The notes under the pieces are model-generated. The model did not search any database. It was not told where the DNA came from and saw only the letters and a program-made list of their open reading frames with translations. 57,614 nucleotides of DNA from an uncultured Burkholderiales bacterium. Lineage in GTDB: Bacteria > Actinomycetota > Acidimicrobiia > IMCC26256 > JACPCJ01. Shown here piece after piece: positions 1 through 57,614 of the stretch (positions are counted from its first letter, which is position 1; each line of letters begins with the position of its first letter). Position numbers and translations under genes: made by a program. The stretch is taken from positions 1 to 57,614 of the forward strand of contig CAZTOV010000005.1 of the NCBI GenBank assembly GCA_964615175.1, written 5' to 3'.

Positions 1-70
1 CCTTGATCGCCATCTCGACGCCGGCGCAGAAACCACGCGGCTGGGCCAGGAGTACCTGCTCTACCTGCAC
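1..70 (-). CDS. ispH: 4-hydroxy-3-methylbut-2-enyl diphosphate reductase, N-terminal fragment running off the window
   Basis: Not in ORF track. Reverse complement from GTG at 70 reads MQVEQVLLAQPRGFCAGVEMAIK, the IspH LLAxPRGFCAGV motif; -10 TAACCT at 83-78. Confidence 0.9.
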   Translation of the reverse strand, partial: MQVEQVLLAQPRGFCAGVEMAIK

Positions 71-140
71 GCTCGCGAGGTTAGTGACACCCGGGCTCGC
101 GTCGAACCGGCCGACGAGACGGTGCGCCACACGCGATTCC

Positions 141-146
141 TACACT
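141..146 (+). promoter_or_regulatory. Putative -10 box (TACACT) for the DUF512-der operon
   Basis: TANNNT hexamer in the divergent intergenic region. Confidence 0.45.
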
Positions 147-184
147 GTCAGACGGAACGTGAACGAGGTCGTCCAGCGTATGGG

Positions 185-256
185 GCTCGGACGGCCAGGT
201 GTGGGGCAGGGGCCCCACACTCTGGAGGAGCCGACGAGATGTCGGCGGGACAAGAG
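185..256 (+). repeat. MIRU-like interspersed element, copy A
   Basis: Blocks of 12, 16 and 23 nt identical to 49182-49076 on the minus strand. Confidence 0.8.
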
Positions 257-1636
257 ATGGATTCTTCGGCCCGGGTCGTGGCCGTCGCCCCCGGTTCCCC
301 GGCCGACTCGGCAGGTGTGTCCGTGGGCGACGAACTGCTCGCCATCGATGGCGAGCCGCTTCGCGACGTCATCAAGTACCAGCTCCTCACCGACGAGCCG
401 CGGGTCGACCTCGAGCTGCGCACCGACGGCTTCGAGCGGGTCGTGAGCATCCGCAAGCAGGGGGGTGAGCCACTCGGGCTCGAGTTGGAGTCGGCGGTCT
501 TCGACCGGGTGCAGACGTGCGACAACCACTGCCCCTTCTGCTTCATCTACCAACTCCCCAAGGGCATGCGCCGGTCGCTGTACCTCAAGGACGACGACTT
601 CCGTCTGTCGTTCCTCTACGGCAACTTCACCACGCTGACCCGGTTCACCGAGGCCGACCTCGAACGGGTGGTGGAGGAGCGGCTGGGGCCGCTCTACGTG
701 TCGATTCACGCTACCGACCCCGAGGTCCGGGCCGCGATGTTGCGGAACCGGCGCGGCGCCACGAGCCTGCGGTGGCTGCGCCTCCTCCTCGACCACGGTG
801 TCGAGGTCCACGGCCAGGTGGTGGTCTGCCCTGGGATCAACGACGGCGAAATCCTGGACGACACGATGCTCGGGGTGCTCGACCGGTTTCCCGAGATCAG
901 CACCGTGGGAGTGGTTCCGGTGGGGGTCTCCGACCACAGCAACGAGCCCGACATCCGGCCGCTCACCCCCGATGAGGCCACCCGCACGGTCGAGACGATC
1001 GAGGCCTGGCAGGAGCGTTTCCGCTCCGCGCAGGGTCGCCGTGTCGTGTTCGCCTCCGACGAGCTGTACCTCCTCGCCGGGCGCCGGTTCCCCGATCTCG
1101 ACAGCTACGAAGGCCTCCCGCAGCACGAGAACGGGATCGGGATGGCCCGCGCCCTCGAGCACGACGTGCGTGCCCGCTTGGCGGGGGAGGACGTCGAGGG
1201 TCACGCCCCCGAGGAGGGTTTCTTCGCCTGGGTCGACCGGGCCCGCCCGGACGGGTACCGGGCGCCCGGCGGCGAGCAGCCCGTCCGGATCGGTCCCGGT
1301 CGTGACGCGCCCGTGGGGATCATCACCGGTGAATACGGCGCCCGGGTGCTCGCACCCCTGCTCGACGACCTGTCGCACCACGCGGGCGTTCCGGTACGGA
1401 CGGTTCCCGTGAGCAACCGGTTCTTCGGGGGCAACATCGCGGTGACCGGTCTGCTCAGCGCGGCCGATGTGGCCGCCACCCTCGCCGCCGAGCCGGCCGG
1501 CGACCGGTACCTGCTGCCCGACGTGGTGCTCTCGCGGAACCGGTTCCTCGACGAGGGCGAGGTCCTCGACCTGCCCCATCCCGTCGAAGTCGTCCGCACC
1601 GACGGCGCCTCGCTCGTCGACGCGCTCGCCCGGTAG
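239..1636 (+). CDS. PDZ + DUF512 radical SAM Fe-S protein
   Basis: N-terminal PDZ-like VAPGSPA...GDELLAIDG, CDNHCPFC (CxxxCxxC), LYLKDDDFRLSFLYGN; GGAGG before ATG 239, alternative start 257. Confidence 0.88.
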   Translation: MSAGQEMDSSARVVAVAPGSPADSAGVSVGDELLAIDGEPLRDVIKYQLLTDEPRVDLELRTDGFERVVSIRKQGGEPLGLELESAVFDRVQTCDNHCPFCFIYQLPKGMRRSLYLKDDDFRLSFLYGNFTTLTRFTEADLERVVEERLGPLYVSIHATDPEVRAAMLRNRRGATSLRWLRLLLDHGVEVHGQVVVCPGINDGEILDDTMLGVLDRFPEISTVGVVPVGVSDHSNEPDIRPLTPDEATRTVETIEAWQERFRSAQGRRVVFASDELYLLAGRRFPDLDSYEGLPQHENGIGMARALEHDVRARLAGEDVEGHAPEEGFFAWVDRARPDGYRAPGGEQPVRIGPGRDAPVGIITGEYGARVLAPLLDDLSHHAGVPVRTVPVSNRFFGGNIAVTGLLSAADVAATLAAEPAGDRYLLPDVVLSRNRFLDEGEVLDLPHPVEVVRTDGASLVDALAR

Positions 1637-1657
1637 CGGCGGGAACGAAGGACCGCC

Positions 1658-2977
1658 ATGAGCACCCTGCCGCTGGTCGCCGTCGTCGGCCGCCCCAACG
1701 TGGGCAAGTCGACCCTCGTGAACCGCATCGTGGGTCGGCGAGAGGCGATCGTCGAGGAACAGTCCGGGGTCACCCGTGACCGCAAGGAGTTCGAAGTCGA
1801 GGCTCGCGGTCGCCGGTTCCGCATCATCGATACCGGCGGCTGGCTGACCGAACGGGAAGGCCTCGTGGGCAAGGTCAGCGCCCAGGCCGAGCGCGCCATG
1901 GACGAGGCCGACATCCTGGTGATGGTCGTCGATGTCGCGACCGGCGTGATCGACGAGGACCAGCACGTGGCCCGCATCCTCAAGCGGTCGGAGAAACCCG
2001 TGCTGCTCGTGGTCAACAAGGTCGACAACGAAGGGCGCGAGTACGAGATCTGGGACGCCGTGAACCTCGGGGTCGGCGATCCCATCGCGGTCTCCGCCAT
2101 GCACGATCGGGGCACGCACGAGCTGTTGGACGCACTGGCGGGCCTTCTCCCGGACCCGGAGCCGGAGGCCGAGCAGGCCGCCGACGACGAGCACGGCGCC
2201 TTCGCGGTGGCGATCGCGGGGAGGCCCAACGTCGGCAAGTCGACCCTGTTCAACCGACTGGTCGGCGAGGAGCGGGCCATCGTCCACGACGAGCCGGGGA
2301 CGACCCGCGACGCCATCGACACCATCGTCGAGACGGAGGAGGGGCCGATCCGGTTCGTCGACACGGCCGGCATGCGCAGGCGGAGCCGGGTCGACGAGTC
2401 GACCGAGTACTACGGGCTCGTCCGCTCGCTCCGCGCGGTGGACCGCGCCGACGCGGTGCTGCTGGTCATCGACGCCACCGAAGGGGTGACCCACCAGGAC
2501 CAGCGACTGGCCGAGCGCATCGACGGCGCCGGATGCGCCGTGACCGTGCTGCTGAACAAATGGGACCTCGCCGGCGAGGAGCAGCGTCGACGTGTGATGT
2601 GGGAGGTGGCCGACCGGCTGGTGTTCCTCGGGTACTCGCCGGTGCTCCGCATCTCGGCGCTCACGGGGCGCAACACGAGCAAGATCCTGCCCGCGCTGTT
2701 GCAGGCGCGCGAGGAGTACCACCGCCGAGTGCCGACGTCGGCGCTCAACCGGGTGCTCCAGGAGGCACAGCAGGCCCACCCGGCTCCGACCCAGGGCCGG
2801 ACCCGCCCGCGAGTGCTTTACGGCACCCAGGGTGCGGTCGACCCGCCCACCTTCACCCTCTTTGCCAACAAGAAGCTGCCCGCGCCCTACCTCCGGTACC
2901 TCGAGCGCAGCATCCGCGAGGCCTTCGACTTCGGCGCCACCCCCCTGAAGGTGCGCGTCCGCCGCCGCGGAGGTTGA
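1658..2977 (+). CDS. der: Ribosome biogenesis GTPase Der (EngA)
   Basis: Two tandem G domains (GRPNVGKS twice, DTGG/DTAG, NKVD/NKWD) and a KH-like C-terminus. Confidence 0.97.
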   Translation: MSTLPLVAVVGRPNVGKSTLVNRIVGRREAIVEEQSGVTRDRKEFEVEARGRRFRIIDTGGWLTEREGLVGKVSAQAERAMDEADILVMVVDVATGVIDEDQHVARILKRSEKPVLLVVNKVDNEGREYEIWDAVNLGVGDPIAVSAMHDRGTHELLDALAGLLPDPEPEAEQAADDEHGAFAVAIAGRPNVGKSTLFNRLVGEERAIVHDEPGTTRDAIDTIVETEEGPIRFVDTAGMRRRSRVDESTEYYGLVRSLRAVDRADAVLLVIDATEGVTHQDQRLAERIDGAGCAVTVLLNKWDLAGEEQRRRVMWEVADRLVFLGYSPVLRISALTGRNTSKILPALLQAREEYHRRVPTSALNRVLQEAQQAHPAPTQGRTRPRVLYGTQGAVDPPTFTLFANKKLPAPYLRYLERSIREAFDFGATPLKVRVRRRGG

Positions 2978-2986
2978 CCCGCCCCT

Positions 2987-3035
2987 GTTCTTGACTGTGG
3001 ATTGCCCGCACAGCGGGCAATCCACAGTCAAGAAC
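2987..3035. repeat. REP-like palindrome, family 1, copy 1 (possible terminator)
   Basis: Perfect 23-bp stem GTTCTTGACTGTGGATTGCCCGC, loop ACA; homologous to 27636-27698. Confidence 0.9.
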
Positions 3036-3064
3036 CAGAACGAAGGCGCCGGTACGCTTGACCC

Positions 3065-3988
3065 ATGCGCGAACTCCCTGAGCGGGCGGCGATCCGCGAG
3101 GTCGGCCCCCGCGACGGACTCCAGAACGAAGACCCGGTCCCGGTCGATGCCCGGGTGCGGTTGGTCGACGCCCTGAGTCGTACGGGCCTCACCCACATCG
3201 AAGCCGGGGCCTTCGTGCACCCGAAGGCGATCCCGGCGATGGCCGGATCCGACGAGGTGTTCGCCCGCATCGCCCGGGTGGAAGGCGTGCGCTACACGGC
3301 GCTCGTGCCGAACGCCCGCGGAGCGGAGCTGGGTCTCGCCGCCGACGCGGATGCGCTCGAGGTGGTGGTGTCGGCGTCGGAGACCCACAACCGCAAGAAC
3401 GTGAATCGGACGGTCGACGAGTCGGTCGCCGAGATCGACACGGTCGCCGGTCTCGCGCGGGAGGCGGGCAGTCCGGTGGAGGCGGTCATCTCCACCGCGT
3501 ACGGCTGCCCCTACGAGGGAGATGTGCAGCCGTCGCGCGTGGCGGCGCTGGCCGCCCGCCTCCGCGATGGCTGCGGTGTCGAGAGCATCTGTCTGGGCGA
3601 CACCACGGGGATGGCGACGCCGCGACGGGTCGACGAGGTCTTCGACGCCCTCCAGGAGGAGGGTTTCGCCGCGGCCGACGTCCGGCTCCACTTCCACGAC
3701 ACCCGCGGATCGGGGCTCGCCAACGCCCTCGGAGCGCTCGAACGGGGCGCCTGGAAGTTCGACGCCTCGGTCGGTGGGCTCGGTGGCTGCCCGTACGCAC
3801 CGGGCGCGAGCGGGAACATCGCCACCGAGGATCTGGTCCACATGCTCCACGACATGGGGGTCGACACCGGGGTCGATCTCGATGTCCTGATCGAGTGCGC
3901 GCTGCTGGCCGAGGAGATCGTCGGCCGCAAGCTTCCCGGGCAGGTCATGCGGGCCGGGCCCCGCTCCCGGCTGGCAGCGGCGTCGTAG
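3065..3988 (+). CDS. Hydroxymethylglutaryl-CoA lyase
   Basis: EVGPRDGLQNE, HFHDTRG and GGLGGCPYAPGASGNIATED motifs. Confidence 0.95.
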   Translation: MRELPERAAIREVGPRDGLQNEDPVPVDARVRLVDALSRTGLTHIEAGAFVHPKAIPAMAGSDEVFARIARVEGVRYTALVPNARGAELGLAADADALEVVVSASETHNRKNVNRTVDESVAEIDTVAGLAREAGSPVEAVISTAYGCPYEGDVQPSRVAALAARLRDGCGVESICLGDTTGMATPRRVDEVFDALQEEGFAAADVRLHFHDTRGSGLANALGALERGAWKFDASVGGLGGCPYAPGASGNIATEDLVHMLHDMGVDTGVDLDVLIECALLAEEIVGRKLPGQVMRAGPRSRLAAAS

Positions 3989-4004
3989 GGACGGGAGGCG
4001 CAGC

Positions 4005-5531
4005 GTGAGCGACGAGCGGATCCAGGAGGCCAGGGAGCGGGCCCTCGACGGGAACCTGCAGAAGTACGGCGACAAGCTCAAGGAGCAGAACAAGCTCTTC
4101 GTCCGCGAGCGCCTGAAGCTCCTCCTCGACGAGGAACCGGTGGAGGATGGTCTGCTGGCCAACGCCCTCGCCGGCGACCTTCCCGCCGACGGGGTGGTCA
4201 CCGGGATCGGCAAAATCGACGGGCGACCGGTCTGCGTGATGGCGAACGACCCCACGGTCAAGGCCGGATCGTGGGGGGCGCGCACCGTCGAGAAGATCGT
4301 CCGCATCACCGAGGTGGCGCTCCGCGACGAACTGCCGATCGTGTACCTCGTCGACTCGGCCGGGGCCCGCATCACCGACCAGGTCGAACTGTTCCCCGGC
4401 CGCCGGGGCGCCGGCCGCATCTTCGCCAACGAGGTGCGCCTCTCCGGCAAGGTTCCCCAGGTGTGTTGCCTCTTCGGCCCGTCGGCCGCGGGCGGCGCGT
4501 ACATCCCCGCCTTCTGCGACGCGGTGTTCATGGTCGACGGCAACGCCTCGATGTACCTCGGATCCCCACGCATGGCCCAGATGGTCATCGGCGAGGACGT
4601 CACGCTCGAGGAGATGGGTGGAGCGAAGATGCACACCACGGTCAGCGGCTGTGGTGACAACCTGGCGGTGGACGACGCCGAGGCGATCGAGATGGCCCGC
4701 CGCTACCTCTCGTACCTGCCGGGCAACTGGCGGGAGCGGCCGCCGTCGGTCGAGCCCCGACCGACGACGTCGCAGGCGGCGCCCATCGGCGAGGTCGTAC
4801 CCGCCGACCCGCGTCGCGGCTACGACATGCACACGGTGCTCGACGGACTCGTCGACGAGGGGAGCTTGTTCGAGCTGAAGCCGGCGTGGGCGCGGGAGCT
4901 GATCATCGGGTTCGCCCGCCTCGACGGCGAGGTCGTCGGCATCGTCGCCAACAACCCCAAGCACCTCGGCGGCGTGCTGTTCGTCGACTCGGCCGACAAG
5001 GCGGCGCGGTTCATCTGGCTCTGCGACGCGTTCAACGTGCCCCTGGTGTTCCTCGCCGACGTGCCCGGGTTCATGATCGGCACCCAGGTCGAGCGTGACG
5101 GGATCATCCGTCACGGCGCCAAGATGATCAGCGCCGTGACCGAGGCGACCGTGCCGAAGATCTCGGTGATCGTGCGCAAGGCGTACGGGGCTGGGCTCTA
5201 TGCCATGTGTGGACCCGCCTTCGACCCGGAGGCCTGCATCGCCCTCCCCACCGCCCAGATCGCGGTGATGGGCCCGGAGGCCGCCGTCAACGCGGTCTAC
5301 TTCAACAAGATCCAGGCCATCGACGACGAGGCCGAGCGGGCAGCGTACGTGGAGGAGCTCCAGCGCGACTACGAGGCCGACATCGACATCCTCCACCTGG
5401 CCTCGGAACTCGTGATCGACGCCATCGTGCAGCCCGAGAGCCTGCGGGAGGAGCTGATCACCCGGTTCGAGGCCGCGCGGGGCCGCCGCCGTGAGGACTT
5501 CGACCGTCGACACGGCGTCCCGCCGGTGTAG
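4005..5531 (+). CDS. Acyl-CoA carboxylase carboxyltransferase (beta) subunit, MccB/YngE-like
   Basis: DSAGARITDQ, GPSAAGGAY, DVPGFMIG, RKAYGAGLYAM. Confidence 0.93.
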   Translation: MSDERIQEARERALDGNLQKYGDKLKEQNKLFVRERLKLLLDEEPVEDGLLANALAGDLPADGVVTGIGKIDGRPVCVMANDPTVKAGSWGARTVEKIVRITEVALRDELPIVYLVDSAGARITDQVELFPGRRGAGRIFANEVRLSGKVPQVCCLFGPSAAGGAYIPAFCDAVFMVDGNASMYLGSPRMAQMVIGEDVTLEEMGGAKMHTTVSGCGDNLAVDDAEAIEMARRYLSYLPGNWRERPPSVEPRPTTSQAAPIGEVVPADPRRGYDMHTVLDGLVDEGSLFELKPAWARELIIGFARLDGEVVGIVANNPKHLGGVLFVDSADKAARFIWLCDAFNVPLVFLADVPGFMIGTQVERDGIIRHGAKMISAVTEATVPKISVIVRKAYGAGLYAMCGPAFDPEACIALPTAQIAVMGPEAAVNAVYFNKIQAIDDEAERAAYVEELQRDYEADIDILHLASELVIDAIVQPESLREELITRFEAARGRRREDFDRRHGVPPV

Positions 5532-5542
5532 GGACCTCCCCG

Positions 5543-5779
5543 ATGCCCTGGTGTGACACCTGTTCCGAGTACCGGGCCCCGTCGGGGGTGCGCTCGGACG
5601 GGACCTGCCCGACGTGTGGCGACGCCGTCGACCCCGGCGGCACGAAGCTCAAGGTGCGGGAGGGCGACGACCGCCTACCACCGGTGCCGTGGCACCTGAA
5701 GTTCCTCTTCGTCGCCGCCGCCGGCTACCTGGGGCTCCGTGCCTGGCAGGGCATCGAGCTGCTCATCGACAAGCTCTGA
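5543..5779 (+). CDS. Small zinc-ribbon membrane protein, hypothetical
   Basis: CDTC...CPTC plus a C-terminal hydrophobic helix; 11 nt after the upstream stop. Confidence 0.7.
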   Translation: MPWCDTCSEYRAPSGVRSDGTCPTCGDAVDPGGTKLKVREGDDRLPPVPWHLKFLFVAAAGYLGLRAWQGIELLIDKL

Positions 5780-5788
5780 ACGTCGCCC

Positions 5789-6298
5789 TCACCCGACCGG
5801 CGCGCTCAGGTCGGGAACCCGGGCGTGGATCTCGTAACGGGCCGAGCCGTCCTGCTCGAAGAACTGGCCCTCCCAAACACCCATCACACGGTTGAGCCAT
5901 GCGTGGCCGACGGATTCGGTCGCGAAGCGGATCGCGCCGGTGAGGGTCCAGCGGACCGCCGGCTTCGCGATGCGGAGCCCGAATCCCTGCACGTCGAACT
6001 GGATGCGAGCACCGTCGTCGGACTGGATGACGCCCCCCGGGGTGACCCGACACACGTGGTCGTCGAGATCATCGAGTGACGTGCCGAGGTCGTCGAGGAA
6101 TCCCGGATCCATCGGGCATTCGGCCGAATACATCGAGAACCGCAGGCTTCCGTTGAGGTGCGCACCCCGCACCGTTCCCTCGCCGCTCCCCAGGAGGACG
6201 CCGTCGCGGTCGCGTGCGGGCACGACGACCGGCGCGTCGGGGTGAGCCTGCCACTCCATGGCCCCGATGGGAACGAGGCGCTGCTCACTGGTCTGCAC
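5789..6298 (-). CDS. Hypothetical protein, DUF3237-like
   Basis: GTVRG..LNG, IQSDDGARI and RFATES...AWLNRV resemble DUF3237; overlaps the end of the upstream gene. Confidence 0.6.
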   Translation of the reverse strand: MQTSEQRLVPIGAMEWQAHPDAPVVVPARDRDGVLLGSGEGTVRGAHLNGSLRFSMYSAECPMDPGFLDDLGTSLDDLDDHVCRVTPGGVIQSDDGARIQFDVQGFGLRIAKPAVRWTLTGAIRFATESVGHAWLNRVMGVWEGQFFEQDGSARYEIHARVPDLSAPVG

Positions 6299-6611
6299 GG
6301 CGTATCTCCTTCACGATTACGTTGCGGATCTGGTCGGAGGTCGGGGCTCCTCCCGGGCCGTCGGGGGTGTCGTAGATCCGGCACGACAATCCACCGTCGG
6401 CCGGTTGCGGGGCAGACCCCGGAGCGACGAACGGGTCGTGGCCGTCGATGAGGATCGTCGGCGACCCGTGGAAGGTGGGCTCCGGGGCCGACACCCGGCG
6501 GATGATGAACTCCTCGGGCTCGACGCCGAGCTCGGCGAGTACGCCGTCGAGGCGGTTCGCCGCCTCCATCCAGTTCGGGCACTCGCCGATGCGGAGCAGC
6601 TCGATGCGCAT
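6285..6611 (-). CDS. Thioredoxin-like protein of the type found beside MerR/MerB genes
   Basis: MRIELL..ECPNW, FHGSPTILIDGHDPF, SCRIY. Confidence 0.8.
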   Translation of the reverse strand: MRIELLRIGECPNWMEAANRLDGVLAELGVEPEEFIIRRVSAPEPTFHGSPTILIDGHDPFVAPGSAPQPADGGLSCRIYDTPDGPGGAPTSDQIRNVIVKEIRRADQ

Positions 6612-6721
6612 CAGGGGCGCGCCGGGAAGCGATAGCCCATGCGATGTTCGACGGCGCCGACCGGACGGACGAACGGCCCGAGGGAACCGACGTGCCATCG
6701 CGCCGAAGACCGAAGCTCCAT
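6611..6721 (-). CDS. Possible leaderless 36-aa peptide
   Basis: ATG 6 nt after -10 TACGGT; stop overlaps the next ATG (TGATG). Confidence 0.35.
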   Translation of the reverse strand: MELRSSARWHVGSLGPFVRPVGAVEHRMGYRFPARP

Positions 6722-6727
6722 GCCAGG

Positions 6728-6759
6728 ACCGTAGACCTTCCAGTAAACTGGAAGGTCAA
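6728..6759 (-). promoter_or_regulatory. MerR-type promoter/operator
   Basis: TTGACC, 20-nt spacer, TACGGT; perfect dyad GACCTTCCAGT-AA-ACTGGAAGGTC at 6734-6757. Confidence 0.9.
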
Positions 6760-6778
6760 GCAGCAGGGGAGGGGACGG

Positions 6779-7180
6779 ATGCGCATCGGCGAGGTGGCCG
6801 ATCACACGGGTGTGTCGCCGAAGACGATCCGGTACTACGAATCGATCGGCCTGCTGCCGGAGCCGCCCCGGACGAGTTCCGGGTACCGGGACTACGGCGG
6901 GGGCGCCATCACGCGTCTCGAGTTCGTCCGTTCGGCCCAGGGGGCCGGCTTGACCCTGAAGGAGATCAGGGGAGTGCTGGCCGTTCGCGAGTCGGGGGAG
7001 TCGCCGTGCGACCACGTGAAGGAGGTCCTCGCCTCGAGGGTGAGGGAAGTGGAGAGTCGCATCGAGGAACTCGAAGCGACGCGGCGCGAACTTCGCCGGC
7101 TGGCCCGTCGGGCGGAACGCCTCGATCCGGCCGACTGTGGCGAGGGCGAGATCTGCCACATCCTCGCCGGCGAGGACTGA
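6779..7180 (+). CDS. Heavy-metal-responsive MerR-family regulator
   Basis: MRIGEVA...KTIRYYESIGLL...GYRDY HTH; three Cys (SPCDH, DC...IC). Confidence 0.93.
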   Translation: MRIGEVADHTGVSPKTIRYYESIGLLPEPPRTSSGYRDYGGGAITRLEFVRSAQGAGLTLKEIRGVLAVRESGESPCDHVKEVLASRVREVESRIEELEATRRELRRLARRAERLDPADCGEGEICHILAGED

Positions 7181-7276
7181 GGAGGGGCGCGGCCAGATAC
7201 CTCTGTCTCGGACAGGCTCTGGCCGGGGGTCGGGCGTTTAGACTCGCACCCTCTTCACCCCTCACGGGGTGAACCC

Positions 7277-7304
7277 TCACAAGATCACAAGATCACAAGA
7301 TCAC
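7277..7304 (+). repeat. Tandem repeat (TCACAAGA) x3.5 in the tRNA leader
   Basis: Read directly. Confidence 0.9.
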
Positions 7305-7378
7305 GGGCTGTGGCGCAGCTTGGTTAGCGCGTTGGTCTGGGGGACCAAAGGTCCCGGGTTCAAATCCCGGCAGCCCGA
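7304..7378 (+). tRNA. tRNA-Pro(GGG)
   Basis: Acceptor CGGGCTG/CAGCCCG-A, D-loop AGCTTGGTTA, anticodon arm TTGGT-CTGGGGG-ACCAA, T-loop GTTCAAATC; CCA not encoded. Confidence 0.97.
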
Positions 7379-7394
7379 CTGAGAACTCCCGGTG

Positions 7395-7418
7395 ACCGGC
7401 GACCTTCGGTCAGCCGGT
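7395..7418. terminator. Hairpin between the convergent tRNA and RDD genes
   Basis: ACCGGCGACC-TTC-GGTC(A)GCCGGT. Confidence 0.45.
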
Positions 7419-7976
7419 GCGGATGACGGCGGTGCCGCCGGCCCAGTTGTCGTGCACGCCCCGGCGGGCCGGGTCGCTGCTGATCGAAATGGCGATCCAG
7501 ATGGCGACGGCCAGGCTGACCAGGCCCCCGATGAACGGGATGATGCCGACCAGTACCCAGGCGTTACGGGTGAACGCCTCCTGTTGGGTCGGGTTTCCCC
7601 CTTGGACCCCGACGGTCCGCAGGTTCAGCACCTGCTTGCCGAGAGTCTGGCCTCGCGACGACTCCAGGTACACGAAGTACCCGACGTAGATGGCGCTGCC
7701 GAGCAGGCCGAAGAGGAGCGACGCTCCGGCGCTCCCTGCGATGTCGGCGCCGACGACAGCGAGGATGATCCAGAACGGCACGGCCAGGAGCAGGCCGTCG
7801 ATGATGCGGGCTCCGAAGCGGATGCCGGCACTTGCGGGCTGGCCGGCCGCAGGAGGCCCGGGAGGCGGCGCCGCGCCCGGCTGTGGGGTACCGGGAGGGC
7901 CCGGCGGCGGCGGGGGCGCCCCCGGCTCGGATCCTGACTCCGGACGGGGTTCGGATCCTTGATCGTGCTCAGTCAT
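7410..7976 (-). CDS. RDD family membrane protein with Pro-rich N-terminus
   Basis: RFGARIIDG, GQTLGKQVLNLR, RGVHDNWAGGT; RBS GAGAGGA. Confidence 0.92.
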   Translation of the reverse strand: MTEHDQGSEPRPESGSEPGAPPPPPGPPGTPQPGAAPPPGPPAAGQPASAGIRFGARIIDGLLLAVPFWIILAVVGADIAGSAGASLLFGLLGSAIYVGYFVYLESSRGQTLGKQVLNLRTVGVQGGNPTQQEAFTRNAWVLVGIIPFIGGLVSLAVAIWIAISISSDPARRGVHDNWAGGTAVIRTG

Positions 7977-8206
7977 GGCGGTCCTCTCGCGTGTGTTCCG
8001 TACGTCTTCGGTCAGGCTACCGACGTGTGCGGCCGACGAATCACGAGATGCCGGTTCTGAAGGTCCACGGGCACGTCGGACGCGGCGCTGGCCTGGGCGA
8101 ACCTGCGGGGGATCCACTCGGTTGCGTCGTCGCGATCCGAATCCGCATCCGTGCGCACGAAGTGGCTCGACGGGCGGTGCCGGAGTGAAGTGCGCGAACG
8201 TGTCGC

Positions 8207-9610
8207 GTGGCCGCCGAGGCAGCGACCGGGAGCAACGAGGCCGACGCGGATTCGCGCGTCGCGGAGGCGATGGCGCGGGCGCGCAAGGGGATCGCCACCC
8301 CGTTCGGGTGGGCGCCGGTGTGGGCGATGGTCCTGGTCACCCTGGTCGACCGGGTCGAGACCAGCGTGGTCGCAGGCGCCCTTCCGATCCTCCAGGACGA
8401 GTTCGGGTTCTCCGACGCGGCAGGAGGAGCCATCCCGGCCGCCGTCGGCATCGCGGGGCTGATCATGACCCTGCCGGCCGGGCTCATCGCCGACCGGGTC
8501 GATCGCCGCCGGTTCATCGCCGTGGTCGTCGCCTCGTGGTCGTTCATCATCACGGGCTCGGCGCTGGCGACCGGCTTCGCCTTCTTCTTCGTCACCCGAG
8601 TGATCCTGGGCTTCGCCGACAGCCTCGAGGGGGCGTCGGCGGCGAGCCTGCTCTCGGACTGGTACCCGCCCAAGGCCCGTGCTCGCGTCTACGGGTACCA
8701 GCGGATGGCCACGTTTGCCGGAGGCCCGATCGGCGCGTTGCTCGGCGGGGTCGTCGGCGAGACCCTCGGCTGGCGCTGGGTGTTCTTCCTCATGGTCATC
8801 CCCGGGCTCCTGGTGGCCTGGTTCGTTCGGCGCCAGCCCGAGCCGAAGCGGGGCCAGATCGACCGCGAGGTTGCCCTTCTGGGCGACGACGTCGATGACG
8901 GCATGGACGACGGGGCCGAGGTGGTGGTCGGAGGGGAACCGGCGCTGGCGGAACTGACCGATCTGCGGTCGCAGCTCCGCCGCCTCATGCGCATCGCCAC
9001 CGTCAAGCGCCTCTACTTGGGGCTCCTCGTGCTGTTCTTCGGTGCCGGCGGCATTGCCTTCTGGGCCCCGAGCTTCTTCGAACGCACCCACGATCTCGGC
9101 GAGGGCGCGGCAGCGGCGATCGCGGCGATCGTCGGCCTCGTGGGTGTGGGCGTCGGCGCCACGGTGGGAGGGATCTGGGGCGATCGCTGGCATGGCCGTT
9201 TCCCGGGGGCCCGGGTGGTGATCGGTGGGGGTGGGCAGTGTGCGGGCGCCCTCATCGGGCCTGCCGCCTTCCTCGTGGACCCGCTGTGGGCTCAGGCGGT
9301 CCTCCTGACGATTACCATGAGCCTCCTCGCGCTGGGCATTCCCAACATCTCGGCGGCCATCGCGGACGTGCTCCCATCACAACGTCGCGGGGTCGGGTTC
9401 GCCCTCCTCAACTTCATGGTGGCGTTGGGGGTGGCGTTCGGGCCGCTGATGGTCGGTGCTCTCTCCGACCTGTACGGCTCGCTGGATCTCGCACTGGCGA
9501 CCCTGAGCGCCCCGGTGTTCATCGGTGCCCTCATCGTGCTGCGGGCCCGGTCCAGCTACGAGGCCGACGCCCGCGCCGTCCTCGTCGAGGCCCGCCGCCT
9601 GGCCGAGTGA
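8207..9610 (+). CDS. MFS transporter (spinster-like)
   Basis: About 12 hydrophobic segments; GLIADRVDRRR motif A; LLSDWYPPKARAR. Confidence 0.9.
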   Translation: MAAEAATGSNEADADSRVAEAMARARKGIATPFGWAPVWAMVLVTLVDRVETSVVAGALPILQDEFGFSDAAGGAIPAAVGIAGLIMTLPAGLIADRVDRRRFIAVVVASWSFIITGSALATGFAFFFVTRVILGFADSLEGASAASLLSDWYPPKARARVYGYQRMATFAGGPIGALLGGVVGETLGWRWVFFLMVIPGLLVAWFVRRQPEPKRGQIDREVALLGDDVDDGMDDGAEVVVGGEPALAELTDLRSQLRRLMRIATVKRLYLGLLVLFFGAGGIAFWAPSFFERTHDLGEGAAAAIAAIVGLVGVGVGATVGGIWGDRWHGRFPGARVVIGGGGQCAGALIGPAAFLVDPLWAQAVLLTITMSLLALGIPNISAAIADVLPSQRRGVGFALLNFMVALGVAFGPLMVGALSDLYGSLDLALATLSAPVFIGALIVLRARSSYEADARAVLVEARRLAE

Positions 9611-9614
9611 GGGG

Positions 9615-9658
9615 GTGTGAGCAAATGGTGGGGTCATGACCCCACCATTTGCTCACAC
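9615..9658. repeat. Perfect 44-bp palindrome with GTGTGAGCA termini (family 2)
   Basis: GTGTGAGCAAATGGTGGGGTCA|TGACCCCACCATTTGCTCACAC. Confidence 0.92.
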
Positions 9659-9683
9659 ACCCTGGGGGTACAGTCGATCGCAG

Positions 9684-10958
9684 ATGGCACGGCTGAGCGA
9701 CCCGCTGGCGATCGGCGGCACGACGACGGTGCGGAATCGGCTGTACCGCGCTCCCGTGCTCGAAGGGGCGGGTGACGGCGACGACTGCGGGGAGCGGTAC
9801 GCGCAGCACTTCGTGGCCAATGCCGAGGCCGGCGTGGGTCTCATCATCCAGGGCAGCGCGTGCCTCTACGAGGAGGGGCGCACCTCCCCGGGGATGACGC
9901 TCGTGAACACCCGCGACCGGGTGCTCCGCCTCGCGGAGATGGTCCGTCGGGTGCACGACGCGGGAGCGGCGATCTGGCTCCAGGTCGGGCACGGGGGGCT
10001 CTACTCGATGGAGGCCTGGCACGAGCCCTACGCGTCACGGCGCCAGGCTCCGATCGTCACGGCGTCGCCGCCGCGCTGGTACCTGAAGCCGGCGTTCCGC
10101 GGCGTGCCCGTTCGCGCCATGGCCACCGACGAGGTGCATGCCATGGCCCAGCAGTACGGACGGGTGGCGGCGTGGGCCCGGGAAGCCGGGTACGACGGCA
10201 TCCAGCTCGCGTCGAGCAACGCCAAACTCCTCGATCAGTTCCTTTCGCCCTTCTACAACCGCCGGCGGGACGAGTTCGGCGGCACCGCCGAGGCGCGTGC
10301 CCGCATCCTGAAGGTCATCCGCGAGCAGGTCGCCACCCAGGCCGGCGCCGATTTCACGTGCACGGTGAAGATCCCGGTGGGGGAGAAGGCCCCGCCCGGC
10401 ATGCCCCACACCACCTGGGACGAGGGTCTCCGCATGGCGGAGCTCGCGGAGGCGTGGGGGTATGACGCCGTCACCCCCGTCCACGTGTCGGTGTTCCCGG
10501 ACACCACCCTGAGCCGGGGCGGGGTCCCCCGCTCCCTCTGGAACAACCCGGCCATCGTCAAGCGGTTCGAGCGGGCCGCGCCCGATCGGATGTCCCGATC
10601 GTTGATCCGGGCCGGCTACTGGCTGGGCGGGAAGATGAGCCCCTTCGAACCGGCCTGGAACCGGTCCCGGTTCCAGGCGGTCAAGGAGCGGGTCAGCGTA
10701 CCGGTGTTCGCGGTGGGCGGCATCCGCACCCGTGAGGACGTCACCGGAATCGTCGAGAACGACGACGCCGACATGGTCGGGATCGGCCGGCCGTTCTACG
10801 CCGAACCCGACCTCGCCGCCCGCATCCTCGGGGAGACCGACGCCGAGCCCCGCTGCCAGTACTCGAACCTCTGCGTCCCTGCTCAGATGCTGGGAATGAA
10901 GGGCGTCTGTTACAACCCGGAAGTGACGAAACGTCGACCGGCAAACCACCAACCGTGA
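9684..10958 (+). CDS. NADH:flavin oxidoreductase / Old Yellow Enzyme family, atypical active site
   Basis: RNRLYRAP, GVGLII, QVGHGG, AGYDGIQL...LLDQFLSPFYNRRRDEFGG, VGGIR, GRPFYAEPDL. Confidence 0.88.
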   Translation: MARLSDPLAIGGTTTVRNRLYRAPVLEGAGDGDDCGERYAQHFVANAEAGVGLIIQGSACLYEEGRTSPGMTLVNTRDRVLRLAEMVRRVHDAGAAIWLQVGHGGLYSMEAWHEPYASRRQAPIVTASPPRWYLKPAFRGVPVRAMATDEVHAMAQQYGRVAAWAREAGYDGIQLASSNAKLLDQFLSPFYNRRRDEFGGTAEARARILKVIREQVATQAGADFTCTVKIPVGEKAPPGMPHTTWDEGLRMAELAEAWGYDAVTPVHVSVFPDTTLSRGGVPRSLWNNPAIVKRFERAAPDRMSRSLIRAGYWLGGKMSPFEPAWNRSRFQAVKERVSVPVFAVGGIRTREDVTGIVENDDADMVGIGRPFYAEPDLAARILGETDAEPRCQYSNLCVPAQMLGMKGVCYNPEVTKRRPANHQP

Positions 10959-11019
10959 GGTTTGTCCGGAACCACCCGATCGGGGTCCGTGCCCGTTTCG
11001 GAGGCGCGCACTAGCGTCG

Positions 11020-11033
11020 GTGACGCACGTCAC
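11020..11033. promoter_or_regulatory. CRP/GlxR-type site
   Basis: GTGA-CGCACG-TCAC immediately downstream of -10-like TAGCGT (11012-11017). Confidence 0.55.
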
Positions 11034-11059
11034 GCAGATCCCGAAGAGGAGATCAGCTC

Positions 11060-11908
11060 GTGGCCCGAGTCGAGACGGCAGGCGAGACGGCCGAAGACGG
11101 CGCCGGGCGCGGCGGCTCGATCCTTTCGGTCCGCAACCTCGAGGTGGTCTACAACGACGTCGTTCTGGTGCTCCGCGGTGTGAGTCTCGACGTTCCCGAA
11201 GGGAGCATCGTGGCGCTCCTCGGAGCGAACGGCGCAGGGAAGACCACCACCCTGCGGGCCATCACGGGTCTGCTCGGACCCCACGAGGGTGAGATCACCA
11301 AGGGGCGCATCGAGATCGCCGGGGACGATGTCACCGGAGCCGACGCGGCGTCCATCGTGCGTCATGGTGTCGCGCAGGTCATGGAAGGACGGCGCTCGTT
11401 TGCCGAGCTGACCGTCGACGAGAACCTCCGGGCCGGCGCCATCACCGTGCGCGATCGGGCCCAGGTCCGGGCGTCGTACGAGCGGGTCATGGAGACCTTC
11501 CCGATCCTGAGGGAGCGGCGCACCTCGACGGCCGGTTACCTCTCGGGCGGTGAACAGCAGATGCTGGTGATCGCCCGGGCCCTGATGTCGTCGCCGACTT
11601 TGCTGCTGCTCGACGAGCCTTCGTTGGGCCTCGCGCCCAAGCTCGTGGAGCGGATTCGCGACACGATCCTCGAGATCAACCGGCAGGGCACCAGCGTCCT
11701 CCTCGTCGAACAGAACGCCACCATGGCGTTGTCGATCGCCCGCCACGGCTACGTGATGGAGACCGGCAAGGTGGTGCGCGACGGCCCGGCGCAGGAACTG
11801 CTCGCCGACAAGGACATCCGCGAGTTCTACCTTGGGGTCGGCGAGGCGGGCCGCCGGTCGTTCAAGGACGTGAAGTCGTACCGCCGCAAGAAGCACTGGG
11901 GAGGGTGA
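11060..11908 (+). CDS. LIV-type ABC transporter ATP-binding protein (LivF-like)
   Basis: GANGAGKT, LSGGEQQM, LLLDEPSLGLAP. Confidence 0.93.
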   Translation: MARVETAGETAEDGAGRGGSILSVRNLEVVYNDVVLVLRGVSLDVPEGSIVALLGANGAGKTTTLRAITGLLGPHEGEITKGRIEIAGDDVTGADAASIVRHGVAQVMEGRRSFAELTVDENLRAGAITVRDRAQVRASYERVMETFPILRERRTSTAGYLSGGEQQMLVIARALMSSPTLLLLDEPSLGLAPKLVERIRDTILEINRQGTSVLLVEQNATMALSIARHGYVMETGKVVRDGPAQELLADKDIREFYLGVGEAGRRSFKDVKSYRRKKHWGG

Positions 11909-11915
11909 CGGCGGA

Positions 11916-12755
11916 GTGAGCACACAGCCACGCGTCGATCCCGATCCCGACCTCGCGGTGGGCGGAGACGTCGCCCCGCAGCCGATGACGCATCATCTGC
12001 TCGACGTGGAGAGCCTCAGCCTCCGATTCGGTGGCGTGATCGCGCTCGACGACGTCAGCTTCCACGTCGAACGCAAGGAACTGTTCGCGATCATCGGTCC
12101 CAACGGCGCGGGGAAGACCTCGATCTTCAACTGCCTCAACGGCGTGTACCGGCCCCAGGTCGGCTCCATCCGGTTCAAGGGCGAGGATCTGCTGGGCAAG
12201 AAGCCCACCGCCATCGCTCGTCTCGGAGTGGGTCGCACGTTCCAGAACTTGGGGCTCTTCATGAACCTCGACGTGACCGCCAACCTGATGCTCGGACGCC
12301 ACCTGAAGATGAAGACGGGGTTCTTTGCCGGCGCCGTGTGGCTCGGCCGTGCGAAGCGCGAGGAGATCGCCCACCTGGCGAAGGTCGAGGACATCATCGA
12401 CCTACTCGAGCTCCAGGCACACCGCGGCACCCCGGTCGGCATGCTCCCGTATGGCATCCAGAAGCGCATCGAGCTAGGCCGTGCCCTCGCCATGGAACCC
12501 GAGTTGCTGCTCCTCGACGAGCCGGTGGCGGGAATGAACCTCGAAGAGACCGAGGACATGGTGCGCTACATCCTCGAGGTCCGGGCGGAGCTGGACGTGG
12601 CCATGATCCTCGTGGAGCACGACATGCACGTGGTCATGGACATCGCCGAGCGGGTGATGGCCCTCGACTTCGGCCAGTCGATCGCCGTCGGCTCACCGGA
12701 AGACGTGCAGAACGATGCTGCTGTCATCGAGGCGTACCTCGGCGGAAGTTCCTGA
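11916..12755 (+). CDS. LIV-type ABC transporter ATP-binding protein (LivG-like)
   Basis: GPNGAGKT, RTFQN, LPYG.QKRIEL, DEPVAGMN, VIEAYLG. Confidence 0.93.
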   Translation: MSTQPRVDPDPDLAVGGDVAPQPMTHHLLDVESLSLRFGGVIALDDVSFHVERKELFAIIGPNGAGKTSIFNCLNGVYRPQVGSIRFKGEDLLGKKPTAIARLGVGRTFQNLGLFMNLDVTANLMLGRHLKMKTGFFAGAVWLGRAKREEIAHLAKVEDIIDLLELQAHRGTPVGMLPYGIQKRIELGRALAMEPELLLLDEPVAGMNLEETEDMVRYILEVRAELDVAMILVEHDMHVVMDIAERVMALDFGQSIAVGSPEDVQNDAAVIEAYLGGSS

Positions 12756-12785
12756 CCACCGCACCCAGGACGAAGGGAGGCACAC

Positions 12786-14624
12786 ATGACCGCCATCGTC
12801 GAAGATCGACACCCGATGCCGGCCACCCCACCGGGTGACTCGAAGACGATCCCTGCGCTGCTCCTGCAGCACGCCGCACGGCGGCCCGACGCCGTCGCCA
12901 TGCGCTACAAGCAGCTCGGCCTCTGGTCGGAGTACTCGTGGGCCGACTACCAACAGCAGGCCGCGCTGGCGGGCCTCGGCCTGCTCGAACTCGGTCTCGA
13001 GGCCGGCGACCACGTCGCCATCCACAGCGAGAACCGGCCGGAGTGGGTCTGGGCCGATGTGGGCGCACAGGGTGTGGGGATCGTCTCCATCGGTGTCTAC
13101 CCGACGAGTCCGGCCGCCGAGGTCCAATACCTCTTGTCGCACTCCGAGGCGAAGGTGGTGATCGCCGAGGACGAGGAACAGCTCGACAAGACCATGGAGG
13201 TCCGCGACCAACTCCCCGACCTCGAGAAGATCGTGGTGATCGACACCCGGGGCGTGAAGGTCCTCGACGACCCCATGGTGATCACCTGGGACGAGCTGAT
13301 GGCGTTGGGACGCAACCGCCCGCAGGAGGAGTGGGAGCGCCGATCCCTCCAGATCGACCCCGCTGCGTGCGCCATCATCGTCTACACGTCGGGCACCACC
13401 GGGCCACCCAAGGGGGCGATGATCTCCCAGCAGAACATGCTGGCCGTCGCGAGCGCGTCGCAGGACAGTTTCGACGTCCGTTCCGACGACGAGGTGCTGT
13501 CGTACCTGCCGTTGTGCCACGTCGCCGAGCGGCTGTTCTCGGTCATGGACGCCCTCTACAACGGGTACGTCGTGAACTTCGGCGAGGGCGGCGAGTCGTT
13601 CATGGCCGACATGCGGGAGGTGCAGCCGACCCTCTTCCTCGGGGTGCCCCGCGTCTGGGAGAAGATGTTGGCGGGCGTGCAGATCCGCATGGCCGATGCC
13701 TCTCGACTGAAGCGGACGCTGTACCGGTTCTGGGAGCAGCAGGGCCGCCGTCTCGCCCGCAAGCGGATGGCCGGATCGATGACGCTCGTGGACCGCGTCC
13801 TGGCAGCGCTCGGATGGGTGATGGTGTTCCGGTCGCTGCGCGACAAGCTCGGCCTGCGCCGGGTCCGCACGGCGATCTCGGGCGCGGCGCCGATCGCCCC
13901 CCAGGTCCTCGAGTTCTTCTGGGCGATGGGGGTGCCCATCGTCGAGGGTTACGGCCAGACCGAGAACACGGCACTGTGCACCTACACGCCCACCGACGAC
14001 GTGCGCATCGGGAAGGTGGGCAAGGCGCTGCCGTCGGTCGAGGTGAAGATTGCCGACGACGGCGAGATCCTCACCCGCTCACCCGGGGTGTTTCTCGGCT
14101 ACTTCAAGAACGAGGAGGCGACCCGCGAGACCATCACCGACGACGGCTGGCTCCGCACCGGCGACGTCGGTGAACTCGACGACGCCGGCTTCCTCAAGAT
14201 CACCGATCGGAAGAAGGACGTGATCATCACGTCCGGCGGCAAGAACATCTCGCCGTCGGAAATCGAGAACGCCCTCAAGGTGTCACCGTACGTCCGCGAG
14301 GCGATCGTGATCGGCGACCAGCGCAAGTTCCTGAGCGCGCTCATCGGGATCGAGATGGACACGGTGGGGGACTGGGCGACCCGCCGGAACCTCGCCTTCA
14401 CCACGTACGAGGACCTGAGCCGCAAGCCCGAGGTCCGAGAGTTGATCCAAGAGTGGGTCGACGAGGTCAACCAGGGCCTGGCCCAGGTGGAGCAGATCAA
14501 GAAGTTCGAGATGCTCCCGAAGGAGCTCGACCACGAGGAGGGCGAGCTGACGGCCACCCAGAAGGTCAAGCGGAAGGCGATCTCGGAGGAATTCGACGAG
14601 ATCATCGAGGGGATGTATTCGTGA
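12786..14624 (+). CDS. Long-chain fatty acid-CoA ligase
   Basis: YTSGTTGPPKG, YLPLCHVAER, EGYGQTE, GWLRTGDVG, ELTATQKVKR. Confidence 0.93.
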   Translation: MTAIVEDRHPMPATPPGDSKTIPALLLQHAARRPDAVAMRYKQLGLWSEYSWADYQQQAALAGLGLLELGLEAGDHVAIHSENRPEWVWADVGAQGVGIVSIGVYPTSPAAEVQYLLSHSEAKVVIAEDEEQLDKTMEVRDQLPDLEKIVVIDTRGVKVLDDPMVITWDELMALGRNRPQEEWERRSLQIDPAACAIIVYTSGTTGPPKGAMISQQNMLAVASASQDSFDVRSDDEVLSYLPLCHVAERLFSVMDALYNGYVVNFGEGGESFMADMREVQPTLFLGVPRVWEKMLAGVQIRMADASRLKRTLYRFWEQQGRRLARKRMAGSMTLVDRVLAALGWVMVFRSLRDKLGLRRVRTAISGAAPIAPQVLEFFWAMGVPIVEGYGQTENTALCTYTPTDDVRIGKVGKALPSVEVKIADDGEILTRSPGVFLGYFKNEEATRETITDDGWLRTGDVGELDDAGFLKITDRKKDVIITSGGKNISPSEIENALKVSPYVREAIVIGDQRKFLSALIGIEMDTVGDWATRRNLAFTTYEDLSRKPEVRELIQEWVDEVNQGLAQVEQIKKFEMLPKELDHEEGELTATQKVKRKAISEEFDEIIEGMYS

Positions 14625-15517
14625 CCGAGTTCCTCGAGTTCTGCTTCCAGGGCGTGGCGATCGGGAGTCGCTACGCGCTGGTCGCGCTCGGGTTCGTGGT
14701 CATCTATCGGGCCACCGGGGTGATCAACTTCGCCCAGGGCGGATTCGTGCTCCTGGGTGCGTACCTCACCTACAACGCCAACGTCACCTGGGACCTGCCC
14801 TTCGCCGTTGCCGTGCTCCTCGCCGTCCTCGGTGGGGCGATCGTGGGGGCGCTGGTCGAGATGCTGATCCTGCGGCGCATGGTCGGCCAGCCCGTGTTCG
14901 CCGTGATCATGATCACCATCGGGCTGCTCTTCGTCATCGAGCAGGCCACGACGTCGATCTGGGGCTTCGACAACCTCAATCTCGGCGACCCCTGGGGCAT
15001 CGACAACACGGAGGTCGGCGGCGTGGTGATGCCCCTGCGCGACCTGTGGACGATCGGTCTCGTGGCCGCGGTGCTCGCCGGCTTCTTCGTCTACTTCCGC
15101 CGGTCGACGATGGGGATCGCCATGCGTGCCACCGCCCTCGACCAGGAAGCGGCGATGGCCCAGGGGATCAGCGTTCGCAGGGTGTTCGCCGTGTCATGGG
15201 CCATCGCCGGCGCGGTGGCGGCGCTCGCGGGCATGAGCCTGGCCACGGGTTCGGCGGCCGTTCGTCCGAGCATCTCGCTCTTCGCTCTGCTGGCGTTCCC
15301 CGCCATCATCCTCGGCGGATTCGACTCCCCGGGCGGGGCCGTCCTCGGCGGGATCGTCATCGGGATCGTGCAGCAGCTGACTGCCGGTTACGCCCCCGAG
15401 TACGCGCCCTGGCTCGGCAACAACTTCCACCTCGTCATGCCCTACGTCGTGATGGTCCTGATCCTCATGGTGCGGCCCTACGGCCTCTTCGGGACCCCCG
15501 AAGTGGAGAGAGTCTGA
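14621..15517 (+). CDS. LIV-type ABC permease (LivH-like)
   Basis: YALVALGFVVIYRATGVINFAQG, RPYGLFG; GTGA overlap. Confidence 0.92.
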   Translation: MTEFLEFCFQGVAIGSRYALVALGFVVIYRATGVINFAQGGFVLLGAYLTYNANVTWDLPFAVAVLLAVLGGAIVGALVEMLILRRMVGQPVFAVIMITIGLLFVIEQATTSIWGFDNLNLGDPWGIDNTEVGGVVMPLRDLWTIGLVAAVLAGFFVYFRRSTMGIAMRATALDQEAAMAQGISVRRVFAVSWAIAGAVAALAGMSLATGSAAVRPSISLFALLAFPAIILGGFDSPGGAVLGGIVIGIVQQLTAGYAPEYAPWLGNNFHLVMPYVVMVLILMVRPYGLFGTPEVERV

Positions 15518-16632
15518 TGCGTCTCCGGACCCGGCGGCCGCCTGACCTGCACGTCCGGCAGGAAGAGCGACTGCGTCTTCTGCCGTCGACGTGGGCGAAG
15601 GTCGGCGTGGCGGCCTGGTTGGTGGCGATCGCGGTCGGACCCTTCTACCTTTCGTCGTTCCAGATCACCGTGTTGAGCTACGCGGGGGTCTTCGCCATCG
15701 GGGCCGTCGGGCTCAGCCTCCTCACCGGCTACACCGGCCAGATCTCGCTCGGTCACGCCACCTTCCTGGGGGTCGGTGCGTACGTGGCCGCGTGGGCCGG
15801 TGCCCAGCAGGAACTGCCGCTCTTCGTGTGGCTCCCCCTCGCCGGTGCGGTCGGCGCTCTCGTCGGCGCCCTCGTCGGGCCCTTCGCTTTGCGCCTCCGC
15901 GGGAACTACCTGGTGGTCGTGACCCTCGGTCTCGTGTTCGTGGGCGAGCACGTGTTCCGCGAGTGGGAGTCGGTGACCGGAGGCGGCGCCGGGACCTCCA
16001 TCTCGTCGGCGCCGCTGGAGCTGGGGCCGATCGATTTCACCGGCATGGAGATCCTCGGTCGGGCGTTCAGCCGGGGAGAGATGGTGTTCCTCCTGGTGTG
16101 GGGGCTGCTCGCCCTGCTGACCCTCTTCGCCAAGAACATCATCCGGACCCGGCCGGGGCGGGCGATGCAGGCCATCCGCGACCGCGACGTCGCCGCCGAA
16201 GTCATCGGCGTGAGCCTGGCCCGCTACAAGGTCGGCGCCTTCGCCCTCTCGAGCGCCTACGCGGGGGTCGCCGGCGGCCTCTACGGTGTCGTGCAGAGAT
16301 TCGTCAGCCCCGAGGAGTGGAGCCTCTTCCTCTCGATCCAGTTCATCGCCATCATCATCATCGGAGGCCTGGGCACGATCTTCGGCGCCATCCTCGGAGC
16401 GGTGACCCTCGGCGTTCTCCCTCGCGTCATCGAGGAGGTGAGCCGCAACACCGATCTCCCATTCGTCTCGGGCGACCTCGGAGGGCCCGACGGCCTCATC
16501 AGCGTGTTCTCGCTCAACCAGATGATCTTCGGCGCGCTGATCGTGCTGTTCCTCGTGTTCGAGCCCCGCGGCATCGCGGCCGCGTGGTTACGCATCAAGG
16601 CCTACTTCCGGACGTGGCCGTTCTCGTACTGA
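15517..16632 (+). CDS. LIV-type ABC permease (LivM-like)
   Basis: GYTGQISLGHA, LRLRGNYL, GRAMQAIRD; TGATG overlap. Confidence 0.92.
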   Translation: MRLRTRRPPDLHVRQEERLRLLPSTWAKVGVAAWLVAIAVGPFYLSSFQITVLSYAGVFAIGAVGLSLLTGYTGQISLGHATFLGVGAYVAAWAGAQQELPLFVWLPLAGAVGALVGALVGPFALRLRGNYLVVVTLGLVFVGEHVFREWESVTGGGAGTSISSAPLELGPIDFTGMEILGRAFSRGEMVFLLVWGLLALLTLFAKNIIRTRPGRAMQAIRDRDVAAEVIGVSLARYKVGAFALSSAYAGVAGGLYGVVQRFVSPEEWSLFLSIQFIAIIIIGGLGTIFGAILGAVTLGVLPRVIEEVSRNTDLPFVSGDLGGPDGLISVFSLNQMIFGALIVLFLVFEPRGIAAAWLRIKAYFRTWPFSY

Positions 16633-16697
16633 CCACGCCGGCTCACAGATCTCATCGACAGCGGAAGATGAGAAGCAAGCGACCCAGGGAGGGGAAC

Positions 16698-18053
16698 GTG
16701 CAGAAACAGAAGAGATGGCTCAGGTGGGTGGCCGTGTTGGCGGCTCTCACCCTGGTTGCCGCCGCCTGCAACGGCGACGATGACGATGAAGGTGCCGACG
16801 GCAACGGCGGTGACGGCGACGCCGGGGCAGAGGTCGTCGGATTCGACGGCGAGACGATCACGTTGGGCGTGATTACGCCCCAGACGGGACCGGTCGCCGT
16901 GATCGGCAACCCGCTCACCCGGGGGAACCAGGTGTTCTTCGAAGCCCTCAACGAGGAAGAGGGCGGCATCGCCGGCCGCTACCCGGTCGAACTGTCCATC
17001 GCCGACAGCCAGTACGACGCGCCCACCGCGGTGCAGGCGTACGACCGGCTCAAGAGCGACGTCGTGATGTTTGCCCAGCTGCTCGGCACGCCCATCGTCA
17101 ACGCGCTGGTCGAGCAGCTCAACGCGGACAACATCGTGGCGCAACCCGCGTCATTGGACTCGTTCTGGGTGCGCGAACCCAACCTCCTCGCGCTCGGAGC
17201 GCCGTACCAGATCCAGGCGATCAACGCGATGCAGTGGGTCGAGGACGGCATGCCGATGGAAGACGGCGGCGGTGACGAGGCCGCGCTCGGCCGGGCCCAG
17301 ACCGCCGACGAGACCATCTGCTGGGCGGGCCACGACGACCCCTACGGTGAGGCCGGCGAAGAAGGCATCGACTTCGCGGCTGAGGAAATGGGCTTCGAGG
17401 TCGCGGAGAAGGTGCGGTTCGCCGCCACCGACGACGACCCGGCGGCTCACGGGCCCAACGTGGCCGCGCTCTCCGAAGCCGGCTGCACGGTCGTGTTCCT
17501 CACCGCCGTGCCGAGCACCGCGGGTGCAATCCTCGGAGCAGCCGCCCAGGGTGGCTTTTCGCCGACCTGGCTCGGTCAGTCGCCCACCTGGGTGAACGCG
17601 CTGGCGGAGTCGCCGGTGGCGCCGTACCTGGCGGCCAACTTCTACCTCGTCGCCGAGGGGCCCGAGTGGGGCGACACCTCGGTCGAGGGGATGGAGCAGA
17701 TGATCGGGGACATCGAGCAGTACGCGCCCGATCAGGCACCTGACATCTACTTCGCCTTCGGCTACGCGGCCGGCATGGCGACGGCGCAGGTGCTCGAGCA
17801 GGCGGTCGAGGGTTCCGAGGATCCGGAGAACCCCGACCTGTCGCAGAGAGCCATCGGTCAAGCGATGGCGTCGATCGACGTCATCGACACCGGCGGGCTG
17901 CTCGGTGACTACGAGTACGGTCCGGCCGACGAGCGGACGCCCCCGCGGGGCAACCGCATCTTCCGGGTCGTGCCCGGTGAGGAGAATCCCCTGGCCGCGG
18001 TCACCGGCAACATCGAGTCGGACGCCGCTCAGGCGTTCCCGTTCGACGCGTAG
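16698..18053 (+). CDS. ABC substrate-binding lipoprotein (LIV family)
   Basis: RBS GGAGG, signal peptide with lipobox VAAAC, GGIAGRYPVEL. Confidence 0.9.
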   Translation: MQKQKRWLRWVAVLAALTLVAAACNGDDDDEGADGNGGDGDAGAEVVGFDGETITLGVITPQTGPVAVIGNPLTRGNQVFFEALNEEEGGIAGRYPVELSIADSQYDAPTAVQAYDRLKSDVVMFAQLLGTPIVNALVEQLNADNIVAQPASLDSFWVREPNLLALGAPYQIQAINAMQWVEDGMPMEDGGGDEAALGRAQTADETICWAGHDDPYGEAGEEGIDFAAEEMGFEVAEKVRFAATDDDPAAHGPNVAALSEAGCTVVFLTAVPSTAGAILGAAAQGGFSPTWLGQSPTWVNALAESPVAPYLAANFYLVAEGPEWGDTSVEGMEQMIGDIEQYAPDQAPDIYFAFGYAAGMATAQVLEQAVEGSEDPENPDLSQRAIGQAMASIDVIDTGGLLGDYEYGPADERTPPRGNRIFRVVPGEENPLAAVTGNIESDAAQAFPFDA

Positions 18054-18075
18054 TCAGCGCCGACAACTCGATTCG

Positions 18076-18108
18076 GCAGCGGGCCCGCCGTCACGGCGGG
18101 CCCGCTGC
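18076..18108. terminator. Hairpin terminator after the ABC operon
   Basis: 15-bp perfect stem GCAGCGGGCCCGCCG, loop TCA. Confidence 0.7.
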
Positions 18109-18144
18109 GCGGTACGCCGCCGGGATGCGCGTCAAGATGGGGGC

Positions 18145-19671
18145 ATGAGCACCGACCGACTGGGTTCGCTGGGAAGCGACGTGGAGGCCGAGATGGCAGC
18201 TCTCGCGAGCGCCGAGGCCGTCGAACGCCTCTGGGGGTGCGACCACACGTTGTTCGGCGACGCTCCCGACGAGATCGCCGACCGGCTGGGGTGGCTCGAG
18301 AGCCCCGGCGAGATGGGCGAACGGGCGAGTGCCCTCCAGTCGTTCGCCGACGGGGTCGCCGGGCAGGGGTTCACCGATGCCGTCCTCATGGGTATGGGCG
18401 GGTCGAGCCTCTTCCCCGAGGTCGCGGCCCGCACCTTCGGCGACGGCTCGGGAGCGCTGAACCTGCACGTGATGGACACCACCGATCCCGCGGCCATCCT
18501 CCGCATCGAGGAGCGTCTCGAGTTCGACACGACACTCTTCGTCGCCGCATCGAAGTCGGGGACGACGATCGAGACCCGCAGCCAACTGTCGTACTTTTGG
18601 GAGCGCGTCGGCGACCCCGACCGGTTCCTGGCCATCTCCGACCCCGGATCGCCGCTGGCGACGCTCGCGCGCGACCGGCAGTTCCGGGCTGTGTTCGAGA
18701 ACCGCCCCGACATCGGCGGGCGCTACTCGGCGTTGTCGCACTTCGGCCTGGTCCCGATGGCGCTCGTGGGGGGCGACCTGGCCGAGCTGCTGTCCCACGC
18801 GGTCGAGATGGCCGAAACGTGTCGGCGCCCGGCAGCCGAGAACCCCGGCGCGCGGCTGGGCGCGGTGATAGGAGCGGCCGCCCATGCCGGGCGCGACAAG
18901 CTCACCCTCCGCATCGACGAACCGCTGGCGGCGTTCGGCGCATGGGTCGAGCAGCTCGTCGCCGAGTCGACGGGGAAGGCCGGCCGGGGGATCGTGCCGG
19001 TCGACGGTGAAGCCCCTCGGCCACCCGGCGATTACGCCGACGACCGCCTCTTCGTGACCGTGGGGGACGATCCGGACGCGGAAGCGCTGGCAGCCGCCGG
19101 CCACCCCGTTGTGGAGTTCGACTGGGACGATCCCTACGCGCTCGGCGGTGAGGTGTTCCGCTGGGAGGTCGCGACCGCGATGGCCGGGCGCATCTTCGGG
19201 ATCAACCCCTTCGACCAGCCCGACGTGCAGGCGGCCAAGGACGCCACCGCAAAGGTGCTCTCCGACGGTCTGCCCGACGTCGGCGAGGAGCAGCTCGCCC
19301 CGCTCCTCGACCAGCTCGAGCCGGGCGACTACCTGGTGATCCAGGCGTACGTCGATCCTGGTGGCGAGTTGGTGACACCGTTGCGAGCGGCCGCCGACCG
19401 GATCGGAGCCGATCGTGGCGTGGCGAGCACGTTCGGACTCGGACCCCGGTACCTCCACTCGACCGGCCAGCTCCACAAGGGCGGACCCGCGAACGGGGTG
19501 TTCGTCCAGGTGGTGGAGGACGACCCGCGGGATGTCGAGGTGCCCGACGCCGGTTACACGTTTGGCACTCTGAAGCGGGCCCAGGCCGCAGGAGACCTCG
19601 ACGCGCTGAAGGAACGGGGCCTGCGAGCAGGGCGCGTGTCCATCGACGATCTGTTGCGGGTGATCGCATGA
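18145..19671 (+). CDS. pgi: Glucose-6-phosphate isomerase (stand-alone Pgi half of the Tal-Pgi type)
   Basis: GMGGSSL, ASKSGTTIET, IGGRYSALS, EQLVAESTGK, NPFDQPDVQAAK, LHSTGQLHKGG. Confidence 0.88.
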   Translation: MSTDRLGSLGSDVEAEMAALASAEAVERLWGCDHTLFGDAPDEIADRLGWLESPGEMGERASALQSFADGVAGQGFTDAVLMGMGGSSLFPEVAARTFGDGSGALNLHVMDTTDPAAILRIEERLEFDTTLFVAASKSGTTIETRSQLSYFWERVGDPDRFLAISDPGSPLATLARDRQFRAVFENRPDIGGRYSALSHFGLVPMALVGGDLAELLSHAVEMAETCRRPAAENPGARLGAVIGAAAHAGRDKLTLRIDEPLAAFGAWVEQLVAESTGKAGRGIVPVDGEAPRPPGDYADDRLFVTVGDDPDAEALAAAGHPVVEFDWDDPYALGGEVFRWEVATAMAGRIFGINPFDQPDVQAAKDATAKVLSDGLPDVGEEQLAPLLDQLEPGDYLVIQAYVDPGGELVTPLRAAADRIGADRGVASTFGLGPRYLHSTGQLHKGGPANGVFVQVVEDDPRDVEVPDAGYTFGTLKRAQAAGDLDALKERGLRAGRVSIDDLLRVIA

Positions 19672-20561
19672 AGTTGGGGATGGTGGGACTCGGGAAGATG
19701 GGGGGCAACATGGCCGCCCGGCTCCGCCAACATGGCCACGAGGTCGTGGGATACGCGACGGCGCCGGAGGGGCGTGACGTGGACTCGCTCGCCCAACTCG
19801 TCGAGGCGCTCGAGCCGCCGCGGTCGGTCTGGCTGATGGTCCCGGCCGGGGAGGCCACCGAGAGCACCGTCGCCGAGCTGGCGGATCGCCTCGAGGCCGG
19901 CGACGTCGTGATCGACGGGGGCAACGCCAACTACCACGACTCGGTGCGACGAGCCGAGATGCTGGCCGGCCGCGACATCGGCTTCGTGGACGCCGGCGTA
20001 TCGGGCGGGGTCTGGGGGCGCGAGGTCGGTTACTGCCTCATGGTCGGCGGCGAGACCGAGATCATCGAGCGGCTGCAGCCGGCCTTCGACGCCCTCGCCC
20101 CCGAAGGGGGGTTCGTGCACGCGGGCCCGAACGGCGCCGGGCACTTCACCAAGATGGTCCACAACGGCGTCGAGTACGCGCTGATGGAGGCGTATGCGGA
20201 GGGATACGAGCTGCTCCGGGCCTCCGATCTCGCGATCGACGTCCCCGGCGCGTTCGCGGCATGGCGGTACGGGAGCGTCGTGCGATCGTGGCTCCTCGAC
20301 CTTCTCGTCGGTGCCCTCGAAGAGGACCCGGGGCTGGAGGAGTTGCGAGGCTACGCGGACGACTCCGGTGAGGGGCGTTGGACCGTGCAGGAGGCCATCG
20401 ATCACGCCGTTCCCGCGCCGGCGATCTCGGCCGCGCTCTACGCGCGCTTCGCCTCCCGCCAGGACGATTCGCCGGCGATGCGGGTGATCGCAGCCCTGCG
20501 AAGGGAGTTCGGAGGACACGCGGTCCGCGACGCCGACGGCGAGGGAGGCGATCGAGCATGA
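19668..20561 (+). CDS. gnd: 6-phosphogluconate dehydrogenase, short type
   Basis: [43 protein letters not shown]. Confidence 0.95.
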
Positions 20562-21952
20562 CCCGAGGTGCGGCACAGGGTGAGCGCGCCGACGGCATCG
20601 TGCTCTTCGGCGCCACGGGTGACCTGGCGAAGAAGAAGCTCTTTCCCGCCCTGCACCATCTGGTCTGTGAAGGACGTGATCTGGGACCGATCGTGGGCGT
20701 CGCCTCCCGTGACTGGAGCGATGCACAACTCCGTGAGTACGCGCGCGACGCGGTGGAGGAGGCGGGCGAGAGCGAGGACGGTGCCCTCGACAACCTTCTA
20801 TCGAACCTCGTGTACCTCTCGGGCGACTATCGGAAGCCCGAGACCTTCGATCGCCTGGCGAGCCTCCTCGAGGGCGTCGAGCGCCCCCTCTTCTACCTGT
20901 CGATCCCGCCCGGGTTGTTCGACGACGTCGTCGAGGGACTCAGCCGTGTCGGGCTGCACGAGCGGGGACGACTGGTGGTCGAGAAGCCCTTCGGTAGGGA
21001 TCTCGATTCGGCGCGACGGCTCGATGAGTGCCTCCACCGGGCGTTCGACGAGGACGCCATCTTCCGGATCGACCACTACCTGGGCAAGGAGTCGGTCGAG
21101 AGCATGCTGGTGTTCCGGTTCGCCAACGCGTTGCTCGAGCCCCTTTGGAACCGTCAGTACGTGTCGCGGATCGAGATCACGATGGCCGAGGACTTCGGCG
21201 TCGAAGGGCGCGGGCGCTTCTACGAGGGGGTCGGCGCGCTGCGCGACGTGGTGCAGAACCACCTGCTCCAGGTCTTGGCGCTCCTCGCCATGGAACCGCC
21301 GGTGGCGGCCGACGCCGAGGCCCTCCGCGACGAGAAGTCCAAGGTGCTGCGGGCGATCCCGCCACTGGACCCCGCGAAGGTGGTGCGTGGGCAGTTCCGC
21401 GGCTACCGCGACGAGGACGGCGTGGCCGACGACTCGGACGTCGAGACCTTCGTGGCGCTCCAGCTCCACATCGATTCGTGGCGGTGGGCGGGGGTTCCCA
21501 TCTACATGCGGGCAGGGAAGTGTCTGGCGGCGCGTGCCACCGAGGCGCTCGTCGAGTTCCATCGAGCGCCGCGCCTGCTCTTCGCCGAACCGGACGCCCC
21601 GAAGCCTCACCGCAACCATCTCAGGTTCAGGCTCGGAGGGAACGACGGGGTGACGCTGTCGGTCGAGACCAAGGAGCCCGGTGACCGCCTCCTGAGCCGA
21701 CCGGTGGATCTCTCCGTGTCCTACCCGAGCGTCCTCGGCGACCGGTGGGGTGCGTACGAGCGCCTGCTCGACGATGCTCTCGCGGGTGATGCCCGCCGCT
21801 TCGCCCGCGTCGACGGAGCCGAGGAGGCGTGGCGCATCGTGCAACCGGTGCTCGACGATCCACCGACGATCGAGGAATACGAACCCGGGACGTGGGGTCC
21901 TGCGTCCGCCGACGCACTGCTTCCGAGCGGCTGGCACGAACCGGAGATCTGA
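20558..21952 (+). CDS. zwf: Glucose-6-phosphate dehydrogenase
   Basis: [29 protein letters not shown]. Confidence 0.96.
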
Positions 21953-21954
21953 GC

Positions 21955-22647
21955 GTGCAGATCGAGGTGCGTCCGGACGAGTACTCGGCCGCGGTGGCCT
22001 GCGCCGCGTGGATCGCCGAGCACCTCGCTCGAGCCACGAGCGAGAGGGGCACGGCGACGATGGCCTTCAGTGGGGGACGCACACCCGCTCGCATGCTCGA
22101 AGAGCTGGCCAAGGCCGGGCTCGATTGGAATCTCCTCCACGTCTTCCAGGTCGACGAACGCGCGGTGCGGGAGGATCACTCCGAACGGAACCTCCGACTC
22201 CTGCGCGAGCACCTCTTGGCCGGGGTCGAGCTCCCGGCGGGGAACCTCCACCCCATGCCGGTGGGAATGTCGAACCTCGACGATGCCGCCCGTCGATACG
22301 AGCAGGTCCTCCGCGACGTGTGTGGCCGACCCGCGCACCTCGACGTGGTGCATCTGGGCCTCGGCGACGACGGCCACACCGCGTCCCTCGTGCCGGGGGA
22401 CCCGGTGGTCGAGGAGGAAGACGACGATGTCGCCGCGGTCGGCCGTTACGGCGGTCACCGACGCCTCACCCTCACCGCTCCGACGCTACGGCGAAGTCGA
22501 CATCAGGCGTGGCTCGTCACGGGCGCGTCGAAGTCGGGCGCGCTCCGCGAACTTCGATCCGGACAGGGTGTCGCCGCCCGGGTGATGCACGAAGACGCGG
22601 TCGTGTTCGCCGACGACGCCGCGGCCGGCGCCGAGCCCGCCGGGTAG
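21955..22647 (+). CDS. pgl: 6-phosphogluconolactonase
   Basis: SGGRTP, QVDER, LGLGDDGHTASL, RLTLT. Confidence 0.9.
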   Translation: MQIEVRPDEYSAAVACAAWIAEHLARATSERGTATMAFSGGRTPARMLEELAKAGLDWNLLHVFQVDERAVREDHSERNLRLLREHLLAGVELPAGNLHPMPVGMSNLDDAARRYEQVLRDVCGRPAHLDVVHLGLGDDGHTASLVPGDPVVEEEDDDVAAVGRYGGHRRLTLTAPTLRRSRHQAWLVTGASKSGALRELRSGQGVAARVMHEDAVVFADDAAAGAEPAG

Positions 22648-22651
22648 CGCG

Positions 22652-24457
22652 GTGACGCAACCCATCGAGGACTACGCGCTCATCGGCGACACGCACACTG
22701 CCGGGTTGGTGGGGCTCGACGGTTCGATCGACTGGCTGTGCTTCCCCCGTTTCGATTCCGGCGCGTGTTTCGCAGCGTTGCTGGGGACGCCCGAGAATGG
22801 GCGCTGGCTCGTTGCTCCCCAAGGGGAGGTACGGCGGACCCGCCGCCGATACCTCCCGGGGACGCTCGTGCTCGAGACCGAGTTCGAGACCGCGGACGGC
22901 ACCGTCCGGATCATCGACTGCATGCCCCATCGGGAACACGGGAGCGGCGAAGAGGTCTCGGATGTGGTTCGGATCGTCGAAGGCGTCGCCGGCCGGGTTC
23001 CCATGCGAACCGAGTTGGTGATCCGGTTCGATTACGGCTGGATCGTGCCGTGGGTGCGCCACCTCCGCGAGTGTCTTCACGCGGTCGGCGGACCGGACGG
23101 CCTGTGCCTCACGACGCCCGTCGATCTGCGTGGCGAGGGCATGACGACGGTGGGGGAGTTCACCGTGGAGGAAGGAGACCGGGTCCCGTTCAATCTGACC
23201 TGGCACCCGTCGCACCTCGCGATCCCGGAGCCCCGTGACCCACAACAACTCCTGGAGGAGACCGAAGCGTGGTGGCGAGCGTGGTCGTCGAGATGCGCCT
23301 ACGACGGTCCCTGGGAAGAGGCGGTGACACGATCGTTGATCACCCTGAAGGCCCTCACCTACGAGCCGACCGGGGGAATCGTCGCCGCCCCGACCACGTC
23401 GCTCCCGGAACACCTGAGCGGCGTCCGCAATTGGGACTATCGGTACTGCTGGTTGCGCGACGCCACCTTCACCCTGAACGCCTTGCTCCTCAGCGGATAC
23501 CGGGACGAAGCGGCCGCGTGGCGGGACTGGCTCCTGCGTGCCGCCGCGGGCGACCCCCGAGACCTGCAGATCCTCTACGGGCCGGCCGGAGAACGCCGAA
23601 TCCCCGAGCTCGAACTCGGATGGCTCGACGGCTACGAGGGGTCGCGCCCGGTCCGTGTGGGCAATGCGGCCGCCGGCCAGTTCCAACTCGACGTCTTCGG
23701 CGAGGTCATGGACGCCATGCACCAGGCCCGGCGAACGGGTATGGCTCCCGAGGAAGAGGCCTGGGAACTGCAACGAATGCTCCTCGACCACCTCGAGTCG
23801 GTGTGGGAACAGCCCGACGAAGGGCTCTGGGAGGTGCGGGGCCCCCGACGGCACTTCACCCACTCCAAGATGATGGCGTGGGTGGCCTTCGACCGGTGCG
23901 TCACCGCCGTCGAGCAGTTCGGCCTCGAGGGGCCGGTCGATCGATGGCGCGGCCTGCGAGACGCCATCCACCGCGACGTGTGCCGGCGTGGCTACAACTC
24001 CGACCGGGGCGCCTTCACCCAGTACTACGGGTCTGACGCACTCGACGCGGCCCTGCTGATGATGCCGCTCGTGGGTTTCCTCCCGGTGCATGACGAGCGC
24101 GTGACGAGCACGGTCGCGGCCATCGAGGACGAGCTGTGTGTGGACGGCTTCGTGATGCGGTACAGCCCCGACGAGGCCGTCGACGGGCTCGAGGGGCCCG
24201 AAGGAGCGTTTCTCCTGACGACGTTCTGGCTCGTGGAGGTGCTGGCTCTGCAGGGACGTACGGAGGCCGCCGCTACCCTCTTCGAGCGGCTCCTGGCGAT
24301 CCGCAACGACGTCGGCCTCCTTGCCGAGGAGTACGACCCGGAGACGCGGAGACTCCTGGGGAACTTCCCCCAGGCCTTCTCGCACATCGGCATGGTCAAC
24401 GCGGCCTGCGCGCTCACCGACGTCGTCAGCGTCGACCGTAGCCGCGCCCCCGAATGA
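22652..24457 (+). CDS. Glycoside hydrolase family 15 (trehalase-like)
   Basis: IEDYALIGD, APTTSLPE, RNWDYRYCWLRDA, LLAEEYD...GNFPQAFSH. Confidence 0.93.
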   Translation: MTQPIEDYALIGDTHTAGLVGLDGSIDWLCFPRFDSGACFAALLGTPENGRWLVAPQGEVRRTRRRYLPGTLVLETEFETADGTVRIIDCMPHREHGSGEEVSDVVRIVEGVAGRVPMRTELVIRFDYGWIVPWVRHLRECLHAVGGPDGLCLTTPVDLRGEGMTTVGEFTVEEGDRVPFNLTWHPSHLAIPEPRDPQQLLEETEAWWRAWSSRCAYDGPWEEAVTRSLITLKALTYEPTGGIVAAPTTSLPEHLSGVRNWDYRYCWLRDATFTLNALLLSGYRDEAAAWRDWLLRAAAGDPRDLQILYGPAGERRIPELELGWLDGYEGSRPVRVGNAAAGQFQLDVFGEVMDAMHQARRTGMAPEEEAWELQRMLLDHLESVWEQPDEGLWEVRGPRRHFTHSKMMAWVAFDRCVTAVEQFGLEGPVDRWRGLRDAIHRDVCRRGYNSDRGAFTQYYGSDALDAALLMMPLVGFLPVHDERVTSTVAAIEDELCVDGFVMRYSPDEAVDGLEGPEGAFLLTTFWLVEVLALQGRTEAAATLFERLLAIRNDVGLLAEEYDPETRRLLGNFPQAFSHIGMVNAACALTDVVSVDRSRAPE

Positions 24458-24504
24458 CCCGACGCCCACGGGAGGTCCCGGCGGCCTTGCGTACACTGAC
24501 GGTC

Positions 24505-25146
24505 ATGTCCGGCGACCGCAGCCAACCGACAGGCCGCGCCGAGGTGCTCACGGCCCCCAACCTCCTGTCCGTGGGCCGCCTCCTCGCCGTTCCCCTGTTC
24601 CTCTGGCTGCTGTTCGGGGCGGAGACCCGCCTCGGTGCCGCCGTCCTCCTGGGCGTGCTCGGCGCCACTGATTGGGTCGACGGGTGGGTCGCCCGCCGCT
24701 TCGACCAGGTGACCGAGTTGGGGAAGGTGCTCGATCCGACCGCCGACCGAATCCTGCTCGGGGTGGCCGGCGTGGCGATCTTCGTCGACGGGGCCGTACC
24801 CGGAATCGTCTTCTGGCCGGTGATCGTGCGCGAGGTGGCGATCTCGATCGCGGTCATTGCGCTGGCTCTGGCCGGCGCCCAGCGGATGGACGTGCTGTGG
24901 ACGGGCAAGGCCGGTGCCTTCGGGCTGATGTTCGCCTTCCCGTTCTTCCTGCTCGGTGACGCCGGGACGAGCTACGACGATCTCTGGACCACCGTGGCCT
25001 GGGTGTGCGCCGTCCCCGGCGTCGTGCTCGGGTACGTCGCCGCTGTCGAGTACGCGCGGCTGGTGCCCGGGGCGCTCGCCGACCGCAGCCGTCCGGAGCC
25101 GGTCACTGCCGAGACTGGCGAGACTGCCGATGAGGTGACCCGGTGA
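24505..25146 (+). CDS. CDP-alcohol phosphatidyltransferase (PgsA2/cardiolipin synthase-like)
   Basis: PNLLS..R and DWVDGWVARR...LGKVLDPTADR; leaderless -10 TACACT. Confidence 0.92.
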   Translation: MSGDRSQPTGRAEVLTAPNLLSVGRLLAVPLFLWLLFGAETRLGAAVLLGVLGATDWVDGWVARRFDQVTELGKVLDPTADRILLGVAGVAIFVDGAVPGIVFWPVIVREVAISIAVIALALAGAQRMDVLWTGKAGAFGLMFAFPFFLLGDAGTSYDDLWTTVAWVCAVPGVVLGYVAAVEYARLVPGALADRSRPEPVTAETGETADEVTR

Positions 25147-27635
25147 AGGCGGTGATCATGGCCGGGGGAGAAGGGACGCGACTGCGGCCGCTGACCAGCA
25201 ACCTCCCGAAGCCGATGATCCCCATGGCCAACCGCCCGATGATGGAGCACATCGTCACGCTGCTCCGCCAGCACGGCTTCGACGAGATCGTGGTGACGGT
25301 CGCGTACCTTGCCAACCACATCCGCAACTACTTTGGCGACGGCGACGAGTTCGGGGTGCGCTTCCGCTACGCGGTCGAGGAGGAGCCACTCGGCACGGCC
25401 GGCTCGGTCCGGAACGCCGCCGGCGAGCTCGACGGCACGTTCATGGTGATCTCGGGCGACGTGCTCACCGACATCGACCTCGGGCAGGTCCTCAAGGCGC
25501 ACCAGGATGCCGGCGCCACCGCCACGATCGGTCTGAAGCGGGTGGAGAACCCGCTCGAGTTCGGCATCGTCATCACGCGAGAGGACGGGTCGGTCGAGCG
25601 CTTCCTCGAGAAACCGGGGTGGGGCGAAGTCTTCTCCGACACCGTCAACACCGGCATCTACGTGCTCGAACCGGAGGTCCTCGACTTCATCGAAGAAGGA
25701 CGGCAGGTCGACTTCTCGGGTGAGGTGTTCCCGAAGCTCCTCGAAAAGGGCCTGCCGATGCTCGGCCACGTGGCCGAGGGCTACTGGGAGGACGTGGGCA
25801 ATCCCGACGCCTACCTCCAGGCCCATCGAGACCTCCTCGCGGGCAAGGTCGACGTGGAGGTGCCGGGCTTCAAACTCCGCGAGGGGGTGTGGATCGGCGA
25901 AGGCGCCGAGGTCGACCCCGAAGCGGTCATCGACGGCCCCGCTCTGATCGGTGACCACTGCCGCATCGAGCCGGGGGCCCGGGTGGGGAAGTACGCCACG
26001 CTCGGCAACGACGTGATCGTGAAGCACGACGCGTTCATCGAGCGGTCGGTCGTGCACGACCACAGTTACCTCGGGCCGTCGACGCGCCTGCGCGGCTGTT
26101 CGGTGGGGCGTTCGTGCGACCTCCGTCAGGGCGCTCGCGTCGAGGAGGGCGTCGTGCTGGGCGACGAGTGCTTCGTCGGCGAGCACGCGGTCATCAACCC
26201 GGGCCTGAAGGTGTATCCGTTCAAGACGATCGAGGACGACGCGGTCATCAACGCATCGATCGTCTGGGAGAGCCGCGGCGCCCGTTCGCTGTTCGGCCGA
26301 CGGGGCGTGAGCGGCCTCGCCAACGTCGACATCGGACCGGAGCTGGCGGTACGACTGGCGGTGGCCTACGGGAGCACCGTCAAGAAGGGCACCGTGGTCA
26401 CGATGAGCCGCGACACGAGCCGTACGGCCCGCGCCCTCAAGCGTGTGATCCAGGGTGCGCTGAACCTGTCGGGCGTCCATGTCGACGATCTCGAGCTGGC
26501 GCCGGTTCCGCTCACTCGCTTCCAGGTCCGCAACGACCGGGCCAGTGGAGGGATCACGGTCCGGCTCGCGCCCGGCGATCCCCAGAGCGTCGAAGTGCGG
26601 TTCTTCGACGCCGAGGGCAAGGACGTACCCGAGAGCGCCCAACGGAAGATCGAGCGCCAGCTCTCACGTGAGGACTTCCGCCGCGCGTTCGCAGGGGAGA
26701 TCGGCGACATCGTGTTCCCACCTCGCTCGATCGAGTTCTACACGGCAGCCCTGGTCCAGACCGTCGACGTCGACCGCATCCGCGACCGGCAGATCAAGGC
26801 GGTGCTCGACTATTCGTTCGGGTCGACTTCGATGGTGATGCCGACCGTGCTGTCGAAGCTCGGGGCGGAAGTGCTCGCGGTGAACCCCTATGCGAGCACC
26901 GCGCCCGCCACCGTGACGCCCGAGGAGGTCCGCCTCCGAGCCGAGCGGCTCGGCGAGATGGTGCGGACGTCGGGGAGCGACCTCGGGTGCGTGCTGGACC
27001 CCGACGGCGAGACGCTCATCATCGTCGCCGACGACGGGCAGGCGCTGAGTCCCGACCAGACTCTGCTGGCGCTCACCGAGCTGATTGCGGCCTCGCGCAA
27101 GGGCAGTCGCATCGCGCTTCCGGTGTCGGCCAGCGCCGAGGCCGAGCGGATCGCATCGAGCCACGGCGCCGAGATCGTGTGGACGAAGCTCGCCCCCAGC
27201 GCCCTCATGGAGGTGGCGGTCGACGGCGACGTCGACTTCGCCGGTTCGAGGGAGGGGGGCTACATCTGGCCCGACTTCATCCCCGCCTTCGACGCCATCG
27301 CGACATTCGCCAACGCGCTCGATCTCCTCGCCCGCACCGGGCGGCGGCTCTCCGAGGTGGTGGCCGAGCTGCCGGTTCTCCACGTGGTCGAGGAGACGGT
27401 GCCGACGCCGTGGGAGCAGAAGGGTGCGGTGATGCGGACCTTGGTCGAGCGGACCAAGGAGCGTGACGTCGTCCTCGTCGACGGCGTGAAGATCCGGTTC
27501 CCGGAGGGCTGGGTGCTCGTGGCCCCCGATCCGGAAGAACCCGTGACCCGGGTGTGGGCCGAGGGACAGAGCGACCACGACGCCCGCCGCCTCGCCGAGG
27601 AGTTCACGAGACGCATCCGCACCATCCTGCGGTGA
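25143..27635 (+). CDS. Mannose-1-phosphate guanylyltransferase fused to a phosphomannomutase-like domain
   Basis: MAGGEGTRLRPLT..PKP, EPLGTAG, FLEKP, hexapeptide beta-helix region, C-terminal PMM fold. Confidence 0.92.
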   Translation: MKAVIMAGGEGTRLRPLTSNLPKPMIPMANRPMMEHIVTLLRQHGFDEIVVTVAYLANHIRNYFGDGDEFGVRFRYAVEEEPLGTAGSVRNAAGELDGTFMVISGDVLTDIDLGQVLKAHQDAGATATIGLKRVENPLEFGIVITREDGSVERFLEKPGWGEVFSDTVNTGIYVLEPEVLDFIEEGRQVDFSGEVFPKLLEKGLPMLGHVAEGYWEDVGNPDAYLQAHRDLLAGKVDVEVPGFKLREGVWIGEGAEVDPEAVIDGPALIGDHCRIEPGARVGKYATLGNDVIVKHDAFIERSVVHDHSYLGPSTRLRGCSVGRSCDLRQGARVEEGVVLGDECFVGEHAVINPGLKVYPFKTIEDDAVINASIVWESRGARSLFGRRGVSGLANVDIGPELAVRLAVAYGSTVKKGTVVTMSRDTSRTARALKRVIQGALNLSGVHVDDLELAPVPLTRFQVRNDRASGGITVRLAPGDPQSVEVRFFDAEGKDVPESAQRKIERQLSREDFRRAFAGEIGDIVFPPRSIEFYTAALVQTVDVDRIRDRQIKAVLDYSFGSTSMVMPTVLSKLGAEVLAVNPYASTAPATVTPEEVRLRAERLGEMVRTSGSDLGCVLDPDGETLIIVADDGQALSPDQTLLALTELIAASRKGSRIALPVSASAEAERIASSHGAEIVWTKLAPSALMEVAVDGDVDFAGSREGGYIWPDFIPAFDAIATFANALDLLARTGRRLSEVVAELPVLHVVEETVPTPWEQKGAVMRTLVERTKERDVVLVDGVKIRFPEGWVLVAPDPEEPVTRVWAEGQSDHDARRLAEEFTRRIRTILR

Positions 27636-27698
27636 CCCCCTGGTTCTTGACTGTGTTTTGCCCGCTCAGCGGGCAAAACACAGTCAAGAACCAGGGGG
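27636..27698. repeat. REP-like palindrome, family 1, copy 2
   Basis: Perfect 30-bp stem, loop TCA; compensatory changes relative to 2987-3035. Confidence 0.9.
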
Positions 27699-27746
27699 GA
27701 GGCCGAGACGTCGCATGATCGAATGGGCGCGCTAGCGTCCTCGGCT

Positions 27747-28121
27747 ATGGAGTATCCCGAAGAGCTGAAGTACACGAAGGAACACGAGTGGGTGCGCGTC
27801 GACGGCGACCGGGCGGTCATGGGCATCACCGACTACGCCCAGGACGCCCTCGGCGACATCGTCTACGTCGACCTCCCCGAGGTCGGGACCGAGGTCCGCG
27901 CCGAGCAGTCGTTCTGCGAAGTCGAATCGACCAAGTCGGTGTCGGAGATCTACGCCCCGGTGTCGGGCCAGGTGGTCGAGGTGAACGAGAGCCTCGAGGA
28001 CGCTCCCCAGAAGATCAACGACGCGCCGTACGGTGACGGCTGGATCTGCGCCATCCAGATGACCGATGACGCCGAGACCGCCCGGTTGCTCGACGCTTCG
28101 GCGTACCAGCAACTCCTCTGA
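27747..28121 (+). CDS. gcvH: Glycine cleavage system H protein
   Basis: YTKEHEW, GITDYAQDALGD, VESTKSVSEIYAP (lipoyl Lys), PYGDGW. Confidence 0.96.
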   Translation: MEYPEELKYTKEHEWVRVDGDRAVMGITDYAQDALGDIVYVDLPEVGTEVRAEQSFCEVESTKSVSEIYAPVSGQVVEVNESLEDAPQKINDAPYGDGWICAIQMTDDAETARLLDASAYQQLL

Positions 28122-28126
28122 CACTG

Positions 28127-28888
28127 ATGGGCGAGCGTTGGAGGCTCTTCGTCGATCTCGACGAGCCTCCGTCGGCCACCGAGCAGATGGGCCGCGACGA
28201 GGCCCTGCTCGACGAGGTACTCGACGGTGCACCGCCGGCGCTGCGCGTCTACCGCTGGCGGGCTCCGGCTCTGACACTGGGCCGGTTCCAACCCGACGAC
28301 CACGTCGACCGTGACGCCTGCGACGCCCTCGGCGTGGAGGTGGCCCGGCGGCCAACCGGGGGTCGGGCGCTGCTCCACGGCGCCGACCTCACCTACGCGG
28401 TCGCGTTGACCCGTCCCTCCGACGTCCGCGATTCCGTCGAAGCTCTCTACGCCCATCTCGCCAGTGCCCTCATCGGCGGCCTCGCGCGACTCGGCGTACG
28501 GGCGGAGATCGCATCTCACGACGGCGACCCCGGGCCGGTGTGCTTCGCGTCGGCGCTCGGATCCGACCTCCGGGTCGGATCCCGAAAGGTGTGTGGCTCG
28601 GCCCAGGTCCGCCGAGGTCCGGCGGTGCTCCAGCACGGGTCGGTACTGCTCGATCGCCTCGACCTCGACGAGGTCGATCTCATGCTCTTCGACGACGAGA
28701 TGGGGCGAACCGAGGCCCGAGGCCGGCTGAGCGACGCGACGGTGACGCTCAGCGAGCTGGGTGCCCCCGCCGACGCGGAGCGCGTGAGCGCCGCGCTCGT
28801 GGACGGTTTCGCCGATGCTCTCGGCGCCGACTTCGGCGCGGCGCGCAGACGCGTGCGCAGAGAGCGGGAACGGTTGACCTCCACCTGA
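28127..28888 (+). CDS. Lipoate-protein ligase family, LipM-like octanoyltransferase
   Basis: RRPTGGRALLH, CF, KVCGSAQ, LQHGS; adjacent to gcvH. Confidence 0.88.
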   Translation: MGERWRLFVDLDEPPSATEQMGRDEALLDEVLDGAPPALRVYRWRAPALTLGRFQPDDHVDRDACDALGVEVARRPTGGRALLHGADLTYAVALTRPSDVRDSVEALYAHLASALIGGLARLGVRAEIASHDGDPGPVCFASALGSDLRVGSRKVCGSAQVRRGPAVLQHGSVLLDRLDLDEVDLMLFDDEMGRTEARGRLSDATVTLSELGAPADAERVSAALVDGFADALGADFGAARRRVRRERERLTST

Positions 28889-28955
28889 GGTCGAGGCCCA
28901 GCGGGCGGAGCCATTGCCGCGCGGTGGGGGTGCGGGACTGGGTAGCCTGGGGCTC

Positions 28956-29426
28956 ATGTTCTGCAACCGGTGCGGGCATGAAAACCCGCCCCGCTCCCGT
29001 TTCTGTTCGTCGTGCGGCGCGGAGATCACCGACTCCGACGTCGATGAGACGACGGCGAGCTACGCGCCGGTGAGTAGCGACGACGCTCCCTCGCTCGACG
29101 AGTTGACTGCCGAAGCCGGCCTGCTCGTGGTGCACCGGGGGCCCAACGCCGGGAGTCGCTACCTGCTGGATCAGGACCTCGTCCGTATCGGTCGCCATCC
29201 CGATGCCGACATCCTGCTCGACGACATCACGGTGTCCCGCGGGCATGCCGAGATCCGACGCACGTCCGACGGCTACCTCGTGAAGGACTCGGAGTCGCTC
29301 AACGGGACGTACCTCAATCGTCGGCGGGTGGAAGAGGCACCGCTGCGCAACGGCGATGAGCTTCAGATCGGCAAGTACCGCCTCGTCTTCTACGGGGACG
29401 CCGGCCAGGTCGGCGTGGCCTCGTGA
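28956..29426 (+). CDS. garA: Zinc-ribbon + FHA protein, GarA/OdhI-like
   Basis: CxxC twice, DETT phospho-motif, GPNAGSRYLLD..IGRHPDADILLDDITVSRGHA, SLNGTY. Confidence 0.85.
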   Translation: MFCNRCGHENPPRSRFCSSCGAEITDSDVDETTASYAPVSSDDAPSLDELTAEAGLLVVHRGPNAGSRYLLDQDLVRIGRHPDADILLDDITVSRGHAEIRRTSDGYLVKDSESLNGTYLNRRRVEEAPLRNGDELQIGKYRLVFYGDAGQVGVAS

Positions 29427-30253
29427 GTGGCGAGCACCGTTCGATCGGGGACGTGCTCGATCTGCTCAAGGACGAGTTTCCCGACGTCACCGTGTCGAAG
29501 ATCCGATTCCTCGAGAGCCAGGGCCTCATCGCCCCGGAGCGCACCCCCTCCGGATACCGAAAGTTCTACGACAGCGACATCGAACGACTCCGGTGGATCC
29601 TCACCCAGCAGCGCGATCATTACCTCCCGCTCAAGGTGATCCGGAGCCGCCTCGACCGGCTCGAGGAGGGAGAGGCCGTCGACGTGGCCCACGAGACCCC
29701 GGCGGCCGCCGTCGACACGGCCGCGGGATCGGATGATCATGGCGTGGCCGCCGCTCTCGACGAGACGGCCGCGCCGGCCGGGAACGGCGCGCCCGCTGAT
29801 GCCGTCGCCGACGACACCGTTGCCGACGAGGCCGCTGTCGAGGAGACTGCCGCCACCGGAGTGGAGTCGGGGGCGGCGCTGAGCCGCGAGGAACTGGCCC
29901 ACGCCACCGGTCTCGACGAGCGCTTCCTGAAGGAGCTGGAGAGCTACGGGCTCCTTCCGCCGCCGCGGGTCACGGGGGAGGAGGAGCTCTACGACGAGCA
30001 GGCCGTGGTGGTGGCGCGTCTGGCCCGCGGATTCCTTCGGCACGGCGTCGAGGTGCGACACCTGCGGATGTACAAGACGTTCGCGGAACGCGAGGCCGGC
30101 TTCGTCAGCCAACTCGTGACGCCGGTGTTGCGCCAGAAGAACCCCGAGGCTCGCCAACAGGCACGCGACACCGTGGCCGAACTGGCGCGCCTCGGTGGCG
30201 GTCTCCGAGCCGCCATGCTGCGGTTGGCCCTGCGCGACGCCTTCGGCGAGTAG
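29423..30253 (+). CDS. MerR-family regulator (FtsR/Rv1828-like)
   Basis: SIGDVL..L..EFPDVTVSKIRFLE, RTPSGYRKF, YLPLKVI, RHLRMYK. Confidence 0.9.
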   Translation: MSGEHRSIGDVLDLLKDEFPDVTVSKIRFLESQGLIAPERTPSGYRKFYDSDIERLRWILTQQRDHYLPLKVIRSRLDRLEEGEAVDVAHETPAAAVDTAAGSDDHGVAAALDETAAPAGNGAPADAVADDTVADEAAVEETAATGVESGAALSREELAHATGLDERFLKELESYGLLPPPRVTGEEELYDEQAVVVARLARGFLRHGVEVRHLRMYKTFAEREAGFVSQLVTPVLRQKNPEARQQARDTVAELARLGGGLRAAMLRLALRDAFGE

Positions 30254-30263
30254 CGAGGAGTCG

Positions 30264-30830
30264 GTGCCCGTCCGGGAGCTGTTCGGCGCCGGGCAGATCG
30301 CCGACGCGGTGCAGCGCCTCGGCCACGAGATCTCCCGCGACCACCCCGACGGCGTCGTGCTCGTGGGAGTGCTCAAGGGCGCGGTGACCTTCCTGGCCGA
30401 CCTCGTGCGGGCGGTGACCGTGCCGGTGGCTGTCGACTTCCTCAGCGTCTCGAGATTCGCTCCCGACTCGGGGCGGATCCGCATCCTGAAGGACCTCGAT
30501 GAGGACGTGGCGGGGAAGCATCTCGTGCTCGTCGAGGACATCGTCGACACCGGTCTCAGCTCGACCTACCTCCTGCGCCAACTCGAGGCCCGAGATCCGA
30601 CCTCCCTGCGACTCTGCACGTTGCTCGATCGGACCCGACGGCGCATCGTTCCCGTCACGATCGACTATCACGGGTTCGAGCTCGAGGACGCGTTCGTCCT
30701 CGGTTACGGCCTCGATTTCGAGGAGCGTTATCGCAACCTCGACGGCATCGTCGTCGGTGATCTCAGGGGCCTCCAGGAGGATCCCGACTTCCACGTCGGC
30801 GAGCTGTATGCAGCCGTCGGGGACCCGTGA
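30264..30830 (+). CDS. hpt: Hypoxanthine phosphoribosyltransferase-like protein (divergent)
   Basis: VGVLKGA, VEDIVDTG PRPP loop, GYGLD...YRNL. Confidence 0.82.
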   Translation: MPVRELFGAGQIADAVQRLGHEISRDHPDGVVLVGVLKGAVTFLADLVRAVTVPVAVDFLSVSRFAPDSGRIRILKDLDEDVAGKHLVLVEDIVDTGLSSTYLLRQLEARDPTSLRLCTLLDRTRRRIVPVTIDYHGFELEDAFVLGYGLDFEERYRNLDGIVVGDLRGLQEDPDFHVGELYAAVGDP

Positions 30831-30996
30831 CGGAGCCCGGCCGGAGGGCGAGCGAGCGAGACTTCACACTTCTGCCCCGGTGGTAGGGTGAGCACGAATG
30901 CGGGTCCCTGTGGCCCGCGGATCGCAAGTGTGACGAGCCAAGCGTGACGAGAGGCCGATCGTCGGAACGTCGAATGAACGCCACGAGGGGGCAGGC

Positions 30997-31482
30997 GTGA
31001 TCCGTGTCGAGCTGGTGGGTGTGAGGGTCGAGCAGGCGACCAACCAACCCATCGTGCTGCTGCGGGAGTCGGCTCCGGGACGACGTCACCTGCCGATCTT
31101 CATCGGCCAACCCGAGGCCACGGCGATCGTCTACGCGCTCCAGGGCATCGAAACTCCGCGGCCGATGACCCACGACCTGGTCACCAACACCTGGGAAGAG
31201 CTGGGGGTCCAGCTCGCGCAGGTGACCGTCACCGAGTTGCGCGACGGCACGTTCTACGCCGAGCTCGAGCTGCATCAGGACGGCGACGTGCACCGCATCA
31301 GCTCCCGGCCGTCCGACGCCATCGCGCTGGCCGTACGCCAGAGCAGCCCGGTACCGATCTTCGCCGACGAGGGCGTGCTCGAGGAGGCCGGCGTGATGCT
31401 CGAGCCCGAGGACGAGGACGAGCAGGTTGAACAGTTCCGGGAGTTCCTGGAGCAGGTCCACCCCGAAGATTTCGCGACCTGA
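30997..31482 (+). CDS. Bifunctional nuclease family (DUF151)
   Basis: PIVLLRE, LPIFIG..EA, PRPMTHDL, SRPSDAIALA, FREFL. Confidence 0.93.
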   Translation: MIRVELVGVRVEQATNQPIVLLRESAPGRRHLPIFIGQPEATAIVYALQGIETPRPMTHDLVTNTWEELGVQLAQVTVTELRDGTFYAELELHQDGDVHRISSRPSDAIALAVRQSSPVPIFADEGVLEEAGVMLEPEDEDEQVEQFREFLEQVHPEDFAT

Positions 31483-31508
31483 GGCCGCGGGCTGTAGGTA
31501 GGCGCACG

Positions 31509-32525
31509 ATGGGCTCCCGTCGGCGGGTGCAGATGGGGGTGGTGGTTCTCGGGGTCGTTGTCGCGGCCGCGTCCCTCTGGTATTGGCTGGTCGAGGGCTT
31601 CGATGTCCTGAGCGCCGTCTACCAGACCGTCACCACCGTCTCGACGGTCGGGTTCCGCGAAGTCGAGGATCTCGACACCAGCGGACGCATCTTCACCATC
31701 GGGGTCATCCTGGTGGGGGTCGGGGCGATGTTCTACACGGCGACGGCCTTCTTCGAGGAGATCCTCGAGGATCAGGTCGGACGAATCGGGAGACGACGCA
31801 TGGAGCGGAAGATCAAGAGCCTGTCCGGACACGTGGTCGTGTGCGGATACGGCCGGGTCGGACGGACGGTGGCCCGGTTGGTCGATCCGGAGCTGGGCGT
31901 GGTGGTGGTCGACAACGACGAGGCGAAGGTCGAAACGGCCACCGCCGACGACTTCGCCGTGATCGACGGCGACGCGACCGACGACGGCGTCCTCGACGAC
32001 GCGGGCCTCGCCCGTGCGGCGATCCTCGTGTCGGCCCTCCCGACGGACGCCGACAATCTCTACGTGGTCCTCTCGGGGCGTGCCGCCAAAGCCGATCTGC
32101 ACATCGTGGCCCGGGCCCGGGCCGAGACGAGTGAGGCCAAGCTGCTGCGGGCGGGCGCCGACCGGGTGATCAACCCGCAGGAGATCGGCGCCCGGCGCAT
32201 GGCGGCGTTCGCCCTCCAACCCGCCGTGTCGGACTTCCTCGATGTCGTCATGCACGGTGCGGGTGACGTCGAGTACCGGCTCGAGGAGTTGCGGATCCCT
32301 CCCGACGCGCCGGTCGCGGGCACGTCGATCCGCGAAGCCCACCTGCGCGATCACACCGGCGCACTCGTGCTTGCGCTCCGGGGCGCCGACCACCGGTTCT
32401 TCACCAACCCTGCTCCGGAAACGGTGCTCGAGGCGGGCATGACGGTCATCGCCATCGGCACCGGCGACCAGCTCTCCCGCCTCCACGATTTCGTGGAGGA
32501 CGGGCGGCCCGGCGGTGATCGTTGA
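31509..32525 (+). CDS. Potassium channel family protein (2TM + RCK/TrkA-N/TrkA-C)
   Basis: STVGF filter region, VCGYGRVG, GDATD, KLLRAGADRVI. Confidence 0.9.
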   Translation: MGSRRRVQMGVVVLGVVVAAASLWYWLVEGFDVLSAVYQTVTTVSTVGFREVEDLDTSGRIFTIGVILVGVGAMFYTATAFFEEILEDQVGRIGRRRMERKIKSLSGHVVVCGYGRVGRTVARLVDPELGVVVVDNDEAKVETATADDFAVIDGDATDDGVLDDAGLARAAILVSALPTDADNLYVVLSGRAAKADLHIVARARAETSEAKLLRAGADRVINPQEIGARRMAAFALQPAVSDFLDVVMHGAGDVEYRLEELRIPPDAPVAGTSIREAHLRDHTGALVLALRGADHRFFTNPAPETVLEAGMTVIAIGTGDQLSRLHDFVEDGRPGGDR

Positions 32526-32550
32526 CGACGTCCCCTGCAGGGGGTACCGT
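32522..32550 (+). promoter_or_regulatory. Sigma70-type promoter for the MerR gene
   Basis: TTGACG, 17 nt, TACCGT; dyad CCCCTGCAGGGG in the spacer. Confidence 0.7.
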
Positions 32551-32641
32551 CACATCCTGGTAACTACGCCGGTGTGACTTCTCGCGCCAACAACCACGGC
32601 CCCCACGCGGGAACGCCGTCACCCGGCAGGAGGTACGCCTC

Positions 32642-33139
32642 ATGAGCGAGTCACCGAGCACCCTCGACGGTTCAGGGTTCCGCGGTCCGCAGGTCTGCGA
32701 GATCGTCGGGATCTCCTACCGTCAGCTCGACTACTGGACGCGCACGGGTCTGGTGGCGGCATCCGTCGCCGAGGCGCGGGGGAGCGGCAGCCAGCGCGTC
32801 TATTCCTACCGTGACCTGGTCGAGGTGAAGGTGATCAAGAACCTCCTCGACGGTGGCCTGTCGCTGCAACGAGCCCGCACCGCCGTCGAGTACCTGCGTG
32901 AGCACTTGGGTGAGGAGGTCGCCTCCACCAACCTCGTCATCGACGGGAGCGACTCGGTCCTTGCCGTCGGCGACGGCGAGGTGGTCGACCTGCTCAAGCG
33001 GGGTCAGGGTGTGCTGAACATCGTGCCGCTGTCGGGGGTCGTCCAGGAACTCGACTCCAAGATCCACCAGCTCCAGCCCGAAGTCGTCGACATCGACGAT
33101 GTGGGCGGGGCAGAACCGGCGTCGGCGAGTGGAGGCTGA
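32642..33139 (+). CDS. MerR-family regulator (Rv1830-like)
   Basis: GFRGPQVC..VGISYRQLDYW.RTGLV..S...A.GSGSQR.YS; RBS AGGAGG. Confidence 0.92.
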   Translation: MSESPSTLDGSGFRGPQVCEIVGISYRQLDYWTRTGLVAASVAEARGSGSQRVYSYRDLVEVKVIKNLLDGGLSLQRARTAVEYLREHLGEEVASTNLVIDGSDSVLAVGDGEVVDLLKRGQGVLNIVPLSGVVQELDSKIHQLQPEVVDIDDVGGAEPASASGG

Positions 33140-33608
33140 GGTCATCAGCCGTCCGGGCGATCCGGGGGGCACCGGGGCCGACCGGCTCCCGCACGAAGAC
33201 GTCCGCTTCGCCCACAACTCGGAGCGCCAGTTCGCCAAGCTGCTCGACTTCTACGGGATCGAGTGGGATTACGAGCCCCGTACGTTCGTGCTCGCCACCG
33301 ATCGTGAGGGGAACCCGCAGGAGGCGTTCGCGCCCGACTTCTACCTGCCGGCCTACGACCTCTACATCGAGATCACGACGCTCAACCAGAAGCTCGTCAC
33401 CAAGAAGAACCGGAAGGTCCGCAAGCTCCGCGAGCGGTACCCCGGCACGAAGGTGAAGATCTTCTACCAGCGCGATTACCTGCGTCTCCTCGTCAAGTAC
33501 GGCCTCGAACCGCCGAGCCAGCACATGGTCGACGAGGAGGGCGTGACCGAGCTGCGGTTCGACGACCGCTCCGACGCCTCCGACGCGCGCGGCCGCAACA
33601 CCGGCTGA
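33129..33608 (+). CDS. PD-(D/E)XK-like hypothetical protein resembling T7 endonuclease I
   Basis: SERQFAKLLDFYGIEWDYEP...FAPDFYLP...IEITT. Confidence 0.75.
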   Translation: MEAEVISRPGDPGGTGADRLPHEDVRFAHNSERQFAKLLDFYGIEWDYEPRTFVLATDREGNPQEAFAPDFYLPAYDLYIEITTLNQKLVTKKNRKVRKLRERYPGTKVKIFYQRDYLRLLVKYGLEPPSQHMVDEEGVTELRFDDRSDASDARGRNTG

Positions 33609-33734
33609 CGAGATCTCCCGCGCTTCGGCGACTGGCGATCGCCACGGGTGTTCGGCATCGCACGCGGTGTTGCTCTGAGTGAGAGCGACTTCCCGGTCCG
33701 ATGTGGGTCGGGGATCGGGGAATAGGCTCCGAGC

Positions 33735-34808
33735 GTGGTCCCGACTCACACGTCGCTGCTCGACGCCGAACACCGTGCCCTCGGGGCGCGGATGACACCG
33801 TTTGGCGGGTGGGAGATGCCCCTCCAGTACGACGGGGTGCTCGACGAGCACGCCGCGTGTCGCAACGACGCCGTGGTGTTCGACGTGTCCCACCTCGGCT
33901 CGGTGCGGGTGACCGGGTCTGGGGCCCTCGACGGGCTCCAGGCGTTGTTCACGAACGACCTCACGAAGATCGAGCCCGGTCGGGCGCAGTACACCCACCT
34001 GCTCGATCCGGTCGACGCCCACGTCGTCGACGACATCATCGTGTGGTGGCTCGCCGACGACGACTTCCTGGTGATTCCGAATGCGTCGAACACCGAGCCG
34101 GCGCTCCTCGCCATGACCGAGGAGGTGGGAGCGAGCGGTGTGGTCGACGTCACCGCAGAGCGCGCGTTCCTCGCCGTCCAGGGCCCCAATGCTCGCAAGT
34201 ACCTCGGCGAGGTCCTGCCCGCGGCCGCCGACGTGGGGCGGTTCCGGGTGGCGACGTGTGACTTCGACGGAGCCGAGGTGATCGTCGGGGGTACCGGCTA
34301 CACGGGCGAAGACGGCGTCGAGCTCTTTGTCCCAGCCGAGGCCGCGGTCGCCGTGTGGCGGACCCTCATCGATGCCGGCCTCCAGCCTGCCGGCCTCGGG
34401 GCCCGCGACACGCTGCGCCTCGAGATGGGATTGCCGCTCCACGGTCACGAACTCGGCGACGGGATCACGCCGCTCCAAGCCGGACTCGACTGGGTGGTGG
34501 CGTGGGACAAGGGCAACTTCCGCGGCAAGAGCGGACTCGAGGCCGAACGGAGCCGCGGCGTCGCCCGACGCCTGACCGGCATCGTGATGGAGGGGCGCCG
34601 CATCCCGCGCGAGGGATGTGCGGTCCACCGGGATGGTGTCGGGGTGGGTGAGGTCACGAGCGGCAACTTCTCGCCCACCCTCGAGCGCGGGATCGCTCTG
34701 GCCTTTCTTCCGCCCGGAGTGACGCCGGGGAGTCCGATCGAGGTCGTGATTCGCGATAAGAAGGAAGGTGGCAACGTCGCCGAGCCGCCCTTCGTGGAGC
34801 GTCCGTGA
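33735..34808 (+). CDS. gcvT: Glycine cleavage aminomethyltransferase
   Basis: FGGWEMPLQY, FDVSHLG, TGYTGEDGVE, GLGARDTLRLE. Confidence 0.96.
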   Translation: MVPTHTSLLDAEHRALGARMTPFGGWEMPLQYDGVLDEHAACRNDAVVFDVSHLGSVRVTGSGALDGLQALFTNDLTKIEPGRAQYTHLLDPVDAHVVDDIIVWWLADDDFLVIPNASNTEPALLAMTEEVGASGVVDVTAERAFLAVQGPNARKYLGEVLPAAADVGRFRVATCDFDGAEVIVGGTGYTGEDGVELFVPAEAAVAVWRTLIDAGLQPAGLGARDTLRLEMGLPLHGHELGDGITPLQAGLDWVVAWDKGNFRGKSGLEAERSRGVARRLTGIVMEGRRIPREGCAVHRDGVGVGEVTSGNFSPTLERGIALAFLPPGVTPGSPIEVVIRDKKEGGNVAEPPFVERP

Positions 34809-36155
34809 GTGTCTGACTACGTCCCGCACACACCCGCCGAGATCGACGCCATGCTCGAATTCGTCGGTCTCGACACCGTCGACGACCTCTACTCCCACAT
34901 CCCCTCCGCCATCCGCGCCGCCGGTGGCCTCGATCTCGAAGCGGGGCGCTCCGAATCGGAGGTGCTCGGTGCCTTCGGCGAGTACGCCGGCACGAATCTG
35001 GTTCCGGGCCGCGACCTGGTGTGCTTCGCCGGCGGGGGAGCGTACGACCACGAGTTGCCGACAGCGGTGCGGGCGATGGCGTCGCGCAGCGAGTTTCTGA
35101 CCTCCTACACGCCATACCAGCCCGAACTCGCCCAGGGAGTGCTCCAGGCGTTGTTCGAGTACCAGACGATGCTGTGCAACGTCACCGGTATGGACGTCGC
35201 CAATGCCAGCCTCTACGACGGTGCGTCGGCGGCGATCGAGGGCTTGAACCTCGCGGCGGCGGCCACGAAGCGGCGCACGGTCTGGGTGTCGTCGGGCTTG
35301 CACCCGCACGTGCGGGCAGCCATCCGCACCTTCTCCCAGGGCTCCGGCCTCGACGTCCGCGAGGCTCCGCTCCAGGACGGCGCCACCGTGTGGCCCGACG
35401 AACTCGACGAACCGGCGGCCTTGTTGGTGGCCTACCCGAACTACCTGGGCGCTCTCGAAGACGTCGAGGCCGCCGCCCGCCGTGCCCATGACGCCGGGGC
35501 CTTGCTGGTGGCATACGCCGATCCCGTGGCAGCCGGGCTGCTGCGGAGTGTGGGCGACGCCGGGGCCGACGTGGCCGTCGGGGAGGGCCAGCCCTTCGGG
35601 AGCCCCCTGAGCTTCGGCGGCCCCTACGTCGGTCTCTTCGCGGTGAAGGAGGCGTCATACGTGCGGAGGTGGCTCCCCGGCCGTCTGGTCGGCGAGACCG
35701 TCGATGCCGACGAGCGCACCAGCTACGTGCTCACGCTGGCGACCCGGGAGCAGCACATCCGGCGTGAGAAGGCGTCGTCGAACGTGTGCACCAACCAGAC
35801 GGTCGTCGCCATCGGCGCCGCCTTCCACATGGCATGGCTCGGGCCCGAAGGGCTCCGTGAGATGGCGCTGCGCTGCGCGCGCGGTTCTCGCTACGCCCAC
35901 GAGCAGCTCGTGAAGATCGACGGCGTCGAGCCGGCGGTCACGGCTCCGTCGCTCTACGAGCGTGCCTACCGGGTCCCCGTGGCCGCGGACGTCCTCCTCG
36001 CTCGGCTCGCCGACGAAGGGTTCCTCGGAGGCATCGAGCTGACCGGCGACTATCCCGAACTGGGCGACGCCGTGCTCGTCACGGTGACCGAGAACCGCAC
36101 CCGCGACGAGATCGACGCCTACGCCGCCGCCTTCGAGAAGGCGTGTGCCACATGA
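34809..36155 (+). CDS. gcvPA: Glycine dehydrogenase subunit 1
   Basis: SYTPYQPELAQG.LQALFEYQT, NASLYDG, TREQHIRREKASSNVCTNQ. Confidence 0.96.
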   Translation: MSDYVPHTPAEIDAMLEFVGLDTVDDLYSHIPSAIRAAGGLDLEAGRSESEVLGAFGEYAGTNLVPGRDLVCFAGGGAYDHELPTAVRAMASRSEFLTSYTPYQPELAQGVLQALFEYQTMLCNVTGMDVANASLYDGASAAIEGLNLAAAATKRRTVWVSSGLHPHVRAAIRTFSQGSGLDVREAPLQDGATVWPDELDEPAALLVAYPNYLGALEDVEAAARRAHDAGALLVAYADPVAAGLLRSVGDAGADVAVGEGQPFGSPLSFGGPYVGLFAVKEASYVRRWLPGRLVGETVDADERTSYVLTLATREQHIRREKASSNVCTNQTVVAIGAAFHMAWLGPEGLREMALRCARGSRYAHEQLVKIDGVEPAVTAPSLYERAYRVPVAADVLLARLADEGFLGGIELTGDYPELGDAVLVTVTENRTRDEIDAYAAAFEKACAT

Positions 36156-37693
36156 GCCAACCACCGCCCCCGGAGATCCTCACCCACGGCGCCGGCGGAA
36201 GAGCGTCGTCGGCGCCGGTCATCGGCCGCGACGCCGAGCCGACCATCTTCGAGCTTTCGGCACCGGGACGGCGGGCGTGGTCGTTCCGCGACACCGGCGT
36301 CGACGATTGGGCGGCCGGCGAGCTGGTCCCGTCCGAGCACCTCGCGGACGCTCCGCCCGCCCTGCCCGAGGTGTCGGAACGGGATCTGGTGGCGCACGCC
36401 ACCCGGATGAGCCACCGCAACTACTCGGTCGACCTCGGTGCGTACCCGCTCGGCTCATGCACCATGAAGTACAACCCCAAGGTCTGCGACGCAGTGGCCG
36501 GCCTCGAGGGACTTGCCGCGTGCCATCCGGCCCAACCCGCCGAGCAGATCCAGGGCTGGCTCGGTCTCATGCACGGGCTGTCCGACGCGCTCTGCCGCAT
36601 CACCGGCATGCACGCGTGCACGCTCCAGCCCGCGGCCGGCGCGGCCGGCGAACTCACGGGGCTGCTGCTCATGCGGGCGTGGCACGAGGCGCAGGGGCGG
36701 CAGCGCACGAAGGTGATCATCCCCGACAGCGCTCACGGCACCAACCCCGCGTCGGTGACCCTCGGCGGCTACGAAGCCGTGGAGGTGCCGTCCGACGACC
36801 GTGGTCTGGTCGACCTCGATCGCCTGCGCGAGTTGCTCGACGAGGACGTCGCCGGCCTCATGCTCACCAACCCCAACACGCTCGGGCTCTTCGAGAAGGA
36901 CATCACGGCCATCGCCGAGGCGGTCCACGAAGTGGGCGGGCTCCTCTACTACGACGGGGCCAACCTCAACGCCATCCTCGGGGTCGTGCGGCCCGGTGAC
37001 ATGGGATTCGACATCGTGCACATGAACCTGCACAAGACCTTCGCCACACCGCACGGTGGCGGGGGCCCGGGCGCCGGCCCGGTCGCGGTGACCGAGCGCC
37101 TCGCACCCTTCCTCCCCGGACCGCTGGCGACGCACGACGGCGGCGAGGGTGGCTATCGCTGGACCATGCCCGGCCAGTCGATCGGCCGAATCCACCTGTG
37201 GCACGGAAACGCCTTGGTGCTCGCCCGAGCGTATGCCTACATCCTCGGCTACGGCGGCGAGGGTCTCCGCCGAGTCGCCGACGCCGCGGTCTTGAACGCC
37301 CGCTACCTCAAGGAGCGCCTCCGCGGGACCTACACGTTCCCCTACGACGAGCCCTGCATGCACGAGTTCGTCGCCTCGGCCGAGTCGGTGCGGAAGCAAC
37401 ACGGCGTGAAGGCCCTCGACCTGGCCAAGCGCTTCATCGAGGAGGGCTTCCACCCACCGACGATGTACTTCCCCCTCATCGTCGAAGAAGCGCTGATGGT
37501 GGAGCCCACCGAGACCGAGAGCCCCCAGACCGTCGAAGCCATGGCGGTGGCGTTGATCGCCATCGCGGAGGAGGCCGCCACCGATCCGGGCGCGGCGGCA
37601 GCCGCTCCTCGCACCACACCCGTTTCACGCGTCGACGAGGCTCTCGCGGCGCGTGAACTCCGGCCGGTGTGGCGCGCCGAGGGTGTCGACTGA
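36152..37693 (+). CDS. gcvPB: Glycine dehydrogenase subunit 2
   Basis: YPLGSCTMKYNP, SAHGTNPAS, HMNLHKTFATPHGGGGPG; ATGA overlap. Confidence 0.96.
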   Translation: MSQPPPPEILTHGAGGRASSAPVIGRDAEPTIFELSAPGRRAWSFRDTGVDDWAAGELVPSEHLADAPPALPEVSERDLVAHATRMSHRNYSVDLGAYPLGSCTMKYNPKVCDAVAGLEGLAACHPAQPAEQIQGWLGLMHGLSDALCRITGMHACTLQPAAGAAGELTGLLLMRAWHEAQGRQRTKVIIPDSAHGTNPASVTLGGYEAVEVPSDDRGLVDLDRLRELLDEDVAGLMLTNPNTLGLFEKDITAIAEAVHEVGGLLYYDGANLNAILGVVRPGDMGFDIVHMNLHKTFATPHGGGGPGAGPVAVTERLAPFLPGPLATHDGGEGGYRWTMPGQSIGRIHLWHGNALVLARAYAYILGYGGEGLRRVADAAVLNARYLKERLRGTYTFPYDEPCMHEFVASAESVRKQHGVKALDLAKRFIEEGFHPPTMYFPLIVEEALMVEPTETESPQTVEAMAVALIAIAEEAATDPGAAAAAPRTTPVSRVDEALAARELRPVWRAEGVD

Positions 37694-37696
37694 CCG

Positions 37697-38566
37697 TCAA
37701 GTGGGGGAGTCGACCGTCCCTTCCTGGGACTCGTCGGCACGCTGTACATGGCCGGGGGCGCTCCAGCGATCGGCGCGGTAGGTATTGAGGAGCCGGGCCA
37801 TCACCTCGATGAAGACGCTGCGGGCCGCCACCTCGTCGGGGGCCGAGGCGAGCGGGTCTCCCACGGCAACGTCGTGAGCGAAGGCCCGCTCGTGGAGCCG
37901 CATCACATCGCCGGCGTCGGCGTCCAGCGTGGCCAGGCGCTCGACGAGGGGCTCGAACGGGTCGCCTTCGCGGATGTCGGTCACCCCGTCGACCGCCAGG
38001 CTCACCAGCATCCGGTAGTGCTCGAAGAGCTGTTCGAAGAGCTGGGGGTGCTCGGCTTCGAGTCCGCCGCGCCCGAGCAGTTCTCGTCCGACGGCGTCCT
38101 CGGAACCGGAGAGAGCGTCGAGGAGGCGTCGATCGCGGTCGCGTCGCTCGTGGATTCGCTGCGCCTCGAGCCGTTCCAGCAGGAGTTGGCGTTCGACCGC
38201 GTACCTGATCGAGCGGAGGAGGAGCCCGTCACCGAACGAGCCCTTCACGAGGTAGTCCTGCGCCCCGGCGCGCAGTGCCTGAGGAGCGAGGGTGTCGTCC
38301 TGGCCCGTCAGCACGACGATCGGCGTCTGCGGCGCAGCCTGACGGACGGCGATGACGGTGTCGACGCCCTGGCTGTCGGGGAGTCCGAGGTCCAGGAGCA
38401 CCACGTCGATGCCGTTCGCCTCGAGCCGAGCGATCGCGTGGGAGAGGCGACCGGCGGTCGCGACGTGGCTCACGTCTCCGACCGGAGATGCGTCGAGCAG
38501 CTCGGTGAGCAGGCGGGCGTCGGCTCGGTTGTCTTCCACCAGCAGAACGGTCAGCGGGCGTTGCAT
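37697..38566 (-). CDS. Response regulator with a non-DNA-binding helical C-terminal domain
   Basis: LLVEDN, LLDLGLPD, VVLTG, AQDYLVK. Confidence 0.85.
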   Translation of the reverse strand: MQRPLTVLLVEDNRADARLLTELLDASPVGDVSHVATAGRLSHAIARLEANGIDVVLLDLGLPDSQGVDTVIAVRQAAPQTPIVVLTGQDDTLAPQALRAGAQDYLVKGSFGDGLLLRSIRYAVERQLLLERLEAQRIHERRDRDRRLLDALSGSEDAVGRELLGRGGLEAEHPQLFEQLFEHYRMLVSLAVDGVTDIREGDPFEPLVERLATLDADAGDVMRLHERAFAHDVAVGDPLASAPDEVAARSVFIEVMARLLNTYRADRWSAPGHVQRADESQEGTVDSPT

Positions 38567-38567
38567 G

Positions 38568-38996
38568 TCACCTCACGGGTCGGTCGGGCGCTTGTACCTC
38601 GTTGAGGGTGGTCTGCCGATTGATGGCGGCATCGATCGCTGTGCGCAGCCCCTCGTGTTGGAGGTCTTCCTTCACCAGGTAGGCCCCCGCTCCGGAACGC
38701 AAGGCACGGGGGCCCTCTTCGGGCCCGTGCCCGGTGAGCACGACGATGGGTACCCGAGGGGCGTGCGTTCTCAGGACCACCAACGTGTCGACCCCCCGGC
38801 TGTCGGGAAGGTTGAGATCGAGGAGCACCACGTCAGGCGTCCGCCGGCGGAGCCACTCGAGGGCAGCCGAGAGACGGTCGACGCGATCGAGGAGATAGGC
38901 GTCGCGGTCGTTCCCGAGCACGTACTCGAGGAGGCGCACGTCGCTCTGGTGGTCTTCGACCACCAGCACGGTCTTCGGGACACGACCTGCGGGCAT
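38568..38996 (-). CDS. Single-domain response regulator
   Basis: LVVEDH, LLDLNLPD, VVLTG, AYLVK; RBS GGAGGGG. Confidence 0.85.
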   Translation of the reverse strand: MPAGRVPKTVLVVEDHQSDVRLLEYVLGNDRDAYLLDRVDRLSAALEWLRRRTPDVVLLDLNLPDSRGVDTLVVLRTHAPRVPIVVLTGHGPEEGPRALRSGAGAYLVKEDLQHEGLRTAIDAAINRQTTLNEVQAPDRPVR

Positions 38997-39175
38997 GGTG
39001 ACCCCTCCTTGCCCTAGCCCACCTATCGTGGCAGACATGCCACGGAGAGTAAAGCAATGGGCGAACAACACGTACCCCTGCAAACGGAGGGATACCGGCA
39101 GATCGGACGCCACGCCCGAGCACGATCAGGCAGGCCAACGCCCCCGGCCTTGGTGAGCGTTCTACGCTGCCGGTG

Positions 39176-41866
39176 ATGCGGAAGCGGTGGCGGTGGACCG
39201 TTCGACGGAAGCTGAGCGCCGCCCTGGCCATCGTGGGGCTCCTGCCGCTCGCCGGCGTCGGCGCCTTCGCGTTCGTCAGCCAGCGGGACGCGCTGCGAGA
39301 CGAGGCTCTGAGCAGGGTGGAGGCCCTGGCGTCGGTGCAGGAAGCCCGCATCGAGGCCTTCCTCGAGGGCCAACTCGAGGTCCTCCAACAGGTGACGAGT
39401 CGCACCCAGCTCCGGCGGTCGTTGGCGGCGTTCCTCGACGACGGCGACGAGGCGGCGCTCGACATCGCCGACGCCATCCTCGACGACGCCGTTCGTTCAG
39501 CGCAGCGCATCGATCGCATCCTCGTCGTGACCGCGGACGGCGACGTGGTGGCCGGGAGCGGCGACCGCACCCTGGCAGCCCCCGATGCCATCGTGCAGCA
39601 GGGGAGTACGGGGCTTCGGGTGAGCGACGTGGTCACAGGCGCCGACGGAAGTGCGGCGCTCCGCCTCGTGGGTCCGCTCGTCCTCGACGGTCGCTTCCTC
39701 GGCGTCGTGGTGGTCGAGGAGAGGCTCGGGCTCCTGCTCGACCTGGTCGGCGAGACGGCGGGGTTGGGCGACACCGGCGAGACCGTGATCGCCCGGGCCG
39801 ATGGCGACGGCGCCGTCTTCCTCACCCCGGTGCGCTCCGATCCGGATGCCGCCCTCACCCGACGCCTGTCCGCGGAGGACGGCAACTTCCCGATGCTGCG
39901 GGCGCTCGAGGGCACCGAGGACGTCTTCGACGAGGCGGTCGATTACCGCGGGAACACCGTCTTCGCCGCCACCCGGGTGATCCCCGAGGTGGACTGGGGA
40001 GTGGTGGTCAAGATCGACCGGGCCGAAGCCCTCGCTCCGGTCGACCGCCTCCGCGATCTGCTCCTCGTCGGCTTCGCCGCCGCCACTGCGATCGTCGCCG
40101 TGCTCGTGTGGTGGCTGGGCAGATCGCTGAGCCGGCCCGTGCGTGAGCTGACCGGCATCGCTCACGCCGTCCGCGCCGGTGATCTCGAAATCCGCGCCCG
40201 GGTCCACACGTCCGACGAGACGGCCGACCTGGCCAATGCGTTCAACGAGATGACCTCGGAGCTGCTCGCCAGCAACCGCACCTTGGAGGACCGGATCGAG
40301 GCCCGCACGGTCGCCTTGCGCGACAGCGAGGCAAGCCTGCGGCTGGTTCTCGAAACCGCCGCCGACGCCTTCGTCGCCGCCGACGAGGAAGGCCACATCA
40401 TCGAGTGGAACGACGCGGCGGAGGCGGTCTTCGGTTGGACGCGTGATGAGATGCTCGGGCGCCCCCTCGACACGACGCTGGTGCCCGAGCGGTATCGCGA
40501 GCGCCATCGCCAGGCCTTTCGGCGCTACGTCGAGACGGAACAGTCGACGGTCATGCGCCGGCGACTCGAAATGGAGGGCCTCCATCGCGAGGGGCACGAA
40601 GTTCCCCTGGAGTTCGAGATCTGGCCCATGCCCCGCGGGGACGGATTCCAGGTCAACGCCTTCCTCCGAGACATCTCGGAGCGTCGCGAAGCGCTCGCCG
40701 CGCTCGAGGCCCGCACGCAGGCCCTCGAGGAGAGCGAGGATCGCTTCCGGCGGGCGTTCGAGAGTGCCCCCGTCGGGATGGCGATCAGCACGCCGGGGGG
40801 TCGCTACCTCCAGGTGAACCCGGCTCTGTGCCGAATGCTGGGGCGCTCTCACGACCAACTTCTCGAGTTGTCGTGGCGGGATGTCACCCATCCCGACGAC
40901 CTGAGCGTGAGCGAGCGGTACGCAGATGCCGCCGCGGCCTCGTACCGCCCGTACCAGATCGAAAAGCGCTACGTCCGTCCCAACGGGGAGAGCGTCTGGG
41001 CCCTCCTGAGTGTCTCGGTACTGCCGACGCTCCAGGACGGCGACGACCGCCTCCTGGCCCACGTGGTCGAGATCACCGACCGGCGGGAGGCCGAGGAGGC
41101 GATGCGCCGGTCGAACGAGGCCCTCGAGCAGTTCGCGTACGTCGCCTCGCACGATCTCCGCGAGCCCCTGCGCGTGGTCACCGGCTTCGCCCGGCTCCTC
41201 GAGGACCGTCACGCCGACGCCCTTCCGCCGGATGCCCGCGAGTACATCGACTTCATCACCGACGGCATCGCCCGAATGCGCGGTCTGCTCGAGGATCTCC
41301 TGGCGCTGTCGCGGGTGCAGAGCACCGCACTCGAGGTTGACGACGTCTCGATGACGTCGGTCGTCGACGACGCCCTCACCGACCTCGGCGTCGCCGTCGA
41401 GGAGCGCGCTGCCCATGTCGAGGTACGCGACCTCCCCAGCGTGCAGACCGACGCAGGACTGCTGCACCGGGTGTTCCTCAACCTCCTGTCGAACGCCATC
41501 AAGTTCACACCGCCGGGGCGGACACCCTCGATCGAGATCCGGGCGCTGCGCCTGGCTCACGGCTGGCAGATCGAGGTGGTCGACAACGGCGTCGGCATCG
41601 AACCTCAGTTCCACGATCGGATCTTTCAGATGTTCCAGCGTCTCCACGCCCACGACGACTACGAGGGGAGCGGGATGGGTCTCGCCCTCGTCCAGACATG
41701 CGTCGAGCGCCTGGGTGGCAGCGTCGGCGTAAGGAACGCGCCCGCTGGCGGTGCGATCTTCTGGTTCACGCTGCCCGACACCGGCCCGCCCGAGACGATC
41801 GACGAGCGCGATCGGGAGGGGGAGCCGCCCCGATCGACCCCACACCCCGATTCCATCCCAACTTGA
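39176..41866 (+). CDS. Membrane sensor histidine kinase (extracellular domain, HAMP, two PAS, HisKA, HATPase)
   Basis: Two TMs, HAMP, two PAS, FAYVASHDLREPLR, NLLSNAIKF, DNGVGI, GSGMGL. Confidence 0.93.
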   Translation: MRKRWRWTVRRKLSAALAIVGLLPLAGVGAFAFVSQRDALRDEALSRVEALASVQEARIEAFLEGQLEVLQQVTSRTQLRRSLAAFLDDGDEAALDIADAILDDAVRSAQRIDRILVVTADGDVVAGSGDRTLAAPDAIVQQGSTGLRVSDVVTGADGSAALRLVGPLVLDGRFLGVVVVEERLGLLLDLVGETAGLGDTGETVIARADGDGAVFLTPVRSDPDAALTRRLSAEDGNFPMLRALEGTEDVFDEAVDYRGNTVFAATRVIPEVDWGVVVKIDRAEALAPVDRLRDLLLVGFAAATAIVAVLVWWLGRSLSRPVRELTGIAHAVRAGDLEIRARVHTSDETADLANAFNEMTSELLASNRTLEDRIEARTVALRDSEASLRLVLETAADAFVAADEEGHIIEWNDAAEAVFGWTRDEMLGRPLDTTLVPERYRERHRQAFRRYVETEQSTVMRRRLEMEGLHREGHEVPLEFEIWPMPRGDGFQVNAFLRDISERREALAALEARTQALEESEDRFRRAFESAPVGMAISTPGGRYLQVNPALCRMLGRSHDQLLELSWRDVTHPDDLSVSERYADAAAASYRPYQIEKRYVRPNGESVWALLSVSVLPTLQDGDDRLLAHVVEITDRREAEEAMRRSNEALEQFAYVASHDLREPLRVVTGFARLLEDRHADALPPDAREYIDFITDGIARMRGLLEDLLALSRVQSTALEVDDVSMTSVVDDALTDLGVAVEERAAHVEVRDLPSVQTDAGLLHRVFLNLLSNAIKFTPPGRTPSIEIRALRLAHGWQIEVVDNGVGIEPQFHDRIFQMFQRLHAHDDYEGSGMGLALVQTCVERLGGSVGVRNAPAGGAIFWFTLPDTGPPETIDERDREGEPPRSTPHPDSIPT

Positions 41867-41888
41867 CATAACGAGGATTATGGGCGCT
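41861..41888 (-). other. dif site (XerC/XerD chromosome dimer resolution)
   Basis: Minus strand AGCGCCCATAA-TCCTCG-TTATGTCAAGT, 11-6-11 layout with the actinobacterial XerD arm; gene orientation flips here. Confidence 0.85.
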
Positions 41889-41911
41889 GCCGCAGGCAGC
41901 GAACATAATCC

Positions 41912-42038
41912 GTGTGAGCATTCAGCCCGCCCGGTGAGCGCCGCCGGCTGCTCACACAACCACCCGGGAGCGGACCGATGATGGCCAGCGAGTGTGTGAG
42001 CAGTCCGGCGTGTGCGAGCCAGGGCTGAATGCTCACAC
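41912..42038. repeat. Inverted doublet of 46/45-bp GTGTGAGCA...TGCTCACAC units (family 2)
   Basis: Units 41912-41957 and 41994-42038; outer 17 bp perfectly inverted. Confidence 0.88.
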
Positions 42039-42043
42039 TCGGT

Positions 42044-42124
42044 AGTGGCGATCACCCAGGCGCCGCCGGCCTTCCTTCCAGTGGCGATCACCCAGGCGTT
42101 GCCAGGAACAGGCGTTGTCAGGAA
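42044..42124 (+). repeat. Direct repeats: 19 bp x2 and 16 bp x2 tandem
   Basis: AGTGGCGATCACCCAGGCG at 42044 and 42080; CAGGCGTTGYCAGGAA at 42093 and 42109. Confidence 0.85.
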
Positions 42125-42477
42125 AGCGCCCGCGGCTCCACCCGGGCTTCAAGGGCCTCGGTGGCGGCCCGGATGAGGTCCTCGAGGGCGTTCTCGAGGT
42201 CGGCCTTGGTGCGGGCCGACGTCAGGTCCCGGCGGGCGTCCTCGATGCCGGTCTCGAGGATGTAGAGGGCGTCGCGGAGGCGTTCCCAGTCAGCCGCGCC
42301 GATGATGGCCTCGTCGGCGGCGAGGCCACGGGCACCGGCTTGGCGCCGCGCTTCGTAGGCGCGCTGGCGGTGGCTGCGCCGGCAGTAGTCCTGGGGACGT
42401 CCCGGGCCGGGTTCGACCGGAAACGGCGCCCCACACCACCGGCAGCGGCGATCCTGCGTCCGGGTGGGTTGCGTCAC
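42118..42477 (-). CDS. Small zinc-finger hypothetical protein
   Basis: CRWCG...GRP..YCRRSHRQRAY; -10 TAAGTT 8 nt before GTG. Confidence 0.75.
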   Translation of the reverse strand: MTQPTRTQDRRCRWCGAPFPVEPGPGRPQDYCRRSHRQRAYEARRQAGARGLAADEAIIGAADWERLRDALYILETGIEDARRDLTSARTKADLENALEDLIRAATEALEARVEPRALS

Positions 42478-42519
42478 GGTGACGGAACTTAGGGGATTGC
42501 CGGCGGACACCGGCGGATC

Positions 42520-42960
42520 TCACCACTCGACGGTGCGGGTCGAGTCGATGATGGCCGCCTCGACGAGGAAGTCGTAGAGGCCCTCCACGAGGTCGTACTC
42601 GGCGACGTCGGCCAGGTCGACGAAGCGCGCCTCCGCCGCATCGTCGGCGGGCGACGGGCGCGGTTCGGGGTCGGCGGGCAGGGCGAGGAAGTCCAGGATC
42701 ACGAAATGGCGGCCGTCGTCGCCCCCGAGACGCTCGGTCCAGCCCACGAAGCGGTCGACGGCCACCTCGAGCCCGGTTTCCTCGGCGACCTCGCGCACCA
42801 CGGCTTCGTGGAGTGTTTCACTGACCCGGACCCGGCCTCCCGGTACCGACCACTGGCCCATTCCGGGCGGGCGCCCGCGGCGCACCAGCAGGAGGCCTCC
42901 GTCGTGGACCACGATCCCGCCGACGGCCACGTCGGGACCGCGCTGCCGCTCCCCCGGCAT
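42520..42960 (-). CDS. NUDIX hydrolase
   Basis: Nudix box GGRVRVSETLHEAVVREVAEETGL. Confidence 0.93.
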   Translation of the reverse strand: MPGERQRGPDVAVGGIVVHDGGLLLVRRGRPPGMGQWSVPGGRVRVSETLHEAVVREVAEETGLEVAVDRFVGWTERLGGDDGRHFVILDFLALPADPEPRPSPADDAAEARFVDLADVAEYDLVEGLYDFLVEAAIIDSTRTVEW

Positions 42961-43460
42961 CAGACCTCGTCGTTGTCCGATTCGAGTGGTTTGTCACTCA
43001 GGTTGCGGTGGACGACGATCCCCCGCGACACGAACCCCTGGTCCTCGAAGAAGTTCTTGGTCATGCGGTGCCCAGGGAGCGCCCAGGCGTCGACGCCGAT
43101 GCAGCCCGACTCGTCGAACCAGGCCAGGAGGGTGTTGGCGATCTCCTCCCCCACCCCGATCTCCCGGGCCTCGGGCTCGACGTAGAGGTCGGTCATGACG
43201 CCGAGCGTGTCGCCGGAGTGGAGTCGGTCGAGCACGCCGACGCCGAAGCCGATGACCACGTCGTCGATGGTGCCGACGACGACTCGGGCGTTGTCGCGGG
43301 ACAGGAGCTGCTCGTAGTGCTCCTCGAGCGGCTCGGCCAAGCCCTCGCGCTGTGCCCAGAGTGGTCCGCCCCGGATGTCGCCGATCTCCTCACGGAGTGC
43401 ACGCGCCATCTCGCTGATCCGGCCGACGTCGGAAGCGTCGGCGAGCCGGCATCCCTCCAT
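42960..43460 (-). CDS. GNAT N-acetyltransferase
   Basis: LYVEPEAREIGVGE, KNFFEDQGF; RBS GGAGG. Confidence 0.88.
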   Translation of the reverse strand: MEGCRLADASDVGRISEMARALREEIGDIRGGPLWAQREGLAEPLEEHYEQLLSRDNARVVVGTIDDVVIGFGVGVLDRLHSGDTLGVMTDLYVEPEAREIGVGEEIANTLLAWFDESGCIGVDAWALPGHRMTKNFFEDQGFVSRGIVVHRNLSDKPLESDNDEV

Positions 43461-43479
43461 CGACGGCCTCGACCTCCCG

Positions 43480-44046
43480 TCAGGAGGTGAGCTGGTCGAT
43501 CTTCGTGAGGATGGTCTTGCGTTGGCGTTGGCTGCTCTCGTAGTCGCGGATCGCCTCGAGGTCGTCGTCGCTGAGGCCGGAGAGCCGCGCCACGACCTGC
43601 GAGGCGGACAGCTCGTCGTAGTCGGGGATGGGCAGGCTGGAGGAGTCGGCGCCGGCCTGGGCGCCGTTGCCGTTGGCCCCGGCGGCCGCGGGTGCGGCCT
43701 CGGTCTTGGCCGGCGGTGCGGGTGTCGTCGGCTCGTCATCGCGGTGGATGCCGGCGACACGAGCTGCCTGCTCACCCCGTTGGCGAGCTTCGGTCAGCGT
43801 CGAACCGACCTGGCGCCGGACCTGCTCGGATCCCTGCGACACGGCGAACTGGCCGAGGATCCGGGCCTGGCCGAGTTGGTTCTCGACCTGTTCCTGTAGC
43901 TCCCCGACGCGTGAGCGGCCCCGGGTCACGAACTGCTCGATGAGGGGCGGGACCATGTCCTTGGCGAACTGCACGAATCCGATGGGGGCGAACACGGCCA
44001 CCTCGACCGCGCGCTGGATCGTGGGCTTTTGACCGTTCTCGGTCAC
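43480..44046 (-). CDS. Hypothetical protein, lipid-droplet/phasin-like
   Basis: Amphipathic N-terminus, Ala/Pro linker, C-terminal LPIPDYDELSASQVVARL...YE..RQRKTIL domain. Confidence 0.7.
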   Translation of the reverse strand: MTENGQKPTIQRAVEVAVFAPIGFVQFAKDMVPPLIEQFVTRGRSRVGELQEQVENQLGQARILGQFAVSQGSEQVRRQVGSTLTEARQRGEQAARVAGIHRDDEPTTPAPPAKTEAAPAAAGANGNGAQAGADSSSLPIPDYDELSASQVVARLSGLSDDDLEAIRDYESSQRQRKTILTKIDQLTS

Positions 44047-44159
44047 GACGGGCCTCCGTTGTCGATCGTGGGCGGGTACGGGGCCAGCCGACCGGTGGCG
44101 CGAACGCGGCGGGTGGGTCGAAGTCGAACGGCTTCCCCCGATCCGTTCAGGAGTTGAGT

Positions 44160-45719
44160 CTACGAGGAGGCACCCAGACCGGCGAATCGGATCCCCCGCT
44201 CGGCCCGCGCCAGGTGGAGGGCCGCCCCCACGAGGACGAGGCCGTTCAGGATCAGGATCCAGTCGCCGAGGGCCACATACGGCGTCGAGCCCGTCCTGCC
44301 CTCGACGCTGCGAACCAACGTGGCCTCCTCGAAGAGGCGGGTGGTCTCGAGCACCTGTCCCTCGTGATCGATGAAGGCGCTCCTCCCCGAGATCGCGGCG
44401 TGCACGAGGGGCCGCCCCGTCTCGGCGGCCCGCATCTGACCGATGCCGATGTGCTGCGCCGAGTTGGCTGATCGGCGGAACGATCGGTTGTTCGTGGACA
44501 CCATGAGCACCTGGGCTCCGTCGTCGGCGTACGCACGGGAGATCTCGGTGAACGCCGATTCGAAGCAGATGAGGTTCGCCACCGGCACGCCGTCGACGTC
44601 GAAGATCCGCCGCTCGTCGCCGGGGGCGTGATCTCGGGGGATCTGCTCCAGCTCGTCGATGAGGCCCTCGAGGAACGATCGCCCGGGTACGTACTCACCG
44701 AAGGGCACCAGATGTTGCTTGATGTAGGTCGCCTCGAGGGCGCCCGCCGGGCCGTAGAGGAAATTCGTGTTGTGGAGGCGGCGCCCGTCTTCGATCTCCA
44801 CGGCCGCGTTGGCGAGCACGTGGGCATCGAGGCGCACTGCCGTCTCCCGAAGGTTCGCCTCGAGGAACCGATCACCGCGAGGGTCCTCGTCCAGGCTCGA
44901 CTCGGGCAGCACCACCAGGTCGAGGGGACCCTCGAGGCTCTCGGCCAGCTCGAAATGACGGGTGGGCAGGTAGCGGGCCCGGCGCTCCTCGAGCGTGAGA
45001 TCCCGGTTGAGGGCGTTCCCCTGCACGATGCCGACCCGCAGCGACGCTCCCGGGTCGGTCCCAGGGAGACCCACGTGGGCGGCCGCGACGACGGCGGCGA
45101 TCCCGGCCAGCGCGAGGGCCGGACGCCGGATCGCCGATGCGACACCTCCGGATCCCGACGCGCGGACTTCGCTCAACGCTGCGAAGAGGCGGGCCCCGTA
45201 CCCGGCGAAGAGCACCGCTACGAACGACACCGCCAGCACTCCACCCCACGCCGCCACGGAGCGCATGGCGGCGACGTCGTGGAACGCGTAGCCGACCTCG
45301 CCCCACGAGAATCCACCCAACGGGAACCGGCCGCGGAGCGCTTCGAGGAGCACCCAGACCGAGGCGACCACCCAGGGACTGTGCACTCCACGGGTGGCGT
45401 AAAGACCCACCACCGCGCCCGTGACGGCCCAGTAGGCGGCGAGCACGCCCACAAAGGGGAGGTAGGCGACGGCGCCGAAGAACCAGGTCCACGCCACGAG
45501 GATCCCGAAATAGACGGCTCCGGCGACGAAGGCGTCGGCGGCGGCCCGGCGGGGGGTCGAATCCGTCCAGGCGATGAGGAGTGGGATCGGCGCCACCAGC
45601 GCGAGTGGCCACCATCCGAACGGCTCGAAGGCGAGGGCGAGGACCAGCCCGGTGGCGATCGGCGACGCCAGACGACGCAGACGGCGAACTCGTCGTGCCC
45701 GCCTCTGGGCTGTCGGCAC
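44160..45719 (-). CDS. lnt: Apolipoprotein N-acyltransferase
   Basis: GGFSW, VQGN, LPES, YIKQHLVPFGEY, ICFES, RAAETGR; start approximate. Confidence 0.93.
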   Translation of the reverse strand: MPTAQRRARRVRRLRRLASPIATGLVLALAFEPFGWWPLALVAPIPLLIAWTDSTPRRAAADAFVAGAVYFGILVAWTWFFGAVAYLPFVGVLAAYWAVTGAVVGLYATRGVHSPWVVASVWVLLEALRGRFPLGGFSWGEVGYAFHDVAAMRSVAAWGGVLAVSFVAVLFAGYGARLFAALSEVRASGSGGVASAIRRPALALAGIAAVVAAAHVGLPGTDPGASLRVGIVQGNALNRDLTLEERRARYLPTRHFELAESLEGPLDLVVLPESSLDEDPRGDRFLEANLRETAVRLDAHVLANAAVEIEDGRRLHNTNFLYGPAGALEATYIKQHLVPFGEYVPGRSFLEGLIDELEQIPRDHAPGDERRIFDVDGVPVANLICFESAFTEISRAYADDGAQVLMVSTNNRSFRRSANSAQHIGIGQMRAAETGRPLVHAAISGRSAFIDHEGQVLETTRLFEEATLVRSVEGRTGSTPYVALGDWILILNGLVLVGAALHLARAERGIRFAGLGASS

Positions 45720-45720
45720 G

Positions 45721-46167
45721 TCAGTCGGCGGTGTGGATGATGGCGACGTCGCAGGGTGCGTGGTGGCTGATGGCATCGGGGACGTTGCCGAGGATGAAGC
45801 GGGTGGGTGAACTGAGTCCTCGGGAACCGACGACGACGAGATCGAAGTCACCGGTCTCGAGAACCTTGATGATCATGTCGGCTGCCTCACCCCGCTCGAC
45901 CCGGGACTGGGCATCGGCGCCCAGCTCGCGGGCGATCGTGGTGCCGTCGGCGGCTCGTTCCTCCGCCTGGGCCACGCCGGTGACCGCCCACTGGAGATCC
46001 TCGGGGACGTCCTTCCGGACCGTCTGCGCGTTGGAGATATCGGGCTCGTTGAAGACCGAGAGCACCGTGAGGCGGCTGCCTCCTGCCGCCGCGAGTGTGG
46101 CGGCGTGGCGCACGGCATCGGCCGCCGTCTCGGACCCGTCGGTCCCCACCAGGATGTGCCGGTACAT
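45721..46167 (-). CDS. Universal stress protein
   Basis: ILVGTDGS, DLVVVGSRG, LGNVPD.ISHHAPCDV. Confidence 0.93.
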   Translation of the reverse strand: MYRHILVGTDGSETAADAVRHAATLAAAGGSRLTVLSVFNEPDISNAQTVRKDVPEDLQWAVTGVAQAEERAADGTTIARELGADAQSRVERGEAADMIIKVLETGDFDLVVVGSRGLSSPTRFILGNVPDAISHHAPCDVAIIHTAD

Positions 46168-46230
46168 CGGCCCGAACCCTACTCCCCCCTCCCCTTGTTC
46201 CCGAGCGCGCGGCTTGGTCGAGACAGATGA

Positions 46231-46340
46231 GCGGTGTAGGCGGACTCTCCTCGTCCTCCGCTCGGCGCCGTTTCCAGACGAGTCTTGACTCGTCTGGAAA
46301 CAAGGGCCGAAGTCGTCCTCCGAGAGTCCGCCTACACCGC
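46231..46340. repeat. 110-bp nested palindrome, REPIN/MITE-like
   Basis: 19-bp perfect terminal IR GCGGTGTAGGCGGACTCTC and 15-bp central IR at 46270-46301. Confidence 0.88.
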
Positions 46341-46409
46341 GGCAAGGCCGGTCGCGGTCGCGCGCCCAGGGGTCGGCGCCACCGGCCGGCGGTCTGGCAC
46401 CACGACCGA

Positions 46410-46551
46410 GTGTGAGCGTCCAGCCACGCTCGCTCGGCGACTTCGTCGCACGGCGAGCTGCGATGCGCACACCCTCGCTGGTCATGCAATGACTGTTCGG
46501 CCCCGACAGTGGGCGCGTCGCAGCTGGGCGAGCGCGACTGGACGCTCACAC
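46410..46551. repeat. Inverted doublet with GTGTGAGC termini (family 2 variant)
   Basis: GTGTGAGCGTCCAG/CTGGACGCTCACAC outer arms; AGCTGCGATGCGCACAC/GTGGGCGCGTCGCAGCT inner arms. Confidence 0.8.
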
Positions 46552-46560
46552 ACTGTGTCT

Positions 46561-47070
46561 CTACACGCAGTCCTTGCAGAGGACTGCCTTCTCGTCGGCG
46601 AGCTGGTTGGGGTGCTTGACGAGGAAGCAGGAACGGCAGGTGAACTCGCCGGGTTGCTTGGCCGGGATCTTCTTCTTGGGAGCCTTCTTGCGCTTCTTCG
46701 GCGTGGGCTCTTCTTCCTCGGCCTCGTCGTCGTCCTCGGACTTCATCTGCTGCTCGAGGATCACGTCGAGTGACTGCTCGACCTCGTCAGGATCCTCTTC
46801 CTCGTCTTCGAGGTCGATGACGGCGCTCTCGTCGTCCGACTCCTCGTCTTCTTCTTCCTCGCTGGTCTCTTTGGTGGCGGTGGTGGAGTCGATGTCGTCG
46901 TCCTCGTCTTCTTCGTCGTCGTCAGGGATGTAGTCCGCGTCGTAGCCGTCCGCGTCGAAATCCTCGTCGAGGTCCTCCTCGTCGAGGTCTTCGTCTTCTT
47001 CTTTGTCGTCGTCGAGGTCCTCGTCGTCGAGGTCCTCCGCCTCGAGGGCGTCGTCGTCGGCAGCGCTCAT
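46561..47070 (-). CDS. DUF4193 family protein with long acidic N-terminus
   Basis: KQPGEFTCRSCFLVKHPNQL...CKDC. Confidence 0.85.
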   Translation of the reverse strand: MSAADDDALEAEDLDDEDLDDDKEEDEDLDEEDLDEDFDADGYDADYIPDDDEEDEDDDIDSTTATKETSEEEEDEESDDESAVIDLEDEEEDPDEVEQSLDVILEQQMKSEDDDEAEEEEPTPKKRKKAPKKKIPAKQPGEFTCRSCFLVKHPNQLADEKAVLCKDCV

Positions 47071-47150
47071 GTCCGTCGTATCTCTGGTCTCAGGAAGGCA
47101 TGGTGGATGATGGCCGCCCCGGTGTCTAGCAGATCGAACCCCGGTGGCCG

Positions 47151-47840
47151 CTACCCCCGGGCACCCGAGCCTTCACCAGCGGCGCCGAAGGGCAGGTTGC
47201 GCACGTTGTCGACCAGCCAGCCCTCGCTCTGTTTCACCAGGTCCAGCTCGAGGTACAGCTCGAGCACCCGAGGGGGCTGCTCGTTCCCGTCCGCGTCGAC
47301 CGTACGCGACACCACCTCGGCCTGGACGATCACGTGTGCCGCCCGTTGGTCGAGATCACCGGCGAAGATCTCTTCGATCGTCGCTTCGGTCCGCGTGCGG
47401 CCCAGGCTCAGGATGGCCTCGAACAGCCCCGTCTCGAGCGCCTCTTCGTAGTTGCGCCGGAACGCGCCCGTCGACAGCTCGAGGACCCCCTCGCGCGTGC
47501 GCTCGAGGTTCTCCGAGTCGACGGTGAGGAAGCGTTCGGCGAACGTCCCGGCGGTCCGGCGAGCAGCGGCCAGCTCGCCCTGGCCGTCCTCGGCGGTCTG
47601 CCACAGGAACGCGAACACCCCGACCAGGGGCACCGCGACGGCGAGGGCGGCGGCGAGCCCGATCACGAGCCTTGGACGCGTGAACAGCCTCCGCACGCGC
47701 GGCTCGGTTGACCTCTCCTCCGTTCGGCGCGTGGGCGCGTCGGGGCGGGTCCTGACGGTCTCAGCTCGCTCCCGAAGGGACTCCGGCTTCGAGGTAGACC
47801 AGTCGTCGGCGCCGGGTGATGGGTCGTCCTGCTCGCTCAC
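47151..47840 (-). CDS. Mce-associated membrane protein (Mam/Mas-like)
   Basis: Single TM, C-terminal L.LVK..GWLVD; follows the mce genes. Confidence 0.78.
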   Translation of the reverse strand: MSEQDDPSPGADDWSTSKPESLRERAETVRTRPDAPTRRTEERSTEPRVRRLFTRPRLVIGLAAALAVAVPLVGVFAFLWQTAEDGQGELAAARRTAGTFAERFLTVDSENLERTREGVLELSTGAFRRNYEEALETGLFEAILSLGRTRTEATIEEIFAGDLDQRAAHVIVQAEVVSRTVDADGNEQPPRVLELYLELDLVKQSEGWLVDNVRNLPFGAAGEGSGARG

Positions 47841-47852
47841 ACGCTTCTCATC

Positions 47853-49067
47853 TCAAGACAGGCGGCGGGGGCGGATGAGGGCCACCAGTCCTGCGAGCAC
47901 CAGGAGACCGAGGCCCCCCGAGGCGGCCAGCATGCCGCCCGTCGCCGGGGTCGGCCCCGTGCTCGGGGCGTCGGGCTCTTCCGCCCCCGGTTCCGACGTG
48001 CTGGCGAATTCGACGTCGCAGGCCGAGATCTCGGGTTGGGGCGGCGGCGTCTCCTTGTTCGGGTTGAAGTCCTCGGCCTCGTTCTCCGCGCTGTCGGTGA
48101 TGTCGACCCGCACCCACTGGTGCACGCGGCTGTCGGGGCCCTTCTCGAAGTCGAGGACGGTCTGGAGTCGCTCGGTGGCGACGGGGAAATCGGTCAACAG
48201 CGTCTCGAGGTCCTCCAGGTCGGCGTCGGTGGTGCTCACGTCGAGCACGTCGTCGACGGCGTTGAACACGCACACCAGGCTGTCACGGTGATCGCGGACC
48301 ACGGGAACCAGGTCCGCGAAGACCTCGGCGCCGTCGTCGAGGAGGGGCCCGATGTCGTCGGACGCCTTACCGAGGCTCTGGGACACGGCCCGCAGATCCT
48401 CCAGCGCCGCCACCAACGAGTCGGAGTGCTCGGCGAAGACCCGGGTGAGGCGGGTGTTGGCGGACGCCAACCGGTCGAGGGTGTCGGTGCGCTCGGCGAA
48501 CGTCTGCGACAGGCGGTCGCCCTCCACGATCAGGCTCCGCAGGTCGTCCTCCCGGTTCTGCAGACCCACGGCCAGTTCGCGGGTGATGATGCCCAAGTCC
48601 TGGGGGTCGATCGACTCGAGGAGCGCCTCGGCCGAGCGCAACGTGTCGGCGAACTCGATCGGAATCGTGGTCCGCTCGATGGGGATGTGGTCGCCTCCCT
48701 CGAGCACGGGGCCGTCAGGCTTCACCTTCTCGGGGTTCTGGAAGTCGACGAACTGCTCGCCCAGCGCGCTCTTGCGGAAGATGTGAGCGGTGGCGTCGGC
48801 GGGGATGCGGACATCGTTGTCGAGCTTCATCGTGATGCGAACCGCGCCTTCGGCGCGCTCGACGCTCGCGACTCCACCCGCCTGGGTGCCGAGATACGTG
48901 ACCTCGGCGTTGGGGAGGACGCCCATGGCGTTCTCGAAGTCGGCGGTCACCTCGTAGGGGTTTTCGATGAAGTCGACGGTCACCAGGTTCGTGGCCGCCC
49001 AGACCACGAAGGCGATCGCCACGGCGGCGAAGACGGCCAGGTTCACGACGACGCGTCGGCGCAACAT
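47853..49067 (-). CDS. MCE family protein (MceF position)
   Basis: N-terminal TM, GVLPNAEVTYLG, SALGEQFVDF; C-terminal TPATG-TM-RR. Confidence 0.9.
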   Translation of the reverse strand: MLRRRVVVNLAVFAAVAIAFVVWAATNLVTVDFIENPYEVTADFENAMGVLPNAEVTYLGTQAGGVASVERAEGAVRITMKLDNDVRIPADATAHIFRKSALGEQFVDFQNPEKVKPDGPVLEGGDHIPIERTTIPIEFADTLRSAEALLESIDPQDLGIITRELAVGLQNREDDLRSLIVEGDRLSQTFAERTDTLDRLASANTRLTRVFAEHSDSLVAALEDLRAVSQSLGKASDDIGPLLDDGAEVFADLVPVVRDHRDSLVCVFNAVDDVLDVSTTDADLEDLETLLTDFPVATERLQTVLDFEKGPDSRVHQWVRVDITDSAENEAEDFNPNKETPPPQPEISACDVEFASTSEPGAEEPDAPSTGPTPATGGMLAASGGLGLLVLAGLVALIRPRRLS

Positions 49068-49068
49068 G

Positions 49069-49215
49069 CTATTGACCCGCCGACATCTCGTCGGCTCCGA
49101 CAACATCCGGGGTCCCCGTCGGAACCTCTGGTTCCGGCGGGGGTTGTGGCGGGGCCCCTGCCCCACCAGCGGCCGTCCGAGCAGCGTTTCGCGTCATCGT
49201 TCGGTCTTCATCCAT
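49069..49215 (-). repeat. MIRU-like element, copy B, with a 48-aa linker ORF
   Basis: TGATG overlap with the mceE stop; reads MDEDRTMTRNAARTAAGGAGAP...GADEMSAGQ; TAG 1 nt before the mceF ATG. Confidence 0.8.
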
Positions 49216-50171
49216 CAGTCGCCTTCACTCCCCCGCAACACGCCGTGCTGGAACACGGTGGTGAAATCGTTGGGGATCACGTCGGGGATGGTGACGACGA
49301 ACCGCTTCAACCACACCAGGAGGGAGTCGATGTCGTCCTGACGGTCGGCGAGTTGGGCGAGGATGTCGTCGACCTGGTTGATCTGCGTGTTCACCTCGTC
49401 GAAGTGCTCGACCACGACGGTGTTCTGGGCCGTCGCCAGGCGTGAGAGTTGCTCGAGGGCCTCGACCGCCCGGTCACGGTTCTCGGCCAGCAGGCCCGTG
49501 GTCTCGGCGAGATGACCGAGGGCATCGCGGAGACTGCCCGTGCCCGAGGCCAGTTGGCCGGCCGCCCCGTCGAGGTGGTCGATGATCCGCACGAGTTGGT
49601 CGGAGCGTTCGGCGAGGGTCCCGCTGATCGTCCCGAGGCTGTTCACGAGCGAACGGAACTCTTCGCGCTGGCCTCCGAAGCCGATGCCTCCGGCGTCGAT
49701 GAGCGTGGCGAGGTCGCTCGCTTCGACGGCGCCGAGCAGCTCGATGGCGGTATCGGCGACGAATTCCAGCTCGGGTGCGGCCTCGCTGTCCTCGATGGTC
49801 TCTCCGGCGGCCAGGTACGGCCCATCGACCATCGCCTCCTCCGACGGTGGCCGCAACTCGATGAACTTCTCGCCGAGAAGACTGGTGGTGCGTAGGACCG
49901 CGGTCGTGCCCACCGGAACGTCGATACCGTCGCTGATACGCATCGTGACGCGGGCGCGGAAGTCGTCGGTGAGGTCGATGGAGGTGACCTCGCCGACGCG
50001 GACGTCGGCGATCTGGACGGAATGGCGTTCGACGAGGTCGCCGACGTCGTCGAACTCGGCGGCGAGGCGGTAGCCGTCGGCGCTGAGGAACTCGCGCACC
50101 CCGAACCCGCCGGCCATCAGCGCGACGACGCCCACCAGCGCCCAGACGATGCGTGCGACGCGGCCCATCAC
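49215..50171 (-). CDS. MCE family protein (MceE position)
   Basis: DLVERHSVQIADVRVG, TSLLGEKFIEL. Confidence 0.9.
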   Translation of the reverse strand: MMGRVARIVWALVGVVALMAGGFGVREFLSADGYRLAAEFDDVGDLVERHSVQIADVRVGEVTSIDLTDDFRARVTMRISDGIDVPVGTTAVLRTTSLLGEKFIELRPPSEEAMVDGPYLAAGETIEDSEAAPELEFVADTAIELLGAVEASDLATLIDAGGIGFGGQREEFRSLVNSLGTISGTLAERSDQLVRIIDHLDGAAGQLASGTGSLRDALGHLAETTGLLAENRDRAVEALEQLSRLATAQNTVVVEHFDEVNTQINQVDDILAQLADRQDDIDSLLVWLKRFVVTIPDVIPNDFTTVFQHGVLRGSEGD

Positions 50172-51388
50172 ACGACCCCCGTGACCGCTCGGGCGAAGCC
50201 ACCGAACAGGTCGAGGATGTCCGCTGCGAACCCGGGGTCGTCGCCGTTATGCGACCGACGCTCGTAACTGGACGCGACGTCGAGTGGCCCGGCGCCGGTG
50301 TCGGTCAACTCCCGTAGGAGGTCGTCGAGGGGACCGAACGGCGACTCGGGAACCGGCGGTTCGGGATCTTCGTCGTCCCGCCCGTTGTCGGTACCCTCGC
50401 CTTCCGACTGGCTGGGCGCGCCGGACGCGCTCAGGGCCTCGCCGCCGTCGTCCTGCTCGAAGAGCCCGGAGTCGCGGAGGTCGACGACGCGCTTGTCGGT
50501 GTCCACGGCCTCCTTCAGGCCGCTCGCCGTGATCGGCCCGGCCGCCAAGAGCTGGTCGACCGAGTCGATGTTCGCCCGGATGGCCTGGGCCACGTGCTCG
50601 AGCACCTCGAGGTCGTCGCCGAGATCTTCACCGTGCTCGTCGACCAGGTCCTTGGCGTTGGCGGCGAAGGTAGCCAGGTTCGTGACGATGTTGCCGAGGC
50701 GGTCGCGCTCCTCGGCGAGCACGCCCGTCACGACGGCGAAGTCGTCGAGCACCTCGCCGATCTGGTCCTCGCGGGTGAGGAGCGTGCGGGTGAAGTCGTC
50801 GAAGTTGTCGATGATCCGGCCCAGCTCTTCGCTCTTGGCCCCGAAGTCGCGGGTGACGTCGGCGATCTCCCGGATCGTGTCGTTGATCGTCTCGCCCTGA
50901 CCGTCCAGGTCGGAGGCCAAGTTCTCGGTGAGGCGCCGGCTGCCGTCGGGGTTGAGGTCGTCGAGGAAGTCACGGAGGGCGCGGAGGGCTTCGTCGACCT
51001 CGACGGGCACGGTGGTGCGCTCCAGCGGGATCACGGCCCCGTCCTCGAGGCGAGGGCCACCCGTGTAGGCCGGGAAGAGCTGCACGTATCGCTCCCCGAT
51101 GAGCGAAAGGGGGACGATGGTGGCCTGGACATCGGCGGGGACGGGCACATCGTCGTCGACGGTGATCTCCACCCGCACCTGATCGCCGACGACCTCGACA
51201 TCGTCGACCGTCCCGGCCGGAAGCCCCAGCACCCGGACCTCGGACCCCTCGAAGAGGGAGACGGCCCGCTCGAAGAACACCGTGACTCCGGTGCCGCCAC
51301 CCCCGCCCGGGAGCACGGAGCAGCTCCCGGCGACGAGGGTGAGCGCGAACGCCGCCGCGGTGAGCCGGATGCGGGCGCCGCGGGTCAT
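50168..51388 (-). CDS. MCE family protein (MceD position), possible lipoprotein
   Basis: LFEGSEVRVLG, SLIGERYVQLFPAYTGGP, RTTVPVE; N-terminal LVAGSC. Confidence 0.9.
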   Translation of the reverse strand: MTRGARIRLTAAAFALTLVAGSCSVLPGGGGGTGVTVFFERAVSLFEGSEVRVLGLPAGTVDDVEVVGDQVRVEITVDDDVPVPADVQATIVPLSLIGERYVQLFPAYTGGPRLEDGAVIPLERTTVPVEVDEALRALRDFLDDLNPDGSRRLTENLASDLDGQGETINDTIREIADVTRDFGAKSEELGRIIDNFDDFTRTLLTREDQIGEVLDDFAVVTGVLAEERDRLGNIVTNLATFAANAKDLVDEHGEDLGDDLEVLEHVAQAIRANIDSVDQLLAAGPITASGLKEAVDTDKRVVDLRDSGLFEQDDGGEALSASGAPSQSEGEGTDNGRDDEDPEPPVPESPFGPLDDLLRELTDTGAGPLDVASSYERRSHNGDDPGFAADILDLFGGFARAVTGVV

Positions 51389-52365
51389 TGCTGCTCCGAG
51401 GGGTCGCTCGGACTCACGTCGGCGAAGATGTCGGCCCACGGGCCGTGGTTGACCGCCTGGGCCAGGCCCAGCGTCCCGGGGCCGATGTAGGCGAGGGCCC
51501 GGTCGAGGTCCTCCTGGCGCTCATCGAGGATGGTGGCCGTTTCGTGGACCGTGTCGAGGAGGCTGTCGATGACGGCTTCGAACTCGGTGGTGAGCGACGC
51601 CAGCTGGGCGGTGAGGGTCTCGGTGCCCTCGAGTCCGTCGGAGAACGCCTGCCGGCGCTGCTCGAGGACGTCGAGGACGCCCTGCGACTGGTCGAGGAGC
51701 CGCACGAGGACCCGGTCCTTTTCGGCCAGCGTTCCCGAGATCGTCTCGACCCGCTCGAAGAGGCGCTGGAGGTCGTCCTCGCGGTCGTTGACCTCCCCGG
51801 CGACGTCCCGGAGGCCCTCCAACAGGTTCTGGAGATCCTGACGACGGTCCTCGCTCACGGTCGCGAGCTGGTCGACGAAGAGATTGAGTCGTTCGGTGTC
51901 GGTCTCCTGGATGGCCTCGGTGCCGATCCGACTCAGCTCGAACACGTCGAACGGCACGCGGGTCCGCTCGATCGGGATGACCGCGCCGTCCTCGAGGAAG
52001 GGTTCCTGCACGGGACCGCTGAGGCGCACGTACTTGGTGCCGAGAAGCGTCTCGAGCGTCACCTCGGCTTCGGTGTTGGGGCCGAGATCGATACCGGAGT
52101 TGACCGCCAGCTCGAGCGTCACGTTGCCCTCTTCGCGATTGGCCTCGACGCTGGTGACCCGTCCTGCTTTCACGCCTGCGACCCGGACGTCGTCGCCCGA
52201 GGTGATTCCCGCTGAGTCCGCCACCACCGCCGTCACCCGGTACGTGTCTTCGAGCAGGTTCAAGACCCCCACCGCGAAGGCAAGCGCCACCGAACCGGCG
52301 ATCGCTGCCACCGAGATCGCCCCGATCAGGTAGGGGTTGGCGTCGCGGAACGACTTGAGCTCCAT
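51385..52365 (-). CDS. MCE family protein (MceC position)
   Basis: KSFRDANP, GDDVRVAGVKAG, TLLGTKY, RTRVPFD. Confidence 0.9.
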   Translation of the reverse strand: MELKSFRDANPYLIGAISVAAIAGSVALAFAVGVLNLLEDTYRVTAVVADSAGITSGDDVRVAGVKAGRVTSVEANREEGNVTLELAVNSGIDLGPNTEAEVTLETLLGTKYVRLSGPVQEPFLEDGAVIPIERTRVPFDVFELSRIGTEAIQETDTERLNLFVDQLATVSEDRRQDLQNLLEGLRDVAGEVNDREDDLQRLFERVETISGTLAEKDRVLVRLLDQSQGVLDVLEQRRQAFSDGLEGTETLTAQLASLTTEFEAVIDSLLDTVHETATILDERQEDLDRALAYIGPGTLGLAQAVNHGPWADIFADVSPSDPSEQQ

Positions 52366-53468
52366 CAGTCTCCGGCCCCCGGGTCCGCTGCGCCGGTGAC
52401 GGCTCCGAGGATCTCGGCGAGTTCGTTGGGTGGCGTGCGGGCCGCAGCCTCGCCGTCACCGGTGGTCTGGCTCGTGCAGCTGGCGCTGCCGTCGAACGGC
52501 GGAATCGGGCCCTCGGGGCCGTCGACGTCGATCACGCTGCACGGGATCCACTGGTTGAGCCACTCCCCGTAGCGGGAGGCGTTGTAGAGCGCGAGGCTGA
52601 GGTCGTCGAGGTTGACGACGGTCGTCTCGAGTTCGTCGAAACGGTCGTCGACGACGTCGACGACCTCGCCCACGCGGGTCAGGATGCGGTCGATTCCGGG
52701 TCGGTTCTGCGCGAGGAGCTTGCCGAGCGCCTCGGAGAAGCCACCGAGATCGACCACGGTCCGCTCGACGACGTCGGTGTTCTCGTTGAACGTCGCGGCG
52801 AGGTCCGTGACGTTGTCCAGGATGGTTCGTAGCTGCTCGTCACGAGCCACGAGGGCGTCGGTGACCGACGCCAGGTTGCTCACCATCCGACCGATGGCCT
52901 CATCGCGGCTGCCCAAGGCCTCGGCGAACGTGCCCAGATCGGAGATGGTGGCGCCCAACAGCTCGTCGTTTCCCTCTTCGAGGGCGCCCGTGAACGCGAG
53001 AAGGAAGTTGTTGACCTGCTCGGGGTCGATCGACTGCAGCACCGGCCCGAGCCGGTTGAACAACTCGCCCAGGTCGACGATGGGCCGGCTGCGGTCGAGC
53101 GGGATGTGGTCTCCGCCCTCGAGCGTCGTGCCGGCGTCGCCCGGGAAGAGGTAGACGTATCGCTGGCCCAGCAGGTTGCGCCACCGGACGGCGGTCTCGG
53201 TGTCGCTCGGGAGGTCGACCGAGTCGTCGACCTCGAAGTCGACGACAGCCTTGCCGTCCTCGACGCCGATGCCGGTGACCTTGCCCACCACGACGCCTGC
53301 GACCTTGACGTTGTCGTTCTCGAGCAGGCCGGTGACGTCGTCGAACGTCGCCGAGAGGGAGTAGCGGTCGGCGAAGGGGTCGATGTTGCCGATGGTGAAG
53401 GCCAGCCAGGCCGTGAAGGCCAGACAGACCGCGGTGAAGCCCACCAGCTTGAGGGCGAGCCGGATCAT
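52365..53468 (-). CDS. MCE family protein (MceB position)
   Basis: FDDVTGL..DNVKVAGV, RWRNLLGQRY, YGEWLN..PC. Confidence 0.9.
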   Translation of the reverse strand: MIRLALKLVGFTAVCLAFTAWLAFTIGNIDPFADRYSLSATFDDVTGLLENDNVKVAGVVVGKVTGIGVEDGKAVVDFEVDDSVDLPSDTETAVRWRNLLGQRYVYLFPGDAGTTLEGGDHIPLDRSRPIVDLGELFNRLGPVLQSIDPEQVNNFLLAFTGALEEGNDELLGATISDLGTFAEALGSRDEAIGRMVSNLASVTDALVARDEQLRTILDNVTDLAATFNENTDVVERTVVDLGGFSEALGKLLAQNRPGIDRILTRVGEVVDVVDDRFDELETTVVNLDDLSLALYNASRYGEWLNQWIPCSVIDVDGPEGPIPPFDGSASCTSQTTGDGEAAARTPPNELAEILGAVTGAADPGAGD

Positions 53469-54682
53469 GGTGTTCCCAACCCCGCGAACGCGTGCGCGGG
53501 CATGCCGAAGACCACCTGGCTCAGGACGTCGACGACCGCCGTAGACCCCTCGGTTGCCGATCTGCCGCTTGGCGCCGCTTCGCTCGTCGATTCCGTCGAT
53601 GCCACTCCCCCGGCGCCGAGGTCGACGCCGGGGAGAGCCCGGCCGAGCGTGCAGGCTTCACTCGTCTCGGAGAGGGCGCAGGCCAGGTTGACCAGGGTGG
53701 CCTGGTCGAGCACGAACTTGATGGTCCCGGCAATGGCTCCGTTGTCGTGCTGCAGGAAGTTGCCTTCGTAGACGCCTGCCTGGGCGAGGATCTTCGCGAA
53801 GTCACGAAGCGCCACCACGAGCTTCGGCACCTGCTCACGGTTGTCATGCAGCACCTGAATGGTCTTCCCACCCTCGGTCACCATCTTTTCGAGCGTGGGT
53901 TGGACCTCTTCGAGCACCTCCGCGAGGTGTCGCGACACGTCCGCGGCGTCGTCGAGGAGATCGGCGAGCTTGTCGCCGCGCTCGTTGAGGGGCGGAAGCG
54001 CCTCGTTGAGGCTCCGGGTGGTCGCCACGATGTCGTCGCCCACCCGGTCGAACGCGCCGGAGAGCGTCTCGAAGTCGTCGAGGAACTGGCGGGTATCGGC
54101 GTCGTGCTTCGCGAACACGGCCGCCACCTCCGACCAGTTCTGGATCTGCCGCCGGATGCGCTCACCCTGGCCGTCTACGGCACCGGCGAGGGTGTCGAGG
54201 ATCACGGCGAGGTCGGCGGGGCGCACCGAATCGAGCAGCTCTTCAGCGGTCACGAGCACACGCTCCAGCTCGATGCTCCCGACGGTGCTCTCGATCTCGT
54301 CGCCGTCCTCGAGCACCGGTTCCCCGGCGGATGTGTCGGGAACCTCGATGTCGACGAACTTCTCGCCGAAGAGTGTCTTGGGTCGCACGAGGGCTCGGGA
54401 GCCGACCGGGATCTTCTCGTAGCCGCGGATCTGCAACGTCACCAGAGCCCGTCCCGCGTCGTCGAGTTCGACGGACTCGACCTCGCCGACGTTCACGCCG
54501 CGGATCTTCACGTCGGAGTCCTTGATCAGACCCTGGCCGGCATTCCCGAATCGGGCGCTCACTTCGTAGACGTCGTCGAACGTGCCCGAGGCGTAGAGGA
54601 CGGCGACCACGGTCGATCCGGTGAGGAAGATCGACACCACGAGGCCGGTGAGGATGAGGAACGAGCGCTCGGACGGTCGCAT
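53465..54682 (-). CDS. MCE family protein (MceA position)
   Basis: AGQGL...SDVKIRGV, TLFGEKFVDI. Confidence 0.9.
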   Translation of the reverse strand: MRPSERSFLILTGLVVSIFLTGSTVVAVLYASGTFDDVYEVSARFGNAGQGLIKDSDVKIRGVNVGEVESVELDDAGRALVTLQIRGYEKIPVGSRALVRPKTLFGEKFVDIEVPDTSAGEPVLEDGDEIESTVGSIELERVLVTAEELLDSVRPADLAVILDTLAGAVDGQGERIRRQIQNWSEVAAVFAKHDADTRQFLDDFETLSGAFDRVGDDIVATTRSLNEALPPLNERGDKLADLLDDAADVSRHLAEVLEEVQPTLEKMVTEGGKTIQVLHDNREQVPKLVVALRDFAKILAQAGVYEGNFLQHDNGAIAGTIKFVLDQATLVNLACALSETSEACTLGRALPGVDLGAGGVASTESTSEAAPSGRSATEGSTAVVDVLSQVVFGMPAHAFAGLGTP

Positions 54683-54684
54683 GC

Positions 54685-55533
54685 CTATCCGGCGATCCTC
54701 ACCGTGTTGCCGCCTCCCCACATCACCAGCGAGAGGACGAGATTCAGGATCACGACGGTGACGATCGAGAGCCGGATGGCTCGGCCGACCGCCACGCCCA
54801 CGCCGGCGGGACCGCCGGTGGCGTGGTAGCCGTAGTAGCAGTGGATGAGGGCCACGGCGACGGCGAAGACCATGGCCTTGATGAGCGAGTAGACGATGTC
54901 GATCACCGGTAAGAACAGTTTGAAATAGTGGTCGTAGACGCCTTGGGACAGCCCGAAGTACTGCGTGGTGATCAGCTCGGTGGCGAAGAACGACGCGAAC
55001 AGGGCGATGAGATAGAGCGGGACGATGGTGATGAGGGCGGCGACGACGCGGGTGGCGACGAGATAGACGAGCGTCGGGACGCTCATGACTTCGAGAGCGT
55101 CGATCTCGTCGGAGATGCGCATCGCCCCCAGCTCGGCGGTGAACCCGGCGCCGACCTGGGCGGCGAGGGCGATCCCGGCGATGAGCGGTGTGACCTCTCG
55201 GGTGTTGGCCCACGACGACACCAGGCCCGTGAATGCCTGAGCCCCGAGCTGCTCGAGGCCCTTGAAGCCCTGGAGACCCACCTCGGTGCCGGTGAAGAAC
55301 GCCATCGAGAAGATCACGACGATCATCCCGCCCCCGATGACGAACGCGCCCACGCCGATCGTGATGTCGCTCACGAGGGCGAACACCACGCTGAAGTACC
55401 GCAGCCGGGTGAAGAGCTGGGTCGGAATGGCCCAGAGGACCTTCAGGTAGAAGCGGAGCTGGCGGCCCACCTCCTCGAAGGCGTCGCCGAGGCGGTGCGC
55501 CGCAGTGACGACGGGTGAGAGCGGGGAGGCCAT
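54685..55533 (-). CDS. MlaE/YrbEB-type ABC permease
   Basis: AQVGAGFTAELGAMRISDEIDALEVM, IHCYYGY.A.GGPAGVG. Confidence 0.93.
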   Translation of the reverse strand: MASPLSPVVTAAHRLGDAFEEVGRQLRFYLKVLWAIPTQLFTRLRYFSVVFALVSDITIGVGAFVIGGGMIVVIFSMAFFTGTEVGLQGFKGLEQLGAQAFTGLVSSWANTREVTPLIAGIALAAQVGAGFTAELGAMRISDEIDALEVMSVPTLVYLVATRVVAALITIVPLYLIALFASFFATELITTQYFGLSQGVYDHYFKLFLPVIDIVYSLIKAMVFAVAVALIHCYYGYHATGGPAGVGVAVGRAIRLSIVTVVILNLVLSLVMWGGGNTVRIAG

Positions 55534-55600
55534 CTACTGATCCGCCGACATCCCACCGGTGACCGGAAGAGCAGCGCTGCGCGTCATCGTCCGCTCCTCA
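55534..55600 (-). repeat. MIRU-like element, copy C, with a 17-aa ORF
   Basis: GAGGAG RBS, ATG 55587, MTRSAALPVTGGMSADQ, TAG directly before the yrbEB ATG; 20/22 and 17/19 nt identity to copy B ends. Confidence 0.78.
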
Positions 55601-55604
55601 TCGG

Positions 55605-56375
55605 TCAGAACTTCTGGGGGACGAGGGCGAAGTAGAGGAGGCTCATCACCGAGTTGGCGATGAAGATGAGCACGAAGGTCAGGACCACCGCCTGGTTGAC
55701 GGCGTCCCCGACTCCCTTGGGGCCGCCCTTGGCGTAGAGACCCATGTAGGAGGCGACCATGGCGGCGATGAACCCGAACACGAACGCCTTGGCCAACGAC
55801 GACCACAGGTCGGCGAGCTGGACGAGCTGGCTGAAGCCCGAGAAGTAGGCGCCGGCGGTCACGTCCTGCACCACCACGTTGAAGAAGAAGCCGCCGGCGA
55901 TGCCCGCGACCGAGACCAGCGAGACGAGCAGGATCCCGATGGTGGCGGCGGCCCAGAGTCGGGCGGTGACCAGACGGTGGATGGGGTTCACCGCCATCAC
56001 CTCGAGGGCCGAGATCTCGTCACGAATCTTGCGTGATCCGAGGTCGGCGGTCATCGCCGAACCGCCGGCACCGGAGATGAGCAGCGCCGTCGCCACCGGA
56101 GCCGCCTCGCGGACGATGGCGAGGACCATGGCAGCGCCGGTACCGGACTCGGCGCCGAGCTGGCGGGCGAAGCTCCCCACGTGCAGGGCGATGACCATGC
56201 CGAAGGGGATCGACACGAGAATGACCGGCAGCGTGGTGACCTTGGCGATGAACCACGACTGATCGAGGTACTCGCGCCACCAGAGATGGACCCGGGGCGT
56301 CGCCCGGATCCCTTCGAGGGCAATGGCGAACATGTTGCCGGTCTCGCGGACGACGGTGCCGACCTTGTTGTTCAC
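55605..56375 (-). CDS. MlaE/YrbEA-type ABC permease
   Basis: GAGGSAMTADLGSRKIRDEI.ALEVM, KGGPKGVGDAVN. Confidence 0.93.
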   Translation of the reverse strand: MNNKVGTVVRETGNMFAIALEGIRATPRVHLWWREYLDQSWFIAKVTTLPVILVSIPFGMVIALHVGSFARQLGAESGTGAAMVLAIVREAAPVATALLISGAGGSAMTADLGSRKIRDEISALEVMAVNPIHRLVTARLWAAATIGILLVSLVSVAGIAGGFFFNVVVQDVTAGAYFSGFSQLVQLADLWSSLAKAFVFGFIAAMVASYMGLYAKGGPKGVGDAVNQAVVLTFVLIFIANSVMSLLYFALVPQKF

Positions 56376-56427
56376 CCCGGGGTCACCTCCCTCGTGTCTT
56401 GGCGCTGGTCGTCGGGGTCGCCACCCG

Positions 56428-57366
56428 TCACACCGTCATGATCTCGACGTCCTCGAAGTCCTCCTCCGACCACTCCTCGTCCTCGCCCACCGCCATCTCG
56501 TCCATCCCGATGGGGCCACGGGGCAAGCCGCCCAGGAACTGCCGGAGCACCGGGTTGGGATCCGCCTTCATCGCTTCCTTCGAGGCGAACCGCACGAGCT
56601 TCGACCGGAAGAGGACACCGATGTAGTCGGCCATCCGCATGACCGACGCGATGTTGTGGGTGATGACCACGAAGGTGGCGCCGGTCTTCTCCTGCGTTTC
56701 GCGGATGAGGTGGTCGAGGTACGCCACCCGGACGGGGTCGAGCCCGGAGTCGGGTTCGTCGAAGAGCACGATCTCGGGATCCATCGACAGCGCCCGGGCG
56801 AGCCCGGCCCGCTTCTTCATCCCGCCGGAGATCTCGCCGGGGAGCTTCGTGAGATGGTCCATGAGCCCGACCATCTCGGCCTTCTCGTGGACGATCGTCT
56901 TGATCGCGTCCTCCCCCTTGTCAGTGTGTTCGCGCAGGGGGAAGGCGATGTTGTCGTAGACGTTCAGGGAGCCGAAGAGGGCACCGTCCTGGAACAGCAC
57001 TCCGAGCTTCCGGCGCACCTCGTAGAGCTGCTTCTCGGGGAGTCCGACGATGTTGGTGCCGTCGATGATGATCTCGCCGGCCTCCGGCTGGAGGAGCCCG
57101 ATGATGTTCTTGAGCAGCACTGACTTTCCGGTGCCCGACGGACCCATGATCGCCGAGACCTTGCCCTCGGGGATGTCGAAGGTGACGTCGGAGAGGACGG
57201 TGTGGCTGCCGAAACGTTTGGTGACGCCTCGGACGGAGATCACAGGGTCGAGCGCTTCGGGCTCGACCGCCTTGCGCTTACGGCCCGAGGTCTTGGCCCG
57301 CTTCCGCCGTGTCTTCCCGGAGGTCTGCGTGCGGCGGGTCTTGCGAGATGTCGACGCCTTCGCCAC
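56428..57366 (-). CDS. Mce ABC ATPase (MlaF/Mkl/MceG-like)
   Basis: GPSGTGKS, LFQDGALF, ISGGMKKRAGLARAL, DEPDSGLDP, QFL.G..GPIGM. Confidence 0.93.
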   Translation of the reverse strand: MAKASTSRKTRRTQTSGKTRRKRAKTSGRKRKAVEPEALDPVISVRGVTKRFGSHTVLSDVTFDIPEGKVSAIMGPSGTGKSVLLKNIIGLLQPEAGEIIIDGTNIVGLPEKQLYEVRRKLGVLFQDGALFGSLNVYDNIAFPLREHTDKGEDAIKTIVHEKAEMVGLMDHLTKLPGEISGGMKKRAGLARALSMDPEIVLFDEPDSGLDPVRVAYLDHLIRETQEKTGATFVVITHNIASVMRMADYIGVLFRSKLVRFASKEAMKADPNPVLRQFLGGLPRGPIGMDEMAVGEDEEWSEEDFEDVEIMTV

Positions 57367-57614
57367 GCGCTCGTCCCCCCTCGCCGTCGATCCACCGGCT
57401 CCGCGCGCCGGAAACTCGCCGTCACCTTAGCCGTGACCTTCGCGCCAAGTAGGCACTTCGCCCGCCTACGCCAGGCGTCCCGAGATGCTGCCGAACTTTG
57501 CCTTCCCGACCCCCGATAAGGGGGCGACCCCTCCAAAGAATCCATGGGTGCCCGGTCCGGTCTGGCCGGACGGGAGGGATTGAAGCCGGGGGTCCAGGAG
57601 ACCGTTGGGGCCGC

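Follow-up and report, generated by a model that had tools for sequence, protein, structure and literature searches.

A modular repeat family situated at gene starts, including two junctions of an Mce operon, in an uncultured actinobacterial genome

Two gene junctions of an Mce operon, together with many other gene starts in the same 3.2-Mb genome (assembly 77% complete), carry copies of a modular, dispersed repeat family that has 62 covariance-model matches in this genome. We consider it probable that this is a lineage-restricted, non-autonomous and mosaic repeat which has been inserted repeatedly at gene starts and restores translation there. While its kind of behaviour is like that of MIRUs, REP/BIME elements and Rickettsia palindromic elements (RPEs), the sequence family itself is undescribed so far. 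Three copies, here called A, B and C, lie in the window, i.e., the whole stretch of DNA that was analysed (57,614 nt), and are confirmed as members of one real family. The initial annotation had taken them for an unrecognised family and expected a covariance-model scan of the genome to return many further copies, as it did. Furthermore, a 20-mer pattern for hairpin 2, at up to two mismatches, gave 71 matches in this genome, 70 of them true, against none for the reversed pattern. The motif strings of the element had no match in the text of the literature searched, and keyword searches for comparable actinobacterial elements returned nothing closer than MIRU. Rfam at gathering thresholds reported one tRNA only in the 57,614-nt window, with no family for the element, and around copies A and C its best score was no better than E = 1.7.

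The core of the element has two hairpins, to which the long form adds a third, and its parts run in the order ACGGCC box, hairpin 1, optional 42-nt module with hairpin M2 (the difference between long and short forms), GGAGGA box, hairpin 2, GGG and a tail of 7–8 nt. Core identity between copies is 0.96–0.98, with the flanks at background. Hairpin 1 has an invariant tip, GGGGC-AGGG-GCCCC, and an inner stem that varies freely but stays paired; six consecutive pairs covary, and 81 cells are changed on both sides vs 24.8 in shuffles (0/500). In hairpin M2, 98.3% of cells are paired and four pairs covary. Between 97.6 and 97.9% of stem cells are paired, compared with 37–56% in slid controls, and compensatory changes maintain the pairing. 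The three hairpins named in the initial annotation are real, and two of them, hairpin 1 and M2, have covarying pairs. Nearly all of the pairing is Watson-Crick, with 11 G.U and 9 A.C and no sense-strand G.U bias, and the asymmetry between these two counts does not serve as a discriminator. Predicted folds are stable in seven of eight cases (z from −1.8 to −4.5), and copy B has no significant fold (z = +0.65).

MITEs are marked by terminal inverted repeats and target-site duplication. No clear terminal inverted repeats were seen in the element, its two ends (ACGGCC... and ...GGCGGG plus tail) lacking complementarity to one another, and no target duplication was found beyond the ATG itself. ATG is the one sequence present at either end of copies that have the 5' ATG module (M0); end matches longer than this were, by inspection, no commoner than expected. 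A general left module of about 30 nt homologous to M0 was considered and rejected: identity to the left of ACGGCC is 0.29–0.33 vs a background of 0.28–0.30, and, of 820, local alignment pairs at ≥ 20 number 13 vs 14 in control flanks. Mosaic and decayed forms are present in the family, ranging from internal deletions and tandem units (on C2, C43, C15 and C32 and in G002, most copies being single) to copies in tRNA spacers and one in frame inside atpG.

Copies A and B, both on the minus strand, are flanked by two MlaE permease genes and six MlaD/Mce genes. Copy A is a long form (49065–49215), a 148-nt insertion relative to sister genera, and runs from an old ATG that overlaps the mceE stop (49213–49215) to the new ATG of mceF (49065–49067). 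The mceE-like gene upstream occupies 49215–50171 and the mceF-like gene downstream 47853–49067 (Pfam MlaD and Mce4_CUP1), both on the minus strand. The M0 module of copy A, ACGATGACGCG (49190–49200), holds an ATG (49195–49197) that opens a mini-ORF of 42 aa, or of 48 aa when read from the in-frame old ATG. There follow the ACGGCC box with hairpin 1 (49147–49176; tip at 49151–49164), the M2 hairpin CCCCGCCGGAACC-AGA-GGTTCCGACGGGG (49114–49142) inside the 42 nt unique to long forms, a GGAGGA-like box (here TCGGA) with hairpin 2, or M3, GCCGAC-GAGAT-GTCGGC-GGG, and its loop ATG (49076–49101), and a stop-type tail, TCAATAGC (49068–49075), whose TAG (49069–49071) closes the mini-ORF 1 nt before the mceF ATG. 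Copy B (55531–55601) is internally deleted and lies between the MlaE permease genes yrbEA upstream (55605–56375) and yrbEB downstream (54685–55533), likewise on the minus strand. Its old ATG is at 55599–55601, its M0 ATG at 55585–55587, and its mini-ORF of 17 aa ends in a TAG (55534–55536) followed by the new yrbEB ATG (55531–55533); strains about 95% identical carry a version of this copy some 30 nt longer.

Towards their 5' ends the two copies share ACGATGACGCG.A.CGCTGCTC, and at their 3' ends GATGTCGGCGG.TCA.TAG, as the initial annotation had described, and its mini-ORF lengths of 17 and 48 aa (the latter from the old ATG) are also right. Its statement that TAG abuts the next ATG is true of copy B, but in copy A one base stands between them (TAG-C-ATG). 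Both junctions were predicted to be empty in relatives, and they are: at mceE/mceF, G003 and G004 read gacTGATG and G001 has a 10-nt gap, and at yrbEA/yrbEB, G001 reads TGAgcgcATG and G004 TGAgtccggATG. Copy C (183–259, plus strand, 92.6 bits) is a short form made up of ACGGCC, hairpin 1, GGAGGA, hairpin 2 (230–249) and the tail ACAAGAG, and ends at the ATG (257–259) of a PDZ/radical-SAM/DUF512 gene. The third copy that had been reported at 185–256 is present, and matches copy A in two blocks, but it has no 5' ATG module and no stop.

Judged by the calls of a crude purpose-made gene caller, 60 of 66 copies lie on the same strand as the downstream gene (p = 3e-12) and 40 of 58 have the start codon 7 or 8 nt after the GGG of the core, in keeping with the prediction that copies would be co-oriented with genes and end at their start codons. 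Some copy contexts are truncated because many contigs break inside copies. The genes downstream are unrelated housekeeping genes, many with Pfam matches that start at profile positions 1–3, and copies are located between −10-like boxes and the start codons of essential genes. Insertion at operon junctions, as first suggested, describes both Mce sites but is too narrow for the family, most copies of which are plain 5' leaders. A single copy of about 70 is intragenic, adding in frame a segment of some 26 residues to a variable loop of ATP synthase gamma (atpG), and some copies fill tRNA spacers.

The element is absent at orthologous sites in two to four sister genera (yrbEA/B, mceE/F, hisC/B, nadE and the DUF512 gene), and also from the orthologous atpG loop. 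Copy number spans a 30-fold range among genera, from 2–6 to the 62 found here, and in the low-copy relatives the element precedes genes reading as tuf, fusA, gyrB, rplK, atpG and sucD. Of the 23 families in its order, the covariance model detected it in just 2, and the class sample added one more genome; an exact 23-mer scan of the species-representative collection returned a G002 contig alone. One insertion, at an orthologous cNMP-binding gene, is common to two genera; this and the core identity of the copies are also compatible with a function selected in the host. The G000 and G003 acyl-CoA dehydrogenase genes, 62/130 identical, are probably paralogues rather than orthologues; an element-bearing FadD pair is 74/104 identical. 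Four soil metagenomes yielded no empty-site allele and no contig bridging the empty site, and the soil-run contigs at copy A were a paralogue pile-up only. The public runs listed as holding the sequence include none of RNA.

The second family with the element, f19, has the same layout, with independent expansions and other module combinations. Its beta subtype is 3'-located, with 15 of 25 copies within 15 nt of a co-oriented stop. This position just after stop codons, the GC-rich palindromic hairpins with compensatory changes and the BIME-like mosaic combinations of modules would suit a REP/REPIN family of the classical kind, moved by a RAYT (Y1) transposase, an explanation to which we attach very little weight. 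The REP/BIME sequences of proteobacteria are small, GC-rich palindromes with compensatory stem changes, abundant, lineage-specific and assembled into mosaics; they are found mostly downstream of genes, frequently in inverted pairs, and rely on RAYT transposases. The element is like them in its palindromes, its compensatory changes and its mosaics with other motifs. However, its copies stand alone and point the same way as the genes, not in inverted pairs, and in this genome they are adjacent to starts and not at gene 3' ends. The Y1/RAYT transposase (PF01797) had no matches in any of five family genomes (this one and four relatives), while 6 of 14 control genomes scored, and no reverse transcriptase was found in the same five, although the enzymes are not proven absent because the family assemblies are 68–95% complete (this one 77%). 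The f19 copies that follow stop codons, many in number, and the stable, GC-rich hairpins might also be read as U-tract-less transcription terminators or attenuators that merely happen to be repeated. That is highly improbable: no T-run follows the hairpins, and termination would be harmful where the copies stand, between −10-like boxes and the starts of essential genes, inside coupled operons and in coding sequence.

The 3' tail of the element is either SD-like or has a stop abutting the start, rarely both. Of 54 tails, 23 are SD-like and about 21 have a stop at −9 to −2 of the start; an in-tail stop occurs in 19 of the 31 non-SD tails vs 2 of the 23 SD tails (Fisher p = 8e-5). The spacing of stop and start varies (0, +1, −1, −4), the forms being TAGATG, TAG-C-ATG, TGATG, TAATG and ATGA. 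All five copies with M0 have an old ATG at their 5' side and a new one at their 3' side, and in each an unbroken stop/start chain leads from the upstream gene through the mini-ORF to the downstream start. The mini-ORF arrangement that would preserve coupling, claimed at the outset for the Mce junctions, is found in both Mce copies and in all five with M0, but only these five are built with the 5' ATG module, and across the whole family it applies to roughly two fifths of the copies. Of 30 candidate ORFs that begin at a supported old start, 11 terminate at the new one, vs 15 of 105 arbitrary frames. Whether frames are kept open is itself an uninformative test, since the GC-rich consensus is free of stops in each of its three forward frames. 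The ATG in the loop of hairpin 2 was rejected as a universal start, as several copies in sister genera lack it and no more than 31 of 58 copies have it in frame with the start of the gene, enough to mislead start-codon calling. The encoded peptide is not conserved across copies because part of it is encoded by the stem, whose sequence changes freely while staying paired. The linker-peptide role and the tuning of subunit stoichiometry suggested by the initial annotation found no support in this analysis.

We propose that the element inserts exactly at gene starts, has done so repeatedly with an expansion in this genome, and would be tolerated there because it brings what restarts translation. 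In one mode, a purine-rich, SD-like tail at the 3' edge of the element would lie at the proper distance from the start codon. In the other, translation would begin at the internal SD (GGAGGA) and the loop ATG, or in a longer M0-initiated ORF, and since the stop of this reading frame touches the gene start, ribosomes would be handed over by termination-reinitiation. At tight operon junctions (yrbEA/yrbEB, mceE/mceF) this second mode would keep the coupling chain intact, and where the genes of relatives look leaderless, the element would provide a structured leader. In two comparisons of this leaderless type, the added DNA extends about 30 nt beyond the conserved core on its left side, and the extra part is not common to copies.

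The hairpins may have effects on the RNA, and a different account would make these primary, with the element a host-selected, cis-acting leader whose invariant hairpin-1 tip is bound by a trans-acting protein or ribonuclease that co-regulates, processes or stabilises some 60 mRNAs and tRNA precursors, mobility being only how the regulon grew. We regard this as unlikely. It is favoured by the 0.97–0.98 identity of the hairpin tip, ACGGCC and GGAGGA between copies while the inner stem covaries, by the layout maintained in two families, by the position before tuf, fusA and similar genes in low-copy relatives, by the insertion retained at the cNMP-binding gene, and by the stable folds, which leave the SD tail unpaired in three of five SD-type leaders. 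The genes downstream are functionally unrelated, however, and degenerate and internally deleted copies are tolerated, copy B among them. The in-frame atpG copy, the tRNA-spacer copies, the 3'-end subtype of f19 and the 30-fold range in copy number between genera likewise argue against it, as do the lack of an Rfam match and of the excess of G.U over A.C that an RNA-level helix would lead one to expect. Repeated insertion with restored translation is the reading we prefer, although among the results that count against it are the lack of clear terminal inverted repeats, of a mobilising enzyme in the five family genomes and of an empty-site allele in the four soil metagenomes. A stronger form of it, which we put forward only tentatively and think rather doubtful, would make the element a 'portable translation-initiation region' that propagates itself and is directed to start codons (among them those of leaderless genes and stop/start-overlapping junctions) and to the 5' ends of tRNA genes, has interchangeable SD-led or uORF hand-over 3' states, and has a trans-acting factor for the hairpin-1 tip.

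MIRUs are reportedly without dyad symmetry, unlike this element with its two or three hairpins and covarying stems; a further difference is that one copy of the element is intragenic and some lie in tRNA spacers. A review (PMC12548453) that summarises Supply et al. (1997) says of MIRUs that they 'insert themselves at start codons' and carry an ORF with its stop coupled to the downstream start, which may minimise harm to expression. As summarised there, MIRU is the apt functional analogue that the initial annotation took it to be: both are short interspersed actinobacterial repeats at start codons, co-oriented with genes and sometimes tandem. The coupling of an internal ORF to the next gene would apply in the element to about two fifths of copies only. 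Instead of the uniform −4 spacing of MIRU in that account, the element would hand over at 0, +1, −1 or −4, and its other main class is SD-tailed. RPEs, as described in PMC10969869, are palindromic repeats able to lie in frame within coding sequence, giving the protein an extra peptide segment. The atpG copy resembles them as so described, but it is the sole intragenic one among about 70 and the peptide is not conserved. The same review that summarises MIRUs describes synthetic bicistronic designs, in which a short leader ORF ending at the gene start delivers ribosomes regardless of local structure (PMC12548453); as presented there these are engineered devices, whereas the element is a natural repeat.

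The family breaks soil-MAG assemblies, many contigs ending inside copies. If the proposal is true, the element would be a second actinobacterial instance of the MIRU strategy, independent of the first, i.e., a selfish repeat that lands on start codons and restores translation, and one richer in structure and easier to dissect than MIRU. Its two tail classes would then be a natural experiment in SD-led initiation vs termination-reinitiation, and the tip of hairpin 1, invariant across two families, would point to a candidate recognition factor. Comparison with orthologues that look leaderless would suggest one way in which such genes gain leaders. Should the portable-region reading be true, the element would change how ribosomes are recruited to dozens of genes, in relatives to tuf, gyrB and atpG among others, turning leaderless genes into leadered ones.

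On the minus strand of the window the Mce operon comprises yrbEA, yrbEB and six mce genes (Pfam MlaE; MlaD and Mce4_CUP1), and its only wide junctions, yrbEA-yrbEB and mceE-mceF, each hold a copy of the repeat, as the initial annotation had described. Copy A, at mceE-mceF, is by sequence reading a 148-nt stretch running between an ATG that shares bases with the mceE stop (gacTGATG) and the ATG of mceF; the mini-ORF measures 48 aa when read from the first of these ATGs and 42 aa when read from the internal ACGATGACGCG ATG, and the 3' end of the copy is TAG-C-ATG. Copy B, at yrbEA-yrbEB, holds a 17-aa ORF and has the 3' end TAGATG. The third copy claimed near the window start was recovered by a repeat search of the window as copy C (183-259, plus strand), which has two blocks in common with copy A. 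Contigs of four soil metagenome runs contained no empty-site allele, and copy A appeared there as a paralogue pile-up (depth ~228 vs ~19 in run X1), with short-form copies placed onto the long form. Copy B is ~30 nt longer in strains ~95% identical (runs X4 and X8), which confirms that it is an internal-deletion derivative.

Other repeats are present in the window. A second, unrelated family occupies 2979-3047 and 27636-27703 and is a long near-perfect palindrome with 31-bp arms (...GTTCTTGACTGTG...TTGCCCGC...); its 13-mer half-site was found 123 times at ≤1 mismatch on both strands of the genome, i.e., ~60 palindromes, and the one at 2979-3047 starts just after the end of a der/engA-like ORF (1658-2977). 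At 46828-47056 the repeat search also picked up GTCGTC/CTCGTC repeats that are degenerate and shift register by 12-15 nt; read on the minus strand, they would give a low-complexity acidic stretch rich in Asp/Glu.

The genome under study (G000) is 3.23 Mb in 461 contigs, many of which terminate within copies, with 69% GC and 77% completeness. The 20-mer of hairpin 2 (module M3) matched 71 times at ≤2 mismatches vs 0 for the reversed pattern, one match, on contig C161, being an evident false hit; the hairpin-1 tip pattern gave 55 matches vs 4, and the pattern of M2, the hairpin of the long-form insert, 14 vs 0. Many genomic copies had been predicted from a covariance-model scan, and a model built on 37 short-form copies indeed gave 62 matches at a cut-off of E ≤ 0.01. 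Hairpin 1 followed by hairpin 2 is the architecture of 42 of the 71 M3 matches, two of them second units of tandem arrays; eight are long forms, exactly 42 nt longer by the addition of M2, with one more cut by a contig end; and 20 are hairpin 2 alone. By inspection, many of these 20 retain ACGGCC remnants on their left side and are thus internal deletions. The 5' ATG module (M0) occurs in only five copies, namely A, B and one each on C36, C384 and C454. Tandem arrays lie at C2 ~92440-92700 (long, short and hairpin-2-only) and C43 ~4390-4500 (short and hairpin-2-only) in G000, and at C52 3485-3620 (two full short units) in the sister-genus genome G002; the hairpin-2 unit has a period of 32 nt, and these arrays could behave as VNTR-like loci.

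In the 37-copy alignment 97.9% of cells are standard pairs, a share that drops to 37-56% in controls with the 3' partners shifted by 1-3 columns. Double-sided changes occur at six consecutive hairpin-1 pairs (81 cells vs 24.8 ± 4.4 in shuffles, with 0/500 as high), a single hairpin-2 pair switches from CG to GC in four copies, and the nine long forms have 98.3% of M2 cells paired with four covarying pairs. As nearly all cells are Watson-Crick (922/952), with 11 G.U vs 9 A.C, the pairing is without a sense-strand RNA signature. Among 33 copies in exact register, inter-copy identity is 0.96-0.98 in ACGGCC, the hairpin-1 tip, GGAGGA and M3, and falls to 0.50-0.51 in the variable stem arms, 0.39 in the tail and 0.28-0.33 in the flanks. 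Minimum-energy folds contain hairpin 1 in 7/8 leaders and hairpin 2 in 4/7, and leave the Shine-Dalgarno (SD)-like tail free of pairing in 3/5 SD-type leaders; fold z-scores range from -1.8 to -4.5, the exception being copy B (+0.65), in which the structure is lost.

As predicted for co-oriented elements, 60 of the 71 M3 matches have the next downstream gene on their own strand and 6 have it on the opposite one, with 5 at a contig end (binomial p = 3e-12; gene calls from our own crude codon-usage caller); three of the six opposite-strand cases are in a tRNA cluster and one is the false hit. Copies were also expected to end at start codons, and among the 58 with a callable downstream ORF the start lies 7 nt after the GGG that follows hairpin 2 in 24 and 8 nt after it in 16 (40/58), while two further copies were mis-scored at -1. 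The 52 downstream proteins scanned are unrelated, and 45 have a Pfam family; their genes include ilvC, hisB, hisI, argR, an OTCase, folB, nadE, leuS and L31, together with DivIVA, a proteasomal ATPase, thiolases, enoyl-CoA hydratases and others. The assigned start codons are supported because many of the Pfam matches start at profile position 1-3. In two tRNA spacers (Thr-Met; Glu-Asp, minus strand) copies take up the whole length and stop 9-10 nt short of the downstream tRNA's mature 5' terminus. On C44 and C91 the reading frame of the upstream gene continues across hairpin 2 to the stop in the tail. A single short copy close to the consensus (87 bits) sits in frame inside atpG, adding ...RGTDTAGAGAGAPASGGADEMSAGRK... 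in a loop that is variable among relatives, and the 322-aa protein matches PF00231 end to end; the loop DNA of the relatives' atpG holds no recognisable element.

Palindromes of the type CCTGAC-N4-8-GTCAGG number 24 in the genome vs 6 for a reversed control. Upstream of several copies, for example on C18 (~20005 and ~24390) and C158 of G000 and at ~145-165 of the window, they directly precede the -10-like boxes of genes of lipid-catabolism type, which places the element between operator/promoter and start codon. Such palindromes are probably TetR-type operators; the TAGAACGTGTTCTA palindrome that precedes a FadD-like gene in the sister-genus genome G003 resembles a KstR operator.

Six sites were compared with their orthologous counterparts in G001-G004, four genomes that represent other genera of the family to which G000 belongs. 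Absence of the element from orthologous junctions had been predicted, and both Mce junctions proved empty in sister genera: the yrbEA/yrbEB stop-start distance is 4 nt in G001, 6 nt in G004 and 68 nt in G000, while mceE/mceF is TGATG in G003 and G004, a 10-nt gap in G001 and 148 nt in G000 (reading TGATGctgcgccg in G003 and ...ATGttgcgccg in G000). Similarly, hisC/hisB has ATGA or TGATG overlaps in three relatives, a 4-nt gap in G003 and ~145 nt in G000. For the DUF512 gene behind copy C and for nadE, a TAnnnT hexamer precedes the start codon by exactly 6 nt in all six relatives' sequences, a spacing that is the leaderless mRNA layout of actinobacterial promoters; at both genes G000 has ~100 nt from the -10-like box to the ATG, and the added DNA extends ~30 nt left of the conserved core, an extension not common to copies. 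Since two to four relatives agree at each site, insertion in the G000 lineage is the parsimonious reading. No target duplication is evident beyond the ATG.

Exact M3 at ≤1 mismatch has 61 copies in G000 vs 0-1 in each of 40 relatives; with the covariance model, all four sister genera score, at 2-6 matches apiece. There, the start of an ORF of ≥60 aa follows 6-8 nt after the match in 10/15 cases, before genes that read by N-terminal sequence as sucD, rplK, atpG, gyrB, tuf, fusA and others (rplK having two tandem copies, which follow nusG); the structure of hairpin 2 is preserved with changed sequence, and its ATG is often missing. In a 121-genome sample of the order, the only families with matches are that of G000 (4/4 sister genomes) and f19 (11/11 including the unpublished G118; 10/10 without it, with the highest count, 23, in G053). 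Copies of f19 have ACGGCC and hairpin 1 in common and a different hairpin 2; of 25 sorted by eye, ~14 have a third small hairpin with no start after it, at least six have GGCGGG, a purine tail and a start 7-11 nt later, and in 15 ACGGCC begins ≤15 nt from the stop of a co-oriented ORF. The class-level sample (151 genomes) yielded, in addition, no more than one weak tandem pair, located in the 98%-complete genome G131 of family f31 (same class): two adjacent model matches at C1:134666-134810, E = 3e-6 each, which may be a distant tandem relative. G000 has seven WhiB genes, for which only Corynebacterium scores among 14 control genomes, as well as an Mpa-type ATPase; with the six-gene mce operon these mark it as actinobacterial, and the 'Burkholderiales' title on the G002 record is therefore probably a mislabel.

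A cNMP-binding gene is orthologous in G000 and G004 (114/139 residues identical) and is preceded in both by the element after the same TAGGCT box, which makes this an old, retained insertion. This orthologous copy and the very high conservation of the core keep alive the reading that the element has a function for the host; we regard it as unlikely, and it is not exclusive of mobility.

Compared by behaviour, the element appears to work like a MIRU, a likeness in mode of action; it differs in being palindromic and mostly having an SD-like tail. With REP/BIME it has a mosaic hairpin architecture in common, but it is without their position and their inverted-repeat pairing. The atpG copy recalls RPEs (PMC10969869). 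Neither a RAYT gene nor a reverse transcriptase was found in G000 and the four sister-genus genomes, Rfam gave no match to the element, and its motif strings did not occur in the literature searched, where keyword searches gave nothing closer.

All five M0 copies have an upstream stop that overlaps or abuts the old ATG (TGATG three times, TGAcgATG, TGAccgATG); in A, C384 and C454 the old ATG shares the frame of the M0 ATG, and its frame ends in an ATGA overlap with the M0 ATG in B and C36. Tails were surveyed in the 54 copies whose start lies 3-13 nt beyond M3 (SD window -14..-4, stop window -9..-2): an SD-like 4-mer, typically GGGAGGAAAC-ATG, is present in 23, and a stop triplet in 19 of the 31 without SD (GGGTCAGTAA-ATG, GGGCCGATAG-ATG, GGGCAGATAA-GTG) vs 2/23 of the SD type (Fisher p = 8e-5). 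In no more than 31/58 copies does the loop ATG of hairpin 2 share its frame with the gene start, and in 15/70 the tail stop falls in the frame of this ATG; in the latter it lies 9 nt behind GGAGGA and opens an ORF of 4-5 codons, e.g., MSAGQ*. The G001 stop-type copy before an atpG-reading gene retains such an ORF (ATG CCG CCG GGT CAG TAA ATG) with a different stem sequence. Candidates for old starts, each backed by a -10-like box or by a stop close at hand, form a loosely delimited and non-independent set; their ORFs terminate within -8..+1 of the new start in 11/30 cases vs 15/105 for arbitrary frames (p = 0.002); counted by copy, the chain from old to new start holds in 9/35. That the frames are kept open, which had been put forward as a test, proved uninformative, because all three forward consensus frames are stop-free. 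The proposed mini-ORF arrangement is seen in 5/5 M0 copies, where the mini-ORF stop lies 0-1 nt before the new ATG. Judged from these reading frames, the coupled mini-ORF mode appears to be real and to belong to a minority of copies.
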